From NCBI GenBank assembly GCA_031291995.1, contig JARLHZ010000025.1, forward strand, positions 156,266 through 220,265: DNA of 64,000 bases, read 5' to 3'. The position numbers were made by a program, and so were the translations under genes. Positions 1 to 64,000 of the stretch are shown in pieces. The notes beneath the pieces are model-generated. The model did no database searches. It was not told the DNA's origin and saw only the letters and a program-made list of their open reading frames with translations. Positions within the stretch are counted from its first letter, which is position 1. The number at the start of each line of letters is the position of its first letter. This DNA is from Candidatus Doudnabacteria bacterium (GTDB taxonomy: Bacteria; Patescibacteriota; Doudnabacteria; UBA920).

Positions 1-466
1 TGGCCAGCTTGCCTTCCAGAATTTTATTTACTATGTCTTCCGGCTTGCCCTTTCCGCCGGAGGCGGATCCGCCTTTGGCGGAAACCTGTTCCTTGTAAAT
101 TTCCTTTTCTTTTTCCACAACTTCGGCGGGAATTTGGTCGGGGCTGACGTACAGCGGGTTTGCTCCGGCAATATGCAGGGCCAATTCCTTAGCCAGGGTT
201 TTAAAGTCCTGCGTGCGGGCCACAAAATCGGTTTCGCAGTTTATTTCGACCAAAACCCCCACGCGGCCGCCCGGATGAATATAAGCTTCCACAATGCCTT
301 CGTTGGCCACGCGGTCGGCTTTTTTACCGGCCTTGAGCGCGCCTTTTTTGCGCAAAATTTCCACGGCTTTGTCCTTGTTGTTGCCGGACTCATTAAGCGC
401 GTTTTTAATTTCCAGCATACCGGCTCCGGTTAATTCCCGGAGTTCTTTTAAGAGATCGTGTGTCAT
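1..466 (-). CDS. tsf: Elongation factor Ts, partial (runs off window start)
   Basis: Reverse translation from the ATG (rc of 464-466) gives [42 protein letters not shown]...[12 protein letters not shown], the EF-Ts N-terminal UBA-like region and a conserved core motif. It sits directly downstream of rpsB, the conserved rpsB-tsf arrangement. It is not in the ORF track because there is no stop inside the window. Confidence 0.85.
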
Positions 467-483
467 AAATATTTTACTGTAGT

Positions 484-566
484 TTACGAAGTACGAAGTT
501 TTACGAACTTACGAAGTTTTAGTGCACAAACTTTCGTAAGTTCGTACCCGTTCGTACTTCGTAAAA
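484..566. repeat. Hairpin repeat family 1, copy 1 (tttacgaagtacgaa...ttcgtacttcgtaaa), in the rpsB-tsf intergenic spacer
   Basis: Nested inverted repeat: tacgaagtacgaa/ttcgtacttcgta and tacgaacttacgaa/ttcgtaagttcgta. A near-identical copy lies at 3231-3288. Confidence 0.8.
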
Positions 567-584
567 TCTCGTAATATCGTTTAA

Positions 585-1325
585 TTATTTGGTTTCAATG
601 ACTTTCTCGGCCACTTTGTCTACGGCCTTTATTGTCGGCACCGTTTGCCGGCCTTCAATAACGGCCCCGGAAATGACCGAACACATAAGTTCAATAACTT
701 TGGTGGCGTCGTCGTTGCTGGGAATAACGTAATCTATGCCGGCGGGGCTGCAATTGGTGTCCACCAAGCCGATAATTTTGACTTTGCTTTTCTGGCTTTC
801 CTTAACGGCAATGTCGTCGTGCTTGACGTCTGTAATAAACACGGCGTCGGGCAGCTTTTTAAGGTTTTGAATGCCTTCAAAAAGTTTTTTCAGCTTTTCG
901 ATTTCGCGCTCAACCATTAAACGTTCCTTTTTGGTGTAGCGGCTTTCCAGTTCCCCGGACGCTTTCATGCTTTCCAGTTTTTCCATTTTGCGGATGGTCC
1001 GCTGAATGGTCTTAAAGTTGGTAAAGGTGCCGCCGAGCCAGCGGACGTTTACATAGGGCATGGAGCAGGCCACGGCGGCCTGTTTAAGGATTTCCTTGCT
1101 TTGGCGCTTGGTGCCCACGAATAAAATCGTACCGCCCTTGCCGGCGAGTTCCTTGGCGAATTTAGCCGCTTCCATTAAGCCCTTTTTAGTCTGCTCCAAA
1201 TCCAAAATATGGATGTCGTTGCGCGACGTAAAAATATAGGGCTTCATTTTGGGGTTCCACCGCGAGGTGGTATGCCCAAAATGCGCGCCGCTTTTGAGCA
1301 ACTCCAATAAACTGACGTCTCTCAT
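585..1325 (-). CDS. rpsB: 30S ribosomal protein S2
   Basis: 246-aa ORF; the MRDVSLLELLKSGAHFGHTTSRWNPKMKPYIF N-terminus is the S2 signature. Confidence 0.95.
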   Translation of the reverse strand: MRDVSLLELLKSGAHFGHTTSRWNPKMKPYIFTSRNDIHILDLEQTKKGLMEAAKFAKELAGKGGTILFVGTKRQSKEILKQAAVACSMPYVNVRWLGGTFTNFKTIQRTIRKMEKLESMKASGELESRYTKKERLMVEREIEKLKKLFEGIQNLKKLPDAVFITDVKHDDIAVKESQKSKVKIIGLVDTNCSPAGIDYVIPSNDDATKVIELMCSVISGAVIEGRQTVPTIKAVDKVAEKVIETK

Positions 1326-1520
1326 GATCTTAACCTTTCTCCCGGTACCAGTCGTCGCAATAAGTTGCGGCTCCGGTACGGGACATGCTTCTACCCCGCG
1401 GGATTCTGATATTAAGCCCTCAGGCTTATCAGAACAGGAAGAATTTCCCCGCGCCCGAAAATGGCGCAGAGTATGCGGGATATGCTTGATTAGTTTATAA
1501 CCCGCTAATTATAGCAGGAC

Positions 1521-1549
1521 TTGACGAAATTGGCAAGAGAAGGTACAAT
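1521..1549 (+). promoter_or_regulatory. Sigma70-like promoter upstream of rpmE (TTGACG-17 nt-TACAAT)
   Basis: ttgacg at 1521-1526, a 17-nt spacer, tacaat at 1544-1549, about 100 nt upstream of the rpmE ATG. Additional TTGACA-like boxes lie in the leader at 1553, 1571, 1580 and (inverted) 1617. Confidence 0.45.
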
Positions 1550-1651
1550 GAATTGACATAATTTAAATAATTGACAAAATTGACAAAAATATCGTGCAGC
1601 AAATTTTGCTCATTTATGTCAATTTTACTTAATTTTTCTCAATAAATTATT

Positions 1652-1912
1652 ATGAAACCCAACATTCACCCCCAATTTTACACCAGCGCCGTTGTGACCT
1701 GTGCTTGCGGCAATAGTTTTACAACCGGATCTACGGTTGAAAAACTGCATACCGAAGTTTGCAGCCAATGCCACCCGTTTTATACCGGCAAGCAAAAACT
1801 GCTCGACACCATGGGCCGCGTAGACAAGTTCAAGCGCAGCATTACCGCCGCAACCAGCATCAAAGCAACCATCAAACCCAAAAAAGAACGCAAAGCCAGA
1901 GCCAAGAAGTAA
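1652..1912 (+). CDS. rpmE: 50S ribosomal protein L31 (with a lysine-rich C-terminal tail)
   Basis: [10 protein letters not shown]...CxC...CSQC zinc-ribbon pattern typical of L31; 86 aa. Confidence 0.9.
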
Positions 1913-2021
1913 CAATAACCATAACAATAACCATAACCGCTCCAGTTGGCGCGGTTTTGTGTTAGAATATTGTTAGTGAAAAGAGATATGAGAATAGCGA
2001 ATAGGATAATACCTTAGCAGT

Positions 2022-2134
2022 GTGTCATTCCGGGCAGTAGCAGCCGAGTCGAGGAATCCCTTAAATTAATTAACTATCGAATGTTAAGGGATCCCTCCAC
2101 TCCCTCAGATGCATTCGGTCGGTCGGGATGACAC
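2022..2134. repeat. TIR repeat family 3 copy (gtgtcattccgg ... ccgggatgacac), immediately upstream of prfA
   Basis: Terminal inverted repeats gtgtcattccgggc / gtcgggatgacac, with an internal gagtcgaggaatccctta...taagggatccctcc palindrome. Related copies at 13575-13637, 13951-14026 and 44255-44395. Confidence 0.75.
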
Positions 2135-2144
2135 GAGGAATTAT

Positions 2145-3215
2145 ATGGAAGTTGGATTTAAAAAGATTTTGGACGAGTACGACTCTATTACCACCGAAAT
2201 GTCTTCCGGCGGGTCTTTTGACATGCAGAAGCTGGGCAAAAGGCAGGCTGAGCTGGCGCCTATTGTCGGGAGAATTAGCGAACTGGAAAAATTGGAGAAA
2301 GAGCTGGCCGAGAACCAAAAGCTATTAAGTGACAGTGATCCGGAAATAAAATCTATGGCCCTGGATGAGGGGCGGCGTTTGGAGTCGCGAGTCCTTGATT
2401 TGAAATCCGAGGTTGAAGAAGCCCTTTTGCCTAAAGACGCTAACGATAATAAAAATGTCATTGTGGAAATCCGCGCCGGGGCCGGCGGGGACGAAGCGAC
2501 ATTATTTGTTGCTGAGATGTTTAGGGCTTACGGAAAATTTGCCGAAGAGCTGGGGTTTACGCCGCACATCGTGTCGTCTTCCAAGTCAGACGCCGGCGGG
2601 TTTAAGGAGGTTATCTTTGAAATCCATGGCAGAGTCTCGGCGCAAAAGCACCCTTATCAGATGTTTAAATATGAATCCGGTGTTCACCGGGTGCAAAGAG
2701 TTCCGGAAACGGAAAAAAGCGGACGCGTGCATACCTCCACAGTCACGGTGGCGGTTTTGCCGATTTTAGAAGAGAAAGATTATGCCATTGCCGATAAAGA
2801 TTTAAAAATAGAAGCGACAACTTCGTCCGGACACGGCGGACAGTCGGTAAACACTACATATAGCGCCGTAAGGATCCTTCATATCCCTACCGGTATTACG
2901 GCCCAGTGCCAGGACGAGCGCAGTTTTATGCAAAACAAGGAAAAAGCCCTGGAAGTCATCCGCGCTCGCGTGGCTCAGCATTACGAAGACATCGAGAACA
3001 AAAAAGTTCGTGATCTGACAAAATCACAAATCGGTACCGGCGACCGTTCCGAAAAAATCCGCACCTATAATTTCCCCCAGGACCGCGTAACCGACCATCG
3101 GATTAACCAAAACTTCAACCAGATAAACCTTATAATGGAAGGCAAACTCTCCCAAATTTCTGAAGCTTTGCAAAAGGCAGACTTGGAAATGAAGAAGGAA
3201 GCATTAAAGAAATAA
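2145..3215 (+). CDS. prfA: Peptide chain release factor 1
   Basis: GGQ motif (SSGHGGQSVNTT) and RF1 domain order. Start moved from the track's 2109 to the ATG at 2145 (MEVGFKKILDEY), after a GAGGAA Shine-Dalgarno at 2135-2140. The upstream in-frame portion lies inside the family-3 repeat. Confidence 0.9.
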   Translation: MEVGFKKILDEYDSITTEMSSGGSFDMQKLGKRQAELAPIVGRISELEKLEKELAENQKLLSDSDPEIKSMALDEGRRLESRVLDLKSEVEEALLPKDANDNKNVIVEIRAGAGGDEATLFVAEMFRAYGKFAEELGFTPHIVSSSKSDAGGFKEVIFEIHGRVSAQKHPYQMFKYESGVHRVQRVPETEKSGRVHTSTVTVAVLPILEEKDYAIADKDLKIEATTSSGHGGQSVNTTYSAVRILHIPTGITAQCQDERSFMQNKEKALEVIRARVAQHYEDIENKKVRDLTKSQIGTGDRSEKIRTYNFPQDRVTDHRINQNFNQINLIMEGKLSQISEALQKADLEMKKEALKK

Positions 3216-3230
3216 TTAGGTTTACGAAGT

Positions 3231-3288
3231 ACGAAGTTTTACGAACTTACGAAGTTCGTAAGTTCGTATTTGTTCGTACTTCGTAAAA
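3231..3288. repeat. Hairpin repeat family 1, copy 2, between prfA and prmC
   Basis: Same arms as 484-566 but lacks the central 15-nt ttagtgcacaaactt segment. Confidence 0.8.
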
Positions 3289-3291
3289 TAT

Positions 3292-4203
3292 ATGCGCATA
3301 AACGAAGCGCTAAAAAAGTATCATAAAATCGAAATAGAACTCCTGCTGGCGCATGTGTTAAGAAAGCCTAGGGAGTTCGTTTTTATGAATGCGGGGGTTA
3401 GCTTGCCAGCTATTCAGCTAATCAGGCTATCAGCCTTGGCAAGGCGCAGGCAAAAGGGCGAGCCGCTGGCTTATATTTTGGGTTATAAGGATTTTTACGG
3501 AATGCGGTTTAAGGTCAATCGCTACGTGCTAATCCCCCGCCCGGAGACGGAAATAATTGTGGACCGGGTTATAAATGTAGTGCAGGCCCGTGGCCTGCCC
3601 TCCAGTAATAAAAAGCAGGGCAAGGCCCTGCACTACAAGCCCCCGGTGAGAATTCTCGACATCGGCACCGGCAGTGGCTGCATAGCTGTTTCGCTGGCGA
3701 AACAATTTCAAATTTCAAATATCAAATTTCAAATTACAGCGTCCGATAATTCACAAGACGCACTTAACGTGGCCAAACAAAACGCTAGAATACTTTTGGG
3801 CAAAAAGTCCAATAGTATAAACTATGCTACTTTTTCCAAAATTAAATTTGTACAAAGCGATTTGCTAACGAATATTCAAAATCGCTTTGATATAATCGTG
3901 GCCAATCTCCCCTACGGCTGGAACGAGTGGAAGAATAATACTTCAGCCGACAGCGCCGGCTTGAAATTTGAGCCAAGCCAGGCTTTGTATACAGCCGATC
4001 ATGGTCTCTATCAGATAAAACGATTATTAATGCAAATCTCTGCTAGGCAAATCAAACCCAAGCTGGTTTATTTGGAATTTGACCCGCGCCAAAAAAAGGA
4101 ATTATCATTTGCAATAAAAAAAATCCTGCCTTCCGCAGAACTTAATTTTTTCAAAGATTATGCCGGCCTGTGGCGCTACGCGGAAATTAAATTCGCATCG
4201 TAA
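3292..4203 (+). CDS. prmC: Release factor glutamine N5-methyltransferase (HemK/PrmC family)
   Basis: SAM-binding motif ILDIGTGSGCIAV and an NLPYG variant of the NPPY catalytic motif. The position right after prfA is the conserved pairing. Confidence 0.75.
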   Translation: MRINEALKKYHKIEIELLLAHVLRKPREFVFMNAGVSLPAIQLIRLSALARRRQKGEPLAYILGYKDFYGMRFKVNRYVLIPRPETEIIVDRVINVVQARGLPSSNKKQGKALHYKPPVRILDIGTGSGCIAVSLAKQFQISNIKFQITASDNSQDALNVAKQNARILLGKKSNSINYATFSKIKFVQSDLLTNIQNRFDIIVANLPYGWNEWKNNTSADSAGLKFEPSQALYTADHGLYQIKRLLMQISARQIKPKLVYLEFDPRQKKELSFAIKKILPSAELNFFKDYAGLWRYAEIKFAS

Positions 4204-4210
4204 AAATGGA

Positions 4211-4254
4211 TTTTGGTAGACAAAACGTGCGGCCGCACGTTTTGTCTACCAAAA
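4211..4254. terminator. Perfect 44-bp palindrome: bidirectional intrinsic terminator between convergent prmC and the deacetylase gene
   Basis: ttttggtagacaaaacgtgcggccgcacgttttgtctaccaaaa. The GC-rich stem is flanked by T-runs on both strands. Confidence 0.8.
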
Positions 4255-5193
4255 TTATCGGGGACGCGTTAGTTTTGCTGGGGTGGTGGTGGAAGATTCT
4301 GTCCTGTGAAGAAGAACATCTTCAAATCTCCGCAAAGTCTCGGCTCCATGCACGCGGACGCGCGGGATGCGCATCAAATCGTCCAGGTTTACAATATCCC
4401 CTTCGTGAACCGTTATGCCCATAACGTATCCGGCCTTTTTGGCTTCGACAATGTAAGTTGGGGTGTAATGCCCGTACGGGTATATTAATATGTTTGTCGT
4501 TATGTCCAAGCGGTTTTTAATGTCGGCCATGGATCCGCTAAGTTCCCCATAAATATATCCGGCTGTATATTTTGGGTTAGAACCGTCAAAATGTGTTTGG
4601 GTGTGGGAAACAACTTCTTCGCCATTCATATAAGCTGCTGCGATGTCGCCCCACGGAGCATAAAAATTAAGTCCGGCCGAGGTGCCGGGTTTTTTGGTAA
4701 TAATGCCGAAGCTGCCGCTGAAACCGTACTTTTTTAAAATCGGTACCGCGTTTTGGAATACGTCTTCGTAACCGTCGTCAAAAGTAAACACAACCGGTTT
4801 TTTGGGCAATACAAATTTGCCCAAACTGGCCAGGTAGATATCGTTCAAACTGACGCTTTGGTACCCGTTTTCCTTTAGCCATTTGGCCTGCGCCTCAAAC
4901 GAGACTGAGCGTACGGTTAAATCGGCCTGAATTTTGTCCGCGCCCGCAGGCAGGCTACCTACGTGGTGATACATTAATATTGGCAGAGCTATCGCGCGGC
5001 CTTTTTGCACGGCTTCGGGCGGTACGGCCAAAGGTTGGAAGTCCCCGGATTTGCTGATGTTTACGGCATCCAGGGAATTTGCTTTCGCCGCGGCCGGTTT
5101 TTTGGAGTAATAAAAATACGCGGCGCCGAAAATCGATGCCACAGCCAGTAACATAGCAATGCCTAAAAAATAAATTTTATTTCCGCGGCTCAT
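4255..5193 (-). CDS. Polysaccharide deacetylase (NodB-homology domain), N-terminal membrane anchor
   Basis: TFDDGY and MYHHVGS motifs of NodB/PgdA-type deacetylases; N-terminal hydrophobic segment. Confidence 0.8.
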   Translation of the reverse strand: MSRGNKIYFLGIAMLLAVASIFGAAYFYYSKKPAAAKANSLDAVNISKSGDFQPLAVPPEAVQKGRAIALPILMYHHVGSLPAGADKIQADLTVRSVSFEAQAKWLKENGYQSVSLNDIYLASLGKFVLPKKPVVFTFDDGYEDVFQNAVPILKKYGFSGSFGIITKKPGTSAGLNFYAPWGDIAAAYMNGEEVVSHTQTHFDGSNPKYTAGYIYGELSGSMADIKNRLDITTNILIYPYGHYTPTYIVEAKKAGYVMGITVHEGDIVNLDDLMRIPRVRVHGAETLRRFEDVLLHRTESSTTTPAKLTRPR

Positions 5194-5226
5194 ATACGCT
5201 CAAGTATAACAACAATTATTGAAAAC

Positions 5227-5257
5227 AAAATCCCGATCCGTCGCGGACCGGGATTTT
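5227..5257. terminator. Hairpin terminator downstream of rplY
   Basis: aaaatcccg-atccgtcgcggac-cgggatttt. Confidence 0.6.
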
Positions 5258-5276
5258 AAAGTTAAAAAGTCTTAAA

Positions 5277-5987
5277 TTACTTTTTGTCTTCCCCGGATTT
5301 AGCCGGTTTGTCTTCTTTGGCGGCTTTGTCCCCGGAGGCGGCCGGCGTGGCGGCATCGGGTTTAATTTCCGCGGCACCTTCAACTTTGCTGACATCTTCC
5401 ACAACCGGCGCAGCCAATTCGGCTTCAACGTCCCGCGGCGGCTGGACTTTAATCACCATTTCGTCGGCGGGCGTTAAAATCTTAACTTTGGCCGGTACCT
5501 TCAAATCCTTAACGTGCAAGTTGTCCTGCAAAGTTTTTAAACCTTCCAGCGCGACAACTATATTGTGAGGCAAGTCGGACGGCAGACATTCCACTTCAAC
5601 TTCGTTCAAAATTTTAACCAAAACTCCGCCCAAAGTTTTGACGGCCGGCGCTTCGCCCGTAAACTCCAGGGCAACCATGGCTTTTAGTTTTTGCGTCAGG
5701 CTGATTTCGTAAAAATCCACATGCGTCGGGACGCTGCTCAAATAGTGGATCTGCACGTCGTGAATCAGAACCGGATGGGTTTTCCCGTCTTCCGTAAGCA
5801 GTTCTACGATTGTGCTCTCACCGGCTTTTTTTAAAATTTTGTCAAATTCCCTGGCGTCCAAGGTCAGGTTTTGGTTGGGTACTTTATTGCCGTAAAGTAC
5901 GGCCGGCAGTTTTCCGGCCCGGCGCAGTTTTTCCGGAATTGATTTTTTTAAATCTCTGGCCGTTGACTTGATTTGGAGCTTGTCCAT
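5277..5987 (-). CDS. rplY: 50S ribosomal protein L25 / general stress protein Ctc family, with a low-complexity Ala/Lys/Glu-rich C-terminal tail
   Basis: KLPAVLYGN...HDVQIHYLS...VDFYEI pattern of L25/Ctc. Start moved to the internal ATG (MDKLQIKST) at 5987. Confidence 0.8.
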   Translation of the reverse strand: MDKLQIKSTARDLKKSIPEKLRRAGKLPAVLYGNKVPNQNLTLDAREFDKILKKAGESTIVELLTEDGKTHPVLIHDVQIHYLSSVPTHVDFYEISLTQKLKAMVALEFTGEAPAVKTLGGVLVKILNEVEVECLPSDLPHNIVVALEGLKTLQDNLHVKDLKVPAKVKILTPADEMVIKVQPPRDVEAELAAPVVEDVSKVEGAAEIKPDAATPAASGDKAAKEDKPAKSGEDKK

Positions 5988-6099
5988 TGCTTTCCTTGTA
6001 TGATTTTGCCCATCCCCTTCGGCTACGCTCAGGGTACTCACAAAATCTTAATGTTTGATGATTATAACAAAAAGCCCGGATTATGTCCAGGCATGTTGG

Positions 6100-6375
6100 T
6101 GTATCAGTTGGTGTATCAGTTCACAATCTTGAGCAGAACAAACCCGGAGGCCGGAAATACTGGCGATTTTATGCAGCGAGGATTGGAAGGCGTTGTGATA
6201 TCCGCCGAAGGCGGATGAACGAGGAGCCCCGCAGCAAATAAAATCGGCAGGATTTTCGGCCTCACTCAGGCTTGTGAACTGTTATATGTTGGTAAGGTAT
6301 CCTGTTGGTAAAGTATCAGTTCACAATCTCGAACAGGATTTCCGGCCTTACTCAGGCTCGCGAACCGTTGCTAAT
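6100..6375. repeat. Repeat-rich noncoding block (units cagttcacaatctYgaRcag and caggatttYcggccYYactcaggctYgYgaac in direct and inverted orientation)
   Basis: Unit V at 6106 and 6322; unit U at 6249 and 6340. V and rc(U) are mutually complementary over about 45 nt. Small tandem duplications ggtgtatcagtt x2 and gttggtaaRgtatc x2. Confidence 0.6.
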
Positions 6376-6398
6376 GAAAATATAATGAACGGTAAAGG

Positions 6399-6797
6399 CT
6401 ACTTTGTCGCGCCTTTTGTAAATCCGCTTATAAAATCTCCCTTAAAACTCCGAATAGCCTGGTGGATGCCTAAAACTTCGTTGGCTTTTATGGGGCCAAG
6501 TTTGTTGAATTTTGAGCTATCCTGCGCGGTTAAGTCCGTGACCATGCCGACAGAAAATACTTCGGGCCCGCGGATTTCGACATTGAACATCACGGAACTT
6601 TTGCACTTTTGGCAATCGGAATGTATGAGAATTCTGGCTTCATTAAACACCGTATCCTGTTCGCTTTCTAAAACTTTAGTTTTTTCCAGGTTATATTTGT
6701 GGCTGCATATCGGACAGCGCAACAAAAAGCCCAGCCATTCCATAATCTTTTTTAAATCATAATTTTTGCCGTCTCCGCCCGGTGTGTTGTTTTTCAT
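6399..6797 (-). CDS. Hypothetical C4 zinc-ribbon protein
   Basis: CPICSH...DCQKC cysteine pairs. The start is taken at the internal ATG (MKNNTPGG) because the track's upstream start lies inside the family-2 repeat. Confidence 0.45.
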   Translation of the reverse strand: MKNNTPGGDGKNYDLKKIMEWLGFLLRCPICSHKYNLEKTKVLESEQDTVFNEARILIHSDCQKCKSSVMFNVEIRGPEVFSVGMVTDLTAQDSSKFNKLGPIKANEVLGIHQAIRSFKGDFISGFTKGATK

Positions 6798-6801
6798 AGG
6801 T

Positions 6802-6930
6802 AGTAATCGCGAAAATACGAATATTTTATAATATACGAAACCGTTCACTGTCAGCTGTCTTTTCCATTAAAGATAAGCTGACAACTAACGGTTTTGTATA
6901 TTAATTTAGATTTGTATATTTGCGACTACT
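6802..6930. repeat. MITE-like repeat family 2, copy A (degenerate)
   Basis: About 40-bp terminal inverted repeats agtaatcgcgaaaatacgaatatttt... / ...tttgtatatttgcgactact. The internal cactgtcagc...gctgacaact inverted repeat is shared with copies at 9053-9180 and 31141-31270. Confidence 0.8.
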
Positions 6931-6949
6931 ATTATGGTAGCATAATTTT

Positions 6950-8050
6950 CTAGAACCGCAAAGCTTTTGACTGCAAGCTGACATTCTGCGCCACGCCGAG
7001 GCATAATAAACTGATAACCAGGGAGCTTCCCCCGGCGCTGACAAAGGGCAAAGGAATGCCCGTTACCGGCAATAAGCCGATATTCATGCCGACGTTAATT
7101 AAAACATGGAAAAAAAAGAAAAACATGACGCCGGCGGCAATATACATGCCCAAATCGTCCTTGGCGTTTTTTAAAATTTTCATGAGCCGGTAAAGTAAAA
7201 AGAAATACAACCCCAGAAGTGTGAACAATCCCGCGAAGCCGATTTCTTCGCCGGCCGCGGAAAAAATAAAATCCGTCTGGCGTTCCGGCAGGAATTTTTG
7301 CTGGCTTTGTATGCCTTTGCCCAGTCCCCGCCCGAATAGCTCGCCCCCGCCCACCGCAATAGAAGCCTGGCGGACGTTATATCCCCGGCCTTTGGGGTCG
7401 AGCGAAGGATTCAGGAAAATCATAATCCGGTCTTTTTGGAACGGCTTTAAGTAAAATTTCCAGGCGCCGCCGCAAATTATGGCTAACGCCAGGAATAAAA
7501 TCGCCAGATATTTTTTCTTTATCCGGCTAAGAAAGATTATCCCCACCCACAAACTCAAAATGACCAGTGCGGACCCGAGATCAGGCTCGACGGCCACCAA
7601 CACGGCCGGGATAACAGCGTAAAAAAATGACCACAAAAATGTCCCGAAAGAATTAATTTCGCCGCGTTTTAAATAAAGCAGGCGCGCCAGACCCAATATA
7701 ACCGCCAGCTTAGCCAGTTCGGCCGGCTGGAAACCTAAAAAAGCGATGTTCAGCCAGCGCTTGCCGCCTTTTACCAGTGTCCCGAACACCAAAAGGTAAA
7801 CGAGAACGCCGACGCAAAAAACATAAATTATCCGGTTGAGTTTGGCCAGGCGGTGAAAATCAAAAAAACTTAAAAACAAAAAACCGACCAGGCCCACCCC
7901 CAAAAAAGCCATCTGGCGGTAAAAAAGGATTTTACTGTCCGAGGGCAGGGCGGTCGCGTAGAGGATGGCGGCTCCGGCCAGTATTAGCAGGAGCATGGCC
8001 AAAAGCAGCGGGATGTCAAGATATTTAAAGCGGTTGAAAAAATTGGTCAT
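6950..8050 (-). CDS. SEDS-family peptidoglycan polymerase (FtsW/RodA)
   Basis: 366-aa polytopic membrane protein with the typical FtsW/RodA/SpoVE profile. Confidence 0.8.
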   Translation of the reverse strand: MTNFFNRFKYLDIPLLLAMLLLILAGAAILYATALPSDSKILFYRQMAFLGVGLVGFLFLSFFDFHRLAKLNRIIYVFCVGVLVYLLVFGTLVKGGKRWLNIAFLGFQPAELAKLAVILGLARLLYLKRGEINSFGTFLWSFFYAVIPAVLVAVEPDLGSALVILSLWVGIIFLSRIKKKYLAILFLALAIICGGAWKFYLKPFQKDRIMIFLNPSLDPKGRGYNVRQASIAVGGGELFGRGLGKGIQSQQKFLPERQTDFIFSAAGEEIGFAGLFTLLGLYFFLLYRLMKILKNAKDDLGMYIAAGVMFFFFFHVLINVGMNIGLLPVTGIPLPFVSAGGSSLVISLLCLGVAQNVSLQSKALRF

Positions 8051-8117
8051 TAATCGTTATCTTTAACCCCCAATCGTTAAAGGTTAAATCCGCTTTTGAC
8101 GGAAACGATTAAGGGAG

Positions 8118-8990
8118 TTACTGTCCGGTTTTGGGGCGGCTGAGATCGGCCGCGGATGACGAACCGATTGCCGGAGCCGAAAGGTTAGTCGGATCCAGAA
8201 CGTCGGTGTCCGCCGTAACTTCCACTCGCGAAAGGTTGGGCACGGTCGCGTTGGGCCACAGTTGTTTATAGGCCCGCCGTTCAAACGGGGCGACAGTGGA
8301 TTCGACGCGAAGGCTGGAGCCGATTATTTGGCCGCTCGAATTGTATAAAATAAAAGTCAGCCTGACCTTGTTTAAAGTATAAGGGCTGTTGTTGAGAAAA
8401 TCCCCCTGGACAACGAATGCCGGCGGCGATTGCTGGTTGAAGTGTGAAGGCAACGAGGGTTCCAAATCCACCGCGGGGATTTGCAGGCGTTTTTGCCAGG
8501 GCAGATTCGGGGGCAGCGTGAGCCGCGCGGAACTGATTTGTTCATTGCTGGAAAAAGTCGGTATTGTCAAATATTTGGTCTGGTTGGGCAGTAAAAAAAA
8601 GGTGCCGGGGTAGCTGTAAACCTGCTGTCCGGCGGCGTTAAAAAAATCCAGGGTATAAGCAATATTGTCCAGCGACAAATCCAAATTGGGATTGGCGATT
8701 TTGACTACTGCCGAGAACTGTCCGGCTCCGAGCGTGTCTATGCTTGCCGGAGATATAGTTATGTTCTGCGGGGTTAAAAAACTCTGTTTGGCCGCGACCG
8801 CGCCCTGTTCGTATCTGGCAAGCCAGATTTTATAAGACGATGATTTGGCAATAAAGTAACCGGGAATGTACGTTAATATAATTAGCGCGCCTATCCAAAT
8901 AAATATAGGCGGTATTCCCGAGACGATTTTTTGCGTATCGAGTTCGGCCTCCTGTATGCCAATCTCGACTTTGTCGGTAAATAGACTCAT
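8118..8990 (-). CDS. Hypothetical membrane-anchored protein
   Basis: Long ORF with a single N-terminal transmembrane segment, co-oriented with the downstream SEDS gene; no recognisable family. Confidence 0.5.
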   Translation of the reverse strand: MSLFTDKVEIGIQEAELDTQKIVSGIPPIFIWIGALIILTYIPGYFIAKSSSYKIWLARYEQGAVAAKQSFLTPQNITISPASIDTLGAGQFSAVVKIANPNLDLSLDNIAYTLDFFNAAGQQVYSYPGTFFLLPNQTKYLTIPTFSSNEQISSARLTLPPNLPWQKRLQIPAVDLEPSLPSHFNQQSPPAFVVQGDFLNNSPYTLNKVRLTFILYNSSGQIIGSSLRVESTVAPFERRAYKQLWPNATVPNLSRVEVTADTDVLDPTNLSAPAIGSSSAADLSRPKTGQ

Positions 8991-9052
8991 TTTGGTTGTT
9001 GTTTTGTTATAGGTTTATTATAGCAAAGATATTGGATTTTTGGTATATTTAG

Positions 9053-9180
9053 AGTAATCGCTAATATACGAATCATTTATAATATACGAAGCGGTCCACT
9101 GTAAGCCGCCTGTTCTACGAAGTAATGCCTACAACTGACGGCTTCGTATATTAATTTTGATTCGTATATTCGCGATTACT
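9053..9180. repeat. MITE-like repeat family 2, copy B (best-preserved TIRs)
   Basis: agtaatcgctaatatacgaatcatttataatatacgaagcgg ... ccgtcttcgtatattaattttgattcgtatattcgcgattact, a near-perfect 40-bp TIR pair, immediately upstream of dnaE. Confidence 0.85.
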
Positions 9181-9199
9181 ATCGTGATTGCAAAAAACT

Positions 9200-12100
9200 A
9201 TGAGTTTTACCCATCTTCACTGTCATTCTCATTATTCGCTTTTGGACGGCTTGTCAAAAATTGAGCCGCTGGTTTTGCGCGCCAAGGAACTGGGAATGGC
9301 CAGTCTGGCTTTAACCGACCACGGGGTTATGTACGGAGCGGTGGAATTTTATAATGAGTGCAAAGGCGCGGGGATAAAACCGATTATCGGCATGGAAGCT
9401 TACATTGCCCCGCGCACCATGGCCGATAAAGAAGGCAAGATTGACGCCGACTACCATCATCTTATTTTATTGGCGCAAAATCAGGCCGGTTACCATAATT
9501 TAATGAAGCTTTCGACCCAGTCGCATCTTGAGGGTTTTTATTATAAGCCCAGGATAGATTTGGCTTTGCTAAAACAATATGGCGAAGGCCTGGTGTGCCT
9601 GTCCGGCTGCCAGCGCGGCGAAATCGCGCGCGCTCTTATGAACCGCGAGAGCGGTGAGGCGCAAAAAGTTTTGGATAAATATTTGGATATATTCGGGCCG
9701 GAAAGGCTGTTTATAGAAATCCAGCGTAACGCCAAAACCGAAGCCGCGCGCGAGGAAATGCTTAACGGCAAACTCATCGCGCTGGCTAATGCCAATAATT
9801 TGAGCGTGGTCGCCACTGCCGATTGCCATTATATTTATCCTGAAGATGCCGAAGCCCAGGATGTTATGGTTTGCATCGGCACGGGCCGCACGGTTAACGA
9901 TACCGACCGCTTAGATATGCGCGAATATGATTTGTCGCTTAAGTCGCCCGAAAAAATGCGGGAACTGTTTGCCGATGTTCCCGAAGCAGTGGCCAACACG
10001 CAAAAAGTCGCCGATTTGTGCGAGCTCGAGATTGAGCTTGACCAGCGCTATTTTCCCAACGTGGAAATCCCGGACGGCAAAACCGCGGAGCAGTACGTAA
10101 AAGAAATTACCAATGAAAAAGCGTTGATTTTGTACGGAAAAGATGGTGCGTTGCCCCAGCAGGTTAAAGAGCGCATAGATTATGAGATGGAAATAATCTG
10201 CAAAAAAAACTTCGTCACTTATTTTCTAATGGTGGCCGATGTGGTGGAGGGCGCCCACAAAATCGGGGCTATTACGAATACCAGGGGCTCGGCGGCCGGC
10301 AGCATAGTGGGCAGGATTTTGGGCATTACCAATATTGATCCGCTATTTTACGAACTTCCCTTTGAGCGGTTTTTGACTATGCACCGGCCGACACCGCCCG
10401 ATATAGATTTGGACATTGCCGATAACCGCCGCGACGAGGTAGTCGCGTATATTACGCAGAAGTACGGCCGGGATAAAGTCGCGCAAATTATTACCTTTGG
10501 AACCATGATGGCGCGGGCCGCCGTGCGCGATGTCGGCCGGGCTTTGGGCGTAACTTATTCCAAATGCGACCAGATTGCCAAAATGATTCCCCTCGGCAAG
10601 CAGGGTTTCCACATGACTCTGGATAAGGCGCTGGAAATGAGCCCGGAACTTAAGGAAATTTACGCGCGCGACCCCGAAACCAGGCGCATACTGGATATTG
10701 CCAAAAAAATGGAAGGCTGCGCCCGCCACGCTTCGGTACACGCGGCCGGTATTGTCATTACCCCGACCGAGCTGACTGATTATACTCCCCTGCAAAAAGA
10801 GCCGGACGGCGAAAAAATTATTACCCAGTACGATATGTATTCGCTCGACGTTAACACCAGCGGTCCAAAAGCCGTCGGCGTGGTGAAACTGGACTTATTG
10901 GGCATACGCAACCTGTCGATTTTGGAAACAGCGGTTACTCTGGCCCAAAACCGGCATAATATTTCCATTGACATCTATAATTTGCCGAGCCAGGATGCCA
11001 AAACTTTCAAACTGTTGTCCGACGGTTTAACTTTCGGTGTGTTCCAGCTTGGCTCTTCGGGCATGACTAGGAATTTGCGCGAACTGCGGCCGACCAATAT
11101 TTTTGATATTTCGGCGATGGTCGCTTTATACCGGCCGGGCCCGATGAGTATTATTCCGGACTATGTGGCCAGGAAAAACGGCCGGGCCAAAATTGAATAT
11201 TTCGACCCAAGGATGAAAAGTTATTTGGAAAAATCTTTGGGGCTTTTGGTGTACCAGGAAGATGTACTGCTGACGGCCATCCATATTGCCGGTTATAGCT
11301 GGGAGGAAGCGGACAAACTTCGAAAAGCCATGGGGAAAAAAATACCGGCCGAAATGGCCAAACAAAAATTTAAGTTTACCGAAGGCTGCGTTAAAAACGG
11401 CATGCCCCGCGTCAGGGCCGAGGAACTGTTCGGCTTAATCGAGCCGTTTGCCGCTTACGGTTTCGGCAAAGCCCACGCGGCATCGTATGCCATGGTTTCC
11501 TACCAGACCGCCTACATGAAGGCGAATTTTCCGGTGGAATTTATGGCCGCGCTTATGACCGCGGAATCCGGGGACGAAGACAAAATATATGAGGCCGTGG
11601 AAGAATGCGGACATATGGGGATTACGGTTTTGCCGCCGGACGTCAACGAGTCGCTTGGCGATTTTACCGTCGTGGACGACAAAACTATCCGGTTCGGTTT
11701 GAACGCGATTAAAAATTTGGGAAGCGATGTGATTGAGAAGGTTATACAGATTAGGGTTGAAGGTACAGGGTTCAGGGAAGATAATCCGGAAAATCACCCC
11801 TCACCCCTCACCCCTCACCCCTTTTCATCCCTTGAAGATTTTTTGATAAAATCACATACCAAGAATTTAAACAAAAAATCCTGGGAGGCTTTGGCCAAAG
11901 CCGGGGCGCTGGATTCTTTTGGCGAGCGCGGCCAGTTGCTGGCCAATACTGAAGACGTTCTTGATTTTGTGCGCCAGCATTTTAAGGACGAAAACAGCGG
12001 GCAGAATTCCCTATTCGGAAAAAGTCTTCAAAGGGGACGCTTGAAATTACGCGCGGCCGCCCCTGCTACCAAAGAGGAAATGCTGGTTTGGGAAAAAGAA

Positions 12101-12709
12101 CATTTGGGGATGTATGTGTCCGCGCACCCGCTGGACGTTTACCGCAAGGTTCTTTCTACCTTAAGGTCGGTTAAGAGCCTGTCATTAAACGAATTGGGGG
12201 CCAATGTGGTCATGGGTGGAATAATCTCGCGCCTAAAAAAAACCCTCACACGGAAAAACGATCCGATGGCCTTTTTTACCCTGGAAGACACAACCGGCAG
12301 TTTGGAAGTCCTTGTGTTTCCAAAGGTTATGGAAAAAGTCGTTCCCCTATTGGCCGACGACCGGATTGTCCAGGTAACGGGCCGGCTGTCCGATAAAGAT
12401 GAAGAGCTGAAACTAATTGCCGAAGACATTAAAGACTTACCCAACGACGAAGTCTACGGCATGGCGCTGTCGGAGATGGAAAAAAATAAGAGCGTTGTCT
12501 TGCATATGGAGCGTTTGGCCGGCATGGAAATATTAAACATCATCAAAGAAATTTTGCAAAAACACCCGGGCAATGTCCAAGTCTATTTGTCCGTCGGCAC
12601 CGGCCAATCTTCCAAAAAAATAAAAACCCAGTCGCTCGTCGCGATGAGTAATAAATTAATGGCGGAATTGAGGACGGTGCCGGAGATTGATATGGTAGAC
12701 GTGGACTGA
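9200..12709 (+). CDS. dnaE: DNA polymerase III alpha subunit
   Basis: PHP-domain N-terminus (HLHCHSHYSLLDG), polymerase core and C-terminal OB domain. Start moved from the track's TTG at 9188 to the in-frame ATG at 9200. Confidence 0.95.
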   Translation: MSFTHLHCHSHYSLLDGLSKIEPLVLRAKELGMASLALTDHGVMYGAVEFYNECKGAGIKPIIGMEAYIAPRTMADKEGKIDADYHHLILLAQNQAGYHNLMKLSTQSHLEGFYYKPRIDLALLKQYGEGLVCLSGCQRGEIARALMNRESGEAQKVLDKYLDIFGPERLFIEIQRNAKTEAAREEMLNGKLIALANANNLSVVATADCHYIYPEDAEAQDVMVCIGTGRTVNDTDRLDMREYDLSLKSPEKMRELFADVPEAVANTQKVADLCELEIELDQRYFPNVEIPDGKTAEQYVKEITNEKALILYGKDGALPQQVKERIDYEMEIICKKNFVTYFLMVADVVEGAHKIGAITNTRGSAAGSIVGRILGITNIDPLFYELPFERFLTMHRPTPPDIDLDIADNRRDEVVAYITQKYGRDKVAQIITFGTMMARAAVRDVGRALGVTYSKCDQIAKMIPLGKQGFHMTLDKALEMSPELKEIYARDPETRRILDIAKKMEGCARHASVHAAGIVITPTELTDYTPLQKEPDGEKIITQYDMYSLDVNTSGPKAVGVVKLDLLGIRNLSILETAVTLAQNRHNISIDIYNLPSQDAKTFKLLSDGLTFGVFQLGSSGMTRNLRELRPTNIFDISAMVALYRPGPMSIIPDYVARKNGRAKIEYFDPRMKSYLEKSLGLLVYQEDVLLTAIHIAGYSWEEADKLRKAMGKKIPAEMAKQKFKFTEGCVKNGMPRVRAEELFGLIEPFAAYGFGKAHAASYAMVSYQTAYMKANFPVEFMAALMTAESGDEDKIYEAVEECGHMGITVLPPDVNESLGDFTVVDDKTIRFGLNAIKNLGSDVIEKVIQIRVEGTGFREDNPENHPSPLTPHPFSSLEDFLIKSHTKNLNKKSWEALAKAGALDSFGERGQLLANTEDVLDFVRQHFKDENSGQNSLFGKSLQRGRLKLRAAAPATKEEMLVWEKEHLGMYVSAHPLDVYRKVLSTLRSVKSLSLNELGANVVMGGIISRLKKTLTRKNDPMAFFTLEDTTGSLEVLVFPKVMEKVVPLLADDRIVQVTGRLSDKDEELKLIAEDIKDLPNDEVYGMALSEMEKNKSVVLHMERLAGMEILNIIKEILQKHPGNVQVYLSVGTGQSSKKIKTQSLVAMSNKLMAELRTVPEIDMVDVD

Positions 12710-12725
12710 CCGCGGATACGCGGAT
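12708..12725. repeat. 18-bp direct repeat, left copy (gaccgcggatacgcggat), overlapping the dnaE TGA stop
   Basis: Identical 18/18 to 13515-13532. Confidence 0.8.
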
Positions 12726-12972
12726 GTTGGCATCAATAACGCAATGTGATAAATTTAACGCCGAGAGAAGTGTTGGGCTTCGTCTCGGCGTTTGGATACC
12801 GGGTCAGGCGGTTACCTCCAGCGACGCTTGTGGGCGTCGGCATGGGTGACTAAATAAATCAGCCCCACGATACGTGGGAAGAGAATGCCAATTACTGTCA
12901 GCCACGCTTTTGCCGGCGTGTTGTGAAACTCGACTTTTATATCCCGATCCGGGATATTTTGGAGATATGCGA

Positions 12973-13158
12973 TTAGCAATCGCACGCTTTTTCCTCCTGC
13001 GGCGGTTTTGCCGAGCGTTTGCCCGGCACGTGAAATAAATACACGTAGACCAGTAGAGCGAGGTCTGCCACCAGGCAGATTGAGCCGGGCAAGATATAGC
13101 CCATCGCCCATAACACCCCGCAGGACACAGCCAAAACGGTTACTATCAACATAATCAA
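12973..13158 (-). CDS. Possible small two-TM membrane protein (61 aa) inside the DR-bounded segment
   Basis: Two clear hydrophobic helices (IMLIVTVLAVSCGVLWAMGYIL, ICLVADLALLVYVYLF) and a charged tail. No homology assignable; it may be part of a frameshifted longer gene. Confidence 0.25.
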   Translation of the reverse strand: MIMLIVTVLAVSCGVLWAMGYILPGSICLVADLALLVYVYLFHVPGKRSAKPPQEEKACDC

Positions 13159-13514
13159 AATCTATTCCAATTAAGTGGTTTTTGCAAGCTGTCGGAATGT
13201 TTGTTTGGAAATCCTCTAAAATTATTGCCATAAATGCTTGTGGACAACGCTGTGTGGACAACGCTGTTGCGCCCTTTCCCAGAATTTGATATATTGTATG
13301 CAGTTCTTCAAACAGCGATCCGGCTACCAACCGGGGAGTTTGAGACAAATTGCAATAAATCTGTTATGTTCTAGAGCCATAACGGATGAAAAGTCTTTTG
13401 ATATCAAAATCAAAAGAATTCTGGGACGGAAACGTTCTGCGTAGCAGGGCCCCAGGTTTGAGTTATCAAGTAAATGATATCTCAACCTTGGGGCTTTTAC
13501 GTTTTATTTACAGA

Positions 13515-13532
13515 GACCGCGGATACGCGGAT
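13515..13532. repeat. 18-bp direct repeat, right copy (gaccgcggatacgcggat)
   Basis: Identical to 12708-12725. Preceded by a + strand hairpin with a T-run (ccccaggtttgag...ctcaaccttgggg cttttacgtttt, about 13455-13505). Confidence 0.8.
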
Positions 13533-13574
13533 CGGCCCGTATTGAAGGACGAAATCAATAAATGGCGCTTCCGT

Positions 13575-13637
13575 GTGTCATCCCGACCGAGGTTCGTCAA
13601 TGGAATTTAATGGACGGACGGAGCGGAGGGATCCCTT
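13575..13637. repeat. Family 3 repeat, partial copy (left TIR gtgtcatcccgaccgag + ggagggatccctta core)
   Basis: Shares the left TIR and central core with 13951-14026 and 2022-2134; the right TIR is missing. Confidence 0.65.
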
Positions 13638-13650
13638 ATCCTTCTAAATT

Positions 13651-13941
13651 ATGCAAGACAGCCAGTATTTTGTATACATAATGTCCAGCGTCAGCGGAAC
13701 CTTTTATATAGGAGTAACCAATGATTTATATAAAAGAGTTTACCAACATAAAAGTAATATAATCGAAGGTTTTACGAAAAAGTACGAATGCCATAAACTG
13801 ATATATTTTGAAGAGACTTCCGATATAGAGAGCGCAATTTTAAGAGAAAAGCAGTTAAAAAATTGGAATCGCAAGAAAAAAGAATTTTTAATCGCGACAA
13901 AGAACGCAATCTGGAAAGATTTAAGTTTAGATTGGAAATAA
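13651..13941 (+). CDS. Small GIY-YIG nuclease-domain protein
   Basis: YFVYIM...GTFYIGVTNDLYKRVYQHK is the GIY-YIG motif; 96 aa. Flanked by family-3 repeat copies. Confidence 0.75.
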   Translation: MQDSQYFVYIMSSVSGTFYIGVTNDLYKRVYQHKSNIIEGFTKKYECHKLIYFEETSDIESAILREKQLKNWNRKKKEFLIATKNAIWKDLSLDWK

Positions 13942-13950
13942 ATTATTAGT

Positions 13951-14026
13951 GTGTCATCCCGAGCGAGTGCAGCCGAGTCGAGGGATCCCTCCGCTCGTCG
14001 GCTGCACTCCGCGGTCGGGATGACAC
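13951..14026. repeat. Family 3 repeat, 76-bp imperfect palindrome (gtgtcatcccgagcgagtgcagccgagtcgagggatccctcc...gtcgggatgacac)
   Basis: Blocks gtgtcatcccga / gtgcagccga / gggatcc are mirrored on both arms. It lies between the GIY-YIG gene and the thrS start. Confidence 0.8.
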
Positions 14027-14043
14027 ATAATGGAGATACGGGT

Positions 14044-15798
14044 ATGGATATAAATCAGCAATTACAAAACAAACGCCATTCGCTAGCGCACCTTTTGGCC
14101 GCGGCGGTAATTAAGTTGTATCCCGGGACTAAAAGAACCATCGGACCCGCGATTGATAACGGATTTTATTATGATTTTGAGTTTAAGGAGCCGATAACCG
14201 AAAAGGATTTGCCGAAAATCGAGAAAGAAATGAAAAAGCTCCAGAAAACCTGGTCGGCTTTCGAGCGCCGGGAAATAACGGCGGACGAGGCGCGCGATAT
14301 TTTTAAAGACAACCCTTATAAGTTGGAACTCATCGACGAATTTTCCAAAGAAGGCCAGACTTTGACCATGTATAAGTCCAGCCAGTACTTTGAAGATTTA
14401 TGCCGGGGCGGCCATGCCGAGGATATGTCTAAAATAGACCCCGAGTCTTTTAAGCTGTCCAAAGTTGCCGGGGCTTACTGGCGCGGTGACGAAAAAAATA
14501 AAATGCTGACCAGAATTTACGGTCTGGCCTTTGAAACTAAAGAGGATCTGGATAAATATTTAAACATGCTGGACGAAGCGGAAAAAAGGGATCATAAAAA
14601 ATTAGGCCCCGCCTTGGATTTATTTGTGTTTTCAGATTTGGTCGGCGCCGGCTTGCCGCTGTGGACGCCCAAAGGAACGCTGGTGCGCAATTTGCTGGAT
14701 GATTATGTATGGAGCCTGCGCAAAAGTATTGGTTATGAAAAAGTGGAAATTCCCCATATTACCAAAAAGGAATTGTACGAAAAAAGCGGCCATTGGGATA
14801 AATTTAAGAACGAGCTGTTCAGGATTACCACGCGCGAAGGCCATGAATTCGCCATGAAGCCGATGAATTGCCCCCACCACACGCAGATTTATGCAAGAAA
14901 ACTATTTAGTTATCGCGAGCTTCCCCAAAAATATTCCAACACGACAACATGCTATCGCGACGAGCAGACCGGCGAACTTTCCGGCCTTTCCCGTGTGCGG
15001 GCCTTTGCCCAGGATGATGCCCATGAATTTTGCCGCTTTGGCCAGGTAAAGCAAGACTTGGGCGATATTTGGGATAAAGTGGTTGAACCATTTTACGGCT
15101 CGTTCGGCTTTAAATTAAAATTGCGTTTATCGTTGCACGACCCGGCCCAGCCGGAAAAATATTTGGGCGGCCAGGAGCGCTGGCAACAGGCCGAAAGCAT
15201 ACTTCGGGAGTTGGCAAAAGAAAGACATGTAGAGTTTGTTGAAGCTCCCGGGGAAGCGGCTTTTTACGGGCCAAAGCTGGATTTTATGGCCATGGATTCA
15301 TTAGGCCGGGAGTGGCAAGTGGCAACTATCCAGCTCGATATGAATATGCCGGAACGTTTTGATTTATATTGTATTGACGAACAGGGCCAGCATGAGCGAA
15401 TTGTCATGCTGCATGCGGCTATTATGGGCTCAATTGAAAGATTCTTGTCTATATTAATTGAACACACAGCGGGCACTTTCCCGCTTTGGCTGTCCCCTGT
15501 CCAGGTGGCGGTATTGCCGATTGGCGATAAGCAGATTGAGTATGCTAGAGATACAATTAACAATTTACGATTAACAATTAACACGTTAAGGATTGAATTG
15601 GACGACCGGGCGGAATCCATAGGCAAAAAAATCCGCGAAGCCACTTTGCAAAAAATTCCTTACCAGTTAATAATCGGCGAAAAGGAAACCGAAGCCGGCA
15701 AAGTCGCTGTCCGCTTGCGCGACGGCACCAATTTGGGTCAAATTACCGTAAAGGAGCTGGCCGATAAAATAGAGTCGGAAATTGCAAATAAATTATAA
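14044..15798 (+). CDS. thrS: Threonyl-tRNA synthetase (lacks the N-terminal TGS domain; starts at the editing domain)
   Basis: HSLAHLLAAAVIKLYPGTKRTIGPAIDNGFYYDF matches the ThrRS N2 editing domain; class II catalytic core and C-terminal anticodon-binding domain follow. Start taken at ATG 14044 (MDINQ), downstream of the palindrome that the track ORF runs through. Confidence 0.9.
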   Translation: MDINQQLQNKRHSLAHLLAAAVIKLYPGTKRTIGPAIDNGFYYDFEFKEPITEKDLPKIEKEMKKLQKTWSAFERREITADEARDIFKDNPYKLELIDEFSKEGQTLTMYKSSQYFEDLCRGGHAEDMSKIDPESFKLSKVAGAYWRGDEKNKMLTRIYGLAFETKEDLDKYLNMLDEAEKRDHKKLGPALDLFVFSDLVGAGLPLWTPKGTLVRNLLDDYVWSLRKSIGYEKVEIPHITKKELYEKSGHWDKFKNELFRITTREGHEFAMKPMNCPHHTQIYARKLFSYRELPQKYSNTTTCYRDEQTGELSGLSRVRAFAQDDAHEFCRFGQVKQDLGDIWDKVVEPFYGSFGFKLKLRLSLHDPAQPEKYLGGQERWQQAESILRELAKERHVEFVEAPGEAAFYGPKLDFMAMDSLGREWQVATIQLDMNMPERFDLYCIDEQGQHERIVMLHAAIMGSIERFLSILIEHTAGTFPLWLSPVQVAVLPIGDKQIEYARDTINNLRLTINTLRIELDDRAESIGKKIREATLQKIPYQLIIGEKETEAGKVAVRLRDGTNLGQITVKELADKIESEIANKL

Positions 15799-15804
15799 AT
15801 TTTA

Positions 15805-15930
15805 TGGATGCCGCGAAAATTAATAAAACCATAAATAAACTGGCCGATATCTTGGACGCGGAAGCCGATGCTATTGAGCGGGAGCTTTTATCGGAAACTC
15901 TTAAAGTGCCCGAAAAAAAGCGGCCATGAA
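15805..15930 (+). CDS. Possible 41-aa micro-ORF (MDAAKINKTINKLADILDAEADAIERELLSETLKVPEKKRP) translationally coupled by ATGA to the next gene
   Basis: The ATG at 15805 and the TGA at 15928-15930 overlap the ATG (15926) of the following 469-aa ORF. It is below the ORF-track length cutoff. Confidence 0.3.
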
Positions 15931-17335
15931 GCAATTGCGCGAAAATGGACCACAGGAGCCAGATCCTGAGCGGCCAAACCGTTTTCAAGAACCGGAGCAA
16001 ATTAAACCGGCCGCCGCCGAATCAAAGCCGGCGTCTTTGGAATTTTTAGACACTGGTTCTGAGAAGCTTGCGGCAATTTACGACAGGGCGAAGGATTTAT
16101 TGGGCAAGGTTAATTCCGCTCCGATCACGCCGGAACGGAAAACGGAATTAAAAAGCAAAGTCGGCGGTTATATTTTTCGCGCCGCAAAACTAATGCGCGT
16201 CGCGGCAATGATTATGTGCCTGGGCGCTATGCATGAGCTGGGAGAGCGGGAAATTAACAACATCGATATGGAAACCGACCATGTCCTTAAAGTTTTTTCG
16301 GGGATGGAAGGGCTGACCAACGAGGATAAAGAAATCGTTTTAAGAAACGCGCTGCGCGGACAATTGGCATCGGCCATAAGCTTTTATGATGAATATGGCC
16401 CGAGTGCAAAGGATCCGGAAATCCATAAAGTTTTTGTCGAAGCCGAATCGAAAGATAAGGAGAGCTTAACAAACATTAACGAGATGGATATTCAAAAAAT
16501 ATTTGGTTTGCTGGCGCGCGAAACGACTAGCCCGGAAAAAGTTCCGGTAGATGAAACTTTGGCCGAATTTAAGGCCGGGCGAATAAATTACGATGAAGAA
16601 TTGGAACGAATATTCGAAACCAGAGTGGGGAAACTGGAAACCGACAAATCAAGCAAGCCCGCCAAGTATTATTCGGCCCTCAAGGAATTATTGAATGAAT
16701 GTGGCCGCCCGAAACTCAGATTTAGGTTAAAAGAAAATAATTACCAGCCAAATCCCGGAGAAGACGAGCGGAGTTTTTTCAAACAAAATCAATTTACGGC
16801 TTTTCTTGATATACCGGTTGACAATTATTCATCCGGTGCTCTTGTGGCGGAATTGGCTCACGCTAAGCAGTGGGATGCTTTTCCGGACACCTCCGACCGG
16901 CAATTTGCGCGTGATGCTGCGTCGGTTTCGCGCATGAGTAAGGCTAGCGGGCAGAGTTATCGGAAAACTTACGACAAAACTATGTACAATAGCCAGGGCA
17001 GCGTTGAATATCAGGCCCATAAATTAATTGAGCCGGAGTTAAAAAAACGCCTAAAAAATTTACAAGCGGGCACAGCCAAGCCGCCGGTTGAAATTCAAAA
17101 TGCCGACTTGTTATTTCGACAGCGTTTGGATGAAATGGAAAATAAATTGTTTCGTCAGATTGTTGAAAATTCACAAGACTACACAAATAAGTTTAAATAT
17201 GCGACCAGTGATTTGGAAAAACGGCAATTGGAGCGTTCGCATAAATCAAAAAGTGCAGCAATCGAGGTGGAATACGAAAAAAACAGGAAAAATTTTCAGG
17301 AACAATTTTGGCGTGATTACAAGATGAAAAAATAA
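15926..17335 (+). CDS. Hypothetical charged/helical protein, 469 aa
   Basis: Long uninterrupted ORF with codon usage like its neighbours; no recognisable motifs. Confidence 0.6.
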   Translation: MKQLRENGPQEPDPERPNRFQEPEQIKPAAAESKPASLEFLDTGSEKLAAIYDRAKDLLGKVNSAPITPERKTELKSKVGGYIFRAAKLMRVAAMIMCLGAMHELGEREINNIDMETDHVLKVFSGMEGLTNEDKEIVLRNALRGQLASAISFYDEYGPSAKDPEIHKVFVEAESKDKESLTNINEMDIQKIFGLLARETTSPEKVPVDETLAEFKAGRINYDEELERIFETRVGKLETDKSSKPAKYYSALKELLNECGRPKLRFRLKENNYQPNPGEDERSFFKQNQFTAFLDIPVDNYSSGALVAELAHAKQWDAFPDTSDRQFARDAASVSRMSKASGQSYRKTYDKTMYNSQGSVEYQAHKLIEPELKKRLKNLQAGTAKPPVEIQNADLLFRQRLDEMENKLFRQIVENSQDYTNKFKYATSDLEKRQLERSHKSKSAAIEVEYEKNRKNFQEQFWRDYKMKK

Positions 17336-17353
17336 AGCGCCGTGGAGCGCTTT
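17334..17353. terminator. Short hairpin (aaagcgc-cgtgga-gcgcttt) between convergent genes
   Basis: Inverted repeat overlapping the stop codon of the 469-aa gene, 2 nt from the map stop. Confidence 0.5.
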
Positions 17354-17354
17354 A

Positions 17355-18116
17355 TTAAGTTAATATCCTTGCCCCATTTTTAGTTATGGCAACCGTGTGC
17401 TCAAAGTGGGCGGAAAGTCCGCCGTCGCGGGTGGAGATGGTCCAGCCGTCGTTTTCCATAACGATAAAATATTCGTGTTCGCAGAGCATGGGCTCTATGG
17501 CAATAACCAACCCTTCGGCCAGCTTCATTCCCTGGCCTTTTTTGCCGTAGTTAGGCACGGCCGGGTCTTCGTGGACTTCGTAGCCGACACCGTGGCCGAC
17601 CAAATCACGCACTACGGAAAAGCCGGCGTTTTCGGCGATTTTTTGGGTGGCATAGGCAATATCGCCGATGGTGTTGCCAGGGCGCGCCTCGGCAATGGCC
17701 GCGTTTAGGGATTTTTTAGTCGCGTCGACGAGTTTTTGGGCTTTGGCTGAAATTTTTCCCACCGGTACGGTTATGGCGGTGTCGGTATATAAGCCTTTAT
17801 ATTCCATGCCAATATCGAGGCCGACAATATCGCCTTCCTTTAAAACCGCCTGCCGGGAAGGGATGCCGTGGACAATTACCGAGTTAATGGACGTGCAAAG
17901 ACCAGCCGGAAAGGGGTTGCTTTTGTCGCCGTAGTTTTTAAAGCTCGGCCGGCCGCCGGCATTTTTAATTTCTTTTTCCGCGAACTGATTCAGGTCCCAG
18001 GTGGAGATTCCTGGTCTGACCATGCCGGCCGCCGCATAAAGAACGTCACGCAAAAGCCGCCCGCCTTCGGCGATAATCTCAATTTCTTCGGCAGTTTTAA
18101 TTAGCCCGCGTTTCAT
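17355..18116 (-). CDS. map: Methionine aminopeptidase type I
   Basis: MetAP fold motifs (HGIPS...GDIVGLD...GHGVG...HE). Start taken at the internal ATG (MKRGLIKTAEEIE). Confidence 0.9.
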   Translation of the reverse strand: MKRGLIKTAEEIEIIAEGGRLLRDVLYAAAGMVRPGISTWDLNQFAEKEIKNAGGRPSFKNYGDKSNPFPAGLCTSINSVIVHGIPSRQAVLKEGDIVGLDIGMEYKGLYTDTAITVPVGKISAKAQKLVDATKKSLNAAIAEARPGNTIGDIAYATQKIAENAGFSVVRDLVGHGVGYEVHEDPAVPNYGKKGQGMKLAEGLVIAIEPMLCEHEYFIVMENDGWTISTRDGGLSAHFEHTVAITKNGARILT

Positions 18117-18720
18117 AGGTATTGAGTTTGGCAATTAATCTAGTTCGCGCCTGCGGTATGGTGCCCAGAGTTGATATATTTATAAAAGGGTAAAGTTTTT
18201 GAAAATAAGCCACAACATCCGTAATATTTTTTTTGTAATATGCGATCCGATTTTTTAAAGCCTTGTCGTTGTCGTCGGGCCGTTTGGAAAATTTGCCGCG
18301 AAAGTAAGTTTTGCGGGCGGTCATGCGGCTAATAGTTTCAGCAAGAGGAATAGACAAGTATATAAAAAGCACCTCCTGGCGTTTTTCCTGTTTGAGCCAT
18401 TTGGCGACCAATTTGGCTTCGCCCAGCATTTTTGGAGTTCCGTTGAACAAAATTCCCGTAGTCCTTTTGGTGGAGTGAATTTTGTCGTGAAGCAAATTCC
18501 GGACAAGTCCGGTCGGAGTGAGCTTGCCGCTGTCCAGGGTTTTGTCGAGACGGTATTTTTTTCGGAGTTTCGGGTTGTGTTCAAGCGATCTTAATTCCCG
18601 GCCCATATCTAAATCGTAAAGCTTAAACTTTTTCGCTAAAAAAGCGCCATGCGTGGCCTTGCCCGCGGCAGGATCTCCAAGAAGAATAATATTTAGCGGT
18701 TGGTTATTTTTCATCTTCAC
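18097..18720 (-). CDS. Adenylate-kinase-family nucleoside monophosphate kinase (second, divergent paralog)
   Basis: P-loop IILLGDPAAGKATHG; an NMP-binding segment; RPDDNDKALKNRIAYYKK matches the Adk RxDDNxETIxKRL motif. No LID insertion. Confidence 0.7.
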   Translation of the reverse strand: MKMKNNQPLNIILLGDPAAGKATHGAFLAKKFKLYDLDMGRELRSLEHNPKLRKKYRLDKTLDSGKLTPTGLVRNLLHDKIHSTKRTTGILFNGTPKMLGEAKLVAKWLKQEKRQEVLFIYLSIPLAETISRMTARKTYFRGKFSKRPDDNDKALKNRIAYYKKNITDVVAYFQKLYPFINISTLGTIPQARTRLIAKLNTYETRAN

Positions 18721-18919
18721 GCTTCATTTTTTGCTTAGCTTCCAGTTCATTCGCAAACTTTTCTAAGGCTATTACCGCTGCCTGGTCAAAAGTGATGCCT
18801 TCTTTTGCGAGTAATCCGCCCAATCTTCTAAACAACGTTCTATCTAACTCTATGCGAAGGTCGGTCTTTTGAATTCTTCCGATTTGTTCTGGCCCTAAGC
18901 CGGTGTCAAATTTTGACAT
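18704..18919 (-). CDS. Small ribbon-helix-helix-like protein (71 aa)
   Basis: The pattern LRIELDRTLFRRL (beta strand) plus GITFDQAAVIALEKFANELE (helices) resembles CopG/RHH DNA-binding proteins. It overlaps the downstream kinase gene by 17 nt. Confidence 0.4.
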   Translation of the reverse strand: MSKFDTGLGPEQIGRIQKTDLRIELDRTLFRRLGGLLAKEGITFDQAAVIALEKFANELEAKQKMKREDEK

Positions 18920-18928
18920 ATTTTTAGG

Positions 18929-19501
18929 CTAAAGCGATAAGGCTTTATTAATTATATTATTTACTTCTTCAACAGTTGGCTGCCCGTCAATTTCAAAAAA
19001 CATCGAGTGTCGTCTCAAATAATCCAAAACCGGCAAGGTATCATTTTCGTACTGCTGAAGACGGAACTCAATTTTTTCCCTCGTGTCGTCGGCTCGCTTT
19101 TCGATTTCCGCGCGCTTTAACAATCGAGCTACCGATTCTTCCTTGGGCAAATTAACAAACAGCGTTACAAAATTTTTCCGTCCCTGTCCTTGTAGAAATT
19201 CCATTAAATGTTCGGCCTGGGGCACCCGCCTGGGAATGCCGTCAAAAATTACACCTTGGTCCGGGGCAATCTCGCCAAGCCGGCTGTCTACGACTTCGTA
19301 AAGCTGTTCGTCGGTCAGCAGGATGCCGGAGTCAATCAGCTTTTTTACTTTTTGGCCTAATTCCGAAGGGCTGGCCGCGACTTGCCGAAGCAGGCCGCCC
19401 ATTTCCCAATAAAAAAAATTCAGGCGTTTGGCCAAAATCTTTGCTTGCGTCCCTTTGCCGCTGCCTTGCGGTCCGATAAAAAATATTGTATTAAGTTTCA
19501 T
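18929..19501 (-). CDS. adk: Adenylate kinase (short form, no zinc lid)
   Basis: IFFIGPQGSGKGTQA P-loop; DGIPRRVPQA; RADDTREKIEFRLQQYE. Start at the internal ATG (MKLNTIFF). Confidence 0.9.
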   Translation of the reverse strand: MKLNTIFFIGPQGSGKGTQAKILAKRLNFFYWEMGGLLRQVAASPSELGQKVKKLIDSGILLTDEQLYEVVDSRLGEIAPDQGVIFDGIPRRVPQAEHLMEFLQGQGRKNFVTLFVNLPKEESVARLLKRAEIEKRADDTREKIEFRLQQYENDTLPVLDYLRRHSMFFEIDGQPTVEEVNNIINKALSL

Positions 19502-19581
19502 ACCTGCTGCTATTTTAGCGGATTTTTGAAATTTTATCAAGTTATGTTATAATAATCGCAAACAAGACGATTAGAAACAAA

Positions 19582-21285
19582 ATGGATCACAGTTTATTTT
19601 ATCAGCTGACTTTTGTCCTGCTTGTGGCCGGACTTATCGCGCTTTTAGTCAGCCTGCTCAAGCAACCTTCGGTTATCGCGTTTATATTAACCGGCGTGCT
19701 GGTGGGCTCTTTGGGCTATTCCCAAATACACCAGGTGTCCATTTTTTCCGATCTTGGCGAAATTGGCATCACCCTGCTTTTATTTATGGTCGGTTTGGAA
19801 TTGGATATGCGCCGTTTGCGGGAGCTGGGTAAAGTGGTTATTTATACCACTCTGGGGCACGCGGTTTTAGCTTCGGTCTTGGCATTTTTTTTGGCGCGTG
19901 TTCTGGGTTTTAACGCGGTAGCTTCGGTTTACACCGCGATTGCCCTGACTTTTTCTTCGACGATAATTGTTGTTAAAATTTTGGGTGAAAAAGGGCAGCT
20001 GCAAAGTTTGGCCGCAAGAGTAGCCATCGGCTGCAGCATAGTTGAAGATTTTATGGCCCTGGTGATTTTATTGTTTGTCGGCGGTTCTTCGACTGGAAAT
20101 TTTTTACCGCAATCCCTTCCGGGATGGCAAATCGGAATTATCACACTGGTCCGGGCGCTTATTTTTCTTTTGATCCTGGCTTTTGTCAGCAAAAAAATTC
20201 TTCCCTGGCTGTTAAAGTACTTGGGGCGCAGCGACGAATTGCTTTTGTCATTTTCTCTGGCCTGGGCTTTGGGATTGGCCGCCTTTGCTTCGCTTCCGTG
20301 GGTTGGTTTTAGTTTTGCCATTGGCGGATTTTTGGCGGGTTTGGCCCTGGCCAACTCCGAAGTTCACTGGGAAATTGCCGCGCGCGTCAAATCTATACGC
20401 GATTTTTTTATTATTATATTTTTTATTGTTTTTGGATCCCAACTGGCTTTGGGCAACATTGGCCGGCAGCTGCCGACGGTTATCGTGTTATCGTTATTTA
20501 TGATTGTGATTAATCCCCTCATAATTTTGCTGTTGCTCGGCCGGCAGGGATATAAGCCCAAAACTTCTTTTTTGGTTGGCGTCACCACCATCCCGATGTC
20601 GGAATTCAGTTTTATTCTGGTCGCTTTGGGAAACCGGGCAGGCCAACTCGACGGCGCGGCGGCCGGTGTATTGACGATTGTCGGGATAGTTAGCATTGGT
20701 CTTTCATCTTACGCAATTGCCGGCGGCGACCGGCTTTATATTTGGTTAAAGCCGGTGCTGCGAATATTTGACCGGCACTTGCCCGATGTGGAAAAGACCA
20801 GCGACGAAGTTGTGTTAAAAAATCATATTGTCCTTGTGGGCGCTCACCGCATGGGACAGCACATTATCCGAAGCCTGGAAAAATTGGACCAACCTTTGGT
20901 TTTGGTAGATATAAACCCTGAAATAGTGAGCCGGTATTTAACCGAGGGTTTTAACGCGGTTTGCGGCGATATTACCGAGAGCTATATACAGGACCAGGTT
21001 AATTTGCAGGGAGCGCGGGTAGTTATTTCCACGGTGCCGAACCTGGAGGAAAATTTGGCGCTGCTTGAAGCGATTAAGCGCAAGAGCGGTAAAACCAAGC
21101 CCAAGCTGATTTTTTCGGCGCAAAATGAAACCGAAGCCAAAAAACTTTATGACCAGGAAATTGATTACGCCCTGTCGCCGCACTTTATTGGCGGCCAGCA
21201 CCTGGCCAAAATCTTGGAAGGCAACCATAACTTCACCGGCTTGAAGCAACTTCGCAAGGAACATTTAAAAATTATCAATACTTAG
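19582..21285 (+). CDS. Monovalent cation:proton antiporter (CPA2/KefB-like) with C-terminal RCK/TrkA-N domain
   Basis: Polytopic N-terminal region with Na+/H+ exchanger family features, then the Rossmann segment IVLVGAHRMGQHIIRSL...VLVDINPE. Confidence 0.8.
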   Translation: MDHSLFYQLTFVLLVAGLIALLVSLLKQPSVIAFILTGVLVGSLGYSQIHQVSIFSDLGEIGITLLLFMVGLELDMRRLRELGKVVIYTTLGHAVLASVLAFFLARVLGFNAVASVYTAIALTFSSTIIVVKILGEKGQLQSLAARVAIGCSIVEDFMALVILLFVGGSSTGNFLPQSLPGWQIGIITLVRALIFLLILAFVSKKILPWLLKYLGRSDELLLSFSLAWALGLAAFASLPWVGFSFAIGGFLAGLALANSEVHWEIAARVKSIRDFFIIIFFIVFGSQLALGNIGRQLPTVIVLSLFMIVINPLIILLLLGRQGYKPKTSFLVGVTTIPMSEFSFILVALGNRAGQLDGAAAGVLTIVGIVSIGLSSYAIAGGDRLYIWLKPVLRIFDRHLPDVEKTSDEVVLKNHIVLVGAHRMGQHIIRSLEKLDQPLVLVDINPEIVSRYLTEGFNAVCGDITESYIQDQVNLQGARVVISTVPNLEENLALLEAIKRKSGKTKPKLIFSAQNETEAKKLYDQEIDYALSPHFIGGQHLAKILEGNHNFTGLKQLRKEHLKIINT

Positions 21286-21315
21286 CCTTTGATGCCCTAG
21301 AGCACGCCTGCCAAT

Positions 21316-21352
21316 CGGACCGATTTTCTCGGCCGAGAAAATCGGTCCGATA
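21316..21352. repeat. Perfect 37-bp palindrome (tcggaccgattttctcggccgagaaaatcggtccga), family 4 copy 1
   Basis: Shares the outer atcggac and core ttttctcggccgagaaaa with 21896-21932; the middle triplets differ with compensatory changes. Confidence 0.8.
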
Positions 21353-21360
21353 CCAATTTT

Positions 21361-21885
21361 ATGGGCGTGCCAAGAAAAAATCTGCTGACCGCATTAATTT
21401 TGCAATTGTTCGACCCCGACACTCCCCTTCTTCCCGTGGAGTCGACTTACGATTTTATAAAAAGGAAGAGGGATTGCCGCCGGCCGCAATATCGCGATTG
21501 TTTGAAAGGCTTGCGCCGACGCGGGGTAATTGAGATTGTCAAAAAACGCCAGCGGGAATTCGCAAAACTTACCAAGAAAGGTTCGCTAAAAATTTTGTTG
21601 GAAAAAGCGGAAATTAAAACGGTTCAACCTTGGGACGGCAAATGGAGATTGGCAATATTCGATATTCCGGAAAGATTTAACAACTCCCGCGACAATTTTC
21701 GCCATCTTTTGAAGCAGAACGGTTTTGTGAAATTGCAAGCCAGCGTATTTATCAGTCCATACCCAATTTCACGAGCAGCGCTAACATACCTAAAGGAAGT
21801 TGGCCTTGATCATTTTGTACGAATCTTAAAAATTGAGGAGTTGGATAATGATTCCGCATTAAAAAAGAAATTTGGACTTAAATAG
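21361..21885 (+). CDS. PaaX-family-like transcriptional regulator
   Basis: The C-terminal WDGKWRLAIFDIPERFNNSRDNFRHLLKQNGFVKLQASVFISP matches the PaaX_C signature (W-G-W...iPE...R...L...GF..L...SVWisP). The N-terminal region is a winged-helix-like basic segment. Confidence 0.55.
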   Translation: MGVPRKNLLTALILQLFDPDTPLLPVESTYDFIKRKRDCRRPQYRDCLKGLRRRGVIEIVKKRQREFAKLTKKGSLKILLEKAEIKTVQPWDGKWRLAIFDIPERFNNSRDNFRHLLKQNGFVKLQASVFISPYPISRAALTYLKEVGLDHFVRILKIEELDNDSALKKKFGLK

Positions 21886-21895
21886 CTTTTTACCA

Positions 21896-21932
21896 TCGGA
21901 CTCTTTTTCTCGGCCGAGAAAAAGAGTCCGAT
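21896..21932. repeat. Perfect 37-bp palindrome (tcggactctttttctcggccgagaaaaagagtccga), family 4 copy 2
   Basis: See 21316-21352. Confidence 0.8.
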
Positions 21933-22073
21933 ATGTTTTTTAATGATTATGGAAGATAACGAGGCTGGTTATCGGTTCGGAAATTAATGCTTCCAAGCTA
22001 GCTGTTCGCAAAAAAGGTTTTGGGGCGTTAGACAAATTACATTCATTTTAAAATTTTATGGTACAATAACTTT

Positions 22074-23387
22074 ATGCTCAAACTTTATAATACGCTTTCA
22101 AAAAAGCTCGAAGTAATCGAGAAAAAGAACCATATAAACCTCTATACTTGCGGGCCGACGGTTTATAATTACGCGCATATCGGGAATTTGCGCAGTTATA
22201 TTATGGCGGATTTGCTTTACCGCGCTTTAAAATACGAGGGTTATAAGCCGCGATGGGTCATGAACATTACCGACATAGACGATAAAACCATCAAAGGCGC
22301 AATTGCCAAATTCGGTTCCGCGGCCACCGTGGAAAATTTACGAGAATTTACCAAATTTTATCTGGATGAGTTTTTGAAGGATTTGGGCGAGGTCAATGTT
22401 TCCAAGGACGAAATTACTTTTATCCGCGTGACCGATGTTATGGCGCAAATCCAGCAATTTATTATGGATTTAATAGACAAGGGGTACGCTTATAAAGCCG
22501 ACGATGGCAGCACTTATTTTTCCATTGAAAAATACCAAAAAGATTTTGGCGATTACGGCGTTTTGGTCGGTGAAAAATTTATTGAGGGCAAAAAAGTCGG
22601 CGCCCGCGTGGCCGTAGATGAATACGAGAAAGAAAATTTGTCCGATTTCGCTTTATGGAAATCTCATTCTTTAAATGACGCGAATATTTTTTGGGACCAC
22701 CCGGTTTTGGGCAAGGGGCGTCCCGGCTGGCACATTGAATGTTCTGTTATCAACAAAATCGGTTTTAAAGGCGAACCCACCGACATCCACACCGGCGGAG
22801 TCGATTTAATATTCCCTCATCACACAAACGAAATTGCACAGTCGCAGGCGCTTATCGGCAAAGGCAATTTTGTCCATCACTGGTTCCATTCCGAGCATTT
22901 ATTGGTCGATGGTAAAAAAATGGCCAAAAGCGCGGGGAATTTTTTTGTCTTAAAAGATTTAAAACATCCATTTGCCGCGTGGTCTTTAAGATACGCGTTT
23001 TTGCAAAGCCATTATCGCAGCCAGCAAAATTTTACCAAAGATTCGCTAGATGCTTCGGGAAACAGAATTGCCGGGTTGATAAATTATATGAAAGAACCTC
23101 ATAATAGCGAGTTTGTCGCGGATACAAAAAGTTTGGACGAGGATTTAAACGTCCCCAAGGCGATATCCGGAAGCAACGAGGCGTTTGTTTTTTCGGAACT
23201 GCTGGGCGCCAAACTTCCCGACTTGGAAGAAATTCCGGAAGAAATAGACCGGCTAATTAAGTTGAGGCTGGCGGCTCGCAATGAAAAGGATTTTAAGAAA
23301 TCGGATGAATTAAGAAAACAAATTGAGGCGCTTGGGTATGAATTGATGGACACGCCTGACGGGCAAAAGGTCAGGAAAAAGATGTAA
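22074..23387 (+). CDS. cysS: Cysteinyl-tRNA synthetase (short form)
   Basis: HIGN (AHIGNLRSY) and KMSKS (KMAKSAGN) class I motifs; CysRS-type zinc-binding residues. Confidence 0.9.
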   Translation: MLKLYNTLSKKLEVIEKKNHINLYTCGPTVYNYAHIGNLRSYIMADLLYRALKYEGYKPRWVMNITDIDDKTIKGAIAKFGSAATVENLREFTKFYLDEFLKDLGEVNVSKDEITFIRVTDVMAQIQQFIMDLIDKGYAYKADDGSTYFSIEKYQKDFGDYGVLVGEKFIEGKKVGARVAVDEYEKENLSDFALWKSHSLNDANIFWDHPVLGKGRPGWHIECSVINKIGFKGEPTDIHTGGVDLIFPHHTNEIAQSQALIGKGNFVHHWFHSEHLLVDGKKMAKSAGNFFVLKDLKHPFAAWSLRYAFLQSHYRSQQNFTKDSLDASGNRIAGLINYMKEPHNSEFVADTKSLDEDLNVPKAISGSNEAFVFSELLGAKLPDLEEIPEEIDRLIKLRLAARNEKDFKKSDELRKQIEALGYELMDTPDGQKVRKKM

Positions 23388-23423
23388 ATTGGCTATACAC
23401 CTATATTCCCCATCATATGCACA

Positions 23424-23448
23424 AAATAGGCCAAAAAGGCCTATTTTT
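23424..23448. terminator. Hairpin terminator after cysS (aaataggcc-aaaaa-ggcctattttt)
   Basis: GC stem plus T-run. Confidence 0.6.
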
Positions 23449-23580
23449 GCTCTTGGAAGCCTTTAAGAAAAGGGCTATAATGGGATGACTGGCATTGATG
23501 ACTAATTCTGGATCCGGGAAATTTTTTGCGGTTTAAGATGTGCGTCAACGCAAAAAATTCCGGTTCAACACCGCGAATTT

Positions 23581-24981
23581 ATGGACCAAACATCAGCAAT
23601 TCAACGCATTCCTCCGCAGAGCCTGGAAGCCGAAATGTCGGTTTTGGGGTGTTTAATGCTGGACAAGGACGCGTTTATAAAAATCGGCGACGTCGTGACG
23701 GCTGAGGATTTTTACGATCCGCGCCACACCATGATATTTGAAGCCGCACTGGCGCTTTACGGCAGTAATGTGTCCATCGACATTTTAACCATGACCAACT
23801 GGCTCCAGGAACACCAGCAGCTGGAAAAAGTGGGAGGAGCAAGTTATTTAACCGAACTCGTGGCCAACGTACCATCCGCGGCGCACATCAGCCATTATGC
23901 TTTCATTGTGCGCAAAAAAGGCACGCTTCGGAAACTTATCCGAGCCTCCGGCGAAATCAACAATTTGGCTTTTGGCGAGTCCGGCGAGATTGAGGATATT
24001 TTAGACGAAGCCGAACAAAAATTATTCCAAATTTCCCAAAAGCACCTCAAACAAAATTTTATTTCCATCAGCAACATTTTGCACGCCACGTTTGAGCGTA
24101 TTGACGAGCTTCACCGCGAAAAAGGCAAGTTACGAGGTCTGCCGACCGGTTATGTGGATTTGGACAGCCTGCTCGGCGGTTTGCAAAAGTCCGATTTGGT
24201 AATTTTGGCCGCGCGCCCCAGTATGGGTAAAACGTCCCTAGCTTTGGATATTATGCGGCATGTGGCCGTGGATTTAAAACAACCCGTGGGAATTTTTTCT
24301 TTGGAAATGAGCAAGGATCAGTTGGTAGACCGTTTACTGTCGTCGCAAAGTGACGTGAACCTTTGGAAAATTCGCACCGGTCATTTGAACGACGAGGATT
24401 TTGAAAAAATCGGCCAGGCCATGGGCGAGCTGTCCGAGTCCCCCATCTTTATAGACGACGCGGCCGGCAGCAATATTATGGAAATCCGCACCAAAGCCCG
24501 CCGGTTGCAATCGGAACACGGCGTGGGTTTAATAGTAGTTGACTATTTACAGCTTATGGAAGGACGTAACCAGGAAAATCGCGTGCAGGAAGTTTCGGAA
24601 ATTTCCAGAGCCTTAAAATTGTTGGCTCGCGAGTTAAACGTTCCCGTACTCGCGCTGTCGCAATTGTCGCGCGGCGTGGAAAATCGGCCGGACAAAGTGC
24701 CCCAGCTGGCTGACTTGCGCGAATCCGGATCCATTGAACAGGACGCGGATGTGGTCATGTTTATTTATCGTGAAGAAATGTATAAAGGGAAAGACTCCAA
24801 ACGGCCGCACATTGCCGAAATCCACATCAAAAAGCATCGCAACGGCCCGACCGGTGAAATAGACTTGTTCTTTGACGCGGATAAAACTTCGTTTAAAAAT
24901 CTTGACCGTTCTTTTGATGTTAGCCCGCAAACCGTAATGCAAAGCATGGCCGTTGGCGCGGGAGAGGAAGAGCCGGTTTAA
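23581..24981 (+). CDS. dnaB: Replicative DNA helicase DnaB
   Basis: N-terminal PPQSLEAEMSVLGCLM; Walker A ARPSMGKTSLAL; RecA-like core. Confidence 0.95.
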   Translation: MDQTSAIQRIPPQSLEAEMSVLGCLMLDKDAFIKIGDVVTAEDFYDPRHTMIFEAALALYGSNVSIDILTMTNWLQEHQQLEKVGGASYLTELVANVPSAAHISHYAFIVRKKGTLRKLIRASGEINNLAFGESGEIEDILDEAEQKLFQISQKHLKQNFISISNILHATFERIDELHREKGKLRGLPTGYVDLDSLLGGLQKSDLVILAARPSMGKTSLALDIMRHVAVDLKQPVGIFSLEMSKDQLVDRLLSSQSDVNLWKIRTGHLNDEDFEKIGQAMGELSESPIFIDDAAGSNIMEIRTKARRLQSEHGVGLIVVDYLQLMEGRNQENRVQEVSEISRALKLLARELNVPVLALSQLSRGVENRPDKVPQLADLRESGSIEQDADVVMFIYREEMYKGKDSKRPHIAEIHIKKHRNGPTGEIDLFFDADKTSFKNLDRSFDVSPQTVMQSMAVGAGEEEPV

Positions 24982-24991
24982 TTGGCTAAAA

Positions 24992-25636
24992 ATGACCAAA
25001 TTACCAACCAGTTTACAGAAATTAATCAATGAGCTTGGCAAACTGCCCGGCATTGGGCCAAAGACCGCCCAACGGCTGGCTTTTTATTTGTTCAGACAGG
25101 ATAAAATTGATTTGGACAACCTGGCTCAGACCGTTGCAAAAGTTAAAGACGGTATTGTGTTTTGTTCGGTTTGCCATAACATGGGGGAGTTTGACCCTTG
25201 CGCCACCTGCAAAGATGATCGGCGCGACCATTCCCTGGTTTGCGTGGTCGAAGAACCGCTGGACGCGCAGGCTATAGACAAGTCCGGGCAATTTAACGGA
25301 GTTTTCCATGTGCTGGGCGGGGTCCTTAACCCATTGGAAGGTATTGGCCCGGAAAATTTGGAAGTACAATCATTGCTTGATAGAATTGCCAGCGTAGGGA
25401 CGGGTCTAGACCTGTCTCTACCGGAAAACGGCCAACGCGTGAAAGAAGTTATTATTGCGACCAATCCGTCTTTGGAAGGAGAAACTACGGCTATGCATTT
25501 GTCAAAAGTCATCAGAAGCGCCAATTCAACCATCAAAATTACCCGCATAGCCCGCGGCCTCCCCATGGGCGGCGATTTAGAATACGCCGACGACATAACC
25601 CTAATGAGGGCCATGGAAGGAAGAAGGGACTATTAA
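24992..25636 (+). CDS. recR: Recombination protein RecR
   Basis: HhH (LPGIGPKTAQRLAFYL), C4 zinc finger (CSVCHN...CATC) and Toprim domain. Start taken at ATG 24992 to avoid overlap with dnaB. Confidence 0.9.
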   Translation: MTKLPTSLQKLINELGKLPGIGPKTAQRLAFYLFRQDKIDLDNLAQTVAKVKDGIVFCSVCHNMGEFDPCATCKDDRRDHSLVCVVEEPLDAQAIDKSGQFNGVFHVLGGVLNPLEGIGPENLEVQSLLDRIASVGTGLDLSLPENGQRVKEVIIATNPSLEGETTAMHLSKVIRSANSTIKITRIARGLPMGGDLEYADDITLMRAMEGRRDY

Positions 25637-25640
25637 ATTT

Positions 25641-25665
25641 AAAACCACCCTCGCGGGTGGTTTTT
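25641..25665. terminator. Bidirectional terminator between recR (+) and rplU (-)
   Basis: aaaaccaccctcgcgggtggttttt. Confidence 0.7.
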
Positions 25666-25712
25666 ACGTTCAGCGGTAATATCAGCGTACTTATCAGCGT
25701 CAGTTCAGCGTC

Positions 25713-26006
25713 CTAGGCTTTGATTATTTCAACTTCCGTGTATGCCTGGCGGTGGCCGATTTTCCGGCGGTATTTGCTTTTGGGGCGGTACTTAAGGACG
25801 TGAACTTTGGCTCCCCTGCCTTGCTTTAGGACTTTGCCGGTTACGGCGGCTCCGGAAATATAAGGTTTGCCCACGGTTCCGTCCTGGAACAAGACTTTAT
25901 CAAAAGTTACGGTTTTGCCAGCTTCGGTAACCAGGGTTTCAACCTGGATTTTGTCGCCGTTTTTAACCAAATATTGTTTTCCGCCGGATTCGATGATTGA
26001 TAACAT
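25713..26006 (-). CDS. rplU: 50S ribosomal protein L21
   Basis: MLSIIESGGKQYLVKNGDKI... is the L21 signature. No adjacent rpmA (L27). Confidence 0.9.
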   Translation of the reverse strand: MLSIIESGGKQYLVKNGDKIQVETLVTEAGKTVTFDKVLFQDGTVGKPYISGAAVTGKVLKQGRGAKVHVLKYRPKSKYRRKIGHRQAYTEVEIIKA

Positions 26007-26053
26007 GGTCGTATGTTGTAAGTTGGTAAGTTATAAGTTACTGATAAAGTCTA

Positions 26054-27178
26054 TCAAACTTTGGGTTTTTCGTCAACGCCCTGATTTGCGGCAAAATCAA
26101 AGAGATCCGGCACGTGCGGGTGCTGTTTTTTGTATAGAATTACCGTGGTTAAAGCGATTATGACCATAAGCGCGAATAAAATTACCAGTGCGATGAGCTT
26201 GCCGTAGCTTTGCAGGAATATGGCCACGCCGCCAAAAATGGCGGAGATGGCGTACAGAGCCAAAACGGCCTGGCGCTGGCTTAGCCCTATATCAAGCAGC
26301 CGAAAATGCAAATGATGACGATCGCCTTTGAACGGGCTGCGGTTATATATAACTCGCCGTAAAATTGCCCAGGCCACATCTAAAATCGGGATACCCATTA
26401 CCAGGAGCGCCGTAGCTATTTTGGCGCCCAAAATTATAGATAGAACTCCCAACATAAAGCCGATAAGCGTACTGCCGCCTTCCCCGAGGAATATTGAAGC
26501 CGGGTTAAAATTGTAAATTAAAAAACCCAAAAGCGCGCCGGCAAAAATAATCGCAATACTGGCCGTTATTGGCTGATTGACTTTCGGAGTCAGCGATAGG
26601 GCGAACATGGTTAAAGAACCGATAAGACCGACGCCGCCGCAAAGTCCGTCCAGGCCATCCAAAAGTTTAGTTGTAAAAATCATGCCCATCATCCATAGCC
26701 AGACGAGAATGGCAGGCAGTGAATAGTGAATAATGAATAGTGAAAAGGAGTAGCCGATAAAGATTGGTGATCCGAACGGGTTGCTAATTTGAGTAATGCC
26801 GACGCCGATTCCCGACCAAACAATAATTAGCGAAGCCAGCGCCGGAAACAGCCATAAAATTTTTGGCGGTAAATTAAATTTGTCATCAGCCGCGCCGCCC
26901 ATAATTAAAACAAGGCCGCCCAAAATAATACCCCAAAAAAATCGCATTGGTACAATATTAAAGTCCGGATGGCCGAAGTTAAAATATAGCGCGAAGGATA
27001 TCAGCAGGCTTAAGTAGACGGAAATTCCTCCCAAAAGAGGAGTCGGATACAAATGGAGTTTGCGGGTTTGGTCCGGTAAATCCAAAATACGAAACTTAAA
27101 AGCGAGCCGTTTTATGGCGGGTGTAACCAACGCGGAGAGAATTAGCGCGATGGTAAAAAAAATAACAAAATTGAGCAT
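26054..27178 (-). CDS. Polyprenyl-phosphate sugar-1-phosphate transferase (MraY/WecA family)
   Basis: Multi-TM protein with the DDxxN (GGAADDKFNL) and LLDGLDGL motifs of the MraY/WecA phosphotransferase family. Start at the internal ATG (MLNFVIFF). Confidence 0.75.
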   Translation of the reverse strand: MLNFVIFFTIALILSALVTPAIKRLAFKFRILDLPDQTRKLHLYPTPLLGGISVYLSLLISFALYFNFGHPDFNIVPMRFFWGIILGGLVLIMGGAADDKFNLPPKILWLFPALASLIIVWSGIGVGITQISNPFGSPIFIGYSFSLFIIHYSLPAILVWLWMMGMIFTTKLLDGLDGLCGGVGLIGSLTMFALSLTPKVNQPITASIAIIFAGALLGFLIYNFNPASIFLGEGGSTLIGFMLGVLSIILGAKIATALLVMGIPILDVAWAILRRVIYNRSPFKGDRHHLHFRLLDIGLSQRQAVLALYAISAIFGGVAIFLQSYGKLIALVILFALMVIIALTTVILYKKQHPHVPDLFDFAANQGVDEKPKV

Positions 27179-27182
27179 AAAG

Positions 27183-29465
27183 TTAAATTTCTCCCCCGGT
27201 TTTTGCCGACTTTTTGTTTTGCCAAAAATATAATGACAGCCATAATAAAGCCGCGGCCATTGATAGCTTCCAACCATAACCGTAGCCAAAGTCTTTCGGG
27301 TGGTAGCGGATAGATAAACCGTTTTGTCCGGCCGCGGGAACCTCAACGGCTCTCAATCCCATGGCATTTTGCATGGGTATGACGGCAGTTCCCCATTCCT
27401 CGGACCAGCCGGGGTAATAATTGTCCGTGGTAACTAAATAGCTGCCCATTGGGGCGTTATAAACTATATTTTCACTGCCGTCCTCTAATATGGTAAACCC
27501 AACCGCCGGCGTAATCAAATTCAGATTTTTTCCCTGTTGGATGTCCGCCAGTTTATTATCCAAGTCCGCTAAACTTCCCGCTTGTATTGTAAAAGCCCTA
27601 GGCAAAGGATTGTTGAGTTTTAAAACCGAATAATTGTTATCCTTAAAGGCCAGGCTGACATCGGTAGGATGGGCTTTTAAAAAGTCCAGACCTTGCGCGG
27701 CCGGATACAACAGATATCCGGCGCTCAAAAAACGCAATGCGTTTAAATTCGGGTCGCTGAATGTGTATTCCGGAGAGTAATTGTAATTACCAATCGCCGA
27801 TTTAAGCTTTTTGTTACTGGTCAAATAAATCGTGTCGTGGTCATTGAGCTCGTCAATGTGATACCATGTGCCGATGTTGGGCAACAAATTATCCCCATAG
27901 GTAAATACGCGGTAAAAGTTTTGGGAATATTGATTTTGTAAGTATGTTAATGCCGGCTGTTGCGGGTAAAAATTTTGCGGCCGCGCGGTTTTCATAAAAA
28001 TCATGCCGTGAATGGCGGTTTCCAGACAAACCAGGGTAAACAGTAAAATTATGGCCGATTTGTTTGACAGTCGTTTTAAAATCAGGTACGCGATTATCAG
28101 GTTCGCAAAAAATGCGGCAATCAGCGCGTCCTGCCACAAACTGACTGTATGCCAGTCCAGATTGTGGGCAAACTGCCAACCATGAGTGGCAAGACGATTG
28201 GCTAATATCAGCATGATGGAAAACGCGAGAAATCCGCCAAACGACCAATTTAATCGTTTTCGACTGACTTTTTCATTCAAAATATTTTCCAAACCAAACG
28301 ACGCAAACACGGAAGCGAAAAATGCCCACAAATAGAGCAGGCGGTTATTGTAGTTTAAATTGAATCCGGGAAGCTTATTTATGAGCGAGTAAATAACCGG
28401 GGCATGGTATACCAATGCCAGGCTAAGCAACGCGGCCGCTATAAAAAACCAAATTTGTTTTTTCATTGTCCGCCCAAACGCGCAAAGCCCCAAAAGCAAT
28501 CCGGTAATTCCGATATAACCCAAAGCCAGTTCGCCATAGTTTGGCACCAAAAGATAGCTAAAGTTTTTTACACCGGTATTTCCGTAAAAATCCGGAATTA
28601 AATTGGCCAAAAACATCAGCGGCTGGAGATAAAAAGGGTTTTCCGCGAACCCGGCCCGGTAATTCAAATTGGCGCTCAGTTTTAAATATTCCAAAAACGG
28701 CAATACGGCAACCAGGGAAATGGCAAAGCCGAGAAAATATATCGCGGATAATAAGATTACCCGCACTGTCCCCTGCTTTAAACTAAAACCGGAGCTAAAG
28801 GCTTTGAAAATAGTGTATCCGTAAATCGCGCAAAAAATATAAAAGAACGTTTGCGGGTGTCCGGCAAACAAGCCGAGGGCCGTAACCGGAGCCAGCCATA
28901 GCGCGTACTTTAAGTCAGCGCTGTTAAAGTATTTTTCAATGAGATAAAAGGACAGCGGCAATATCAAAATTACCGAAGTTAGCGGCCACAAAAACCAGAT
29001 GGCGTTGCTGTTGCAAAAGGCGAATAAAATAGCCCCGAGCAGGCTGGAAGAATGCCTGAGTTTGAGTTCCCGTAAATAAAGATAGGTAAACATACCCATT
29101 AGGAATAATTTCACAAACGCGTAAGCGCCGAGTGCGAATCGGATATTGAAAAAATAAAACAGCCAGGTCAGCGGAAAAAATACCGCGGACTGCATGTTGG
29201 CCATAAGAGGCAAGCCGTTGCCCGAAAAAACGTTCCAAAACGGAAAATGCCCGGACCGGATTATTTCGCGGGACAAATTCCACCAAGGCAGCATTTGCGT
29301 GGTAATATCCAAATAAGGAGCCACAAAATGCGCGGTGTCCACCGGCGCTAAAAATCTGCCCTGGAAAAACGACGGCGAAATAAAAATCAAAACCAGAAAA
29401 GCCAGAACTGCGGCCGCCGCGGCGGTCGGATGTCGAGAAATTTTTAAGAAAATTTTATCCAACAT
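27183..29465 (-). CDS. YfhO-family large polytopic membrane protein (putative glycosyl/polymer transferase)
   Basis: 760 aa with many TM helices. The N-terminal region (G..P.WN...G.PL.AN.QSA.FFP) resembles YfhO. Confidence 0.55.
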   Translation of the reverse strand: MLDKIFLKISRHPTAAAAAVLAFLVLIFISPSFFQGRFLAPVDTAHFVAPYLDITTQMLPWWNLSREIIRSGHFPFWNVFSGNGLPLMANMQSAVFFPLTWLFYFFNIRFALGAYAFVKLFLMGMFTYLYLRELKLRHSSSLLGAILFAFCNSNAIWFLWPLTSVILILPLSFYLIEKYFNSADLKYALWLAPVTALGLFAGHPQTFFYIFCAIYGYTIFKAFSSGFSLKQGTVRVILLSAIYFLGFAISLVAVLPFLEYLKLSANLNYRAGFAENPFYLQPLMFLANLIPDFYGNTGVKNFSYLLVPNYGELALGYIGITGLLLGLCAFGRTMKKQIWFFIAAALLSLALVYHAPVIYSLINKLPGFNLNYNNRLLYLWAFFASVFASFGLENILNEKVSRKRLNWSFGGFLAFSIMLILANRLATHGWQFAHNLDWHTVSLWQDALIAAFFANLIIAYLILKRLSNKSAIILLFTLVCLETAIHGMIFMKTARPQNFYPQQPALTYLQNQYSQNFYRVFTYGDNLLPNIGTWYHIDELNDHDTIYLTSNKKLKSAIGNYNYSPEYTFSDPNLNALRFLSAGYLLYPAAQGLDFLKAHPTDVSLAFKDNNYSVLKLNNPLPRAFTIQAGSLADLDNKLADIQQGKNLNLITPAVGFTILEDGSENIVYNAPMGSYLVTTDNYYPGWSEEWGTAVIPMQNAMGLRAVEVPAAGQNGLSIRYHPKDFGYGYGWKLSMAAALLWLSLYFWQNKKSAKTGGEI

Positions 29466-29474
29466 GGATTATTA

Positions 29475-31130
29475 CTATTTAATGTCGCGCATCTCCCGCA
29501 TGCTACGCCCGGTGTTTTCGCCTTTTCGGGCTTTGGGAGTAACCCAGAATTCAAGATACTGGCCGAACATAAGGCGGGTTTGGGCTTCCACCGCGGGAAG
29601 GCTGCCAAAAATTACCGAAACTATCGGGACAAATACCCATTGTAAATACATCATAATGCTCCGCCAGACGCTGTATTTTTTCGGCCGGGGCGGCAGCAAA
29701 ACCAGGTTAACATAAACGCTGAAAATCAAAAAAATCAGCGCCGTATTTAAAAGGATAACGGTTATTTTTGGCAAGTTATATCCGACCACGCTCTGGTTGA
29801 ACGCGTCCCCGCCCAAATACAAGGGAAGACGGCCCAAAATGACAATTAAAATGCTGGCCGTGGCCCAATTAAAATTTCCTTCCACATATTGGTACAGCTT
29901 GTAAATTTTATCCCATAACGGGGCGCCGCTTTTTAGCAATTTGGGGATTAATTGGGGGTAGTATTCCACATTGTAAGCCCAGCGGCGTTTTTGCTTATAT
30001 TGGTTGACCATGGTCTGCCAGGTGCTGTCGGCCAGGCATGTGTCCAGGGAAATTGGAATAAATAGCGGGGATACGCGGTAGTCGCCGTTATAACGCAGGT
30101 AGCATTGCCAAAAAATATAACCGTCTTCATTTACAATATCTTTTTTCCATAATCCGACCTCAAGAAGGGCTTTTAAAGTCATGGTATGCGACGAAAATGT
30201 GCGCAAACGATCCGGGCGGCTGCTTTCGGTAAATTGCCAAAAAGAATTGGAGACCGAAACTACGCGGATGATGGCGGGGCTGTCCCAAATATTGTTATTA
30301 TATACCGCGACCGGCTGGTAGCTTTGCCGGTAAGGTTTTTCCGCCAGAAGAAATTCATACATGACCCGCGAGAAGTATTCCGGATGGACAATGGTGTCAG
30401 AATCAAAATTCGAAACCAAAACCTGGGGAACCGAAATATTCAGTTTTTCCAGTTCGGGAAGGATTTGGTTAATGGCATAACTCGCGTTGGCGCTTTTCCC
30501 TTTTATTTCACCCGGCAAACCATCCGGATGGCAAGTAACGAAAAACCGGAAGAAGCGCGGTCCATATTTTTCCTTTAGTCGGCCTTCCGCCTGCCGTGAC
30601 GCCTCGCCCGCGCGCTGTTCCCCGGCTAAAACCAGAAGCATTTTTTCTTTCGGATAGTCGCTATCGGACAAAGCTTGAAAAGTCGAATCCAAAACCTCAA
30701 AACTTTCGTCGCTAAATGGGATGAGTATTAAATGATAGTATGGCGAGTTGTCCAGCGTGAGACGGCCGCCGAGAATTTTCGCGTTGACGGCCTTTATTTC
30801 GGCCTTAAAAAAGTGCCGGGAGGTGAGCGTATTGGCCGCGGCTTTTTTATCGGACAAAAATTTCTCAAATGCGGGCAGGTCTTTAAGCCTCTCCACATAA
30901 TCGCCCCAGTTAATGGTTACGCAAAATCGGAATTTTTTGTAGGCGGCTATCAGGTGGCTTGCCGTATTAACGGCTTTCATGACCCAGTATAAATCAAAGC
31001 AAATAATAAACAGAGCGGCCCAGACCGGGCGGTAATAAGACAACCAAATACTACCAAAAAAAACTACCCAGAACTGCAGTCCCGGTAGAATTTCCCAAAA
31101 TCGTTCCTGTTTTGTTCGTTTCCTGTACAT
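29475..31130 (-). CDS. Family 2 glycosyltransferase, processive membrane-embedded type
   Basis: DxD-like (NFDSDTIVHP) and QxxRW (QKRRW) motifs. N- and C-terminal TM segments as in cellulose/chitin-synthase-like GT2. Start at the internal ATG 31130, which abuts the family-2 repeat. Confidence 0.75.
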   Translation of the reverse strand: MYRKRTKQERFWEILPGLQFWVVFFGSIWLSYYRPVWAALFIICFDLYWVMKAVNTASHLIAAYKKFRFCVTINWGDYVERLKDLPAFEKFLSDKKAAANTLTSRHFFKAEIKAVNAKILGGRLTLDNSPYYHLILIPFSDESFEVLDSTFQALSDSDYPKEKMLLVLAGEQRAGEASRQAEGRLKEKYGPRFFRFFVTCHPDGLPGEIKGKSANASYAINQILPELEKLNISVPQVLVSNFDSDTIVHPEYFSRVMYEFLLAEKPYRQSYQPVAVYNNNIWDSPAIIRVVSVSNSFWQFTESSRPDRLRTFSSHTMTLKALLEVGLWKKDIVNEDGYIFWQCYLRYNGDYRVSPLFIPISLDTCLADSTWQTMVNQYKQKRRWAYNVEYYPQLIPKLLKSGAPLWDKIYKLYQYVEGNFNWATASILIVILGRLPLYLGGDAFNQSVVGYNLPKITVILLNTALIFLIFSVYVNLVLLPPRPKKYSVWRSIMMYLQWVFVPIVSVIFGSLPAVEAQTRLMFGQYLEFWVTPKARKGENTGRSMREMRDIK

Positions 31131-31140
31131 AAATGGCAGA

Positions 31141-31270
31141 AGTAATCGCGAATATACAAATTTATTATTAATATACGAAGCGGTACACTGTAAGTTAATT
31201 TTTCTATTTTGATCGGCAGACAACTCTTGGTTTCGTATATTAATTTAAGATTCGTATATTCGCGATTACT
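31141..31270. repeat. MITE-like repeat family 2, copy C
   Basis: agtaatcgcgaatatacaaatttattattaatatacgaagcgg ... ggtttcgtatattaatttaagattcgtatattcgcgattact. It fills exactly the spacer between two minus-strand genes. Confidence 0.85.
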
Positions 31271-31619
31271 AGTTGACCCTGGTTAAAAACAGTACCGCGG
31301 AAAGTAAAATAAACTCCACAAAAAAACTTACCAGCGCGCTTAACGCGGCCAAAAAATCCTGCCTATTCTTAATTGCTCGAAAAAGAGTGAAATTAACAAT
31401 TAAGATTGCCATTCCAATAGCCGGAATAAAGTAGAGGTTCCGACCCGGCCCATACCATAAAACCCCGACTAATACGTTATAATGAAGCGCAAGAGGGCTT
31501 TGACCGGGTTTGATTTTGAAATAAAGGAACAAAAATGTTATAATGTTAAGCGTTAAGGATAACGCCCAAAGAAACCAAACATTTCTGAAATAGTTTTTTA
31601 TAATCGAAATAAAATCCAT
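31269..31619 (-). CDS. Small multi-TM membrane protein (possibly GtrA-like)
   Basis: Three to four hydrophobic helices. Start placed at the internal ATG to avoid overlap with the divergent GT39 gene; start uncertain. Confidence 0.4.
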   Translation of the reverse strand: MDFISIIKNYFRNVWFLWALSLTLNIITFLFLYFKIKPGQSPLALHYNVLVGVLWYGPGRNLYFIPAIGMAILIVNFTLFRAIKNRQDFLAALSALVSFFVEFILLSAVLFLTRVN

Positions 31620-31716
31620 AAATATAATAGCGGAAAATCGCTTGATTAAGCGAAACTGGTTTAAATTATACCATATTTTCCATTTTGGCGCTATTAAAAT
31701 TCCATAATTATAAATC

Positions 31717-33528
31717 ATGAGTCTAAAACAAAAACTATTTTTACTGGTCATTATATTACTGGCGATTTTTTTTCGCTTCGCGCAAATAAAATCCATGCCG
31801 GGCGGCTTATTTCCCGACGAAGCCGCCAACGGCCTGGATATAAATTTAATGCAGTCCGGTCATCTCCAGCCTTTTTATGAAAGAGGTAACGGTAGAGAAG
31901 CCCTGTTTTTCTATATGGAATGGGCCAGCACCGCTATTTTCGGCAAAGGCCAATGGCAAATGCACGTTACTTCGGCTTTAATCGGGGTATTGTCGGTACT
32001 TATGGTTTATCTGGTTTCTTACCGTCTTTTTTTATTGGACGCGGGACCGCCCAGCACCGATTACTTGGATGATGAATACCGGCGGAAAAAAAGCCGGGCT
32101 GTTAACGTAGCGCTTTTGGCTTCATTTTTGATGGCGGTTTCAACTTGGCATGTCGTTTTATCCAGAACGGCGCTTCGGGCAAATTTAACGCCGTTATTAG
32201 GCGCGCTTACTTTGTATTTTTTGCTGAGAGTTTACCAGGCGGCGAGCCAAAAGTCTAAAATTTGGTTCGGGTTACTTACCGGACTCGCCTTCGCGCTGGG
32301 TTTTTACACATATATCGCGTTCCGGATAATGGCGCCGATTTTGTTTATGATTATTGTCTGGCCCATGCTGGCCGCGATTATGCGGCGGGAATTTTGGAAA
32401 ACAATTAATGTTTACAAAAAGGCATTTATCGGATTTTTTGCGGCTTTTCTGCTGTCGGTCTCCTGGATAGCCGTATATTTTTACCATAATTTTGACTTTT
32501 TTATCGGTCGCAGCGGACAGGTCAGCATTTTTAATCAAAGCCTTTACACGGTTAACGGCCTTCAGCTCGTCAACAAGCCACCATTGCTTGTCGTGTTAAG
32601 TGTTTTTTGGGAAGTTACGAAGACAGCCGTAATGGGTTTTTTTACCCATGGTGATTTAAATTGGCGGCAAAATATATCGGGTTTTCCCCTTCTGTCACCC
32701 TTAATTAGTCCGTTTTTTGGCGTAGGACTTGCCGTAATTTGCGTATTAGGTGTGTGGTATTTTTTTGCGCCGAATAAGCGAGCTTCTTATTGGAAATATT
32801 TCTTGCTCACCGGCTGGTTTTGGGGCATGATGCTTCCCGAACTGGCCACGGCTGAAGGTATTCCCCACGGTCTGCGATCCGCCGGCGCAATCGCTCCCGT
32901 GTTCATAATCGCGGCCTGGGGACTATTCGAATTCGCGGGGTTGGTTTATAAGCTTCACAAGAGGCTATGGCAGCGGTCGCTTTGGCGGGCGGGCGATCCC
33001 GCATGGATTAAAGACGCGGCGCTGACTCCTCCGGGAATGAGAATCGTAAACTTGTCTTTAAAAATTTTAGTCGTTTGTTTTTCTTTGGCGCTCATTTTGC
33101 AGACTTATTTTTTGTATTTTGTTTACGCGGCCAACAGCCCGGAATATTTTTATTCGTTTCGGGCCGACCTGACCCCAGTGAGCCAATATCTGGTAGATCA
33201 CTGCGATCAATCCCTCGTTGCCGGCGACGGTTCGACTAAAGACCGGACGTTTTTAATTATTGATACATATTCCGAACAGACAACCGAATACTTAACTTCC
33301 GATCCCAAAGGCAATTTTGGCCAGCCCTGCAATGTCCCTTATAAAATTGTCGATCCGGCACACGCCTGGGAATTGCCGCCGCTTGAATCCGGACAGCAGG
33401 TGGTGTTTACCCAAAGCACGATTTACGATACATTTAAATTTAAACAACATCATCCCGAAGCGCATTTGTATATTGAAGTTCGTAATCAGTTTAACCAGGC
33501 GGTTATGGCCGTCTACAGGAGCGAATAA
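31717..33528 (+). CDS. ArnT/PMT-like glycosyltransferase (GT39/GT83 fold), copy 1
   Basis: N-terminal GLFPDEAANGL acidic-loop motif after TM1 (as in PMT_2/ArnT), about 12 TM helices, large C-terminal periplasmic domain. Confidence 0.7.
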   Translation: MSLKQKLFLLVIILLAIFFRFAQIKSMPGGLFPDEAANGLDINLMQSGHLQPFYERGNGREALFFYMEWASTAIFGKGQWQMHVTSALIGVLSVLMVYLVSYRLFLLDAGPPSTDYLDDEYRRKKSRAVNVALLASFLMAVSTWHVVLSRTALRANLTPLLGALTLYFLLRVYQAASQKSKIWFGLLTGLAFALGFYTYIAFRIMAPILFMIIVWPMLAAIMRREFWKTINVYKKAFIGFFAAFLLSVSWIAVYFYHNFDFFIGRSGQVSIFNQSLYTVNGLQLVNKPPLLVVLSVFWEVTKTAVMGFFTHGDLNWRQNISGFPLLSPLISPFFGVGLAVICVLGVWYFFAPNKRASYWKYFLLTGWFWGMMLPELATAEGIPHGLRSAGAIAPVFIIAAWGLFEFAGLVYKLHKRLWQRSLWRAGDPAWIKDAALTPPGMRIVNLSLKILVVCFSLALILQTYFLYFVYAANSPEYFYSFRADLTPVSQYLVDHCDQSLVAGDGSTKDRTFLIIDTYSEQTTEYLTSDPKGNFGQPCNVPYKIVDPAHAWELPPLESGQQVVFTQSTIYDTFKFKQHHPEAHLYIEVRNQFNQAVMAVYRSE

Positions 33529-35153
33529 TGAATATACTAAAAAAATATTGGCCGATTATTGTAATAACTTTAATCGGCTTGGGCTTCCGACTCAGTCACA
33601 ATATCGGTATTTCCATTTGGCACGACGAGGCGTTTTCCGCGCTGATGATCCGTTACGGCTGGGGGGAAATGTTCCAAAGGCTGGCTATGGACGTTCATCC
33701 CCCGATGTATTATATCGCGTTGCGAATTTGGCATTACGCCTTTGGTGACGGTATGTGGTCGCTTCGCGGTTTTTCGGTATTATTTGGAACTCTTACGATT
33801 CCGGCTGTATATTTATTTGTCAAAGAGTCCTTTAAAAACGGGAAAATGGCACTATGGGCCGCCGGTTTAGCCGCAATTAACCCTTTCGGGCTGCAATTTT
33901 CCACGGAAGCCAGAATGTATACTTTTGGCGCGTTTTTTGCCCTTATGGCATCTTACTTTCTGGTTAAAGCTCTGCGGGAGCAAAAGAAAGTTTTTGATGA
34001 CGATCAATTAAATATGCCGAACTTGCCCCAGGATATCAGGCTGAAAAAAGAGTTGGTCTGGAATTATTTGGGATTTGTGGTTTGCTCGACCATTATTGTG
34101 TTAACGCACTATTATTTGTTGTTTACAGCTGCGGCAATCATGCTGTACGGTCTGATTTACTGCGTGCGATATTATCGGAAAAATTACCGGCAATACCTGT
34201 GGCTTATTGCTTCTAGTCTTTTGGTTGTCGTCGGTTTTTTGCCCTGGCTCAGGCAGTTTTTGGGCCAGCTGCGTTCCGTGGGCGGCAGTTATTGGATCCC
34301 CGACATGACATGGTGGAGCATTCCTTCAACCCTGTGGACAATTCTGCTTGGGTTTGCAAACGATACCACAAAATCATCAACACAACTTTGGCTTGTAATT
34401 TTAACCCTGTTCAGCGGGTATTTTTTCTGGCGTTTTGTCAAAAAAACCGATCAATTTGAAAAGTGGCTGGTTATTCTGGCGGTTGTTATGCCTTTTGTCG
34501 GTTCCGTCCTATTTTATTTAAAAAGTATTTCCTGCGGCCATACCGGAGTTAATGGTTCGCTCGTTTGCCATGGGCGTTCACTTTACCAGGATCGTTACTT
34601 TTTGTTTGCCGCCGTTTTTTACACAATCGCGTTCTCGGCCTTTTTGTCCGAATTAAAAAACCGAGTCTGGGCCCGGGTTTTACTGGCCGGTTACATTCTG
34701 CTTAATCTGGTAGCCATAAAAAATTATTGGGCGGAGTTAAATTTGTCCGCAAAACCGGGCATGAACGGCGCGGCGCGGTATTTGGGGACCAATGTTGAAC
34801 CCGGTCAGCGTGTATTTTTGGGAACCAGCTTTGAATTTTTTAATTACAAATATTATGAGCAGACTTACTACCATGTCCCAACTCCCCCGCTTCTCTACAC
34901 CGGCGGCCGCGCCGATGTCAGCAAAATGTCTTCGGTTGAGGGGTCGGCTCTTTTAAGTAACTCCGATTTGGCTCCCAGTTACGCCCAATATGCCCATTCC
35001 GGCGATACTGAATGGGTCGTTTGGACTTATGCATTTGGCGGCAACCCGCCCGATGTCCCGGGAACGTGGAATAAAATTTCCGAAAAAACTTTTGACGATG
35101 TCCGCCCCTATTTGGGCACCACTATATATGTGGATGAGTACAAAGTTAATTAG
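33528..35153 (+). CDS. ArnT/PMT-like glycosyltransferase (GT39/GT83 fold), copy 2
   Basis: WHDEAFSA motif after TM1. ATGA overlap with the preceding paralog. Confidence 0.7.
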   Translation: MNILKKYWPIIVITLIGLGFRLSHNIGISIWHDEAFSALMIRYGWGEMFQRLAMDVHPPMYYIALRIWHYAFGDGMWSLRGFSVLFGTLTIPAVYLFVKESFKNGKMALWAAGLAAINPFGLQFSTEARMYTFGAFFALMASYFLVKALREQKKVFDDDQLNMPNLPQDIRLKKELVWNYLGFVVCSTIIVLTHYYLLFTAAAIMLYGLIYCVRYYRKNYRQYLWLIASSLLVVVGFLPWLRQFLGQLRSVGGSYWIPDMTWWSIPSTLWTILLGFANDTTKSSTQLWLVILTLFSGYFFWRFVKKTDQFEKWLVILAVVMPFVGSVLFYLKSISCGHTGVNGSLVCHGRSLYQDRYFLFAAVFYTIAFSAFLSELKNRVWARVLLAGYILLNLVAIKNYWAELNLSAKPGMNGAARYLGTNVEPGQRVFLGTSFEFFNYKYYEQTYYHVPTPPLLYTGGRADVSKMSSVEGSALLSNSDLAPSYAQYAHSGDTEWVVWTYAFGGNPPDVPGTWNKISEKTFDDVRPYLGTTIYVDEYKVN

Positions 35154-35360
35154 AATATAAAACTGATTTCATACACGAAATTGGTTAATTAAAAACAAAC
35201 AAAAAAGCCTGTATTAACAGGCTCATTTGTATTGTAGCACCAACCAATTTAGTTACCAGTCTCATAAAAATATCCTTCCGCAAGGAGGGATTTTTTATAT
35301 TCAAGGCGGGACGGGTAGTCATGCCAAGGCCGGCGTCTCGGCGTTGGCATTTAATAGAAT

Positions 35361-36044
35361 TTATCCTATTACCGTGCCTTGAAAAGAATCACCGTTTAAT
35401 ATATTTTGCAGATTTTTTAAGTTTTTTCCATTGGCGATAATCACTTTAAGCTTTAAACTCTGGGCCAGTTTGGCGGCCGTTGGATCAAACGGCAAGTTTT
35501 TGCCCGGATCCCATTTATTGCCGACAATTTTTCGGAAATCAGTCCAGTTGATTGCCTCTATCTTTTTCGCGTCTTTAAATTTGCGAGGGTCTTTGGTATA
35601 GGCATAATCCTGATCGAATAAATTTATAATGTAACCCGCGCTATAAGTTTTTGCCAGACGCACGGCGTCATCGTCTGTACTCCTGCCCGGGATCCATCCG
35701 CCTCCGACCAACACCGGGCGGATAACCGGCAGCTTTTTATTCGGGTCCACGACAATTTCTATATGGGCCAGTTTCCCAAAAATTAGTTTGATGAATTCAG
35801 CGTTCAGTCTGGTAGCTGCTATCCCCATCCAGTCAAGCTGATTGGAGCTGATATTAGAATCCAGTTTTTTTAAAGCGCCCAAATATTCCCTGGCCGGCCG
35901 GCCTCCGCCAGTAATTATTATAAATCGGTGCCCCTTTTTTATTTGGGACATCACCATTTTTCGAAAATCTTTTAGGAAATTGGTATCAATCGACCCCGGG
36001 TTAATTATTGACCCGCCTAATGAAATTACAAATGTTTTGCGCAT
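35361..36044 (-). CDS. pyrH: UMP kinase, archaeal-type (amino-acid-kinase fold)
   Basis: ISLGGSII, ITGGGRPAREYL and VLVGGGWIPGRSTDDDAV align with archaeal PyrH. Start at the internal ATG (MRKTFVISLGGS). Confidence 0.7.
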   Translation of the reverse strand: MRKTFVISLGGSIINPGSIDTNFLKDFRKMVMSQIKKGHRFIIITGGGRPAREYLGALKKLDSNISSNQLDWMGIAATRLNAEFIKLIFGKLAHIEIVVDPNKKLPVIRPVLVGGGWIPGRSTDDDAVRLAKTYSAGYIINLFDQDYAYTKDPRKFKDAKKIEAINWTDFRKIVGNKWDPGKNLPFDPTAAKLAQSLKLKVIIANGKNLKNLQNILNGDSFQGTVIG

Positions 36045-36094
36045 GGTCGTTAGCTCTATAATAATCCGCATCCGCGGATTATTATAACGGATGT

Positions 36095-37063
36095 TTAATT
36101 ATTACTGTTAGGGGTTGATGTAGTTGAGTTATTCGGCACCGGAATAGAATTTACACAAGGCGCGGATTTACTGCATGTATAAGCCCTGTCTTTAAAACGC
36201 ATGTCAACGTAGTAGAGATTCTTTAAGTCGCCCGGGGACATTTGCGACAACAGCAGGTTCAGGCGATTAATCATTTCGTCCGAATCAAAATCCAGATTGA
36301 ATTTTACCAGATAACCCGCCTTTAAGTAAACGTCTATATCCCCGCTTTCCAAATTCGGGAGTTCGTAATAGTCGATTGGGCTTTTGGCTATCCCGGGAAG
36401 TTTTTGCTGAAGACTGCCAAGAAACTGGCTTTCATCCGCGGTAAATAATTTTTGGCCCACGGGAATATAAGGATTATTATCCAATTTAATTATTGCGAGA
36501 TTTGAAGGCAAAGTCCCGGAGGCGTTAAGTTCTGCTTCTCCGGTAACCAGGCCGTCGGTGGACAGGGTAAAATTGCTAGAGCTGGCGGTTATTAGAAGGT
36601 ACTCGTCGGTTCGCGGCGTAAAACTTACGAGTAAAGTGTCGGGTAATTTTTTGGTAATTTTATCGACTGAAAGTATCTGCTGGTCCTGAGCTAATAAATA
36701 ATTTTGCAATCCGATTTTTGACATAAGCAGTAAATTTTTTTGCGGCCAGGGAGTTTTTTTGTCCAGGTATAGGTTTGTCAGAGTCTCAGCGCGTCCCCCG
36801 TCGGCCCCGGAAATCCGAACATTTTTTATAAAGAAAAGATTCGGAATAAATACTAAATAAATTAGAAAAATCAGAACCGCGCCGGTAATTATCCGGCTTA
36901 TCCAGGAGCCCAAGCCGATTTTAGCCAAAAAAACACCCCCGGCGGTCGGCGGTTTTGCTTTGGCCGGTCTTTTGTATCCCCGGGCGCGCTTCAGCTGGCT
37001 GCGGAACCGGGGGTTTTGCCAGCGGATTTTAGAGTCGGTTTTGTTCTTTGTTTGTCCGAACAT
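36095..37063 (-). CDS. FtsQ/DivIB-like cell-division protein (POTRA domain)
   Basis: Basic cytoplasmic N-terminus, one TM, then a POTRA-like region (IKNVRISGA...LPDTLLVSFTPR). Confidence 0.5.
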   Translation of the reverse strand: MFGQTKNKTDSKIRWQNPRFRSQLKRARGYKRPAKAKPPTAGGVFLAKIGLGSWISRIITGAVLIFLIYLVFIPNLFFIKNVRISGADGGRAETLTNLYLDKKTPWPQKNLLLMSKIGLQNYLLAQDQQILSVDKITKKLPDTLLVSFTPRTDEYLLITASSSNFTLSTDGLVTGEAELNASGTLPSNLAIIKLDNNPYIPVGQKLFTADESQFLGSLQQKLPGIAKSPIDYYELPNLESGDIDVYLKAGYLVKFNLDFDSDEMINRLNLLLSQMSPGDLKNLYYVDMRFKDRAYTCSKSAPCVNSIPVPNNSTTSTPNSNN

Positions 37064-37064
37064 A

Positions 37065-37160
37065 AAAATTTGAAATTACAAATTTCAAATGCATGTCAAA
37101 TATTGGAATATTGGCATTTGAAATTGTTCGAAATTTGTAATTTGAATTTGATATTATGGT
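37065..37160. repeat. AT-rich inverted repeat (tttgaaattacaaatttcaaatgc ... gcatttgaaattgttcgaaatttgtaatttgaa) between serS and ftsQ-like gene
   Basis: Roughly 24-bp arms; probably a terminator or attenuator for serS. Confidence 0.55.
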
Positions 37161-38536
37161 TTGGGCTTTATGACGTCTATTCCTACAAAAGGCCGCAAGA
37201 CCTCCGGCACTATTACGCTTCCGTCTTTTTGCTGGTAATTTTCCAGTATGGCAATTAAAATCCTCGGACTGGCAATGACCGTGTTATTTAGCGTGTAAAC
37301 GTATTTGGTTTTTCCATCCGCCGTTTTATATTTTAAGTTCAAGCGGCGCGCTTGCCAGTCGGTAAGGTTAGAGTCCGAATGGGTTTCGCCAAATTCATTT
37401 TTGGAGGGCATCCAGGTTTCAACGTCGTACATTTTATATTTGCCCGCTCCCATATCTCCTGTGCATATATTAAGCACGCGATACGGTAGTTTTAAGTCCT
37501 GCAGCACACCTTCCGCGATTTCCCGCATGCCTTCCAGCCACTTATCGCTTTCCACAATGTCGGCCTTGCACAGTACAACCTGCTCGACTTTCATAAATTC
37601 ATGCACTCGATAAACTCCTTTGGCATCTTTGCCATAACTGCCAATTTCACTGCGGTAACAGGAAGACACGCCGCACATTTTTACCGGCAAGTCTTTTTCG
37701 GTTAAAGTCTTGTCGGCATAATAAGCAAGCAATGCGGGCTCGGATGTACCGGCTAAAAACGTTTCCTGCCTGTTGGCTTCTGGATCCACAAAATTCCCGG
37801 CAGGAGTCGGCACCGCAATATGCCTTGATTCTTCCACCTGGTAAATTTCTTCCCGGCCGCTCGGGAAATGGCCGCTGCCAAACAATGCCTCTTCCCGCAC
37901 CAAAGCGGGAGGAACCATTAAAGTAAACCCCTGGCTCTGCATTTTTTTTAAGCAATACCAGATTAGGCCGTATTGTATTAATACCGCCTCGTTTTTTAAA
38001 TAGTAACCCCGAAAACCGGATGTCTTTACCCCGGCCTCGGTGTCTATTAGGTCTAATTTTTTTCCAAGGCTAATGTGGTCCTGGGGAGTAAAATCGAATT
38101 TTGTCGGCACATCCTTGACTTTATTGGCCTCTTTAGTTGGGTCAACCAAACCCATTTGCGCGTTCCAGTAGCGCCAGGGAACATTTGCCGAAGAGTCCGG
38201 ACCAATGGGAGTTTCGGGGCTTGGAATGTTTGGGACTAAAGCCATCAGCCTTTCAAAAGTCTCCACAAAAGAACCAAGTTCGGATTTAAGCGCGTCGCTT
38301 TTCTCGCTGACTTCTTTCATTTCCAACAATTTAGCCTTTTTTTCCGCGTCCTGGAGTTTTGGAATTTCTTTGGAGGCCTGGTTTTTGACGGCCTGCAAAC
38401 TTTCCAGCTGGGTCAATAAATCACGTCTTTTAGCGTCGGCATCCAAGAGCATATCCAAGTTTAAATCGATTCGTTTGTCGGCGATGGCTTTTTTTACTTT
38501 GTCCGCGTTATCGCGGATGAATTTTATGTCGAGCAT
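37154..38536 (-). CDS. serS: Seryl-tRNA synthetase
   Basis: N-terminal coiled-coil MLDIKFIRDN..., class II motifs, 460 aa. Confidence 0.95.
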   Translation of the reverse strand: MLDIKFIRDNADKVKKAIADKRIDLNLDMLLDADAKRRDLLTQLESLQAVKNQASKEIPKLQDAEKKAKLLEMKEVSEKSDALKSELGSFVETFERLMALVPNIPSPETPIGPDSSANVPWRYWNAQMGLVDPTKEANKVKDVPTKFDFTPQDHISLGKKLDLIDTEAGVKTSGFRGYYLKNEAVLIQYGLIWYCLKKMQSQGFTLMVPPALVREEALFGSGHFPSGREEIYQVEESRHIAVPTPAGNFVDPEANRQETFLAGTSEPALLAYYADKTLTEKDLPVKMCGVSSCYRSEIGSYGKDAKGVYRVHEFMKVEQVVLCKADIVESDKWLEGMREIAEGVLQDLKLPYRVLNICTGDMGAGKYKMYDVETWMPSKNEFGETHSDSNLTDWQARRLNLKYKTADGKTKYVYTLNNTVIASPRILIAILENYQQKDGSVIVPEVLRPFVGIDVIKPKP

Positions 38537-38568
38537 GGGGTTAGTATTTAGTAGTTAGAATATAGCAT

Positions 38569-38994
38569 TTAGGTCAGGGCCATTTGGGACATTTCGTAGA
38601 CTTTGGGAAGTGTGTCCAGGGATTTAATTTCTTCAATAGCAAAAAATTTGATGTCGCCGGTATTATGTTCGGGTTTTGGCGTAGGAATGCCACTGATAAT
38701 TTTACATTCGTAAGAGATAATCAAAATTTGCTGCTTGCTTCCGTCGAAAAATTCCCAAATGTTACTGATAATCTTCGGCAATAATCGGACAACTTTAACT
38801 TCTATCCCCGCTTCCTCCATGGCTTCCCGAATTACCGCCTGCTCCGGCTTTTCACCGAATTCTATCCCCCCGCCAACAAATTCCCACTTGCCATGAGTAT
38901 GCGCGGACTCCGGTTCGTAGCGTTTGGCTAACAAAATTTCTTGTTTGTCGTTGGTAACTATTGCGACCGCAATGGTATGTTGCTCTGGCTCCAT
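38569..38994 (-). CDS. NUDIX hydrolase
   Basis: Nudix box GGGIEFGEKPEQAVIREAMEEAGI. Confidence 0.85.
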   Translation of the reverse strand: MEPEQHTIAVAIVTNDKQEILLAKRYEPESAHTHGKWEFVGGGIEFGEKPEQAVIREAMEEAGIEVKVVRLLPKIISNIWEFFDGSKQQILIISYECKIISGIPTPKPEHNTGDIKFFAIEEIKSLDTLPKVYEMSQMALT

Positions 38995-38999
38995 AATTC

Positions 39000-40487
39000 C
39001 TAATTCCTAATTCCTAATTCAGTTTTCTTGTTTTCGTTTTTCATCGGCGGGAAAATTACGGTTTCGCGGATGGAACGGTCAGAAAGTATAGCAAAGAGTC
39101 TTTCCGAGACTCCGAAGCCGGCGGCCGGCGGCATGCCGTATTCCATGGCTTCCACATAGTCCTCGTCGAGCATTTGGGCTTCATCGTCTCCTGCCGTTCG
39201 CAGTTTCATCTGATCTTCAAAACGGGCGCGCTGGTCGAGCGGGTCGTTTAACTCACCAAAACCTTTGCCCAGCTCCGTGCCATAGGCCAAAATTTGCATT
39301 CTTTGGACTAATTTGGGGTTGTTCGGGTCGCGTTTGGCTAACGGTTCAAGCTCAACCGGCTGGTCCACCAAAAAGACCGGTTTGTTTGTTGGAATATGTT
39401 CGCGTACTTTTTTAAAAATTAAATCTATTAACCGGCCGCGGCCGGAAAAGTCTTCATACTTAATATGATTTTTGTCGCAATATTCCTTTAGCTGATTGTC
39501 CGTAGCTACCATTAAGTCGATATTTGTATGTTTTTTGAAAATTTCGACGTAGCTAACTTTTTCCCAGTCGCCGCTCCAATCGACTTTTTGGCCTCGCGAG
39601 CTGATTTCCAGAGTGCCAAAAGTTTCCCTGATGACAAATTGGTACATCTTCTGGCAAAATATCATCAGTTTTTCAAAATCGCCATACGCCCAATAAAATT
39701 CCAGTTGGGTATAATCCTGCAAATGTTCGGTATCTATGCCCTCATTGCGAAAAATACGGCCGATTTCAAAAACTTTTTCATACCCGGCCACCAACATTTT
39801 TTTTAGCGGCAGTTCGAGGCTTATGCGCAAATAAAAATCGCGATCAAGGGCGTTATGATGCGTAATAAAAGGCTTGGCTTCGGCACCGCCGACTGTGGCT
39901 TCCAAAACAGGCATCTCTACTTCCAAAAAACTTTTTTCCAAAAGATAACGGCGGAAGGAATTCCAAAATGTCGCCTTTTTAATGAACAGCTCCTTTGATT
40001 CTGGATTTGTTAAGATATCAAGATATCTTTTGCGCAGACGGATCTCTTCGTCCTGAATGCCGAAATGTTCGGAAGGCAAAGGCCTGAGGCTTTTGGCTAA
40101 CAACCGGAAACTCGCGGCCTGTAAAGTTTTTTCGCCTGTTTTGGTTTTAAAAAGTTTTCCGGTAGCTTCCACAAAGTCTCCGCTGTCAAAATTGGCCAAA
40201 AAAAACTTAAACTGCTCTTGTCCGACTTCGTCCGCTTTCAATAACATCTGAACTTTGGCCGTGCCATCGTCAATATGCGCGAATATAATCTTCCCCATAT
40301 CACGAAAGCTTCTAATCCTGCCGGCCAAGGAAATGCTTTTATCGGCTAGGCTGTCAAAATCATCAAGAGCTTCTTTGTTCGTGTTGGTTCTGCTGCTGGT
40401 GGTCGGATACGGATCAACCCCGGACTGCCTGATATTGTCCAGTTTTTGTTTACGGTTTTTGATTATGTCTTCTAAACGATCAGCCAT
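39000..40487 (-). CDS. lysS: Lysyl-tRNA synthetase, class II
   Basis: N-terminal OB anticodon-binding domain plus class II core; 495 aa. Its stop is only 5 nt from the NUDIX start. Confidence 0.95.
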   Translation of the reverse strand: MADRLEDIIKNRKQKLDNIRQSGVDPYPTTSSRTNTNKEALDDFDSLADKSISLAGRIRSFRDMGKIIFAHIDDGTAKVQMLLKADEVGQEQFKFFLANFDSGDFVEATGKLFKTKTGEKTLQAASFRLLAKSLRPLPSEHFGIQDEEIRLRKRYLDILTNPESKELFIKKATFWNSFRRYLLEKSFLEVEMPVLEATVGGAEAKPFITHHNALDRDFYLRISLELPLKKMLVAGYEKVFEIGRIFRNEGIDTEHLQDYTQLEFYWAYGDFEKLMIFCQKMYQFVIRETFGTLEISSRGQKVDWSGDWEKVSYVEIFKKHTNIDLMVATDNQLKEYCDKNHIKYEDFSGRGRLIDLIFKKVREHIPTNKPVFLVDQPVELEPLAKRDPNNPKLVQRMQILAYGTELGKGFGELNDPLDQRARFEDQMKLRTAGDDEAQMLDEDYVEAMEYGMPPAAGFGVSERLFAILSDRSIRETVIFPPMKNENKKTELGIRN

Positions 40488-40628
40488 AGAAAAGATACAA
40501 ATATAAGGAAAATACTGATGATACCGGCAATACTAACCCAAATTATAACAAAATTGCCCGCTTTTGACAAAAACACGGGTATACGTAGTGTATATCCGTG
40601 TTAATCTGTAATTTTTCGGGTCAATCTG

Positions 40629-41093
40629 TTACTCTATTGAGACTATCTCGTAATCCATTTCTCCGGCCGGGGTGGAGACTTTAAATTTATCTCCCGCTTT
40701 GTGGCCAAGCAAAGCCTTGCCTACGGTTGATTCGTTGGAAATTTTACCTTCCTTGGGATTGGCTTCATTGGAGCCGACAATGGTGTATTTTCGGTCCTGG
40801 CTGTTGGCTTTTATAGCTACCGTGGAGCCGATGGTTACCGTGTTATGGTGTCCGCCGTTGGTGGAAATGATTTCGGCGTTTTTGACAATATCTTCAATTT
40901 CCATAACGCGGCCTTCAATAAAGCTTTGTTCTTCGCGGGCCTGTGCGTAGTCGGCGTTTTCCGACAAATCACCGTGGCTGGCCGCTTCGCGGATCCGCTC
41001 AATGACGTCGGGACGCTTCTTGGTAATAAGTTCCTTGAGTTCTTCGTTAAGCTTGGTCAATCCTTCTTGGGTGAGGAGATATTTTTTGGACAT
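40629..41093 (-). CDS. greA: Transcription elongation factor GreA
   Basis: MSKKYLLTQEGLTKLNEELKEL... coiled-coil with acidic tip, plus the FKBP-like C-terminal domain. Confidence 0.95.
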   Translation of the reverse strand: MSKKYLLTQEGLTKLNEELKELITKKRPDVIERIREAASHGDLSENADYAQAREEQSFIEGRVMEIEDIVKNAEIISTNGGHHNTVTIGSTVAIKANSQDRKYTIVGSNEANPKEGKISNESTVGKALLGHKAGDKFKVSTPAGEMDYEIVSIE

Positions 41094-41108
41094 TTATTAT
41101 TGGAATAC

Positions 41109-41160
41109 GTAGCGTGCCGATTTATCGGCGATCACGTCCGCCCATAAATGGGCACGCTAC
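41109..41160 (-). promoter_or_regulatory. Structured element in the greA 5' leader
   Basis: Outer stem gtagcgtgcc/ggcacgctac encloses the palindromic hairpins gccgatttatcggc and gcccataaatgggc. It lies between the predicted promoter and the greA ATG. Confidence 0.5.
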
Positions 41161-41191
41161 ACATTGATTATTTTATAAATAGGCTGCGTAT

Positions 41192-41220
41192 ATGATACTT
41201 GAAATCTATTTTTGTGTCAA
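41192..41220 (-). promoter_or_regulatory. Sigma70-like promoter for greA (TTGACA-17 nt-TATCAT on the minus strand)
   Basis: rc of 41215-41220 = ttgaca; rc of 41192-41197 = tatcat; the spacer is exactly 17 nt. It directly abuts the gyrB stop codon. Confidence 0.55.
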
Positions 41221-43504
<2,284 letters not shown>

Positions 43505-43666
43505 CTCCGCTCTCGCACGAGCTTATTGTCGCTCGGTAACTCCCATCTCGCCTTTTTTATTATATTGTGCCCCCTCACTCAATAATTCGCCCGACATAAT
43601 ATCTTGGCTCCTTCTTAACTCTGGCGGGATATCTGAATTTTTATAAGCCATAGTTATTTACCTTTC

Positions 43667-43698
43667 AAAAAGCAGGGACTTTTAAATCTCTGCTTTTT
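43667..43698. terminator. Bidirectional terminator (aaaaagcag-ggacttttaaatct-ctgcttttt)
   Basis: Stem plus flanking A- and T-runs. Confidence 0.65.
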
Positions 43699-43709
43699 GC
43701 TAATTTGTG

Positions 43710-44033
43710 TCAACTTAGGTGCAAAGCAATCTTCATTTCCGACATATCTGTTTCCAATTTTTCTACCCGTTGTTGCAAGTCGATCCTGCCGTTGAGTTTC
43801 CTAAACTGTACTTCCATTGGTATCGCTACAGTTTTGGAAATAATGCGAGCCAAAGCATCTGTTTGTTCTTCCGCAAACTGTTTAAGTTCTTTGGTTTGGT
43901 TTTGTAAATCAAACTTTGTAACAAAATCTTTTAAGTCATTTTTTGTGGCAAAGTTTTTTAAATCGACTTTCGTTGCGACATTCGCCAGCCTTTTGTCTAA
44001 AACCTGCTCTAAATCCTTTTTTGTCAGTTCCAT
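43710..44033 (-). CDS. Hypothetical coiled-coil protein with internal K-[VN]-DLK-[ND]-F-[AV]-TK repeats
   Basis: The ORF is intact on the minus strand (start taken at MELTKKDLEQ). The repetitive, lysine- and leucine-rich sequence suggests a helical protein. Confidence 0.45.
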   Translation of the reverse strand: MELTKKDLEQVLDKRLANVATKVDLKNFATKNDLKDFVTKFDLQNQTKELKQFAEEQTDALARIISKTVAIPMEVQFRKLNGRIDLQQRVEKLETDMSEMKIALHLS

Positions 44034-44190
44034 ATGGTTTGTTTTAATAATATTACCAGCCGGCAATCAAACGGTGCCTCAAGGACCTTTACAGCCAAAA
44101 GATGATTTTGGGGGTTAGTTTCTAAGTAAAATGTTCGATTACTAGCTACCTAAATATTAACACATTTGGCATAATAATACCAGTAACATA

Positions 44191-44223
44191 AAAAAAATAC
44201 CCCTTTTAATTAAGAGGGGTATT
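44191..44223 (-). terminator. Intrinsic terminator of pheS (taccccttttaattaagaggggta + A/T runs)
   Basis: On the minus strand the hairpin is followed by tttttttt. Confidence 0.75.
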
Positions 44224-44254
44224 GGCAAATAAAGTTATCAACAATTTTTAAATT

Positions 44255-44395
44255 TTGTCATTCCGGCCAAGCAGAATTTAAGCAGTATTTTTCGAGTCGA
44301 GAAATCAATTAAATTTTGTGATTTTCTTCGTTAAGGGATCGCTCCATGCGGCCCGATACTGATGTTCTAATGGCGGGTCTTGGTCGGGATGACAC
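44255..44395. repeat. TIR repeat family 3 copy (ttgtcattccggcc ... gtcgggatgacac)
   Basis: Collinear with the 2022-2134 copy: shared blocks gtcattccgg, cgagtcgag, ttaagggatc.ctcc and ggtcgggatgacac. Confidence 0.75.
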
Positions 44396-44425
44396 CTTTT
44401 TGCTACAAGTAGTCTTAAAAATAAA

Positions 44426-45565
44426 CTATCGTAATTGAGCGTCGTATTGAACTTTGGTCTGCTCATAGAGTTTATTTTGCAGCGGTTCCACTTCTTCGGT
44501 TTTCAGTGTTCTTTCGGGACTGCGATAAACCACCCGATAAGTGTAACTGACTTTGCCCGGGCCGAATTTTTTTTCATTTTCAAATTTGTCCAGGAGTTCC
44601 ACCTGCTCCACGAGATCTCCGCCGATATCGCGGATTAAATCAAAATAGTTGTTTGGTATAAAGGAGTTGTTGACGATAAAAGAAATGTCCCTGGTTATGG
44701 GAGGAAATTTGCTGACTTCAACGAACTTTTGTCCCAAATGAAGCTGCTTTTTAACGCGATCATCATCACTCCATAACAGCCTTATGTCCGGAAGATCCAT
44801 ACTCAGGATAGCGAGACGCTCCAAACCAAAGCCAAAAGCCCAGCCGGTCCATTTTGAACTGTCTATGCCGAATTTTTCCAAAACACTGCCCTTAACCACT
44901 CCGCAACCGTTGCCTTCCACCCATTTGCCGTACATTTCAATTTCCATTTCCAGACTGGGGTCGGTATAGGGAAAGGTGTCAGGGTTGAAGCGGTAATTTA
45001 CTTCCGGTCCGAAGACCGCCTTGGCAATATCGGATAATACTTTTCTCAAATCGGCTTCGCCAATAACCTGCTTTTCTTTTGGCGCCAAGTACCAGCCGTC
45101 AATTTGATGGAAAACATTCATATGGCGCCGGTCGATTTCATCTTTCCGGTATACTTTGCCAAAACTAAAACCACCCACCGGTTCGCATTCGGCCATGCGT
45201 TTTTTTACCGATTCATCGAGCATGTGATAATACCACATGACTGTCGTATGCGTGCGGAGTATATTTTTATCGTCGACGTAGTAAGTGTCCGATTTGCTGC
45301 GCGCCGGGTGGTTTTGGGGAAAATCAAACAGGTCAAAGCTTATGCCAGCCGGAACGATTTCGGGAGTCTGGATAATGTCAAAGTTTTTAAAATCGGGAAT
45401 GGCGAGAATATCGCGGACCATTTCGTTAATCGGGCTACCGGGCGATCTGGCCAAATCCGGCATGGCCAAATAGCGTCTAATGCGCGCCGCTTCGGCATCG
45501 GTCCTTTTTTCCAACTCTTTTTTTAGACGGGTTTCTTCCTCGGTCGAAATAACAATATTTTGCAT
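44426..45565 (-). CDS. pheS: Phenylalanyl-tRNA synthetase alpha subunit
   Basis: Class II core motifs (FGFGLERLAIL); 379 aa. Confidence 0.9.
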   Translation of the reverse strand: MQNIVISTEEETRLKKELEKRTDAEAARIRRYLAMPDLARSPGSPINEMVRDILAIPDFKNFDIIQTPEIVPAGISFDLFDFPQNHPARSKSDTYYVDDKNILRTHTTVMWYYHMLDESVKKRMAECEPVGGFSFGKVYRKDEIDRRHMNVFHQIDGWYLAPKEKQVIGEADLRKVLSDIAKAVFGPEVNYRFNPDTFPYTDPSLEMEIEMYGKWVEGNGCGVVKGSVLEKFGIDSSKWTGWAFGFGLERLAILSMDLPDIRLLWSDDDRVKKQLHLGQKFVEVSKFPPITRDISFIVNNSFIPNNYFDLIRDIGGDLVEQVELLDKFENEKKFGPGKVSYTYRVVYRSPERTLKTEEVEPLQNKLYEQTKVQYDAQLR

Positions 45566-45573
45566 ATAAAAAA

Positions 45574-45654
45574 GATATTAACGGATATTCGTTGATATTG
45601 AGATATTAATTATCCGCTAATATCTATAAATATCCATTAATATCAACTAATATC
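45574..45654. promoter_or_regulatory. Phased hexamer array: 4x GATATT (10/10/8-bp spacing) followed by 4x AATATC (exact 10-bp spacing)
   Basis: GATATT at 45574, 45584, 45594, 45602; AATATC at 45619, 45629, 45639, 45649. The whole 92-bp spacer between the tRNA-binding-domain gene and pheS is built from this dyad-symmetric array. Confidence 0.5.
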
Positions 45655-45657
45655 TAC

Positions 45658-46140
45658 CTATTGTACCATCCCGGAATTAAATTGGCTACCCGGGGTAATA
45701 TCACTTTTGAGTATCATAATCCCCTGACCCGGCTCGTTTGCCAGGCCCAGTTCAAAGGCCGCGCAAATCATGCCCTGGCTTTCCACGCCGCGGATTTTGG
45801 CTTTGCCAAGGACAAAAGGCTCATGCGTCTCGGAGTGAATATTTTGGGCAATGCTTGCGCCGGGCAAAGCCAGGGCGACCATGGCGCCGGCCTCAAAATT
45901 GTTCGCGCCGCAAACAACCGGTTCGAGCATATTTCCGCCAACATCAAGCTTAACAATCCTTAACCGATCGGCATTGGGGTGCTTTTGAACTTCGACAACC
46001 TTCGCGGCAATAATACCAGGGAATCCGCGGAGATTACTTGCTTCGTTCGGATGAAAAACCGGCGCAACGTTTGACGTTGGCGCCCTGCGGCCGAAAATTT
46101 TTGTCAAAAAGTCGAAATTTATTTTCATAATTTTAATCAA
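45658..46140 (-). CDS. Stand-alone tRNA-binding domain protein (Myf/CsaA/PheT-N-terminal-type OB fold)
   Basis: KHPNADRLRIVKLDVGG...VVCGANN...ALPGA is the tRNA_bind domain signature; 160 aa. Confidence 0.7.
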   Translation of the reverse strand: MIKIMKINFDFLTKIFGRRAPTSNVAPVFHPNEASNLRGFPGIIAAKVVEVQKHPNADRLRIVKLDVGGNMLEPVVCGANNFEAGAMVALALPGASIAQNIHSETHEPFVLGKAKIRGVESQGMICAAFELGLANEPGQGIMILKSDITPGSQFNSGMVQ

Positions 46141-46187
46141 AAAGCGTCCGCGTCGTTCCGCGTTGGTTTCCGCGATTATCCGCGGGG

Positions 46188-47690
46188 TTAATAATTTTGG
46201 CAGCTATCCTGGTCGCAAACGTAACCGGTTGTGCCCGCCGGGGGGTCATCAAGAACGGTTTTGAGGGTAAAAGAACTAAAATTACCGGAAACCTGGTAAG
46301 TGTAATCCATTCCCGTCTTCGGGTCCGTGGGGATTTGGTTTAAATATTTGGGAACTATTGCCGTCTTAAATTTATCGACCGTTGGGAATACGTAAGTCTG
46401 GCTGCCCGCGATATTGTCGTTGGAATAAAGAAGTAGCGATGTGCGCAGGCTTTGCAAATCCGTTTCCCTTTGGCTGTCGTAAATGTCGGCCTGCTCTGTA
46501 TTCACATCTTTTTGCGCCGCTGCCGCGTTTTTAGTTATTAACTGGCTCTGGGTTTCGCTGTAGAATGAAAGATTAAAATCAGTCGAAGTGCCGTTCTGCG
46601 TGGCCATATAACTATAGACAAACGGCGGTTTATTAATCGGGTCAATGGGATCGGTGGCGATTTTCATATACGGTTTAATGTCCGCCACCATTGAGGTAAA
46701 ATTATTGTCCTGGGGATAGAGCTTATTGTCTCCGAAATATTTTACCAGGGCAATTTCAATATTCCTGATGGTGTTGGTTCGTTGGGCGTCGCGCCCCTGT
46801 TTTGCCGCCGCGGATTCATCAATGCCGGAAACTATAGTTGAGCTGGCCGTAGTTGGCGTAGTCGAAGCGGAAGGCGTTTGGTCGCCTATTGCCTGCTGGG
46901 TAAAACCGTAAAGTGTGTTTAAAATATTACCTAATGTGGTTATAGTCGGCTGGTGTAAACCGAATGTCTGCATTTTTTTGCCGATATCGGCAATTTGGGC
47001 CGACGTTAATTTGGTGTTGGTGGTTATATTAAATCCGCCCTTAAAAAAATCGGCGTCGTTGAATTTGGCGATTTTTCCCGTGTGGGCGTTTAGCGGATCC
47101 GTACCAAACACGTGAACTTCGTCCCCATCCGAAAGTCCGTCCTGGTCGGAATCGGGATTGTTGGGGTCGGTATGCAAATTATATTCTTCCAAATTAGTAA
47201 GGCCGTCATGGTCGGCATCCGCGTCATCTCCGCATTGCGTTTTATCCGTACAGCCCGGAAAATAGCGATCGCGCCAGCTTTGGGGCGTGGTAAAATCAGG
47301 CGCTCCCGTAGGCGGAGTCGTACCCGATTTCACCACGGGTTTTTTTGTAGTGTTTGAACCGACAGTAGCGGCCGCGGGGTCTTGGAACGAACTTTGTCCC
47401 AGTTTATTGGCCACTACGTAAACAATCGAACCGCCAATTAAAACAATTATGGCCAATATTATATAGAGCTTATACTTCCCAAGCTTTTTAAGCCGACTTT
47501 CCGCGGGCTGAGTTTTTGTGCCGTCCGGTTCCGGCTTAGTTTCTTCGATTTTAATTTGAGCCTGGACCAATTCCCCCGCCGCTTTTGGCATTACATTAAA
47601 AAATAGCCTGTCATCGGCCGGAGAATTTTGCGCCGAACCGGCCGGCTTTTGTTCCTCGCCGCCAAGATTGGAAATTTTTTGTTTCTCCAT
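46188..47690 (-). CDS. Membrane-anchored protein with thrombospondin-type-3-like calcium-binding Asp repeats
   Basis: TM helix KYKLYIILAIIVLIGGSIVYVVA; DxDxDG-type repeats (DADADHDGLTNLEEYNLHTDPNNPDSDQDGLSDGDE). Start uncertain: MEKQK at 47690, or the further upstream start at 47759 listed in the ORF track. Confidence 0.55.
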   Translation of the reverse strand: MEKQKISNLGGEEQKPAGSAQNSPADDRLFFNVMPKAAGELVQAQIKIEETKPEPDGTKTQPAESRLKKLGKYKLYIILAIIVLIGGSIVYVVANKLGQSSFQDPAAATVGSNTTKKPVVKSGTTPPTGAPDFTTPQSWRDRYFPGCTDKTQCGDDADADHDGLTNLEEYNLHTDPNNPDSDQDGLSDGDEVHVFGTDPLNAHTGKIAKFNDADFFKGGFNITTNTKLTSAQIADIGKKMQTFGLHQPTITTLGNILNTLYGFTQQAIGDQTPSASTTPTTASSTIVSGIDESAAAKQGRDAQRTNTIRNIEIALVKYFGDNKLYPQDNNFTSMVADIKPYMKIATDPIDPINKPPFVYSYMATQNGTSTDFNLSFYSETQSQLITKNAAAAQKDVNTEQADIYDSQRETDLQSLRTSLLLYSNDNIAGSQTYVFPTVDKFKTAIVPKYLNQIPTDPKTGMDYTYQVSGNFSSFTLKTVLDDPPAGTTGYVCDQDSCQNY

Positions 47691-47692
47691 TT

Positions 47693-48067
47693 CTATATTT
47701 TTAAGTTTAGAAAAACTTCGATAATAACAAACAATAAAATTAACGTCGCCTCGACCCACCAGAACAGGAGCCGGTCTGCCAGCAGCAAAAATGAAATTGA
47801 TACCAGCAGCGATGCCAGGAAACCCTGCCTAAACGAACTGCCCAAATTTTTTACATAATGCCCCGGCGCGAGCCATTGCCTAATGCTTAATCCGGCTAAT
47901 GTGAATATTCCGAGGAAAAACAGAAACAGGCTGACGTAAAAGAAGCCGAAAGTAATCCATGAGGCCTGAGTCGGATCGGTAAAATTAATAATCGCGGCCA
48001 ATGAAAATAGCGCCAAAAATGTGCTGAATCCGATAATCGATAGTTGTTGTTTTGGTCCGGTAGACAT
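47693..48067 (-). CDS. Hypothetical 4-TM membrane protein
   Basis: 124 aa with four hydrophobic helices. Confidence 0.45.
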   Translation of the reverse strand: MSTGPKQQLSIIGFSTFLALFSLAAIINFTDPTQASWITFGFFYVSLFLFFLGIFTLAGLSIRQWLAPGHYVKNLGSSFRQGFLASLLVSISFLLLADRLLFWWVEATLILLFVIIEVFLNLKI

Positions 48068-48098
48068 AAATATTATATCATAAAAAAGGTCCGCTGTC

Positions 48099-51077
48099 TT
48101 ATGGCAAATTTATAAATTCACAGCGGTGTTCCCGTACCTTTTCGTGCTCTTCCTTAAATAGGTCAAATTTAACGGTATTGGTCACCCGGTCAATTATCGC
48201 CAGAAGCCTGCTTTTTAATTCGCCGATTTGCTCTTTGTTCGCGGATTGTTCCGGCAAGAATTTTCCAGCCTGCAGGTACCAATAGCAAAGTTTGCCGACT
48301 TTTTCACCAAGAAATTCTTCGGCCGCCCACTGGTAAATATGAAGCTGATCCAAATCATTCTTTTCATTTTTAGACGGGATTTTCTCGCTGGTTTTATAAT
48401 CGATAATCTCCAAGCCCGCGTCCGTTATGTCCGCCCGGTCGATTTTTCCGGTAAATTTATAATCGCCGAGCGGAAGGTAAAAAGATTTTTCAAGAAACTT
48501 GGGATTACAAGGGTGAATTTTGGTGTAATCGTAAAAATCCCTAATCAGCCGGAGCCCCCGTTTTTTGTAATCTTCTTTTTGCTTTTTATCGGCATACCAT
48601 TCGTCTATCCAGTTTTGCTCGTAAAGGTCTTCCAGAAATTTTAACCCGCCAAGTTCCGGTACGGACGAAGTTTTGGCAAACAAATCCTGTTGAGCCTGAT
48701 TTTTTCTGGCTTGGTAGTCTTTTAAATATAACTCAAAAACTTTGTGTATGGTCTGTCCAAAACTAAAATAGGGGCTGCCCGGCGAAGGAAGCTTTAAATA
48801 GTATTGGTATTTGTATTGCAGCGGACAAGTCTCAAATGTTTTTAAGGCGGAAAAAGAAAAGGTTTTCGGCAGGTTTTGATACACAACATCTTTTTTAGAA
48901 CTATTGCTAAAAAAGACTTTCCCGGTCGCCTGGCTGGCTACCGGCCCTGGTACCAATTTGGTTTCCTGCAAAAAGACCGACGGCTTTTTGGTTTTGGCCC
49001 CGCCGTAATCCTTGGCCCAGGAAATGTAGAGATGGCTTTTGGCCCGGGTTAAAGCCACATAAAACAGGCGCCTCTCCTCCTGCAAGTGAAAATCTCCCTC
49101 GGGCAATATGTCTTTTATTAATGCGGTCGGGATAGCAATTTGTTCGCCTCGGGCGCGAGTCGGGAAACGTTGGTCAACCATATTCGGAATAAAAACATAT
49201 TCAAATTCCAGACCCTTGGCGGAGTGCACCGTTAAAAGTTTGAGGCTTTCGGGTCCAAGATTTGGATCAAATTTAATTTGTCCTTCGTCACCGGCTTCGG
49301 TTTCCAAATTAAGCAAAAACAAAAAGTTGTGCAGGGATTTATCCGAGTTTTCGGCCACAAATACCTCCATTTTCTTATAGAACTGCTCCAGTAATTCTCG
49401 ATTTTCCGCATTTTCAAGAGTGTCGGAATCTAAAGTCGACTCCAATTTTAAATCGCGGATGATTTCCACAAAGGCTTCGTTGGCGGATTTTTCCAAAGCT
49501 AATTTGGCGTGGCGGTCGAGCAGTAAGGCAATATTAGCGATGGTTTTTTGGCTGGCCTGGCCGATGGTAGACAATGCCGGCGCTCCCAGCAGCATCTCGT
49601 AAAGAGAAAGAGTTTTTTTAACCGAATTAGCCATTAAAGACGCCAAATCCTGGGGAGGAATGGAAAATTGCTTAAAACTCAGCACGCGATAAAGCGCCAG
49701 GGAATCGTGAAAATTATCCAGGGTCGACATGTAAGCAATTAAATCCGCGATGAAAGGTTTTTTATAAAGGCCGGTGTTGGCTACAAAGGTATGGGGGATG
49801 CCGTGCTGCGATAAAATTGGCAAAAGTTCCTGCGCGGCCGAGTTACTCCGGAGCAAAATCGCGAAATCATTCCAGGTACTTTTGGGGTATTTATTTTTAA
49901 GTTCGTTGATTCTTTTGGCAACGAAGCTAAGCTCTTCGCTTAAATCTTTGCCCTCTAAAACTTCAATCGTACATTTAACCGCGCTCTGACTTTTCAGTTT
50001 TTTGTTGATTTTTAATTTTTCTTCCAGACGATCGGGGTTGTTGGCCTGGATAAAATTGTATGCCAAATCCAAAATTTCCTGTCCGCTGCGGTAATTTTCC
50101 ACCAGGGTAATTTGTTTTAATTCCGGAAAATCTCCCTGGAATTGTAATATATTGCTGACGCTCGCGCCTCGAAATTTGTAAATCGATTGGTCGTCGTCCC
50201 CGACCACCGCTAAATTTCGGGTTTTGCCGGCGAGAATTTTTATAAGCTCGTACTGGGCATAGTTGGTATCCTGAAATTCGTCCACCAAAACGTATTTGAA
50301 CTTATTTTGATAGAGCTGTAATATTTTAGGACGCTTGTTAAATAATTGATACGCGCTATTAATCAAGTCTCCAAAATCCAAATAGTTGTTGTCCAGCAAC
50401 AATTTTTGATAGACATGAAAAGCATTGGCAATTTCCTCAATGCGCGAAATTTCAACCTCGTCTGCTTCAGGATCCTCAGTTAATGAAGCACCCTTGGTTG
50501 TTTTTGACTTAGCCCTTAACCCTGCCCCCTTAGCCCTATTAGGCAAATCGGTTCTCAGCCTTAACTCCTCGGCATAAGCCAAATAATCCCGGGGCGTAAT
50601 TAATTCGTCCTTGCAGCGGGAAAAATGTTTTACGAGAGAACTGATAAACTTATTCGGATTTCCCAGAGGCCGGTAGTAATCAAGCTTGAATTTATCCAGA
50701 TTATTATGGACTAAAATCCAGGCGCCGGTTTCGTTTAGCAGTTTAAAATCCGCCGGCAGTCCGACGTCCAGCCCATGCTGTTGCAAAATCCGCTGACAAA
50801 AACTGTGGAAAGTGGAAATCCACATGTCGTGGTAGCCCAAAGGCAAAAGCAAATCCAACCTGTCCTGCATTTCCCCCGCGGCTTTGTCGGTAAAAGTTAG
50901 AGCCAGAATTTCATCAGGTTTTGCCAAATTTTGTTCTATCAAATAGGCAATCCTTCTGGTTATTACGGTTGTCTTGCCGGTACCGGCCCCGGCCACAATT
51001 AAAAGCGGTCCGGCTCCATGCGTGACCGCCGCGATTTGTTCCTTATTTAAATTTTCGAGTAATTTACTCGGTTCCAT
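48099..51077 (-). CDS. UvrD/PcrA-family helicase fused to a C-terminal PD-(D/E)XK (RecB/AddA-like) nuclease domain
   Basis: Walker A GAGTGKTTV; UvrD helicase motifs through about residue 700; C-terminal IDYKTS...E.K-type nuclease motif. Confidence 0.8.
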   Translation of the reverse strand: MEPSKLLENLNKEQIAAVTHGAGPLLIVAGAGTGKTTVITRRIAYLIEQNLAKPDEILALTFTDKAAGEMQDRLDLLLPLGYHDMWISTFHSFCQRILQQHGLDVGLPADFKLLNETGAWILVHNNLDKFKLDYYRPLGNPNKFISSLVKHFSRCKDELITPRDYLAYAEELRLRTDLPNRAKGAGLRAKSKTTKGASLTEDPEADEVEISRIEEIANAFHVYQKLLLDNNYLDFGDLINSAYQLFNKRPKILQLYQNKFKYVLVDEFQDTNYAQYELIKILAGKTRNLAVVGDDDQSIYKFRGASVSNILQFQGDFPELKQITLVENYRSGQEILDLAYNFIQANNPDRLEEKLKINKKLKSQSAVKCTIEVLEGKDLSEELSFVAKRINELKNKYPKSTWNDFAILLRSNSAAQELLPILSQHGIPHTFVANTGLYKKPFIADLIAYMSTLDNFHDSLALYRVLSFKQFSIPPQDLASLMANSVKKTLSLYEMLLGAPALSTIGQASQKTIANIALLLDRHAKLALEKSANEAFVEIIRDLKLESTLDSDTLENAENRELLEQFYKKMEVFVAENSDKSLHNFLFLLNLETEAGDEGQIKFDPNLGPESLKLLTVHSAKGLEFEYVFIPNMVDQRFPTRARGEQIAIPTALIKDILPEGDFHLQEERRLFYVALTRAKSHLYISWAKDYGGAKTKKPSVFLQETKLVPGPVASQATGKVFFSNSSKKDVVYQNLPKTFSFSALKTFETCPLQYKYQYYLKLPSPGSPYFSFGQTIHKVFELYLKDYQARKNQAQQDLFAKTSSVPELGGLKFLEDLYEQNWIDEWYADKKQKEDYKKRGLRLIRDFYDYTKIHPCNPKFLEKSFYLPLGDYKFTGKIDRADITDAGLEIIDYKTSEKIPSKNEKNDLDQLHIYQWAAEEFLGEKVGKLCYWYLQAGKFLPEQSANKEQIGELKSRLLAIIDRVTNTVKFDLFKEEHEKVREHRCEFINLP

Positions 51078-51080
51078 GCT

Positions 51081-51530
51081 TTATGTTTTATGTTTGGTGA
51101 TGTAACCCGTCCACTGTTTCCATAAGTCCATACCCTCATCTTTGTATTCCGCCCAAAATTGCGAAGGGTTGACTATTTTAACCTCCTGATATTTTTCAAG
51201 CGAAAGCAAATCATTGTCCGAAGTTATCAGGTAATCCGCTCCCGCCTCAATGGCGCTTTCGAGTATTTTATTGTCTTCCGGGTCGGACACCACGCGGACT
51301 TGACGGCGATTAACCACCCAATTTACCACGGTATAAAAATTGTCCAGTTGGTTTTTGTATTCGTCATTGTTGATCAACCGGCCGCTTATTAATTTATTTT
51401 CCTGAAGTGTCTGCCGGTTGGCAAAAGCCGCAATCTCCCCGGCGATTACGGCGTCAATAATCTTTTTTTCAAAAGAGTATTCATCTCTAAATCCGTTAAT
51501 TAAAACGTTGGTATCAAGTACAATTTTCAT
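51081..51530 (-). CDS. PIN-domain protein
   Basis: MKIVLDTNVLI and the D..ILE...A.YLITSDNDLL acidic residues of the PIN fold. Only 4 nt from the helicase-nuclease start. Confidence 0.7.
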   Translation of the reverse strand: MKIVLDTNVLINGFRDEYSFEKKIIDAVIAGEIAAFANRQTLQENKLISGRLINNDEYKNQLDNFYTVVNWVVNRRQVRVVSDPEDNKILESAIEAGADYLITSDNDLLSLEKYQEVKIVNPSQFWAEYKDEGMDLWKQWTGYITKHKT

Positions 51531-51574
51531 TAAAATAAATTAACCGGCCTTAACCATATTTAAATTGTTGCTCT

Positions 51575-51919
51575 TCATAAAAACAGTAAATAAGACTTTA
51601 GCCCGGAATTTTTAACCCGAACTTTTCCGGCCTTGCGCAAAGTATTTATCAAGACCCGTAATTCGGAAAATTCCAATGACCTTGAAGTTTTAATTTCAGA
51701 TATCGGAACCATACCCGGGTTGTTCATTTTCATAAAGGAAAATTCTTCCAAAATTTCCGGTGAAAGTCCGCCTGACTCAATCGCAACGCCTTTTGGTTTT
51801 ACCGGCTCAGACTCTGTGGATTCGCTGGCAATATTATCCGCCAATTTTCTAAAATTAACCTGATCGGGATCGTCCCTGTGATATTCGGAGAGCTTGCTTT
51901 TTTTATATATTTCTTCCAT
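51575..51919 (-). CDS. Hypothetical acidic protein (114 aa)
   Basis: ORF only; no motifs. Confidence 0.4.
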   Translation of the reverse strand: MEEIYKKSKLSEYHRDDPDQVNFRKLADNIASESTESEPVKPKGVAIESGGLSPEILEEFSFMKMNNPGMVPISEIKTSRSLEFSELRVLINTLRKAGKVRVKNSGLKSYLLFL

Positions 51920-51933
51920 AAATTTTGATTGGA

Positions 51934-52452
51934 TTATTTTCTGCCGGTTTTAATAGGCATTAAAAATTTACGGGGGTTTTCATCTAAATCGATGAAATAA
52001 TCGGTCAGCAGTTTAATTTTTCCGCTGCATGATTTTCCAAAGGCCAGAGTTTCGGTAAACTGGCCGGACATTTGCAGATATTCCAACAGCGGGGCGTAAT
52101 CGCCGTCGCCGCTGGCCAACACGACAACGTCCAGCTTATTCATCAGCTTAACAATGTCCATGGCAATACCCACGTCCCAATCCCCTTTTTGATGCCCGCC
52201 GGCAAAGGTTTGTAATTCTTTAATTTTCACCTCGAACCCCGCTTTTTCCAGAGCCTCAAAAAAAGTATGCTCTTCGGGCATGTCGGCTTTAACCACGTAG
52301 GCAATGGCGCGAATAAGCTTTCTCCCGGCCACGGCCGCTTCCAAAACCTCGTTAAATTTTACTCTCGCGTTATACATATTGCGCGCGGAATAGTACAAAT
52401 TTTGTATATCCACGAACACGCCAACTCTTTGATCCGGATTTCTTATTGACAT
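51934..52452 (-). CDS. NYN-domain (LabA-like, PIN-fold) protein
   Basis: VGVFVDIQNLYYS ... DWDVGIAMD ... VVLASGDGDYAPL pattern of NYN/LabA nucleases. Confidence 0.65.
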   Translation of the reverse strand: MSIRNPDQRVGVFVDIQNLYYSARNMYNARVKFNEVLEAAVAGRKLIRAIAYVVKADMPEEHTFFEALEKAGFEVKIKELQTFAGGHQKGDWDVGIAMDIVKLMNKLDVVVLASGDGDYAPLLEYLQMSGQFTETLAFGKSCSGKIKLLTDYFIDLDENPRKFLMPIKTGRK

Positions 52453-52476
52453 AAGTTTGTCTTTCGTTTAAGTTTG

Positions 52477-53496
52477 CTATTCCAATAATTTTTGCTGCTC
52501 GATGGCTTTGGCGTCATCAAGTTTTAACGAGGAAGCGTTTGTTATGCTTGTTTTAAGTTTGGCGAAATCGTTAGTTACGGTGCCCATGGTATTGCCCGCA
52601 TTCTTGATATGATTGCCTAAGACATCCAGGTTGCGGCCGAATTTGTCGGACTCTTGCTTAATGCCGGCAATCATCGCCAAAATTTGCTGGGCGGCTTCAT
52701 TAACTTTTTGGCCACGAAGCGAAAGTAAAATTATTTGTAGATGATGATACAAAGTGTTCGGGCTGACAAAATATACCTTTTTTTCGCGGCCGTAGCCTAA
52801 GGTAGCGGTATCATCCAGCACTTCGCTGAACACCCCTTCGCTCGGAATATACATGAGCGCGAAATCAAAGGTATTTTCCTGGGGCAAAATATATTTTTTG
52901 TGAATTTCGTCGGTGCGCTTTTTAACGTCCTTTAAAAAAGTTTTCTTTAAAGCCTCCTTGGCTTCGTCGGTCGTGGCTTCCTTATATAAGCGGAAGTTTT
53001 CCATACTGAATTTGCTGTCGATTGGCAGAATTTTATCGCCAACAAAAATTATGGCGTCCACGACTTCTCCATTTTTAAATTTGTACTGGATTTGGTAACC
53101 GCTCTTAGGCAACGCTTGTGACAACATGTTTTCCAGCATTTCTTCACCAAAGTTCCCCCGTAATTTGGGCGATGCCAAAGTCTCGGTTAGGCGACGAATA
53201 TCCGGCCCGACTTGTGAGATGCCGCCCAACTCTTTAGTTAAAGCCGCAATGACACGCCCGGCATTATCCAGGCGTTCATTAATGGCCTTATTTGTTTCGT
53301 CAATGGATTTTTGCATGCCGACTCTTGTCTGGTCAGTGCCCTGCTTAATCTCCTTCATCCATTCCATCATTACTTTCATGCCCTGGTCATCGGCCGGTTT
53401 TTGAGCCTGTTTTTTTAAATCGAGAATAAAATAAAGGATTACTCCGATACTAACTAACAAAAGCCCAAAAATCGGGTACAAAAGTTCAGTATTCAT
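52477..53496 (-). CDS. rmuC: DNA recombination protein RmuC
   Basis: N-terminal TM, coiled-coil and the RmuC C-terminal region (GNFGEEMLENML...). Confidence 0.8.
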   Translation of the reverse strand: MNTELLYPIFGLLLVSIGVILYFILDLKKQAQKPADDQGMKVMMEWMKEIKQGTDQTRVGMQKSIDETNKAINERLDNAGRVIAALTKELGGISQVGPDIRRLTETLASPKLRGNFGEEMLENMLSQALPKSGYQIQYKFKNGEVVDAIIFVGDKILPIDSKFSMENFRLYKEATTDEAKEALKKTFLKDVKKRTDEIHKKYILPQENTFDFALMYIPSEGVFSEVLDDTATLGYGREKKVYFVSPNTLYHHLQIILLSLRGQKVNEAAQQILAMIAGIKQESDKFGRNLDVLGNHIKNAGNTMGTVTNDFAKLKTSITNASSLKLDDAKAIEQQKLLE

Positions 53497-53649
53497 GTAA
53501 TTATTTTACCATAATAACAGTTAATCGCAAAACTTATAAAAATTTAACTGGTGGCATGTGCATAACTTAATTTACAATAAGGACTGCACTTATTATACTT
53601 ATTTTATAAAAGAGAGCCCAGAGCTAAATTAAATATTTTCGGCAGATTA

Positions 53650-54102
53650 TTGAAGAAAATGAAAATATTGAGGCCAAAAAACCAAAAAGGATTTACTTTA
53701 ATTGAATTATTAGTTGTGATTGCAATTATCGGACTTTTAGCGTCCGTAGTTTTAGTTGCGTTAAACGGAGCAAGAGCCAAATCCAGGGATGCCAAGCGAA
53801 TTGCGGATATAAGGCAGATGGCTTCGGCTATGGAGCTGTTCTATAACGATAATAACTCTTATCCGAGCTACACTAATTATTTGGTGCCAAACTACATTGG
53901 TGTTTGGCCAACTGCACCAACGCCTATTGACCCGCCTTGTACGACCGGGGTTAACAGTAACAACAGTTATACTTTATATCCCGGCTATAATGGAGGCGGT
54001 ACGCCCTCTTCTTCAACCTACGCGATAGTTTTCTGTGTAGGCAACATAACAGGGCAATACAAAGCGGGCCAGCACACGTTAACTCAGGGCGGAATTCAGT
54101 AA
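53650..54102 (+). CDS. Type IV pilin / pseudopilin (prepilin-type N-terminal cleavage/methylation domain)
   Basis: KGFTLIELLVVIAIIGLLASVVLVAL leader plus hydrophobic helix. The C-terminal region is rich in G/T/N/Y. Confidence 0.75.
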   Translation: MKKMKILRPKNQKGFTLIELLVVIAIIGLLASVVLVALNGARAKSRDAKRIADIRQMASAMELFYNDNNSYPSYTNYLVPNYIGVWPTAPTPIDPPCTTGVNSNNSYTLYPGYNGGGTPSSSTYAIVFCVGNITGQYKAGQHTLTQGGIQ

Positions 54103-54193
54103 TCCTTAATAAAAACAGTATTTAACTAACCCTGCAAATAGCGGGGTTTTTAGTTGCATAATTTATCAGTTTAATCTATAATAACCAAGTTAT

Positions 54194-54269
54194 CGCGGGA
54201 TAGAGCAATTGGCAGCTCGCAAGGCTCATAACCTTGAGGTTCCCGGTTCGAGTCCGGGTCCCGCAACCA
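54194..54269 (+). tRNA. Initiator tRNA-fMet (CAT)
   Basis: CGCGGGA...GCTCATAACC...GGTTCGAGTCCGGGTCCCGCAACCA. It has the C1:A72 mismatch and A11:U24 pair characteristic of bacterial initiator tRNA, is strongly collinear with E. coli tRNA-fMet, and carries an encoded CCA. Confidence 0.9.
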
Positions 54270-54393
54270 AGCTAATTTTTGATTCATTTGATGGAAAATT
54301 AACTTGGTTTAAAACCTAAAATCCTAAAATCGTGACAGATTTTAAAGCTTTCTGTCGAAAGTTTTTTTATTTAAGATACCGCAGGTTTTTGTT

Positions 54394-54470
54394 GCCGGGG
54401 TAGCTCAGTTAGTTAGAGCGTGGGACTCATAAGCCCAAGGTCAGAGGTGCAATTCCTCTCCTCGGCACCA
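54394..54470 (+). tRNA. tRNA with CAT anticodon (elongator Met or lysidine-modified Ile2)
   Basis: Acceptor gccgggg/cctcggc; D-arm tagctcagttagttagagc; anticodon loop ctCATaa; encoded CCA. The T-loop is an unusual TGCAATT and there is an A31:G39 mismatch. Confidence 0.7.
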
Positions 54471-54594
54471 CTCGACTCGCTTTGGCTTGCGCCAATACTC
54501 GCTCGTGGTTTCGGCTATTGGGAAGCCTCAACCACCAATTTAATTCGAAGCGACCCGAGTGGTGTCATCTTATACCACTAAATATTAAAAATAT

Positions 54595-54671
54595 GGGACC
54601 GTAGCTCAATTGGTTAGAGCACTCGCCTGTCACGCGAGAGGTTACGGGTTCGAGCCCCGCCGGTCCCGCCA
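54595..54671 (+). tRNA. tRNA-Asp (GTC)
   Basis: Acceptor gggaccg/cggtccc; anticodon stem-loop ctcgc-ctGTCac-gcgag; T-loop ttcgagc; encoded CCA. Confidence 0.85.
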
Positions 54672-54800
54672 CACTTCCATGTTCGAACTTGCAAAATTCC
54701 AAAGGAATTTGATAATTTTGTTCAAATTTATTGAGAATTTGCAATTCGAAGACGGAAGCTTGACAAAAGTCATGCGTCTGATAGTATATAAGTACAAACG

Positions 54801-54834
54801 CCCCACCCAGCCGCAAGGTCCGGTGGGGTTTTGT
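54801..54834 (+). terminator. Intrinsic terminator after the tRNA cluster (ccccacc-cagccgcaaggtcc-ggtgggg tttt)
   Basis: 7-bp GC stem plus T-run, 15 nt upstream of the next ATG. Confidence 0.7.
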
Positions 54835-54848
54835 GTTATAATTAAGCC

Positions 54849-55439
54849 ATGAGGACAATACTTTACATCGACGGCAGGAACACGCTCGGTAAAATGGCCG
54901 CTATTTTTGCATCTGTAGGCAAACCCGTTCCCGCTTGGCATACTTACAACTTTAAAGGTTTATTGGCCAAGGTTTTGGAAGGAATTACCATTGACGAAAT
55001 GGTATTTTATTTTGCCAAAATTAAAGAACATCCCGACACAAAAGAAAAGTCACAAGCCTTAATCCAAGCTCGGCGTTTACTAAAAACCGCATTGGAAAAA
55101 CAAGGCTTCAAAGTTATTCTGGCTGGCGTTGTCCGTGGCAACATTACGAAGGATGCCAGAGGCAAGGAAATTTTAGTCTTTAAGGAAAAAGGTGTGGACG
55201 TAAGTATTGCCGTGGATATGGTAGTCGCTGCCTGCGACGGCAATGTTAAAACCGCAGTCCTTGTCAGTTCCGATTCCGACTTACAGCCAGCCATTCGGGA
55301 AATAACGAAACGAAACGTGGAAAGCATTTACCTCGGCTTTGAGCTACAGCCAAACAAAGGTTTAACCGCAACCACGAGGCGAACAATTTTAATTCGTAAT
55401 TCCGAAGTTTTGGCTTATGTTGAGCCGAGGCTGCTTTAA
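54849..55439 (+). CDS. NYN-domain (LabA-like) protein, second copy
   Basis: ILYIDGRN ... GVDVSIAVDMV ... AVLVSSDSDLQPAI. Confidence 0.65.
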   Translation: MRTILYIDGRNTLGKMAAIFASVGKPVPAWHTYNFKGLLAKVLEGITIDEMVFYFAKIKEHPDTKEKSQALIQARRLLKTALEKQGFKVILAGVVRGNITKDARGKEILVFKEKGVDVSIAVDMVVAACDGNVKTAVLVSSDSDLQPAIREITKRNVESIYLGFELQPNKGLTATTRRTILIRNSEVLAYVEPRLL

Positions 55440-55443
55440 CAAA

Positions 55444-56142
55444 ATGAAAACTATAGCAATTGTCGGAGAATTTACAGAGGATTCAAAATCACAAGTGTTT
55501 TTGAATCAGGCACTAAGCGATATTAAAAAAAGATACGGCTATGATTTTGGTTTTGAATGGGTTAATACAGCAAAGGTTGAAGCGAAAAAAGAAAATTTGT
55601 TAAAAAATTATTCGGGGATATGGAGTGCACCTGGCGGTAAATTTAATAGTTTAGAGGGTGCTTTGCTGGCTATTAGATATGCAAGGGAAAACAACATTCC
55701 CCATTTAGGGACCTGCGGCGGTTTCCAGCTTACGATTTTAGAATTTGCCCGAAATGTTTTGGGTATTAAGGATGCTCAACACGAAGAATATGACCCAAAC
55801 GCTTCAACCTTATTTATTACAAAACTGGCTTGCTCATTGGCTGGCCAACGGCTAAAAATTACGGTCAAAAAAGATACCAGAGCCTTTGCTAGCTACAATA
55901 AAACCGAGGTTGAGGAAGATTATTATTGTAGCTTTGGGATTAACCCAGCCTTTAGAGAGCAACTAAATCGTCCCGACTTAATAATTTCTGGCGTGGATAC
56001 AGACAACGAAATTCGCATTTTTGAGTTGCCAAAGCACAAATTTTTTATGGCAACTTTATTCGTCCCGCAAGCTAATTCTACTTTTGACCAGCCGCATCCG
56101 ATTGTTTTGGAGTTTGTAAAAACCTGTTGCAAAATACCGTGA
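55444..56142 (+). CDS. Stand-alone class I glutamine amidotransferase domain, CTP-synthase (PyrG C-terminal) type
   Basis: [34 protein letters not shown] is closely collinear with the PyrG GATase segment [32 protein letters not shown] (catalytic Cys in GTCGG). Start at ATG 55444 ([10 protein letters not shown]). Confidence 0.65.
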   Translation: [232 protein letters not shown]

Positions 56143-56154
56143 TTTGAAATTTTA

Positions 56155-57849
56155 TCACACTTTAAGTAATTCCTGCCTTAGCGAAGGACGATTTTTGTAT
56201 TTTTCGGAAAATTCTAAAACGAGCTCATCAACTTTTTCCGGGTTTCCCAGTTTTTTCATTTCACGCAAAACCCGGCAGACTTCCTGATAGGTGGCCCGCC
56301 CGCTTGGATAGCCTAAAGTTTTCCGTATTTCTTTCTCATACATTCCATACAAATCGCCCGGAAACCTTGATACCAAATGTTTGTGATATGCCTGAAGCGT
56401 TTGTAGTGAAGGATATCGCTTAATGGATGAAAGTAATTCTTCCCATAGCTCCTCGCGAATATAAAATTCGTGCATGTCAACGCGGTTCGAATCTTTTTTT
56501 AATGCCGCAACAAGCTTATGTCTTTCTTCGGGCCATTCATCTGTTGAGAAGCTCTTTTTAAAATCATTAAAATATTCCCATTTCCCCGACTCCATAAACA
56601 ACGTCCTGCTCATTGCCCTAATGGTATTAGCATCTTTCTCTATTCTCGCTATTTTATACAGCCATTCCTGCCAGTCAATCACCAAACCTAAGCGCTCCTT
56701 ATCTTGTTTAATACCTTGTTCCGCTAAAATTTTAACCTGTTGGTAGTCTTTTTTAACAAACGCCTTTTCAAGCAGTTTTGTCCGGATATTTGGATAAGTC
56801 GCGTATTGTTCCATGAATTCTTGCACTTCTTTCGACCCATCCTGTTTTTCCATAATTTGCAGCTTTATCTCCAAAGCCTTTTCTGCATCCCAGCTGTCAA
56901 TATATTTTTGGCCGGTTTCTTGTTTTTTGGATATGGATTCGAGCACTTTAAATAATTGTTCCCGACTGGGCTTGTCAGCAACTATATCCGCGGCAATGTC
57001 AAGCAAATTCCATTTCCAGTGCCAGCCTTTATGTCTCTTGTCTTGCGCTTCGTCCAACAAATAATCAAATAATTGCAGGCGTTGATTAATATCGGTCAGT
57101 TTTGTCTCGCAAATATGTAATTGCTCAATTGCAGTTTCAATGCCGCCGCTAATATCGCCATTAGAATCATCGGCGCCGTTAATAGCGTCTACCAACTCTT
57201 CTGTGATAACTTCGTAAATGGGGATTGCTTCCGCTACTTTGTTTTTTTCCACCATTTGATTCGCTTTCACAATTAAGTCATCTACCCCTCGCATGGCTTT
57301 TCCCGATCCCCAATAGTCAATAAACTCGTGCCTGTCCATACCTGCGTGTAAAGATTCCTTGACAATCTGCCGGTAGGCGGAACGACTTTCGGGAGATTCC
57401 GGCGAAACCGTCCGGGCCATTAATTCTGCCCGCATTTGTCGGTCACCTAATGCTTGCTCACGAATAAAATCGATCAGTTCGTTTACCGACATGTTACGTA
57501 ATGCCTGTTCAACTTTTTCCGCTACGGTTGGTTTCCTTTTCGCTTTGCCTTTATTAGACTTTAATTTACCGGCTGGCAATCCGGATTTCGTCAAAGCATA
57601 CAAAACAGCAACCACATGCTTGCATACCGGCCCTAAATCGTACGGACAAGTACAGAAATAATTTTTAAGGTTGTCTTTACCACTCTGGATACTCACTTCG
57701 TAAACCTCATTTCCTTCCACCAAAGCATTCCATTTACCTTCCTCAATTTCCTCCAAATCCCGTACTAAACCATCGCGCCAATATTCCTTGCCGCGTTTTA
57801 CTACTACCCCATCAATTTCTTGTTCAAAATTTCTTAAATTTATAGCCAT
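56155..57849 (-). CDS. SWIM zinc-finger domain protein (564 aa)
   Basis: N-terminal CTCPYDLGPVCKHVVAVLYAL (CxC...CxH SWIM motif), then a long helical region. Confidence 0.65.
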   Translation of the reverse strand: MAINLRNFEQEIDGVVVKRGKEYWRDGLVRDLEEIEEGKWNALVEGNEVYEVSIQSGKDNLKNYFCTCPYDLGPVCKHVVAVLYALTKSGLPAGKLKSNKGKAKRKPTVAEKVEQALRNMSVNELIDFIREQALGDRQMRAELMARTVSPESPESRSAYRQIVKESLHAGMDRHEFIDYWGSGKAMRGVDDLIVKANQMVEKNKVAEAIPIYEVITEELVDAINGADDSNGDISGGIETAIEQLHICETKLTDINQRLQLFDYLLDEAQDKRHKGWHWKWNLLDIAADIVADKPSREQLFKVLESISKKQETGQKYIDSWDAEKALEIKLQIMEKQDGSKEVQEFMEQYATYPNIRTKLLEKAFVKKDYQQVKILAEQGIKQDKERLGLVIDWQEWLYKIARIEKDANTIRAMSRTLFMESGKWEYFNDFKKSFSTDEWPEERHKLVAALKKDSNRVDMHEFYIREELWEELLSSIKRYPSLQTLQAYHKHLVSRFPGDLYGMYEKEIRKTLGYPSGRATYQEVCRVLREMKKLGNPEKVDELVLEFSEKYKNRPSLRQELLKV

Positions 57850-58138
57850 AATATGATATTCCTGCTTTAGCTGCCTTTATAATACCATTTGACGAGATTC
57901 CTTTAAAGCCTCTTTCGGCACCTCAAACCACTCCGGGTTTTCTTTGTAAATTATCCTCAATTTCTGTATATAGCCATCAATAGCCCAATACCAGCGGGGC
58001 TTTCGTGGTTCGAACTTCCGGAGGTCTCCACCGCCACACTTCGCTAAAGCTTCGTGTGGCTTTCAGCCACTCACTTGCAAGGTTTAGCGAAGTGTGTCAC
58101 CCATAGCTTAAGCGACGGGTGACAGTAATGAGTTTAGT

Positions 58139-58375
58139 ATGTACTATGTTTATCTGCTAAAACTATCCAGCGGTAAAATCTACACCGGCTCATCGCCCGA
58201 TTTAAAACGCAGAATCCCTGAGCACGAGAAAGGTAAATGTGAGGCCACAAAAAACTTCCGGCCGTTAAAATTATCTTGGTACTGCGCTTTTGAAACCAGG
58301 CTTCTAGCCAGACAGTTTGAAAACTATCTGAAAACCGGTTCAGGGCAAGCATTTAGAAATAAACATTTTGCTTAA
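58139..58375 (+). CDS. Small GIY-YIG nuclease-domain protein, second copy
   Basis: MYYVYLLKLSSGKIYTGSSPDLKRRIPEHE is the GIY-YIG motif; 78 aa. Confidence 0.7.
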   Translation: MYYVYLLKLSSGKIYTGSSPDLKRRIPEHEKGKCEATKNFRPLKLSWYCAFETRLLARQFENYLKTGSGQAFRNKHFA

Positions 58376-58403
58376 AACACCAATATATATTTGGTGGTTT
58401 TTT
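58374..58403 (+). terminator. Terminator hairpin after GIY-YIG gene (aaaacaccaa-tatatat-ttggtggtttttt)
   Basis: Stem plus T6 run. Confidence 0.6.
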
Positions 58404-58560
58404 CTTACACAAAGGGTAGTGCAAAACCAGAAATGATAAAAATTTCGGCCTTTTACCCATTTTAGCCTTGACTTTTCCGGAGTTTTTGTAAATTTCAAGC
58501 CTTGCCAGCGGTGGGCCTCGTTTTTATGGGCGATAAATATGTACAAGGTTTTTAAATAAC

Positions 58561-58591
58561 AAAACCACCCTTAAATTTTGGGGGTGGTTTT
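58561..58591. terminator. Bidirectional terminator hairpin (aaaaccaccc-ttaaatttt-gggggtggtttt)
   Basis: Perfect stem with A/T runs on both sides. Confidence 0.6.
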
Positions 58592-58620
58592 GTCTATTCC
58601 GATTGCTCGGAAAAGCAAAG

Positions 58621-58683
58621 ACTAGCGGCGCTTCTTTTTGGAAGCAACCTTTTTCTTCTTTGCAACTTTCTTTTTCTTAGCCA
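58621..58683 (-). CDS. Candidate 20-aa poly-lysine micro-ORF (MAKKKKVAKKKKVASKKKRR)
   Basis: ATG with an upstream AGGGAG Shine-Dalgarno-like sequence about 9 nt away on the minus strand; TAG stop. Below the ORF-track cutoff; no homology assignable. Confidence 0.3.
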
Positions 58684-58930
58684 TTGGGCTAGTCTCCCTG
58701 GAAGTCGGACTGATTTTGGTCCGGTCTTCCTTAATTTTCTACCCTGGTATCTTGAAACTTTATGTTTCAAGTGGAGTAGTACTTAATTACTTCATCTCTG
58801 ATCTTGACGCTGATGTCTTGAATAAAATTTTGCGGAACCACAACGCGTCCGGCTTTCGTTCGTATTTCGTTTTAATTTCTGAAGAATATTTTACAAGACA
58901 AATTTATTGTATAACTTTTATTTGTTAGTG

Positions 58931-59626
58931 TCAAGTATTTTTTACACTTAACAATAAATTTTTAAAAAGTTTTTTCGCCGCCGCCGTCTTAATTTTATTT
59001 ATTTCGGTCTGCATGCGCGTCGCGGTAATTTTATTGAGTTCGTTTGCGCAGCTTTGGATAACTTTGTAATCGGATGAATCAATTTTAAAACCTAAGATCG
59101 CGGAAAATCTAAGCGCCCGAATTATGCGCAACGGGTCCTCCAATATCCTATTTAATGGTTTGCCAATAAATTTTATGCGGCGATTTTTTAAATCATTTAA
59201 ACCCCGGTGATAATCTAAAATTTTTCCGCTTTTTGGGTTTAAATATAAGGCATTTATGGTAAAATCCCGTCTTTGACTGTCTATTTTGGGTGTCCCGACA
59301 TAGATCACTTTGGGATAGCGGCCGCGACCCGGGACGTCGCGGCGTAAAGTCGCTATCTCAACTGTAAGTTGGTCTTTGCTTGCAACAACAACCCCAAACT
59401 TTTGAAAGGCATCATTATACAAAATACCGGACCTGGCCAAAATATTTTTGACCTGATCCGGCGTGGAAATGCTGGCTATGTCTATGTCGGTTACCGTTTT
59501 TCCCAAAAGCAAATCCCGCACCATGCCACCGACATAAAAAGTTTGCGAAAAGTTTTCCACAAGCAAATTGAAAACTTTATCACCAAATTTTTCCAGTTCT
59601 GTACTCGGCTTGTAGTTTAGTTTCAT
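58931..59626 (-). CDS. cca: tRNA nucleotidyltransferase / poly(A) polymerase head-domain protein (short CCA-adding-enzyme family member)
   Basis: YVGGMVRDLLLG...DIDIA polymerase-beta-type head motifs. Only 231 aa, so no full body/tail domains. Confidence 0.7.
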   Translation of the reverse strand: MKLNYKPSTELEKFGDKVFNLLVENFSQTFYVGGMVRDLLLGKTVTDIDIASISTPDQVKNILARSGILYNDAFQKFGVVVASKDQLTVEIATLRRDVPGRGRYPKVIYVGTPKIDSQRRDFTINALYLNPKSGKILDYHRGLNDLKNRRIKFIGKPLNRILEDPLRIIRALRFSAILGFKIDSSDYKVIQSCANELNKITATRMQTEINKIKTAAAKKLFKNLLLSVKNT

Positions 59627-59632
59627 TTGTTA

Positions 59633-60055
59633 TTAATGTCTTTTCTGCGAGTGCTTGCGCGCGACTCTTATTCGGCTTTGATTTTTATTTAAAATCGAAG
59701 CGATGACCGTGTACTCTTCCGCCGACATTTTCTTTTTGGCCATTTCATTTTTCGCCCGCTCCACGGCTTCCTCTGCTTTCTTAATATCTATATCGTAATG
59801 ATGTTCCGCGGCGTCGGCCAAAGCTATAACTTCGCTGTTTTTGCGCACCTCTATAAAACCACCCGAAACATGGATAAAATCTTCTTTTCCCTGTCTCTTG
59901 GCAATCAATTCACCCGGAACCAGTGTTGCTACAAGCGGAATATGCCCGGGCAAAACAGTAATCTGTCCCATTTCCGTTGGGCAAGACAAACTGTCCAGTT
60001 CTTCGTTAAGAACCGTGCGTTCGGGGGTGACGAGCTGGAAGTGCAATTTTTGCAT
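59633..60055 (-). CDS. atpC: ATP synthase F1 epsilon subunit
   Basis: LVTPERTVLNEE...VSGGFIEV beta-sandwich plus C-terminal helices. Confidence 0.85.
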   Translation of the reverse strand: MQKLHFQLVTPERTVLNEELDSLSCPTEMGQITVLPGHIPLVATLVPGELIAKRQGKEDFIHVSGGFIEVRKNSEVIALADAAEHHYDIDIKKAEEAVERAKNEMAKKKMSAEEYTVIASILNKNQSRIRVARKHSQKRH

Positions 60056-60061
60056 ATGGCT

Positions 60062-60115
60062 TTCTACTAAATACTAAAAGATACTAAAGATACGAAATAC
60101 TAAACTTGAGATACT
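60062..60115. repeat. Left 54-bp terminal inverted repeat of GxxExxY cassette 1 (tctactaaatactaaaagatactaaagatacgaaatactaaacttgagatacta)
   Basis: The reverse complement of 60535-60588 matches it along its whole length, with a few mismatches. It overlaps the stop codon of the enclosed gene. Confidence 0.8.
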
Positions 60116-60501
60116 ATGTTGACTATTCGTTTACATACCACCCCTGTCTTGGTAAAGTTAGCCAGTATGCCAAGTTTGACATGCTCCAATTTGATATAAT
60201 CACTGAGCTGTTTAATATTTTTTATTCCGAAATTTTCGTGTTTCTTGATCTCCAAGATAATTTTGGCTTCGCCAATTTTGATTAGAAAATCCGCATAATA
60301 AATTCCGATAAACTTTCCCTCGTAATATAGCTTGATTGGATGTTGCTCAACAAAATCAATCCCAGCAAGTTTTAGAGCAATTGCAACAGCTTTTTGGTAA
60401 TGTTTTTCCAATAACTCGCCGCCCAGGTCTTTAAAGACCTTTATCAGAATTCCTACGATTTTATAATATTCATCTTTATAAACCAGGTCTTCCCTTAACA
60501 T
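60100..60501 (-). CDS. GxxExxY-family protein (PD-(D/E)XK nuclease-like), cassette 1
   Basis: YKIVGILIKVFKDLGGELLEKHYQKA N-terminus (GxxExxY motif G-E-L-L-E-K-H-Y); 133 aa. Inserted between atpD and atpC. Confidence 0.7.
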   Translation of the reverse strand: MLREDLVYKDEYYKIVGILIKVFKDLGGELLEKHYQKAVAIALKLAGIDFVEQHPIKLYYEGKFIGIYYADFLIKIGEAKIILEIKKHENFGIKNIKQLSDYIKLEHVKLGILANFTKTGVVCKRIVNIVSQV

Positions 60502-60534
60502 TTTCGTCTATTATTTTTATTTTCGCAAATATCT

Positions 60535-60588
60535 GTACTATCTAAGTTTAGTATTTAGTATATTTAGTATTCTTTCGTATTTAGTAGA
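60535..60588. repeat. Right terminal inverted repeat of GxxExxY cassette 1
   Basis: tactatctaagtttagtatttagtatatttagtattctttcgtatttagtagag is the reverse complement of the left TIR. Confidence 0.8.
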
Positions 60589-60593
60589 GAGGA

Positions 60594-62006
<1,413 letters not shown>

Positions 62007-62019
62007 TTATTAATAGATA

Positions 62020-62310
62020 TTATTGCTCCTTATTTTTTTTCTGAGACCGGCCGTACTTATCCGGATTTTCGTGGAATTCCTTAACCAATTCGTCAACTTT
62101 CTTGCCGACATCCGTGCCTAATATTTCAGCGGTGTAACGTTTGACATCATCAATGTCCTCAGCGATGTGGACAATATAATTATGTGGCACCTTTTGCAGT
62201 CTTGGGTCAAGATTTCTCTCGGGCAATCTGTTTGCAAGAAAACCCATTAACGACGCTTGGTACTCTTCTTCCGGGGTAAAATCCGGTAAATAATCCAAAA
62301 ATTCCGACAT
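62020..62310 (-). CDS. Hypothetical 96-aa protein inserted between atpG and atpD
   Basis: Intact ORF tightly packed (9-nt and 16-nt spacers) between the gamma and beta genes; acidic, lysine-rich tail; no recognisable family. Confidence 0.5.
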   Translation of the reverse strand: MSEFLDYLPDFTPEEEYQASLMGFLANRLPERNLDPRLQKVPHNYIVHIAEDIDDVKRYTAEILGTDVGKKVDELVKEFHENPDKYGRSQKKNKEQ

Positions 62311-62319
62311 AATAATATG

Positions 62320-63195
62320 TTATTCTAATGCTATTTTTCCTGCCGTTATTTCGGCTAATTCAGTAGTAATCTTATTTTGCCTTAACTTGTTGTAAGTCAG
62401 CGTTAAGTCGCTTATTAAATCCCCTGCCGCTTCGGTGGCGTTTTTCATCATGACCATGCGGGCGGATTGTTCGGAAGCTTCGGATTCCAGAATTGTTTGG
62501 TATATTTGCGATTCTATTATGCGCGGCAACAAGCTTTTCATAACCTCTTCGGCCGTAGGTTCAAACAAATATTCGGATTTTTCTTTTTCTTCTTCGGTTT
62601 TCGCGTCCACCGCGTGCTCCACCTGCTTTTCAAACGGCAGAAGCTGTTTTACCGTGGGCTTTTGCGCCAGGGTGGAAACAAAATGGTTATAGTAAATAAA
62701 AACTTTTTCGTATTTCCCGGAGTTATATAAATCGGCAATAAATTCCGCAATCGGGGCAATATCGGTCGTGGTTATTACCCGGTCAAACTTTTCAAAATCC
62801 GCCACAACTTCTTTATGGGTTTTAACCATCACATCGCGCCCCTTGCGCCCGTAAGTAATAAAGTCCGTATCTAAACCTCTTTGAGCGGTGCTTTGCAGAA
62901 CCATGTTCAATAAATTAGTGTTGAGGCTTCCGACCATGCCGCGGTTAGACGACAAGACCAATACGGCTACTTTTTTCGCATCGGGATAAGTTTTAAGCAA
63001 ATCGGCCATAACCTGTTCCGTGGAAGACAAGTTTAAAATTAATTCCCAAGCCAAAGTGGAATACGTGCGGCTCTTTAAAGTCGCGTCCTGGCTCTTGCGC
63101 ATCTTAGCCGCGCTCACCATTTGCATAGCCCGCGTCACCTTGCGAGTGCCGCCGATGCTTTTTATTCGAGTTTTTAATTCCTTAATTCCGGGCAT
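62320..63195 (-). CDS. atpG: ATP synthase F1 gamma subunit
   Basis: MPGIKELKTRIKSIGGTRKVTRAMQMVSAAKMRK N-terminus and the C-terminal helix ...ITTELAEITAG. Confidence 0.9.
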   Translation of the reverse strand: MPGIKELKTRIKSIGGTRKVTRAMQMVSAAKMRKSQDATLKSRTYSTLAWELILNLSSTEQVMADLLKTYPDAKKVAVLVLSSNRGMVGSLNTNLLNMVLQSTAQRGLDTDFITYGRKGRDVMVKTHKEVVADFEKFDRVITTTDIAPIAEFIADLYNSGKYEKVFIYYNHFVSTLAQKPTVKQLLPFEKQVEHAVDAKTEEEKEKSEYLFEPTAEEVMKSLLPRIIESQIYQTILESEASEQSARMVMMKNATEAAGDLISDLTLTYNKLRQNKITTELAEITAGKIALE

Positions 63196-63200
63196 ATTTG

Positions 63201-63224
63201 TAGAAGCGAATTTGACGCGAAATT
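63201..63224. repeat. Left TIR of GxxExxY cassette 2 (tagaagcgaatttgacgcgaaatt)
   Basis: Matches the reverse complement of 63690-63713 (tagaagcgaatttgtcgcgaaatc) at 22/24 positions. Confidence 0.75.
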
Positions 63225-63245
63225 ACACGCGACTTTGACGCAAAC

Positions 63246-63659
63246 TTATTTATTCCTTGCTAAATCGTAAATTCTTCTTCTTATTTCCAATTTTTCGGGG
63301 TCAAAGTTTATAAGAAAGCCTAACTTGTAACTTGTGGCTTTAAAATAGTACCAAAATTGTTTCTCATCTGCCTTAGTTATAAATGGTTTGTTTTTTACTT
63401 CAACTAGTATTGCCTCATTCCCCACTTTATCCGGGACGTACGTACCAACCTTAGCGCCTTCAAAATAAATATCTATTCTTTTTTGGGACTCTACCTGTAA
63501 GCCTTGTTTTTCTAATGCGATTGTAAGAGCTTTGTCTACCACCGATTCTTTAAAGGCACCGCCAAACTGTTTATATACTTCACGACATGCGGCAACAATT
63601 TTGTAGCTTTCGTCAGGGTATAATAGATCCTTGTTGCGAATTTCTGGCCGGTTATCCAT
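63246..63659 (-). CDS. GxxExxY-family protein (PD-(D/E)XK nuclease-like), cassette 2
   Basis: YKIVAACREVYKQFGGAFKESVVDKAL N-terminus; 137 aa; paralog of 60100-60501. Inserted between atpA and atpG. Confidence 0.7.
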   Translation of the reverse strand: MDNRPEIRNKDLLYPDESYKIVAACREVYKQFGGAFKESVVDKALTIALEKQGLQVESQKRIDIYFEGAKVGTYVPDKVGNEAILVEVKNKPFITKADEKQFWYYFKATSYKLGFLINFDPEKLEIRRRIYDLARNK

Positions 63660-63689
63660 ATTTTCGCTTCGCGTTAATTTCGCTTAGCA

Positions 63690-63713
63690 GATTTCGCGAC
63701 AAATTCGCTTCTA
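63690..63713. repeat. Right TIR of GxxExxY cassette 2, overlapping the atpA stop codon
   Basis: See 63201-63224. Its last three bases (cta) are the rc TAG stop of atpA. Confidence 0.75.
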
Positions 63714-64000
63714 TTTAATCGTCTGCACAAAGTTTTCAATCGCGGTTTTCAATTTCGCTTCGGTCGATTCTGATAACTCTTTAGTAGTCGCGATTTCCGA
63801 CAACACATCTTTCGCGTTCGTTGCCATATACTGGTGGAACTTTGTTTCGGTCTCGGCCATTTTATCCACGGGAATTTGATTGAAATAACCGTTGTTGACC
63901 GCGTACAAAATAGTCACTTGTTTTTCCAAAGAGAAAGGACGGTACTGTCCCTGTTTTAAAACTTCGGTCATTCTGCGTCCGAGGTCCAGCGTGCGCTGGG
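63711..64000 (-). CDS. atpA: ATP synthase F1 alpha subunit, C-terminal part (gene continues beyond window end)
   Basis: The reverse frame is open to the window edge: ...QRTLDLGRRMTEVLKQGQYRPFSLEKQVTILYAVNNGYF... matches the conserved alpha-subunit C-terminal region (TELLKQGQYSP...). Confidence 0.85.
   Translation of the reverse strand, partial: QRTLDLGRRMTEVLKQGQYRPFSLEKQVTILYAVNNGYFNQIPVDKMAETETKFHQYMATNAKDVLSEIATTKELSESTEAKLKTAIENFVQTIK

Follow-up and report, generated by a model that had tools for sequence, protein, structure and literature searches.

Repeat units and a GIY-YIG gene in a Doudnabacterial contig

The window, by which we mean the whole 64-kb stretch of Candidatus Doudnabacteria DNA that was analysed, carries a dispersed family of palindromic repeats and, among them, a small gene, here designated ssn, for a 96-aa protein of the GIY-YIG type (Table 1). 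The four palindrome copies listed in the original prediction, at 2022-2134, 13575-13637, 13951-14026 and 44255-44395, are all present, and these four loci resolve into seven oriented units. Six of the units pair into three inverted, head-to-head doublets (2022-2134, 13951-14026 and 44255-44395) and the seventh (13575-13637) stands singly. All seven are intergenic; the 2022-2134 copy lies between rpmE (1652-1912) and prfA, and the group formed by 13575-13637 and 13951-14026 lies between a 178-aa ORF and thrS. Several further palindrome families are visible in the window.

Table 1. Repeat units, doublet spacer and nuclease gene, in window coordinates
Feature	Position	Strand	Support or remark
Doublet upstream of prfA, left unit (GTGTCATTCCGG...GAGTCGAGGAATCCCT)	2022..2061	+	nhmmer E = 1.5e-7
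Spacer of the same doublet	2062..2086	.	With the unit ends reads CCCTTAA-n-TTAAGGG; junction compared with L124, L127 and L204
Doublet upstream of prfA, right unit	2087..2134	-	E = 1.2e-12
Single unit immediately upstream of ssn	13575..13637	+	E = 2e-10; ~22-nt internal insert relative to L202
ssn, gene for a 96-aa single-domain GIY-YIG nuclease, probably of the Ssn family	13651..13941	+	Pfam PF01541, E = 1e-16
76-nt doublet between ssn and thrS, left unit	13951..13990	+	E = 2.5e-10
Right unit of the 76-nt doublet	13982..14026	-	E = 3.3e-9; its overlap with the left unit falls at the central GGATCC
Decayed doublet between the pheS 3' end and a 137-aa ORF, left unit	44255..44310	+	E = 1.3e-6
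Right unit of the decayed doublet	44334..44395	-	E = 1.9e-7; large internal insert

When the arms are aligned 5' to 3' from their GTGTCAT end, every unit is seen to have GTGTCATYCCGR on its 5' side and GAGYSGAGGGATCC on its 3' side, separated by a middle of 0-30 nt that varies (7/7 units), with the conserved 3' part reading GAG(T/C)(C/G)GAGGGATCC. Seven matches, and no others, were obtained in the 64-kb window with an nhmmer model of the unit (E-values of 1e-6 to 1e-12). A multiple alignment of the copies had been proposed as a check, and what emerges from it is one oriented unit, accompanied by covarying inner segments across 104 doublets of other genomes (see below). The copies had been described as sharing terminal inverted repeats with variable insertions in the loop. 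The dispersed inverted-repeat family is real and variously decayed, but its supposed terminal repeats are two complete oriented hairpin motifs that face each other, and the insertions are of two kinds, some lying within a unit and others forming the spacer between two units, which is the position taken by the ssn gene in the full-length form. The repeat at 13575-13637, formerly regarded as a half copy, is not a broken palindrome but a whole unit, standing singly, with an insert of ~22 nt, and it occupies the place where most GIY-YIG homologues carry an upstream unit.

The 12-mer GTGTCATCCCGA occurs exactly five times in the window, both strands counted, against ~0.008 expected in 128 kb of random sequence; the copy at 2022 begins with a version of it that has two mismatches, and with up to two mismatches allowed there are 7 matches against 2.7 expected. 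The core GAGTCGAGGGATCCCTCC has four matches with up to three mismatches, against 0.01 expected. These are confined to the 2022 and 13951 copies, and the view that a core is common to all four copies therefore holds for these two but not for the 13575 copy, which has four mismatches, or for the 44255 copy, in which the core is badly decayed. That decay is the one feature that chance matches among GC-rich palindromes would explain, and chance had been named at the outset as the explanation to be excluded; in view of the five exact 12-mers, the core matches, the nhmmer E-values and the identical ends found at no fewer than 119 loci elsewhere, we regard its probability as negligible.

Two of the copies adjoin ribosome-binding sites. 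In agreement with the original prediction, the copy at 2022 runs up to the Shine-Dalgarno sequence of prfA (copy end at 2134, GAGGA at 2135-2139, ATG at 2145), and the copy at 13951 lies between the GIY-YIG gene and the start of thrS (copy end at 14026, GGAGA at 14033, ATG at 14044). The mechanical ORFs at 2109-3215 (prfA) and 13951-15798 (thrS) do translate through these palindromes, as had also been noted; because the database proteins have only 356 aa (prfA) and 584 aa (thrS), both 100% identical to Candidatus Doudnabacteria MAG proteins, the N-terminal extensions are artefacts. Palindromes of this class mislead gene callers, here into false N-terminal extensions of prfA and thrS.

The nuclease and the repeats that flank its homologues

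In the product of ssn, PF01541 spans residues 5-77 and there is no second domain. No NCBIfam family scores above its cut-off for the GIY-YIG protein, and the only solved structures found by sequence are distant UPF0213 relatives (PDB identifiers 1zg2 and 1ywl; E = 2.5e-6, 31 bits). These UPF0213/YhbQ-type proteins have a similar small single-domain GIY-YIG fold but are only distantly related, and we know of no association between them and flanking hairpin repeats. The protein has thousands of homologues, of which the nearest are from Patescibacteria, and the 24 that were aligned are 87-122 aa long, mostly 95-100. Across 25 homologues, Y19 and E66 are invariant and Y9, R29, H33 and N85 nearly so. 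Y9, Y19 and E66 correspond to Y6, Y17 and E64 of SsnA from Neisseria meningitidis, the residues that were mutated in that protein (PMC11893778), and the spacing of 47 residues between Y19 and E66 is that between Y17 and E64. A group I intron with a homing endonuclease was considered for the locus and rejected, there being no intron and no DNA-binding domain in the protein.

SsnA is a member of the Ssn family, whose proteins have ~94 aa and a single GIY-YIG domain (CDD cd10448; Chenal et al., Nat Commun 2025, PMC11893778). The N. meningitidis enzyme binds the hairpin repeat NTS (CGTCATTCCCGCGMAVGCGGGAATCYRG) solely as single-stranded DNA and nicks it a few nucleotides 5' of NTS, on one strand only, being inactive on double-stranded DNA and RNA (PMC11893778). 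A role in limiting the recombination of incoming single-stranded DNA has been shown in Neisseria. At least one Ssn-related motif (SRM) is found near 71% of the homologue genes and on both sides of 42%, and the NTS-ssnA-NTS arrangement has been noted to resemble an insertion sequence, an analogy to REP/RAYT being raised as a hypothesis (PMC11893778). Our literature search on Ssn found nothing later than this 2025 paper.

An association of the repeats with GIY-YIG genes elsewhere, which had been suggested as a test, is borne out from the gene side. In 80 metagenomic loci encoding homologues, which were searched for the motif GTCATYCYSR within 150 nt of the gene, a (+) motif lies upstream in 39/68 loci and a (-) motif downstream in 40/68. 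Among the 58 loci with enough flank on both sides, 26 have both flanking motifs in the correct orientation versus 4 in the reversed orientation, and the background elsewhere in the homologue loci is 0.26 motifs per kb on both strands. In three loci (L124, L127 and L204) the gene sits exactly between two units, in the form ...GGAATCCCTTAAAAT-ATG...TAA-GGGATTCC..., an example of such a gene-centred doublet being GTCATTCCGAGCGAAGCCGAGGAATCCCTTAAAAT-ATG...TAA-GGGATTCCTCGGCTTCGCTCGGAATGAC. The arms also occur as single units (13575-13637 in the window, and in L204). In the window, the (+) unit ends 14 nt before the ATG of ssn, and the 76-nt doublet downstream has as its right half a (-) unit, as the architecture of the family predicts.

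The flanking repeats satisfy the published SRM pattern in 12/78 homologue loci (whose proteins are 48-66% identical to that of the window), and several of them, for example TGTCATTCCCGCGAAGGCGGGAATCCAG, differ from the Neisseria NTS consensus at the first base alone. The family of the window protein is tied to Ssn because some of its homologues carry these canonical NTS/SRM repeats at their flanks. Judging from these sequence relationships, we consider it likely that the repeats of the window are SRMs and that ssn encodes their cognate Ssn-family nuclease. On this reading the locus is a new example of the known Ssn/SRM system, in Candidatus Doudnabacteria, and not a new kind of element. As in the system described by Chenal et al. 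(PMC11893778), the GIY-YIG protein has ~95 aa, one domain and the same catalytic residues, the gene has on either side oriented hairpin repeats with GTCAT at the start and ATC at the end, and the repeat is multicopy and intergenic, with Neisseria-type NTS flanking close homologues. The Doudnabacterial case differs in that the units are of 35-63 nt rather than ~28 nt, in that they mostly form head-to-head doublets, i.e., palindromes of 76-141 nt, and in its Patescibacterium host.

Distribution and hairpin structure of the units

One genome per species was scanned for GTGTCATCCCGA-N40-70-TCGGGATGACAC, and at least 119 genome loci were found to hold doublets with identical 12-nt ends, all of them doublets of a unit such as GTGTCATCCCGAGCGNAGCGAGGGATC with a short linker. 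These loci span at least eight phyla, viz., Proteobacteria (Alpha-, Beta- and Gamma-), Acidobacteriota, Gemmatimonadota, Planctomycetota, Verrucomicrobiota, Armatimonadota, Chloroflexota and Patescibacteria. A GIY-YIG gene is present within the ~8-kb locus in 1/119 of the doublet loci listed, which is the pattern expected from many dispersed motifs per nuclease gene. Taken alone, this count looks like no association; the converse test, from the gene side, shows association.

In the 104 doublets that were parsed, GCGNAGC predominates as the inner segment of the unit, and any base may stand at N (C 46, A 33, T 24, G 11). The oligonucleotide d(GCGNAGC) is a classical, very stable DNA mini-hairpin, which would suit a single-stranded DNA ligand. 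Covarying variants of the inner segment, such as ACGCAGT, CCGAAGG, GGCGAAGCC and GGGCGAAGCCC, also occur, and terminal self-complementarity of at least 2 bp is found in 55% of distinct inner segments versus 10% of shuffled ones. The left and right units are unlike in 40/104 doublets and each is still self-complementary, so that it is the hairpin of each unit that is maintained and not the long palindrome per se. Patescibacterial units with the frame CCGA...GAGCG have differing, self-complementary inserts (for example, GGCCGTTCGACGGCC in L023, GCGAAGC in L037 and GTTCGTC...GACGGAC in the window unit at 13575).

The units of the window carry longer inserts, and only the ATCCC/GGGAT closing stem recurs, being predicted in 3/7 units; it is followed by a C, so that the units show the oriented arrangement of an SRM, with GTCAT 5' of the hairpin and a C 3' of it. 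Folded singly, the window's units do no better than shuffles (z of -0.4 to +1.3) and only whole doublets do so, under a nearest-neighbour model that gives no credit to sheared G.A pairs or GNA loops. The 76-nt copy folds into a near-perfect hairpin, with an energy of -56 kcal/mol (z = -8.0) for the RNA and -35 kcal/mol (z = -8.8) for the DNA.

The published SRM pattern, HGTCWYN(0-2)YYVSBRHN(0-5)WNVSBRGN(0-2)RNCYNB, has 0 matches on either strand of the window, in an implementation that accepts the NTS consensus, and it also fails on the canonical cross-phylum unit GTCATCCCGAGCGAAGCGAGGGATC. In the window's units it is the A of CCCGA and the greater length of the middle that prevent a match, and the CCCGA/GAGGG arms, which the pattern does not accept, distinguish the present units from the published ones. 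The repeat class described here is an SRM variant that lies outside the published pattern and formally lacks that defining feature. A large class, GTCATCCCGA...GAGGGATC, widespread across phyla, is missed by the pattern, and counts made with it are therefore underestimates.

The stability of these folds as RNA, the ending of two copies 1 nt and 7 nt before ribosome-binding sites and the position of the ssn element inside the thrS leader region are features that would be expected of RNA-level regulatory or terminator hairpins, selected by the host for the control of prfA, thrS and pheS, with the GIY-YIG gene as a mere neighbour. However, no copy is followed by a U-run on either strand, and terminator and promoter scans are at chance level, the terminator scan of 13300-14200 finding nothing at the repeats. 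Nor do the repeats match Rfam: a search of the whole window at the gathering threshold returned three tRNAs only, and permissive scans around the repeats gave only chance miRNA-type matches. Further, relatives with the same rpmE-prfA arrangement lack the hairpin, the motif also stands beside ssn homologues with unrelated gene neighbours and in unrelated phyla, and SsnA, the homologue that has been studied, does not bind RNA (PMC11893778). Selection for an RNA-level function thus appears quite unlikely, and the hairpins beside the ribosome-binding sites of prfA and thrS, like the spurious ORF extensions, would be by-products of where copies happened to land; most simply, the two copies mark places where insertion was tolerated. 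A thrS operator or T-box formed by the palindrome was considered separately and rejected, as the same repeat is found at prfA and pheS, and a CRISPR array was likewise considered and rejected.

Turnover at orthologous sites and the question of mobility

The rpmE-prfA spacer was compared between the window and the loci L206-L209, which share the gene order tsf-rpsB-rpmE-prfA and have prfA 82-87% identical. A doublet is present in this spacer in the window and in L206, where it belongs to another sub-variant, again with CCCTTAA...TTAAGGG at its centre, and it is absent from L207, L208 and L209. The L209 spacer is 88 nt long without any repeat, and L208 matches the leader of the window up to the insertion point, likewise without the repeat. 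At the thrS site, ssn occupies the same place in L202 (86% amino acid identity), where it is preceded by a (+) unit and followed by a half-decayed doublet; this copy has therefore been passed on vertically for some time. Three other relatives (L210-L212; thrS 85-87% identical) have at this site a PDDEXK_3 gene and no SRM, and another (L213; thrS 82% identical) has a different Ssn-type gene, 51% identical and probably frameshifted, which is flanked by another SRM variant, GTCATTGCGA...GAAGCAATC.

The closest relatives of the window units stand at non-orthologous positions, since the nearest match of the prfA-side unit (2087-2134) is the unit that follows ssn in L202 (44/48 identical) and that of the thrS-side unit (13982-14026) is the unit that precedes it there (42/45 identical). 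In the L206 spacer, 13 nt are identical to the 3' end of the window ssn (0/300 shuffles). In the 2022 copy, TGTTAAGGGATCCCT, formed by the right end of the spacer and the start of the right unit, resembles the 3' end of ssn in L204, TGGTAAGGGATCCCT (1/300 shuffles), and stands where L204 reads TGG-TAA-GGGATCCCT at the end of its ssn. It is possible that these spacers carry remnants of the ssn 3' end, the matches being short (13-15 nt) and noticed after the fact. The combined observations fit insertion, loss and exchange of units, and they also fit gene-less doublets being deletion derivatives, or homing targets, of a full-length element.

The original prediction had called the repeats MITE-like. 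Their insertion-like behaviour, seen in the rpmE-prfA spacer, stands, but there is no target-site duplication and the partner is a 96-aa nuclease. Read by eye, the flanks of the three doublets (TTAGCA/GAGGAA, TTATTA/ATAATG and TTAAAT/CTTTTT) contain no direct repeats. A classical MITE, i.e., a non-autonomous insertion-sequence derivative mobilised in trans by a transposase of the DDE or a similar type acting on terminal inverted repeats, would account for the inverted repeats, for intergenic copies in variable states and for presence or absence at an orthologous site; it would not account for the missing direct repeats, for a GIY-YIG nuclease of 96 aa as the sole gene consistently found between the arms (in the window and 80 related loci) or for arms that are complete oriented hairpin motifs and are also found singly. 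The full-length forms examined encode the GIY-YIG nuclease alone and no transposase, and we consider a classical MITE very unlikely. With Correia elements and other bacterial MITEs the repeats share the form of short gene-adjoining palindromes with terminal inverted repeats, some copies of which affect neighbouring genes, but those elements have target-site duplications and depend on a transposase, neither of which is seen here.

The resemblance to REPINs and their RAYTs is closer in form. As in that system (Bertels and Rainey 2011, PMC3116915), short hairpin repeats lie scattered through intergenic DNA as inverted doublets without target-site duplication, one associated gene is itself flanked by the repeats, and the association shows long vertical inheritance, whereas the partner here is a GIY-YIG nuclease and not an IS200-type tyrosine (HUH) transposase. 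Mobilisation of a REP/REPIN family by a RAYT (an IS200-like tyrosine transposase) encoded elsewhere in the genome would explain the inverted doublets, the missing target-site duplication and the distance of most copies from any GIY-YIG gene. The repeat-flanked gene should then be a RAYT, whereas it is a GIY-YIG gene, in fixed orientation, in the window and in 45-59% of the 58-68 homologue loci, and no Y1-transposase gene lies beside any copy examined, all of which makes such mobilisation most unlikely. Unlike for RAYT, we know of no strand-transfer chemistry for the GIY-YIG partner protein. IS200/IS605 elements likewise have subterminal hairpins that are recognised as single-stranded DNA, lack target-site duplications and are cut beside the hairpin and not within it; in those elements, however, both end hairpins are on the same strand and are served by a TnpA dimer, whereas here the recognisable orientation is on opposite strands at the two ends and the enzyme is of another class.

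Returning to the assignment of the repeats and ssn to the Ssn/SRM system, homology to SsnA suggests how the Doudnabacterial protein would act. It would recognise the units when the DNA is single-stranded, as in replication, repair or DNA uptake, and the predicted nick would fall a few nucleotides 5' of GTGTCAT, just outside the end of the unit. In a full-length form of the kind unit(+)-ssn-unit(-), the left end presents the recognisable orientation on the top strand and the right end on the bottom strand, so that two nicks would be expected just beyond the element, one per strand. Cleavage by GIY-YIG enzymes leaves a 3'-OH, and such nicks could, more speculatively, start displacement synthesis or recombination between copies and in this way spread doublets or the gene. 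The gene-less doublets would be derivatives or targets of the full-length form that have spread to other intergenic sites.

Carried further, this suggests a mobile pair, in which unit-ssn-unit would be the autonomous and the gene-less doublets the non-autonomous partner, driven by a GIY-YIG single-strand nickase in the manner of RAYT and REPINs. The idea is put forward by Chenal et al. (PMC11893778) as a hypothesis and no more. The nicks made by Ssn would lie immediately beyond the element, one on each strand, and doublets would spread either by displacement synthesis and reinsertion or by homing-like gene conversion between copies. We hold this only tentatively and think it the less probable course; presence or absence at an orthologous site, the shuffling of unit types between loci of related genomes, the possible remnants of the ssn 3' end and the different ssn/SRM variants at the same site upstream of thrS are compatible with such a pair and do not prove it. 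The loci with presence or absence and those with the putative remnants are concrete places that bear on the mobility of Ssn elements. By analogy with Neisseria, limiting the recombination of incoming single-stranded DNA is an equally possible role for the Doudnabacterial protein. Patescibacteria are naturally competent and dependent on DNA uptake; the range of Ssn/SRM now extends to them, and a nuclease specific to single-stranded DNA could matter given such uptake. Each new pair of an Ssn protein and its motif is also a candidate site-specific single-stranded DNA nuclease of different specificity.

A minor observation concerns the boundary between gene and repeat: in one of the homologue loci (L072), the Ssn reading frame, taken from stop to stop, continues into the repeat.

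Occupants of the site upstream of thrS

In relatives with a thrS 85-87% identical, the Ssn-family gene ssn is replaced at the same site by a PDDEXK_3 (PF13366) gene, found in comparison loci L210, L211 and L212, and in L212 this gene lies between inverted repeats of its own, ACAGACCGCGGATACGC ... GCGTATCCGCGGTCTGT. Just upstream of the hairpin unit that precedes ssn, the window retains what resembles a solitary left arm of the L212 repeat. The third occupant of the site is an Ssn-type GIY-YIG gene in L213, which shares only 51% identity with the ssn of the window, probably carries a frameshift close to its 3′ end and has a different variant of the motif, GTCATTGCGA...GAAGCAATC, on its flanks. 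It appears that the site upstream of thrS is a hotspot at which small nuclease genes arrive together with palindromes of their own. A further small nuclease-type gene at the thrS locus, DUF559/MTES_1575 with a Vsr-like endonuclease fold, is present directly 3′ of thrS in three relatives.

Coordinates of nuclease genes, palindromes and associated features (locus-internal for L-numbers, which denote loci from other genomes)
Feature	Locus	Coordinates	Detail
PDDEXK_3 gene, upstream of thrS	L210	357-827	PF13366
PDDEXK_3 gene, upstream of thrS	L211	1332-1997	PF13366
PDDEXK_3 gene, upstream of thrS	L212	1521-1967	PF13366
Ssn-type GIY-YIG gene, upstream of thrS	L213	about 1500-2000	
DUF559/MTES_1575 gene	L202	3814-4269	
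DUF559/MTES_1575 gene	L210	2642-3076	
DUF559/MTES_1575 gene	L212	3822-4139	
Putative lone left arm	window	13510-13536	
thrS leader	window	13318-13512	
Leader 3′ hairpin and U-run	window	13446-13510	
Ssn reading frame	L072	3449-3763	stop to stop
Second GIY-YIG ORF	window	58139-58375	78 aa; PF01541, E = 2.8e-14
Hairpin preceding second GIY-YIG ORF	window	58094-58126	
AT-rich palindromic repeats	window	471-577, 3220-3290; 6801-6945, 9037-9196, 31141-31271; 60060-60591	
PaaX/Cas2-like ORF	window	21361-21885	174 aa
Palindromes bracketing this ORF	window	21314-21361 and 21895-21942	

A structured leader of thrS

The thrS gene is preceded by a conserved structured leader, the 3′ end of which consists of a long hairpin and a U-run, and the ssn element separates this leader from the thrS start codon. 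Using RNAalifold on four sequences only (window, L202, L210 and L212), 59 pairs were obtained for the leader, nine of them with compensatory changes, and Rfam gave no match to it. The leader may be a divergent T-box-like attenuator, given that the Thr codon ACC occurs in its segment CTACCAACC.

Unit centre and translated repeats

Across phyla (L003-L121), the unit has a GCGNAGC centre with GA...GA on its flanks. This sequence is that of the classical d(GCGNAGC) DNA mini-hairpin, which is very stable and contains tandem sheared G.A pairs; a centre of this type is in keeping with a ligand that is single-stranded DNA and not RNA. The Ssn reading frame of the gammaproteobacterial locus L072 ends in ...HSERSEESR, which is translated repeat. 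Several database homologues of prfA are 391-403 aa long versus 356 aa, and these may represent the same kind of N-terminal over-extension as the longer mechanical prfA ORF that reads through its palindrome.

Other palindromes in the window

A second, distant GIY-YIG ORF has 30% identity to ssn. Upstream of it lies a hairpin of its own, GTGTCACCC...GGGTGACAG, a motif with no further copy within the window. The window also contains three or more other families of AT-rich palindromic repeats (TTCGTA-rich, TAGTAATCGCGAATATACGAA type and TACTAAA-rich), whose sequences are unrelated to the Ssn/SRM units. Another gene-between-palindromes arrangement (21314-21942) is that of an ORF encoding a PaaX central Cas2-like domain, which is bracketed exactly by a pair of near-identical palindromes, ATCGGACCGATTTTCTCGGCCGAGAAAATCGGTCCGAT.

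Follow-up and report, generated by a model that had tools for sequence, protein, structure and literature searches.

Palindromic miniature elements between genes of Patescibacteria as probable gene-less copies of a small GxxExxY nuclease cassette

Among the described bacterial repeats, those closest to the elements considered here are Correia/NEMIS of Neisseria and ERIC of enterobacteria, which are short non-coding MITEs of about 100-150 bp with inverted ends, present in many intergenic copies and often co-transcribed. In REPIN/RAYT systems, a pair of repeat units placed in inverted order around a spacer forms a non-autonomous element that makes no target duplication, and the presumed mobilising gene is itself flanked by the repeats. 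Free-standing homing genes have also to be considered, such as those for the GIY-YIG Seg and HNH Mob enzymes of T4-like phages and that for the PD-(D/E)XK enzyme I-Ssp6803I.

How do the repeats found in a Candidatus Doudnabacteria genome compare with these systems? In the window, as we call the whole stretch of 64,000 nucleotides that was analysed, a family of palindromic elements (family 2) is present in three copies. Like Correia/NEMIS and ERIC, family 2 can form long hairpins, and its occupancy of sites varies between related genomes. Unlike them, it is accompanied by neither a TA nor any other target duplication, its ends are arrays of 11-bp boxes, its gene-bearing parent encodes a PF13366 nuclease instead of a DDE transposase, and it spans many candidate phyla, not one genus or family. 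With REPIN/RAYT it shares the inverted hairpin doublet, the lack of a target duplication, a presumed mobiliser flanked by the repeats, the homogeneity of copies within a genome and a long persistence; however, the family-2 gene encodes a PD-(D/E)XK protein of about 130 aa and not a Y1 (IS200-like) transposase, the ends are AT-rich box arrays of 40-45 bp while REPs are GC-rich and 20-40 bp long, and family 2 is lodged tightly between a stop codon and a start codon. The gene-bearing cassettes described below resemble free-standing homing genes in that a small nuclease gene lies between conserved co-directional genes and is variably present, no target duplication is made, and spread by cutting and repair is plausible, although the cassettes carry their own long inverted ends to unrelated sites and leave gene-less miniatures. 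From these comparisons and the observations that follow, the repeats in the window are probably gene-less internal-deletion copies of a small mobile GxxExxY nuclease cassette, which is widespread in Patescibacteria.

An earlier note, made from the letters of the window, had reported three copies of about 128 bp with inverted ends of about 40 bp, and this description is correct and far above chance, the copies being 128-130 bp long. Copy 1 occupies 6802-6930 (arms 6802-6844 and 6888-6930), copy 2, with which the note was concerned, 9053-9180 (arms 9053-9095 and 9138-9180), and copy 3 31141-31270 (arms 31141-31183 and 31228-31270), with no strand assigned to any of them. Each end consists of a terminal (T/G)AGTAATCGCG followed by two 11-bp boxes AATATAC(G/A)AAT, and the arms, 39-44 nt long with a complementarity of 82-87%, read from outside to inside (T/G)AGTAATCGC(G/A/T)AATATAC(G/A)AAT, 6-8 nt, and AATATAC(G/A)AA. 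The terminal 21-mer AGTAATCGCGAATATACGAAT, with three mismatches at most, has six occurrences in the window, one in each arm (0.01 in shuffled sequences), and a search of the window with an nhmmer model of the arm returned these six family-2 arms and no others. Every element has four boxes of the ATATACGAA type; exact matches to it number eight in the window, where 0.47 are expected, and all of them are in these elements. In alignment, copies 1-3 have a mean column identity of 83%, which is too low for them to be recent, and they may no longer be able to move. The terminal AGTAATCGCGAAT (window 6802-6814 and equivalent positions) has literature matches only in apparent 16S rRNA primer contexts; we take it to resemble a conserved segment of 16S rRNA, and think that the likeness is a coincidence.

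The folding energies of the window copies as single strands are -41 to -61 kcal/mol (z -9 to -13). Their centres are another matter: that of copy 1 folds significantly (z -6.9), and no significant fold was obtained for those of copies 2 and 3 (z +1.45 and +0.97). An internal cactgtaag...acaact inverted repeat with compensatory changes between copies had also been proposed, and this did not survive. Besides the centre of copy 1 being the only one to fold, an RNAalifold consensus of seven related copies has an unfavourable covariation term (+1.16), with most of its pairs invariant.

Are these three copies the only ones, as the note had considered possible? A degenerate 21-mer with 18 specified bases, scanned against a collection of species-representative genomes, gave at least 111 matches, and this is not so. 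Among the matches listed, the terminal 21-mer is found in more than 111 genome stretches, nearly all from Patescibacteria MAGs, and at least 60 full palindromic elements of 40-228 bp, mostly 95-130 bp, are seen together with about 45 single arms. The lineages labelled among these matches are Doudna-, Jackson-, Wolfe-, Staskawicz-, Sung-, Jorgensen-, Lipton-, Harrison-, Portnoy- and Beckwithbacteria, Parcubacteria and Minisyncoccia, plus MAGs labelled as Saccharibacteria. Family 2 is, then, not private to the genome of the window and belongs to many Patescibacteria lineages, with three copies in the 64-kb window and several copies per MAG elsewhere. About 15 of the matches listed lie in unrelated taxa, all of them without a second box, and since 18 bases are specified in the pattern, they fit chance; the inner box is present in 87 of the 132 pattern arms among the matches listed. 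A phage origin was considered and rejected, as a scan of viral contigs gave four matches, each to the 21-mer alone without a second box. Literature searches on the motif, on repeats or MITEs of Patescibacteria and on GxxExxY found no prior description.

Within genomes the elements resemble each other more (mean identity 0.79) than between genomes (0.67), and this holds for the centres too. The centres are not self-complementary (mean z -0.09, with only 5 of 40 below -2). The spacers of the arms differ consistently between the two ends of an element, for example TTTAAAAT versus CAAACGC, and so do the terminal sequences (AGTAATCGC versus AGTGTTCGC). As the difference in the arm spacers is conserved, an element has two distinct ends. 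Both orientations relative to the flanking genes occur, even within single genomes. Non-pairing centres, distinct ends, the use of both orientations and the lack of covariation thus argue against a selected RNA structure, and for DNA ends recognised by their sequence.

Target-site duplications, whose presence the note had suggested looking for, were not found: the flanking direct repeat has zero length in 53 of the 60 full elements, and the longest one is 3 nt. A TA duplication could be concealed in (T)AGTAA, but a T stands at that position in only about one-third of the ends. Family 2 does have features of classical MITEs, being short, non-coding and multicopy, with terminal inverted repeats and with presence or absence at orthologous sites. 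Since it has neither a target duplication nor a parent that encodes a transposase, it is not a classical MITE.

What, then, is the parent? The note had pointed to an autonomous element with matching inverted repeats as a thing to be found, and this came out in part: a gene-bearing relative with the same ends exists, but its gene is for a PF13366 nuclease and not for a known transposase. At four loci (L103, L060, L058 and L076), family-2 arms about 470 bp apart enclose a GxxExxY gene, which points in the same direction as the downstream gene. This gene fills the centre of the element exactly, with its stop codon inside the inner box. At two others (L068 and L101) a GxxExxY gene abuts a single family-2 arm, and at L024 the arms enclose a GIY-YIG gene instead, an arrangement in which the arms may be a landing pad and not the enzyme's own ends. 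No transposase was found between paired family-2 arms. A UPF0102/YraN-like nuclease gene was also seen after a single family-2 arm at about 2450-3072 of L079.

No gene-bearing copy of family 2 itself lies inside the 64-kb window, which has two cassettes with arms of other families, both on the minus strand and both inserted in the atp operon. The first, at 60060-60591, has TACTAAA-box arms (60060-60107 and 60544-60591) around a GxxExxY gene at 60100-60501, and is inserted between atpD (stop 60594) and atpC (ATG 60055). The second, at 63203-63710, has GCGAA-box arms (about 63203-63245 and about 63660-63710) around a GxxExxY gene at 63246-63659, directly upstream of atpG (ATG 63195). The products of both genes match PF13366 and TIGR04256. 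Between atpG and atpD, also on the minus strand, there is a 96-aa ORF at 62020-62310 without a Pfam match, possibly another inserted small gene.

Arm families and protein clades go together. Three homologues of the GxxExxY protein of the 60-kb cassette, 74-81% identical to it, were fetched by protein, and all three have the same TACTAAA arms at sites that differ from each other: between pilB and pilC, upstream of thrS, and between genes for DUF8128 and TraG-like proteins. Likewise, four homologues of the L103 type (55-69% identity; loci L125-L131), fetched by protein alone, all have family-2 arms on both sides. With three of three for TACTAAA and four of four for family 2, the arm family tracked the protein clade in seven of seven cases. 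Two of these loci encode an identical GxxExxY protein, and on the right their cassettes end in tandem TATATTCGTT-type boxes (L125 2394-2528 and L126 706-904), with an array of 136 nt in the former and 200 nt in the latter, so that box arrays expand and contract.

One of the four, L131, is from SRR23300985, a sample in which the organism of the window is present too, a link at the level of the sample. The similarity of its cassette to the window copies continues inward from the boxes: on the left, a CTGTAAGTT motif is shared after the inner box, and on the right, ACAACT of the window copies aligns with the last codons and the stop of the GxxExxY ORF. Because the alignment runs past the boxes into the end of the ORF, the window copies are taken as internal-deletion derivatives. 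By this alignment, CTGTAAG and ACAACT in the window copies are subterminal remnants of the gene-bearing parent. A gene for a 23S_rRNA_IVP protein (PF05635), a small gene of selfish type in a slot of the same kind, adjoins the cassette at 405-779 of L131.

The three copies in the window encode nothing, and an intact-site nuclease is a feature of the full-length relatives. In 49 aligned sequences of the GxxExxY protein, G27, E32, D71, E84, K86 and Y102 are invariant, and we read D71, E84 and K86 as an intact D...ExK nuclease motif. The AlphaFold model (pLDDT 94.4) has a predicted PD-(D/E)XK fold, and Foldseek matches it only to generic nucleases with TM scores of 0.45-0.59, namely Cas4, lambda exonuclease, MGME1, Hjc and RecU. 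The protein has no sequence homologue in PDB, and a full-text literature search on its function returned nothing.

It is to be noted where the elements sit. Each copy had been said to fill its spacer, and the positions of the stop codons and ATGs bear this out for copies 1-3. Copy 1 lies between the stop of FtsW (6950) and the ATG (6797) of a 132-aa gene, both genes being on the minus strand. Copy 2 is in a divergent spacer and in the 5' leader of dnaE, whose ATG (9200) is 19 nt away; on the other side, at a distance of 62 nt, is the ATG (8990) of a 290-aa gene on the minus strand. Copy 3 lies between a stop codon at 31269-31271, which overlaps the end of the element, and the ATG of a GT2 gene (31130), both on the minus strand. 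Two further statements of the note agree with our results: no transposase was seen among the selected ORFs of the window that were scanned, and ORFs 6399-6848 and 29475-31223 have spurious upstream extensions that enter the elements. Stretching of ORFs into elements by gene callers is a practical effect on annotation, and it is not restricted to these two window ORFs, as two public gene calls for DnaE homologues (P0219 and P0230) are 1241 and 1247 aa long against about 1165 aa, by read-through of the palindromic element upstream.

A similar placement is seen across loci. In a first pass with an ORF cut-off of 70 aa, about 64 arms had the start of a long ORF 0-13 nt beyond the ATTACT end, mostly 2-4 nt. 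Among the matches listed, 47 of the 60 full elements have such a start within 13 nt of exactly one end, and when this one-sided set was re-derived with a cut-off of 35 aa, 39 of the 47 proved to have a co-directional upstream ORF that terminates no more than 120 nt from the other end. In 29 of those 39, the upstream stop lies -5 to +3 nt from that end, and it overlaps the element's own TAG/TAA in 16 of the 29. The downstream genes include rplB (three cases), secY, nusA, recR and frr, and also rpmJ, rpmI and rpmC, recognised by reading N-terminal translations. All of these genes are normally inside conserved operons. As the upstream stop abuts the far end and the genes are operon-internal ones, the closeness to the ATG is explained by insertion into very short intercistronic spacers. 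A specific regulon was also considered and rejected, because the downstream families are diverse and their recurrences (rplB three times; secY, nusA, recR and dnaE twice each) do not clearly exceed chance.

Comparison with relatives tells whether such sites are always occupied. The window itself is from a Candidatus Doudnabacteria MAG, as a DnaE match of 100% shows. A block of genes, in the order small gene, FtsW, 290-aa gene and the divergent dnaE, is common to the window, to L066 and to four Doudnabacteria relatives with 75-76% DnaE identity (L132-L135). From the small gene/FtsW site to the FtsW/290-aa gene site and to the divergent site before dnaE, the spacers measure 152, 67 and 209 nt in the window, and 125, 94 and 199 nt in L066. 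The corresponding values are 49, 17 and 83 nt in L132 and 71, 15 and 24 nt in L135, and because these spacers are too short for a full element, the two genomes are read as empty at all three sites. L133 and L134 have other palindrome families at the same points, and in L066 the site before dnaE is taken by a different subfamily of family 2, and FtsW is followed by a TACTAA-type palindrome. Such turnover of sites, together with the likeness of copies within a genome, is what one would expect if elements were mobile or underwent gene conversion and used a few permissive sites again and again. In the window, the spacer of 67 nt between FtsW and the 290-aa gene (8051-8117) has TAATCGTT...AACGATTA ends, and TTATCTTTAAC in it is also present in the corresponding spacers of L133 and L134; L066 has a family-2 element there. 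The window spacer resembles either a further small family of palindromes or an element in decay.

How could such elements arise and move? A full cassette consists of a left end, a GxxExxY gene of about 130 codons for a PD-(D/E)XK nuclease, and a right end, each end being (T/G)AGTAATCGCG plus two or more boxes AATATAC(G/A)AAT of 11 bp, spaced 18-19 bp, and the differing spacers of the two ends may be likened to the left and right ends of a transposon. The window copies have kept both ends and about 25 bp of subterminal sequence on each side, including the last codons of the nuclease. A cognate GxxExxY enzyme, supplied in trans from a full copy elsewhere in the genome, would recognise the box arrays, and the element would be moved or copied by a homing-like route of cutting and repair, not by DDE transposition. 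That the nuclease moves the element is what we infer from the co-occurrence of GxxExxY genes with the arms, and we know of no well-studied pathway that fits inverted ends without a target duplication. Insertion into an operon might be tolerated for several reasons: the element has no terminator T-tract, its termini could supply TAG/TAA stop codons, and its ends could pair in the mRNA so as to bring the upstream stop and the downstream start to the foot of one stem. A wider proposal, which we offer tentatively and hold to be possible though still somewhat doubtful, is that GxxExxY proteins (PF13366/TIGR04256), which form a large family, are the mobilising enzymes of an unrecognised class of elements, namely cassettes bounded by box arrays that insert between stop and start codons without duplication, shed miniatures, and owe their tolerance in operons to the pairing of their ends in mRNA.

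The main rival is a REPIN-like scenario, in which an unlinked enzyme, RAYT/IS200-type or another recombinase, moves the palindromes, and the GxxExxY and GIY-YIG genes are secondary invaders that home into their centres. It would explain why most copies have no gene and why no target duplication is seen, as in REPINs; many ends start with GTAG, and the same PrgI/TraC-like junction that has a GxxExxY gene in L131 has, in L024, the GIY-YIG gene within family-2 arms. Such invaders would not, however, be expected to keep company with a particular arm family, as GxxExxY clades do in all seven protein-fetched cases and in both window cassettes, nor to fill the centre exactly with the stop codon in the inner box, and no gene for a Y1 transposase was seen in the parts inspected. 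Since no RAYT gene was found between the arms, where the genes are GxxExxY and once GIY-YIG, the elements do not fall under the definition of REPINs, and we regard this scenario as rather unlikely.

Could the arms instead be regulatory DNA of the host? An arm would then be a compact promoter or operator directed outward (TTCGTA-N17-TATATT-N7-ACTCC-ATG) with a very short leader, and its boxes would bind a conserved factor of Patescibacteria. The arm geometry TTCGTA-N17-TATATT fits sigma-70 spacing, although a scan with the sigma-70 consensus flags no arm as a whole promoter; only the inner-box TATATT of copy 3 pairs, with a weak -35 in the element centre, and canonical TTGACA-N17-TATAAT promoters exist in the same genomes (L071, L113 and L091). 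The arms of the first pass with starts just beyond ATTACT speak for this reading, and so does the element directly upstream of dnaE in both the window and L066. The conservation of the boxes across distant lineages, and single arms between a terminator and an ATG, would also fit a host expression signal, as at L086, where a single arm is the sole sequence between an intrinsic terminator and the ATG of valS; yet few single arms have a terminator upstream (4 of 55, where the control gives 3%), and the enrichment is weak. An upstream stop that abuts the other end, downstream genes that are often operon-internal, the occurrence of both orientations, and empty orthologous sites in relatives with the same gene order led us to drop a promoter or operator as the primary explanation, which we now find improbable. 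Outward promoter activity may still be a secondary role, and may be of relevance at dnaE, whose ATG is separated by the element from a conserved promoter-like block.

That the elements are structured RNAs, with a long transcript hairpin selected as an RNase III site, a stability element or a small RNA, is very improbable in spite of the very stable predicted hairpins and of positions in intercistronic regions that are almost certainly transcribed, since their orientation relative to transcription is not fixed, covariation is unfavourable with most pairs invariant, 35 of 40 centres are not self-complementary and neither are the arm spacers complementary, single arms are common, the boxes are conserved in sequence and not merely in pairing, and Rfam has no family for them, giving only spurious plant miRNA hairpins far below threshold. 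Of the two alternatives left by the earlier note, non-autonomous elements or structured RNAs, the former stands, with MITE-like copies, a gene-bearing relative and sites that are filled, empty or replaced.

Other repeats in the window are placed in a similar way. Four TACGAA units per arm characterise a second family of palindromes, which is wedged in at two places: 471-577, with the rpsB stop (585) on one side and, on the other, an ATG (466) whose product resembles the EF-Ts N-terminus, and 3221-3287, between the stop of prfA (3215) and the ATG of prmC (3292). Hairpin repeats of the form GTGTCATCCCGA...GGGATCCC stand on both sides of a GIY-YIG gene (13651-13941) within 13574-14028, and a further copy of this repeat lies at 2008-2110, downstream of ORF 1652-1912, which by eye encodes an L31-like zinc-ribbon protein, and just before prfA. 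There are also three tRNA genes about 200 bp apart on the plus strand at 54194-54668.

If our preferred reading of the repeats as gene-less copies of a nuclease cassette is true, it gives a first functional context to the GxxExxY nuclease family, which is abundant in Patescibacteria and other bacteria. The layout of stop codon, hairpin and start codon makes a testable model for how downstream translation survives an insertion without a Shine-Dalgarno sequence. And the genomes of Patescibacteria, small and streamlined as they are, would still hold active or recently active selfish DNA inside core operons, for which the window offers the sites between rpsB and tsf, between prfA and prmC, between atpD and atpC, and upstream of atpG.

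Follow-up and report, generated by a model that had tools for sequence, protein, structure and literature searches.

A conserved leader RNA in the apparently ancestral dnaE-thrS spacer of a Doudnabacteria bacterium is probably a T-box-type tRNA(Thr)-sensing transcription attenuator

The window, by which we mean the whole 64,000-nt stretch of Candidatus Doudnabacteria DNA that was analysed, holds the dnaE and thrS genes on the same strand, separated by a 0.8-kb segment bounded by two copies of the 18-mer GACCGCGGATACGCGGAT and by a small nuclease cassette. From dnaE to thrS, the features are the following.

9200-12709 (ORF start 9188/9200), + strand: dnaE (DNA polymerase III alpha), with its stop codon TGA at 12707-12709
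12708-12745, + strand: word array 1, GAC-CGCGGAT-A-CGCGGAT (18-mer copy 1) followed by two degenerate words (..CAAT, AACGCAAT)
12757-12792, + strand: hairpin AACGCCGAGA...TCTCGGCGTT (inverted repeat I12)
12812-13348, - strand: 178-aa ORF overlapping the 61-aa ORF and the leader promoter
12863-12879, - strand: terminator-like hairpin with a T-run, from a consensus scan
12973-13158, - strand: 61-aa ORF with two predicted TM segments; alternative ATG at 13152
13239-13266, + strand: two tandem copies of TGTGGACAACGCTG, each with a TGTGGAnAA site, DnaA-box-like
13268-13296, + strand: predicted leader promoter, -35 TTGCGC, 17-nt spacer, -10 TATATT
13302-13505, + strand: thrS leader RNA, 204 nt, a putative T-box-like attenuator
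13515-13555, + strand: word array 2, 18-mer copy 2 followed by degenerate words
13574-14027, + strand: GIY-YIG mini-cassette, gene at 13651-13941, with flanking hairpin repeats GTGTCATCCCGA...GGGATCCCT
14044-15798, + strand: thrS (threonyl-tRNA synthetase), from tblastn and Pfam

The dnaE product is found exactly on Logan contigs, carries PHP, DNA_pol3_alpha and related Pfam domains, and is 100% identical to a protein recorded at NCBI under 'Candidatus Doudnabacteria'. The region itself is 100% identical in Logan contigs L001 and L002, which come from other samples, and no population variant of it was seen in these two contigs. Beyond the stop codon, the hairpin at 12757-12792 is probably the dnaE terminator; within the left 590 bp, nucleotide similarity to a relative is confined to it (81% over 48 nt, against L043). 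The hairpin at 12863-12879 sits downstream of the small minus-strand ORF and could function as a terminator, and the segment holds no tRNA or tmRNA. On the thrS side, the cassette gene matches Pfam GIY-YIG with an E value of 1e-16 and lies among the inverted repeats I1-I3. An orthologous cassette occupies the equivalent site in L047 and L056 and is missing in L046, L048, L052 and others; in the present genome it fills the site of the PD-(D/E)XK mini-cassette of relatives. The locus is an illustration of selfish mini-genes for nucleases (GIY-YIG, PD-(D/E)XK) taking up residence in the space that separates a leader from the gene it precedes.

The right third of the segment corresponds to a structured RNA whose elements, all on the + strand, are as follows.

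13307-13313 / 13338-13344: P1
13314-13319 / 13335-13337: K-turn-like loop
13320-13323 / 13331-13334: P2, with apical loop CUACCAA at 13324-13330
13359-13368 / 13378-13387: P3, with loop UUCUAGAGC
13388-13393: GAAAAG
13394-13417: P4
13421-13425 / 13451-13455: A1
13426-13433: bulge ACGGAAAC
13434-13438 / 13446-13450: A2
13446-13497, with a U tail to 13505: terminator

This RNA has an MFE z-score of -7.1 and a nucleotide identity to its relatives of 70-85%, and its CM scores range from 92 to 207 bits in 20 loci. Its 58 consensus pairs, 30 of them compensatory, are paired in 95.2% of cells, a level matched by none of 500 shuffles. No relevant Rfam family was matched by a 3.5-kb or a 246-nt query, and the T-box model gave no match to either at E values up to 10. 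Comparative sequence evidence therefore gives good support to a real structured RNA that is uncatalogued. The stem-loop with a T-run that the first-pass annotation had placed by the right repeat is present and is the terminator of this RNA; the small RNA that it had surmised is likewise borne out as a discrete structured RNA that ends at about 13505, yet not as one that 'landed' there, the RNA appearing instead as a conserved cis leader of thrS.

In the 7-nt apical loop NNACCAA, ACCAA is invariant in all 20 sequences, and ACC is a Thr codon. The loop caps the P2 stem, which covaries at each of its four pairs, and P2 stands on a P1-NNN-GA-U / G-GA-P1 sequence pattern that agrees with the K-turn consensus in 14 of the 16 aligned sequences; T-boxes have a K-turn (GA motif) at the base of Stem I. 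P3, a regular 10-bp stem with the invariant loop UUCUAGAGC, is absent in L062. In the aligned sequences it is followed by GAAAAG (GAAAUG in L044 and L049), by the variable and fully covarying P4, and by AAUU.

The 3' part of the leader can form two competing pairings. A1 (alignment columns 138-142 with 199-203) and A2 (columns 151-155 with 194-198) form, together with the intervening bulge, an antiterminator whose continuous 3' strand doubles as the 5' half of the terminator. This antiterminator is paired at 98.8%, with three of the five A2 pairs compensatory, as against at most 66% in slid controls, and the terminator contains 10 compensatory pairs. In all 16 sequences the terminator state is favoured over the antiterminator state by 13-24 kcal/mol, and the default state should therefore be OFF. 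Furthermore, columns 153-155 hold only pyrimidines, which can accordingly pair with the invariant GGG (P5) as well as with the covarying A2 purines; such dual pairing is the signature of a switch.

The leader occurs once per locus, upstream of thrS and on the same strand, in the 19 of 19 loci with enough downstream sequence, and this linkage holds though ThrRS identity drops to 34-45%. The distance from the terminator to the thrS start is 31-106 nt in L052, L048 and L046; as only 31 nt precede the ATG in L052, thrS must there be transcribed through the terminator. A cargo gene lies between leader and thrS in seven loci, co-oriented with thrS in all seven. CM searches found no such leader before cysS, serS, the class II D/K/N synthetase gene or pheS of the window, nor, with one copy per locus, any family member displaying another codon. 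A tRNA(Thr) gene is found neither in the window nor in the 25 related loci, which hold no tRNA genes. A loose pattern (GATGAA..GGGACGGAAAC) gave 120 chance matches in viral contigs, and, as a check on its specificity, the CM rejected all 80 of the loci tested among them (707 kb). Taken from these sequence comparisons, the leader appears to act in cis on thrS.

A predicted promoter precedes the leader and is conserved: in relatives, hexamers resembling TTGCCA-N17-TATAAT keep a constant distance to the 5' end of the RNA, and the promoter is presumably active. In each of the 16 loci reaching that far, TGTGGA[ACT]AA stands 5 nt upstream of the -35 hexamer. The 14-bp tandem duplication previously noticed at about 13240 is recovered at 13239-13266 and represents a second copy of this conserved TGTGGAnAA site upstream of the promoter; L058 has the site tripled with the same 14-nt period, and the remaining copies in the window lie within coding sequence and lack a promoter. 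An origin of replication was also considered on account of the DnaA-box-like TGTGGACAA and was rejected, there being only two duplicated boxes and no turn of the GC skew at 13 kb.

The left part of the segment is of a different nature. The 61-aa two-TM ORF of the first-pass annotation is present at 12973-13158 on the minus strand, nested in the 178-aa ORF. No sequence homologue or family match was found for it, and phmmer scores among the small membrane ORFs do not exceed those of shuffles with equal composition. Hydrophobic ORFs of at least 40 aa nevertheless occur on the minus strand in 12 of 13 dnaE-leader gaps and on the plus strand in none, as against an expectation of 0.37 of 13 (maximum 3) in dinucleotide shuffles. 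Often two such ORFs are present per relative, and SD sites precede them in several relatives. The 61-aa ORF is probably a real, fast-evolving and positionally conserved gene for a small membrane protein, which would be translated. On the other hand, the 178-aa ORF, already called dubious, exists as an open frame and is judged spurious: among 1.84 billion representatives it retrieves itself and one marginal match (E 4e-4) only, it has no Pfam match, and the ORFs of relatives at that place are unrelated to it.

Two exact copies of the 18-mer, each on the + strand, lie in the window, one at 12708-12725 and the other at 13515-13532, and no third copy was found there with up to three mismatches; shuffled windows give 0.07 expected matches, and two were reached in one of 100 shuffles. 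The perfect direct repeats first reported are thus exact, except that two bases of the repeat (GA), not three, complete the dnaE stop. A four-word CGCGGAT array begins with the 18-mer, and the spacing of word array 1 agrees with that of CPR arrays. In a scan of GTDB representatives, to which the source genome does not belong, eight of 40 matches fall in CPR genomes, and the exact 18-mer occurs at three Doudnabacteria loci and at five labelled Saccharibacteria. All exact CPR copies are intergenic and are followed by more CGCGGAT-like words. Altogether the 18-mer is present in at least seven further CPR genomes or contigs; viral contigs gave no match. PD-(D/E)XK (PF13366-type) mini-genes are bordered by it in inverted orientation in L008, L032, L042 and L050, with four copies directly adjoining them. 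Word array 2 has its orthologue in L050 and L008 in the inverted array on the left of their PD-(D/E)XK cassette; there, the equivalent site after the leader terminator holds the 18-mer (exact in L050, 17/18 in L008), which pairs with an inverted array immediately upstream of the thrS ATG. The window contains 14 four-word arrays in all versus 0.2 expected, among them a third of CGCGGA type at 46147-46184, and the word-array repeats, which are pervasive in these genomes, are cleanly exemplified by this locus. The arrays placed directly after the dnaE stop in relatives use other words (GTAGAAA, TTGGTAG, GTTAAAA). The 18-mer appears from these comparisons to be a generic CPR intergenic repeat, and both copies are solo members of one repeat family, the first 18 nt of which many CPR genomes share without a difference.

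The order dnaE, a gap of 0.5-1.1 kb and thrS is kept in all 20 related loci, at a DnaE identity of 63-78%. Every relative has the gap and none an empty dnaE-thrS site; the 20 relatives carry the leader RNA and show no repeat boundary around the gap, the 18-mer boundaries included. GC content of the segment is unremarkable, with no composition shift, blastn finds no phage or plasmid similarity, and none of its ORFs has a Pfam domain, integrase included. A decayed PD-(D/E)XK or GIY-YIG gene was also sought at 12726-13260 and gave no tblastn signal. On this comparative basis we consider the 0.8-kb segment to be ancestral, as the dnaE-thrS intergenic region of Doudnabacteria, and not an insertion. 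One observation counts against this explanation, namely that the direct-orientation geometry of two 18-mers 807 bp apart is repeated in no relative.

The main reading of the first-pass annotation was a small element integrated at the dnaE stop, with the repeats as an att duplication. It is unsupported because the 18-mer is generic and relatives have the same content without a repeat boundary, the two observations that the annotation itself had named as refuting it. A small mobile or integrative element that duplicated an 18-bp att or target site would account for perfect repeats of which one overlaps the stop, an arrangement that chance is unlikely to produce in one window, and for the left 590 bp being without sequence conservation among relatives. 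The right third of such an element would, however, be a leader RNA kept at the same position in 20 relatives, all of which have a gap of similar size, its termini would be sequences that other CPR genomes carry within arrays and cassette flanks, and it would have neither integrase nor phage or plasmid similarity nor a composition shift, so that we hold this explanation to be extremely improbable. An integrated element at an essential gene, as first flagged, would be ordinary, and that finding is to be dropped. The left part could also be read as a type I toxin-antitoxin module, with the 61-aa peptide as toxin and an antisense RNA from the hairpin-rich region, in line with the addiction locus proposed earlier. 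The small two-TM ORF, the high density of hairpins on either strand (z -2 to -4), the fast sequence turnover and the presence of hydrophobic ORFs on the minus strand of 12 of 13 gaps are compatible with it. Nothing shows a toxin, however, and of that proposal the probably real membrane ORF is what stands: this ORF has no homologue or family match, a conserved antisense RNA was looked for and not found, and in relatives two such ORFs are frequent, their SD sites being ordinary. A stable position by the same housekeeping genes over deep divergence is better suited to a resident membrane protein, which makes a toxin-antitoxin module improbable.

The same weighing applies to the leader itself. Its own conserved predicted promoter, its strong terminator and the gene lying between RNA and thrS in seven loci are what one would expect of an independent trans-acting small RNA that merely adjoins thrS. 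Such an RNA is very improbable in view of the strict linkage and co-orientation in 19 of 19 loci, of the 31-106 nt spacers in L052, L048 and L046, which in L052 leave no room for a separate promoter, and of the conserved alternative pairing that overlaps the terminator. A more serious rival, which we nonetheless regard as unlikely, is a thrS attenuator with a non-tRNA effector (ThrRS autoregulation, another protein or a small molecule) whose likeness to a T-box is convergent. The absence of a canonical UGGN bulge, of the G.U sensor pair and of an Rfam T-box match speaks for it, as do the invariant UUCUAGAGC loop and the GGGACG-GAAA-CGUYYY hairpin, to which no T-box counterpart can be assigned. 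However, ThrRS recognises the anticodon bases G35-U36, as in the E. coli operator, and the apical loop displays the codon ACC and not an NGU mimic; the layout RRRxG-stem-AAUU followed by A1-bulge(GG)-A2 closely copies the T-box discriminator, and the RNA is conserved while ThrRS diverges to 34-45% identity.

We therefore favour an ancestral dnaE-thrS spacer, not an insertion, with a leader that is probably a T-box-type tRNA(Thr)-sensing transcription attenuator. This reading builds on the observed conservation, structure and alternative pairings of the leader and on its linkage to thrS, with tRNA(Thr) as the presumed ligand and a bulge-acceptor contact as the presumed sensing step. By default, the strong terminator (13446-13497 and U tail) would form and transcription would halt. 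A GGU anticodon would pair with the ACC at the apex of P2, a hairpin backed by the K-turn-like loop, and uncharged tRNA would stabilise the alternative A1/A2 helix, whose GG-containing bulge ACGGAAAC would touch the tRNA 3' end. Polymerase would then read through into thrS and into any selfish mini-gene in between. The leader would be an uncatalogued thrS-controlling RNA in a CPR phylum, with T-box logic and a non-canonical discriminator. If it binds tRNA(Thr), T-box-type regulation reaches into the Candidate Phyla Radiation with its reduced genomes, and a natural variant becomes available for asking which discriminator features aminoacylation sensing truly needs. A wider proposal, which we make tentatively and with some doubt, is that Doudnabacteria, and perhaps other CPR, have a distinct branch of tRNA-sensing attenuators in which T-box logic (codon display, Stem III purine string, A1/A2 helix in competition with a terminator) is combined with reading of the tRNA 3' end by the bulge ACGGAAAC, lacking UGGN and the G.U sensor, and with an invariant UUCUAGAGC hairpin replacing Stem II and its pseudoknot, and that the four-word arrays serve as inverted flanks, or landing pads, for PD-(D/E)XK mini-genes riding the thrS read-through transcript. 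Were this branch real, aminoacylation sensing would have been solved a second time, in organisms with no catalogued T-box.

Several known systems resemble parts of this locus. Elements with att duplication at gene 3' ends likewise have direct repeats of which one overlaps the end of a conserved gene; the present segment differs from them by having no integrase or cargo, by the ancestral content between its repeats and by a repeat that is multi-copy and found in multiple genomes. REP/BIME-type and MITE-like repeats are likewise short, restricted to intergenic regions, often arranged as inverted hairpin-forming pairs and many per genome, whereas the unit here is an array of about four words of 7-9 nt with a spacing near 8/10-11/9, and the word changes from locus to locus (CGCGGAT, TACGAAG, ATACTAAA, GATATT and others). 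To our knowledge, no repeat family with such a four-word design has been described. Selfish stand-alone nuclease mini-genes (GIY-YIG PF01541, PDDEXK_3 PF13366) are likewise flanked by repeats and come and go between orthologous sites. The E. coli thrS translational operator, through which ThrRS autoregulates by means of a mimic of the tRNA(Thr) anticodon arm, is also a structured thrS leader with a recognition-type hairpin loop; the loop found here displays the codon ACC instead of an NGU anticodon, and control would operate by terminator and antiterminator rather than by occlusion of the ribosome-binding site.

The closest system is the T-box riboswitch (Rfam RF00230), especially the class with a short Stem I and an apical-loop specifier described for actinobacterial ileS. 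Short-Stem-I T-boxes require both an S-turn in Stem II and a pseudoknot of Stem IIA/B (F-box). The leader has the invariant UUCUAGAGC hairpin loop in place of Stem II and pseudoknot, and no Stem II S-turn, AGUA/GAA loop-E or CCGUYA F-box was recognised in it. The specifier of short-Stem-I T-boxes lies in the apical loop, and those described regulate translation (PMC7583486), whereas the leader pairs a short Stem I with transcription termination. Its host also differs, being a CPR bacterium, and our literature search found no report tying T-boxes to CPR or Patescibacteria. It has no match to the RF00230 model, and columns 151-198 are G-C in 16 of 16 sequences where T-boxes have the G.U steric-sensor pair at the base of A2. 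Like a T-box, the leader precedes an aminoacyl-tRNA synthetase gene on the same strand, displays the cognate codon ACC and a following purine in a short hairpin that stands on a K-turn-like GA/GA loop, has RRRxG-stem-AAUU where the T-box discriminator reads 5'-RRRxG-Stem III-AA-3', and combines a more stable terminator state with a two-helix antiterminator that contains a GG-bearing bulge and whose 3' strand is the 5' half of an intrinsic terminator. In contrast to the 7-nt UGGNACC of T-boxes, which has UGGN at the 5' edge and whose N covaries with the discriminator base of the tRNA, its bulge is 8 nt long and reads ACGGAAAC in 17 sequences; L061 has ACGGAACC and L062 has ACGGAAUC. It keeps the GG and the next A, with a C in place of the U and a setback by one A, and the variant of L061 comes near the canonical UGGNACC.

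In the first-pass annotation, the segment at 12708-13532 was read as a small integrated element, with an att-site duplication, at the dnaE stop codon. The exact 18-mer GACCGCGGATACGCGGAT is indeed found at 12708-12725 and 13515-13532, and no further copy occurs elsewhere in the window even with up to 3 mismatches (0.07 matches expected from shuffles). Its first three bases had been said to complete the dnaE TGA; only two of them do so, because the stop codon lies at 12707-12709. Comparison of the dnaE neighbourhoods of relatives (DnaE identity 63-78%) shows that the order ftsW-like gene, unknown gene, dnaE, gap, thrS (threonyl-tRNA synthetase) is common to all of them, with a dnaE-thrS gap of 0.5-1.1 kb devoid of any Pfam-annotated gene. 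The gap is thus an ancestral feature, not something inserted into this genome, and the integrated-element reading is wrong, the segment being the native spacer between dnaE and thrS. Both outcomes that the first-pass annotation had named as refuting its reading were observed: the 18-mer is a generic repeat, recurring intergenically in CPR genomes, and in relatives the gap is present but lacks such a repeat boundary. No relative examined shows a direct pair 807 bp apart. DnaE has 100% identity to a protein from a MAG of 'Candidatus Doudnabacteria bacterium', and all other relatives stay at 78% or below. Two Logan contigs that come from other samples match the region without a difference, and no population variant was therefore seen. 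The content of the spacer is more interesting than its repeats, as it comprises a divergent T-box-like thrS attenuator missing from Rfam, a probable small membrane protein gene and an exchange site for nuclease genes.

Each boundary of the segment is a copy of a word-array repeat that pervades CPR genomes. The 18-mer is composed of the word CGCGGAT twice and, CGCG being self-complementary, can fold as CCGCG-GAUA-CGCGG. When GTDB was scanned with one genome for each species, 40 single hits came up; the majority, in coding sequence of GC-rich genomes, look like chance matches. CPR genomes account for 8 of the 40 (3 Doudnabacteria loci and 5 loci labelled Saccharibacteria); all 8 are intergenic, and in most of them two extra CGCGGAT-like words follow, with spacings of about 8, 10-11 and 9 nt. 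At the position of the second window copy, immediately 3' of the leader terminator, the 18-mer is exact in metagenome contig L050 and matches at 17 of 18 positions in the related locus L008. Relatives likewise have a word array behind the dnaE stop, with a hairpin after it, but the words differ (GTAGAAA, TTGGTAG, GTTAAAA); in another related locus, L034, two inverted arrays stand back to back without an intervening gene. Within the window, 14 arrays of at least 3 identical 6-mers at 7-12-nt spacing were counted against 0.2 in shuffles, most with exactly four words; a third CGCGGA-type array lies right after a stop codon (46147-46184).

Word arrays, putative signals and mini-genes in the window
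485-563, 3223-3285, 3708-3734, 25670-25711, 38994-39020, 45574-45654, 46147-46184, 60065-60088, 60547-60570: intergenic word arrays
12863-12879: terminator-like hairpin, putatively of the 61-aa ORF
13158-13186: promoter-like site TTGCAA-17-TAGATT, putatively of the 61-aa ORF
60060-60591: cassette with PDDEXK_3-type mini-gene (ORF 60100-60501, minus strand, found by tblastn) and its own inverted arrays of other words
63201-63713: cassette with PDDEXK_3-type mini-gene (ORF 63246-63659, minus strand, found by tblastn) and its own inverted arrays of other words

The window arrays typically hold four copies of a 6-8-nt word spaced by about 7-12 nt, often as inverted pairs forming long hairpins, and the word varies by locus; none of the described repeat families known to us is built in this four-word way. 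A perfect 37-bp direct repeat, GTTTACGAAGTACGAAGTTTTACGAACTTACGAAGTT, occurs at 482-518 and 3220-3256, 2.7 kb apart around the prfA region; here, too, the boundaries are simply a word-array hairpin present twice. A palindromic TACGAAT/ATTCGTA structure of about 145 bp is present in three copies with 76-90% identity (6801-6945, 9037-9196 and 31141-31271), one directly 5' of dnaE and one 5' of the ftsW-like gene. An array even lies inside an essential gene: TCACCCC is repeated four times within the dnaE reading frame (11794-11822), where it encodes part of ...NHPSPLTPHP... within a linker of variable length among DnaE relatives.

The left 590 bp of the spacer (12726-13300) show no sequence conservation with relatives, except for a hairpin at 12757-12792 with 81% identity to the related locus L043, which we take to be the putative dnaE terminator. 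The segment had been described as lacking a convincing gene, with a 178-aa and a 61-aa ORF. Both ORFs are present, the second nested in the first; the 178-aa ORF is an orphan and was rejected as a gene, but the 61-aa two-TM ORF (12973-13158, minus strand) probably does encode a small, fast-evolving membrane protein. A minus-strand ORF of at least 40 aa with a clear transmembrane segment occurs in 12 of 13 gaps, and in 0 of 13 on the plus strand, against 0.37 such gaps (maximum 3) in 200 dinucleotide shuffles; good Shine-Dalgarno sites precede several of these ORFs. Their sequences show no detectable relatedness beyond composition, and a 5.8-billion-protein index contains no homologue of the 61-aa ORF. 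The position of a small membrane protein gene in the spacer is probably conserved. Transcription of the 61-aa ORF would be divergent from the leader, and nothing in the analysis shows a toxin role for it.

The dnaE-thrS spacer is also a site of exchange for selfish nuclease mini-genes. A small nuclease gene lies just before thrS in some relatives only, of GIY-YIG type in L047 and L056 and of PDDEXK_3 type, a PD-(D/E)XK mini-gene family, in L008, L043 and L050, and is absent from L044, L046, L048, L052 and others. The PDDEXK_3 gene is directly adjoined by a CGCGGAT array in L008, L032, L042 and L050, and in L008 and L050 an inverted array copy lies beyond it, just 5' of the thrS ATG. Downstream of the second 18-mer, the window is collinear with L050 up to the cassette start codon (AAATGG.GCTT), where the GIY-YIG cassette hairpin begins; a GIY-YIG cassette might here have displaced a PD-(D/E)XK cassette.

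Hairpin repeats GTGTCATCCCGA...GGGATCCCT surround the GIY-YIG gene (13574-13644 and 13950-14027) and recur at 2008-2106. In L044, L047 and L056 the leader terminator is followed by related GTGTCA(C/T)CCCGAGCG sequences. These hairpins appear to form a second cassette-flank family. The PDDEXK_3 mini-genes of the window (inverted repeats I2 and I22) are built like the cassettes that CGCGGAT arrays flank in L008 and L050. Two genomes assigned to different CPR phyla, L032 (labelled Saccharibacteria) and L042 (Doudnabacteria), are about 70-80% identical over the PDDEXK_3 cassette, its CGCGGAT array and the upstream gene's 3' end, which suggests horizontal movement or mis-assigned bins.

In the right part of the spacer, positions 13298-13509 are 70-85% identical in nucleotides to the equivalent stretch of relatives with a DnaE protein identity of only about 76%. 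This region holds a structured RNA of 204 nt (13302-13505, plus strand) with a folding z-score of -7.1, that of the adjoining coding sequence being near 0. A search pattern built from its invariant blocks retrieved 12 more JGI metagenome contigs, and the leader set amounts to 20 distinct loci, including L008 and three more distant relatives. The consensus of a 16-sequence alignment has 58 pairs, 30 with compensatory changes, and 95.2% of its cells are paired, values reached by 0 of 500 shuffles; pairing falls to at most 57% once one strand is slid by one column. With a covariance model, all 20 loci score 92-207 bits and have exactly one copy each; there is no second match in the window and none in 707 kb of unrelated viral DNA. 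The leader has no Rfam match.

Elements of the leader, plus strand, 5' to 3'
13307-13313 / 13338-13344: stem P1
between P1 and P2: internal loop, GA on both strands and a 3-nt bulge (K-turn pattern)
13320-13323 / 13331-13334: stem P2, capped by the 7-nt loop CUACCAA
3' of P2: linker ending in AAUAAAUC
P3: hairpin with invariant loop UUCUAGAGC
between P3 and P4: GAUGAAAAG
P4: variable, fully covarying hairpin
after P4: invariant stretch AAUUCUGGGACGGAAACGU, then a variable hairpin
leader terminator: 23 bp and U tail, confirming the stem-loop with T-run noted just inside the right repeat

All 20 sequences have ACCAA in the P2 loop, whereas every pair of the P2 stem covaries; ACC is a threonine codon, the complement of anticodon GGU. 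The invariant stretch, which we take, as a lead only, to resemble the T-box sequence AAUUAGGGUGGNACCGCG, can adopt two structures: a local hairpin, GGGACG-GAAA-CGUYYY, or helices A1 (CUGGG/CCCAG) and A2 (GUYYY/RRRAC) separated by the bulge ACGGAAAC, the continuous 3' strand of the two helices doubling as the terminator 5' half. The A1/A2 structure is 98.8% paired (slid controls at most 66%), with compensatory changes in 3 of 5 A2 pairs. Three shared positions are pyrimidine-only and can therefore pair both with the invariant Gs of the hairpin and with the covarying A2 purines, as expected if both alternative structures matter.

The thrS gene lies 3' of the leader on the same strand in 19/19 loci extending far enough; ThrRS identity to the window protein is between 85% and 34%, so that the enzyme varies more than the RNA. 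The U-run and the thrS ATG are just 31 nt apart in L052, ribosome-binding site included, and 88-109 nt apart in L048, L046 and L055, so that thrS must be transcribed through the terminator; where genes intervene, they are co-oriented with thrS (7/7). The alignment to relatives supports an ATG start at 14044 (584 aa) and argues against the GTG at 13951 (615 aa) proposed by an ORF finder and one gene caller, which would run through the right GIY-YIG cassette hairpin. A predicted promoter (TTGCCA-like, N17, TATAAT-like) stands at a fixed distance 5' of the leader and, 5 nt before its -35, TGTGGA[A/C/T]AA is found in 16/16 loci, equal or nearly equal to the DnaA-box consensus TGTGGATAA. The 14-bp tandem duplication reported earlier (TGTGGACAACGCTG twice, 13239-13266) is real and represents a second copy of this site, of which locus L058 has three with the same 14-nt period. 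A small hairpin, TAGCCCGCCTTGC...GCAAGTCGAGGCAGG, lies between the -10 and the RNA 5' end in L044, L053 and L058, is also noted for L054, and appears to be another mobile mini-hairpin.

The leader would act as a terminator/antiterminator switch; since the terminator state is favoured over the antiterminator state by 13-24 kcal/mol in 16/16 sequences, the switch is predicted to be OFF by default and to need a ligand for ON. The other four synthetase genes of the window have no such leader, and a limited literature search, which is no proof of novelty, found no paper linking T-boxes to CPR or Patescibacteria. Taking the defining features of T-boxes from a review (PMC7583486), the leader shares the position in front of a synthetase gene, the cognate codon plus purine in the apical loop of short Stem I forms (PMC7583486), the 5'-RRRxG-Stem III-AA-3' arrangement (here GAAAAG or GAAAUG, P4, AAUU) and an A1/A2 antiterminator set against a terminator; its internal loop between P1 and P2 is a candidate K-turn-like motif. 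However, the UGGN tetranucleotide described as invariable at the 5' edge of the 7-nt T-box bulge (PMC7583486) is lacking, the leader bulge having an extra A and a C replacing U; the bulge variant of L061, ACGGAACC, is nearer to the T-box UGGNACC. Furthermore, the basal pair of A2 is G-C in 16/16 sequences instead of G.U, and the leader does not match the Rfam model. Neither the window nor 25 related loci contain a tRNA(Thr) gene whose discriminator base could be compared with the bulge. We therefore take the leader to work like a T-box, tRNA(Thr) being its rather likely effector, without filing it as a canonical member.

Follow-up and report, generated by a model that had tools for sequence, protein, structure and literature searches.

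An ssnA-like GIY-YIG nuclease gene and its hairpin repeats upstream of thrS in a patescibacterial genome

What is a gene for a 96-amino-acid (96-aa) GIY-YIG nuclease doing between hairpin repeats directly upstream of thrS? This arrangement is found in a 64,000-nt stretch of a Candidatus Doudnabacteria genome, which we analyzed as a whole and refer to as the window. A first-pass annotation of this DNA had proposed that the hairpin is the recognition or homing site of the nuclease and that gene and repeats form an autonomous unit of the homing-endonuclease type. We found that the locus very probably consists of an SsnA-family nuclease gene and its cognate Ssn-related-motif (SRM) hairpin repeats, and that the same gene-plus-repeat layout recurs across bacterial phyla. 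The elements of this system in the window, with their coordinates and strands, are as follows.

13651-13941, + strand: ssnA-like gene, encoding a 96-aa single-domain GIY-YIG nuclease assigned to the Ssn family
13576-13633, + strand: upstream SRM-like unit, with a TGTC tag, the stem ATCCC...GGGAT followed by C, and a 44-nt variable interior
13952-13987, + strand: forward SRM-like unit, left half of the downstream palindrome, found with a structure-aware pattern
13984-14025, - strand: reverse SRM-like unit, right half of the palindrome and inverted partner of the unit at 13576
2023-2133, arms 2023-2058 (+) and 2090-2133 (-): gene-less head-to-head SRM dimer with a 31-nt A+T-rich spacer
About 44256-44395: degenerate gene-less SRM dimer, its right terminus GGTCGGGATGACA intact and both outer stems mismatched

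The bracketed GIY-YIG open reading frame (ORF) of the first-pass annotation is real, as both Pfam and the repeat statistics given below confirm. Pfam PF01541 (GIY-YIG) matches residues 5 to 77 of the 96-aa protein with E=9.9e-17, and Pfam found no domain in it besides this one. The system that it resembles was described by Chenal et al. (Nat Commun 16:2388, 2025, PMC11893778), who showed that SsnA of Neisseria meningitidis, a 94-aa GIY-YIG protein, binds an oriented repeat, CGTCATTCCCGCGMAVGCGGGAATCYRG (NTS/SRM), solely when the DNA is single stranded, with cleavage a few nucleotides upstream of it. In that study, binding of the flanking hairpin and adjacent cleavage were demonstrated for four Ssn members, and the characterized SsnA proteins cut single-stranded DNA and left duplex DNA uncut. 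The three bases before the stem govern cutting by SsnA, the C after the stem governs binding, and mutation of Y6, Y17, or E64 abolishes cleavage (PMC11893778).

When the window protein was used in a tblastn search of PLSDB, it matched an N. gonorrhoeae chromosome with E=6e-21, which is below the E<1e-10 against Neisseria SsnA that Chenal et al. used to define Ssn homologs by tblastn. Pairwise comparison with the gonococcal SsnA orthologue gave 51% identity over 91 aa (E=3e-31). The gonococcal ORF is 94 aa long with Y6, Y17, and E64, as the paper gives for SsnA, and the window-protein residues that align with these, Y9, Y19, and E66, are invariant among 18 homologs. Eight canonical repeats lie within 1 kb of the gonococcal ssnA ORF. 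We also noticed that two complete N. gonorrhoeae chromosomes (2.17 Mb each; NZ_CP119140.1, our locus L166, and NZ_CP119142.1) are filed as plasmids in PLSDB and that the ssnA region is unannotated in these chromosome records. A sequence search of the PDB with the window protein returned no Ssn structure, the nearest entry being UPF0213 protein 1zg2 (E=2.5e-6); an NCBIfam search gave nothing useful (grpIintron_endo at 16.2 bits, with a cut-off of 56); and Neisseria was absent among the best 120 matches when a Burkholderiaceae homolog served as the query. By these comparisons, the 96-aa protein is a true, full-length member of the Ssn family; it is also under selection, as shown below.

Beside the gene, the first-pass annotation had recognized a half copy and a full palindromic copy of a repeat. 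The repeats are present as described, and the labels need correction: the supposed half copy at 13576-13633 is one complete repeat unit, and the supposed full copy downstream (13950-14027) is a head-to-head dimer of two units around GGGATCCC. The upstream unit stops 17 nt short of the ssnA-like ATG, and its ATCCC/GGGAT stem is present in the minimum-energy DNA fold. The reverse unit of the downstream pair terminates 18 nt ahead of the true thrS start at 14044, which agrees with the public gene call of 584 aa. The GTG at 13951 that the ORF lister gave as the thrS start is a read-through of the downstream palindrome, and the mechanical ORF starts of both thrS (13951-14043) and prfA (2109-2145) fall inside repeat arms, so that these false starts would append repeat-encoded peptides (e.g., ...SSRASAAESRDPSARRLHSAVGMT...) to proteins that really start at 14044 and 2146. 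The coxA reading frame of a Candidatus Liptonbacteria metagenome-assembled genome (MAG) discussed below likewise extends into a left arm.

The repeats are far more frequent in the window than expected by chance. The exact 12-mer GTGTCATCCCGA occurs five times, at 2123(-), 13575(+), 13951(+), 14015(-), and 44384(-), compared to an expectation of about 0.008 (128 kb, both strands), and with up to two mismatches there are 7 occurrences where 2.7 are expected. We also used a structure-aware arm pattern, which comprises a GTC tag, a stem A-T-x-y-z, 4 to 70 nt, the complementary stem, and then C. This pattern found arms at 2023-2058(+), 2090-2133(-), 13576-13633(+), 13952-13987(+), and 13984-14025(-), compared to 0.3 in Markov simulations; all five have GTC before the stem and C directly after it, and TGTC is followed by AT in every one. 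The published degenerate SRM pattern, HGTCWYN(0-2)YYVSBRHN(0-5)WNVSBRGN(0-2)RNCYNB, has no match in the window because these units exceed the interior length that it allows. The window repeats are thus a long-loop (long-interior) SRM variant that keeps the GTC tag, the A-T-first stem, and the C after the stem. Loop identity is dispensable in the SRM, and the loop may be extended or split (PMC11893778), a tolerance that counts in favor of reading the long-interior units as SRMs. As single-stranded DNA, the downstream palindrome (13946-14032) folds at -37.4 kcal/mol (z=-9.8). The long hairpin that forms between the fused arms would leave the GTC tag base-paired within a duplex, so the structure that is recognized may differ from that in Neisseria. 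The stability of single window arms is unremarkable (z of about 0) and therefore uninformative, so we used covariation across loci instead.

The window protein has thousands of relatives, the closest of which are in Patescibacteria. A homolog scan with one genome per species gave more than 600 matches, from which we kept 80 loci that span Acidobacteriota, Gammaproteobacteria, Clostridia, Chloroflexota, Omnitrophota, Bacteroidota, Patescibacteria, and others. At nearly all of these homologs, TGTCATyCC... is found just 5' of the start codon and ...GGrATGACA right after the stop codon, with the following counts.

TGTCATYY within 150 nt upstream: 54/78 loci (69%)
RRATGACA within 200 nt downstream: 56/79 loci (71%)
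Both motifs: 45/77 loci
Either motif on either flank: 69/77 loci
Background, 200-nt windows of the same loci: 52/1568 and 40/1568 (about 3%)

The association between nuclease gene and flanking hairpin that had been suggested from the window is therefore general, since the homologous genes elsewhere carry the motif on either side (54/78 and 56/79) far more often than the background does. The stem types vary from arm to arm (ATTCC, ATCCC, ATTTC, ATCCT, ATTCT, ATCTC, and others) and the stems covary, with 169 of the 553 tags in the 80 loci having their own 5-nt stem complement, compared to a mean of 50.8 and a maximum of 70 when stems were swapped. Of these 169 arms, 140 have C directly 3' of the stem, which matches the published importance of that C for binding. 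With a generic inverted-repeat score on gene flanks, 42 of 79 loci fell above the 99th percentile of controls; this score is less clean than the motif test because ORF ends are imprecise and neighboring repeats interfere. All six of the close Patescibacteria homologs that we inspected have repeat arms beside the gene, five of them by a strict scan and the sixth (L081), with imperfect stems, by reading. Chenal et al. reported a repeat near 71% of Ssn homologs and on both sides of 42%. Their SRM pattern matches 19 of our 80 loci and none of the window arms, whereas a relaxed pattern (tag, stem, and trailing C, with a longer interior allowed) matches 55 of the 80, so the published 71% association is probably an underestimate.

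Beyond the thrS locus, the solo hairpins that the first-pass annotation had placed at 2022 and 44255 do exist, the first as a dimer with a spacer and the second as a degenerate dimer. The dimer at 2023-2133 lies immediately upstream of prfA (start 2146) and folds at -20.7 kcal/mol (z=-3.0); the one at 44256-44395 lies just 3' of pheS and escapes the strict stem test. In the gene-less dimers, the spacer opens with TTAA(A) or AATTAAA and in this resembles the short leader 3' of the left arm in copies that carry the gene. Altogether, the density of SRM repeats in the window is four loci per 64 kb. The window also contains other palindromic families (471-577, 3221-3290, 6801-6945, 9037-9196, 31141-31271, and 60060-60591) that are unrelated to SRM and rich in TACGAA or AGTAATCGCGAA...TATACGAA, some of which form long dimers immediately 5' of genes, dnaE (9188) among them. 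Separately, a noncoding block at 13296-13500 (+) is highly conserved in the syntenic contig L081, with 30 nt in a row identical, and at its end has a covarying hairpin, CCCCAGG...CCTTGGGG, and after that a T-rich tract; it has no Rfam match and may be a small RNA gene or leader. The ssnA unit sits between this block and thrS. At the gathering threshold, Rfam found three tRNAs and nothing else in the whole window, and permissive Rfam scans of 13400-14200, 12700-13660, and 57850-58450 gave chance-level matches only.

When compared with the known Ssn system, the window has a single-domain GIY-YIG protein of about 95 aa in which the mutagenized residues are conserved, a gene flanked on both sides by oriented GTC-tagged hairpins with an A-T-first stem and then C, and gene-less repeats scattered in intergenic DNA. 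It differs in its patescibacterial host, in a repeat interior of 22 to 44 nt rather than the 4- to 5-nt loop of the published SRM, and in its low repeat density. The tags also differ in orientation, since they face outward in the window and in most loci, like terminal inverted repeats, whereas those of the nearest Neisseria repeats face toward the gene. Counting against the assignment to SsnA and SRM, then, are the published pattern, which misses the window and matches 19/80 loci, the z of about 0 for single arms, the outward tags, and the presence of only four repeat loci in 64 kb. On balance, homology (51% identity to gonococcal SsnA and the four characterized members) makes it very likely that the hairpin is the recognition site of the adjacent nuclease, as the first-pass annotation had proposed.

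The units also resemble a repeat class defined before its enzyme. Di Nocera et al. (2013, PMC3733652) described "CGTC-tagged REPs," in which the tag is often TGTC and the stem begins with A-T and T-A; these repeats are mostly head-to-head dimers and include Neisseria dRS3 and Rickettsia RPE-4/6. The window units share the TGTC tag, the A-T/T-A stem start, the intergenic position, and, mostly, the head-to-head dimer form. The defined families have an 8- to 9-bp stem, a 4- to 5-nt loop, and a CCA tail, whereas the window units have a 5-bp outer stem, a 22- to 44-nt interior, and a CCC tail. Di Nocera et al. concluded that CGTC-tagged REPs lack a dedicated enzyme, a gap that Ssn now fills; flanking repeats go unmentioned in a 2006 survey of GIY-YIG proteins. 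A second parallel is RAYT with REP/REPIN (TnpA_REP), where a small nuclease gene likewise lies between inverted tagged hairpins that are also dispersed genome-wide, recognition takes place at a single-stranded hairpin, and the gene is usually single copy and vertically inherited. In contrast to the GIY-YIG fold of the window protein, RAYT is an HUH Y1 tyrosine enzyme that uses a GTAG tag and is kin to a known transposase, so the resemblance is one of arrangement, not descent.

The position of the unit was informative about its history. In contig L081, whose protein is 86% identical to that of the window, the same arrangement is found upstream of thrS. Between the two genes, pS is 0.885 (saturated) and pN is 0.072, giving a pN/pS of 0.08, and the termini of the repeat arms are identical. 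Low pN/pS and identical termini despite saturated synonymous change show that the gene and repeat ends are under selection and that the position is old. Homologs that are 74 to 78% identical to the window protein are found elsewhere, between tmk and thyA (in two organisms, L082 and L170), between coxA and coxC, after dprA, and between a hypothetical gene and dus, all with arms. A shared old position together with relatives at other sites indicates that movement occurs but is rare on this time scale.

Two of these loci drew our attention for other reasons. In L173 (1270-2794), an ssnA homolog with 77% identity directly follows dprA, whose product handles incoming single-stranded DNA in transformation; this is a single case, and the adjacency may be a coincidence. 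The Candidatus Liptonbacteria MAG (L084, 2939-5742) has three different small GIY-YIG genes within one cytochrome oxidase operon, one in the coxA-coxC interval, one in the coxC-coxD interval, and one after a UbiA-family gene. The middle one belongs to the second GIY-YIG family described next and lies between the two halves of a perfect 12-nt inverted repeat, CCCGTTAGAGAT / ATCTCTAACGGG.

The window contains a second small GIY-YIG gene, which the first-pass annotation had linked to the first through a related hairpin motif.

58139-58375, + strand: second GIY-YIG gene, 78 aa, Pfam GIY-YIG E=2.8e-14
58035-58124, + strand: hairpins upstream of the second gene, -33.6 kcal/mol, z=-5.7

The gtgtcaccc...gggtgaca hairpin on which this link was based is present. 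Its kinship with the SRM proved superficial, since relatives of this hairpin vary in the stem and conserve the loop, and what had been taken for a related motif is another hairpin beside a gene of another family. BLASTP detected no similarity between the 78-aa protein and SsnA, and profile-to-profile comparison of the second family with the Ssn set showed only the shared GIY-YIG core. The family profile of the 78-aa gene instead matched PDB 1zg2 (UPF0213) with E=4e-12 and SLX1 with E=6e-5, and its likeness is to UPF0213/SLX1-like proteins (PDB 1zg2, 1ywl, and 7cq2). The second gene therefore lies outside the Ssn system, in a UPF0213/SLX1-like family that is widespread in Patescibacteria.

The hairpins of this second family are associated with tRNA genes; the stretch concerned in the window is 57990-58375. 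In the window, the loop motif GWAGCYTTRGCGAA occurs at 58039(-), 58078(+), and 58103(+) and nowhere else, these copies adjoin an apparent decayed tRNA 3' end, and the last hairpin before the gene has the form TGTCACCC-N14-GGGTGACA (58095-58124). We collected 80 metagenome loci of the family (L086-L165) and scanned 60 of them with ARAGORN. In most of the 60, the gene lies 90 to 200 nt downstream of a same-strand tRNA gene, mostly for Ser and also for Leu, Tyr, Lys, Cys, or Arg, and often a further tRNA gene lies 3' of it. The hairpins, with the conserved loop GWAGCYTTRGCGAA and variable stems, occupy the interval from the tRNA gene to the start codon: among the roughly 73 loci with upstream flank, a forward copy of the motif is present in 40 and a reverse copy in 43, compared to only 4/78 and 1/78 downstream of the gene. 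In an alignment of 30 sequences, compensatory changes were found in 8 of 9 pairs, and the stem of the first hairpin, which carries the reverse copy, incorporates the tRNA 3' end. The two families keep to their own hairpins, with the SRM tag in 2/80 second-family loci and the GWAGCYTTRGCGAA loop motif in 3/80 ssnA loci. More broadly, the notion of a separate hairpin for each small GIY-YIG family is borne out. We found no description of this second nuclease-hairpin pair, and no published link of the UPF0213/SLX1-like group to tRNA-adjacent hairpins, in the literature searched, and no Rfam family matches it. In L127 and L128 (1987-2060), ARAGORN called a tRNA with anticodon CTA (labeled Pyl) in a Patescibacteria tRNA cluster downstream of the second-family gene.

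What, then, does the ssnA unit do, and does it move? The one biological role shown experimentally for the family is in Neisseria, where SsnA lowers transformation by repeat-bearing DNA and an ssnA knockout raised transformation 5-fold in an NTS-dependent manner (PMC11893778). By analogy with N. meningitidis, the window pair could be a host-domesticated single-stranded-DNA restriction device that trims repeat-bearing transforming DNA and so modulates recombination around flagged genes, a possible reading that we nonetheless regard as doubtful. It would accommodate the strong purifying selection on the window gene, its stable placement, and the close homolog adjoining dprA, although that adjacency is one case. 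Natural transformation is not established for the host organism, the window has four repeat loci in 64 kb compared to the hundreds of copies in the genome where the role was demonstrated, and the role outside Neisseria is called unknown by Chenal et al.

We also consider it unlikely that the SRM-ssnA-SRM unit is actively and autonomously mobile, as an element of the IS-like or homing kind, with the nuclease cutting at the outward tags to mobilize it and with the gene-less dimers as excision footprints or MITE-like derivatives. The layout does recall terminal inverted repeats, most loci having their tags at the outer ends, and an IS-like architecture was remarked by Chenal et al., who proposed NTS-ssnA-NTS as a domesticated IS-like element behind repeat expansion, and drew the RAYT analogy, as a hypothesis in their Discussion only (PMC11893778). 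Homologs with 74 to 86% identity occupy five unrelated contexts (thrS, tmk-thyA, coxA-coxC, dprA, and hypothetical-dus), single MAGs can hold two copies (L001 and L002; L006 and L014), a Moranbacteria protein and a Burkholderiaceae protein are 69% identical, and the dimer spacers resemble the leader of gene-bearing copies. However, none of the ends that we inspected shows a target-site duplication, the activity of the family is single-strand cleavage with no known strand transfer or ligation, and the window has a single copy of the gene. Exact-protein look-ups returned only the same strain with the same arrangement and no empty site. L081 has the unit at the thrS position too, although synonymous sites between the two genes are saturated, and L082 and L170 both have it at tmk-thyA, so any movement is rare.

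The proposal of a homing site in an autonomous homing-endonuclease-like unit fares worse than that of a recognition site. Homing endonucleases such as I-TevI and T4 Seg do share the GIY-YIG catalytic domain and are likewise small, selfish-looking genes among housekeeping genes, but they have a separate DNA-binding domain, cut the empty allele as duplex, and do not recognize their own flanks. The window protein is the catalytic domain alone, with no extra DNA-binding domain, and the Ssn family cuts single-stranded DNA only; the stable placement upstream of thrS (pS 0.885, pN/pS 0.08) also speaks against homing. A resident nuclease-repeat partnership therefore fits better than an active homing element, and an IS-like origin or occasional transposition is compatible with the data.

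A more sweeping reading joins both families into a general class of mobile or semidomesticated elements, each a stand-alone GIY-YIG nuclease with its own hairpin. SRM-ssnA-SRM units with outward tags would be true transposable units with the 96-aa single-strand nuclease as "transposase" and the gene-less dimers as MITEs, and Patescibacteria would have a second, undescribed pair, the 78-aa UPF0213/SLX1-like nuclease and a hairpin with conserved loop and covarying stem docked on tRNA 3' ends; we think this improbable. Least credible of all is that the hairpins simply serve neighboring genes as terminators or regulatory elements and lie near a GIY-YIG gene by accident. Every copy is indeed intergenic and abuts a housekeeping gene (prfA, thrS, or pheS), but the palindromes have no T-run after them and no terminator-scan match, for which we rejected the terminator reading, and they have no Rfam match. 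The cross-phylum association, in which tagged arms occur beside homologs about 20 times as often as in the background, already contradicts this reading.

For the preferred reading, an SsnA-family nuclease with cognate SRM repeats, homology to the four characterized enzymes predicts how the pair would work. The 96-aa protein would bind the hairpin of one repeat strand, only in single-stranded DNA, and would cut the tag-bearing strand a few nucleotides 5' of the tag, leaving duplex DNA and RNA uncut. With less certainty, the pair in this genome may be a partnership of nuclease and repeat that resides in the genome and is inherited vertically, comparable to RAYT and its REPINs, in which the nuclease could act on repeat-carrying single-stranded DNA, such as incoming DNA or replication or repair intermediates, and may have spread the gene-less repeat dimers beside prfA, thrS, and pheS.

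That a nuclease recognizes a hairpin flanking its own gene was published in 2025, and the window adds no new principle to it. New here are a documented patescibacterial member of the Ssn family and the finding that the long-interior form of the repeat is common. The locus also illustrates an evolutionary mode in which gene and repeat termini have stayed conserved at a single chromosomal site even as synonymous changes became saturated, with close relatives located elsewhere, a domesticated, rarely moving picture that fits the data better than active homing does. Ssn enzymes have been put forward as programmable tools for cutting single-stranded DNA, which makes variant pairs of repeat and enzyme, such as this one, candidates for new specificities. 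The tRNA-linked second family is a more original lead than the Ssn locus itself.
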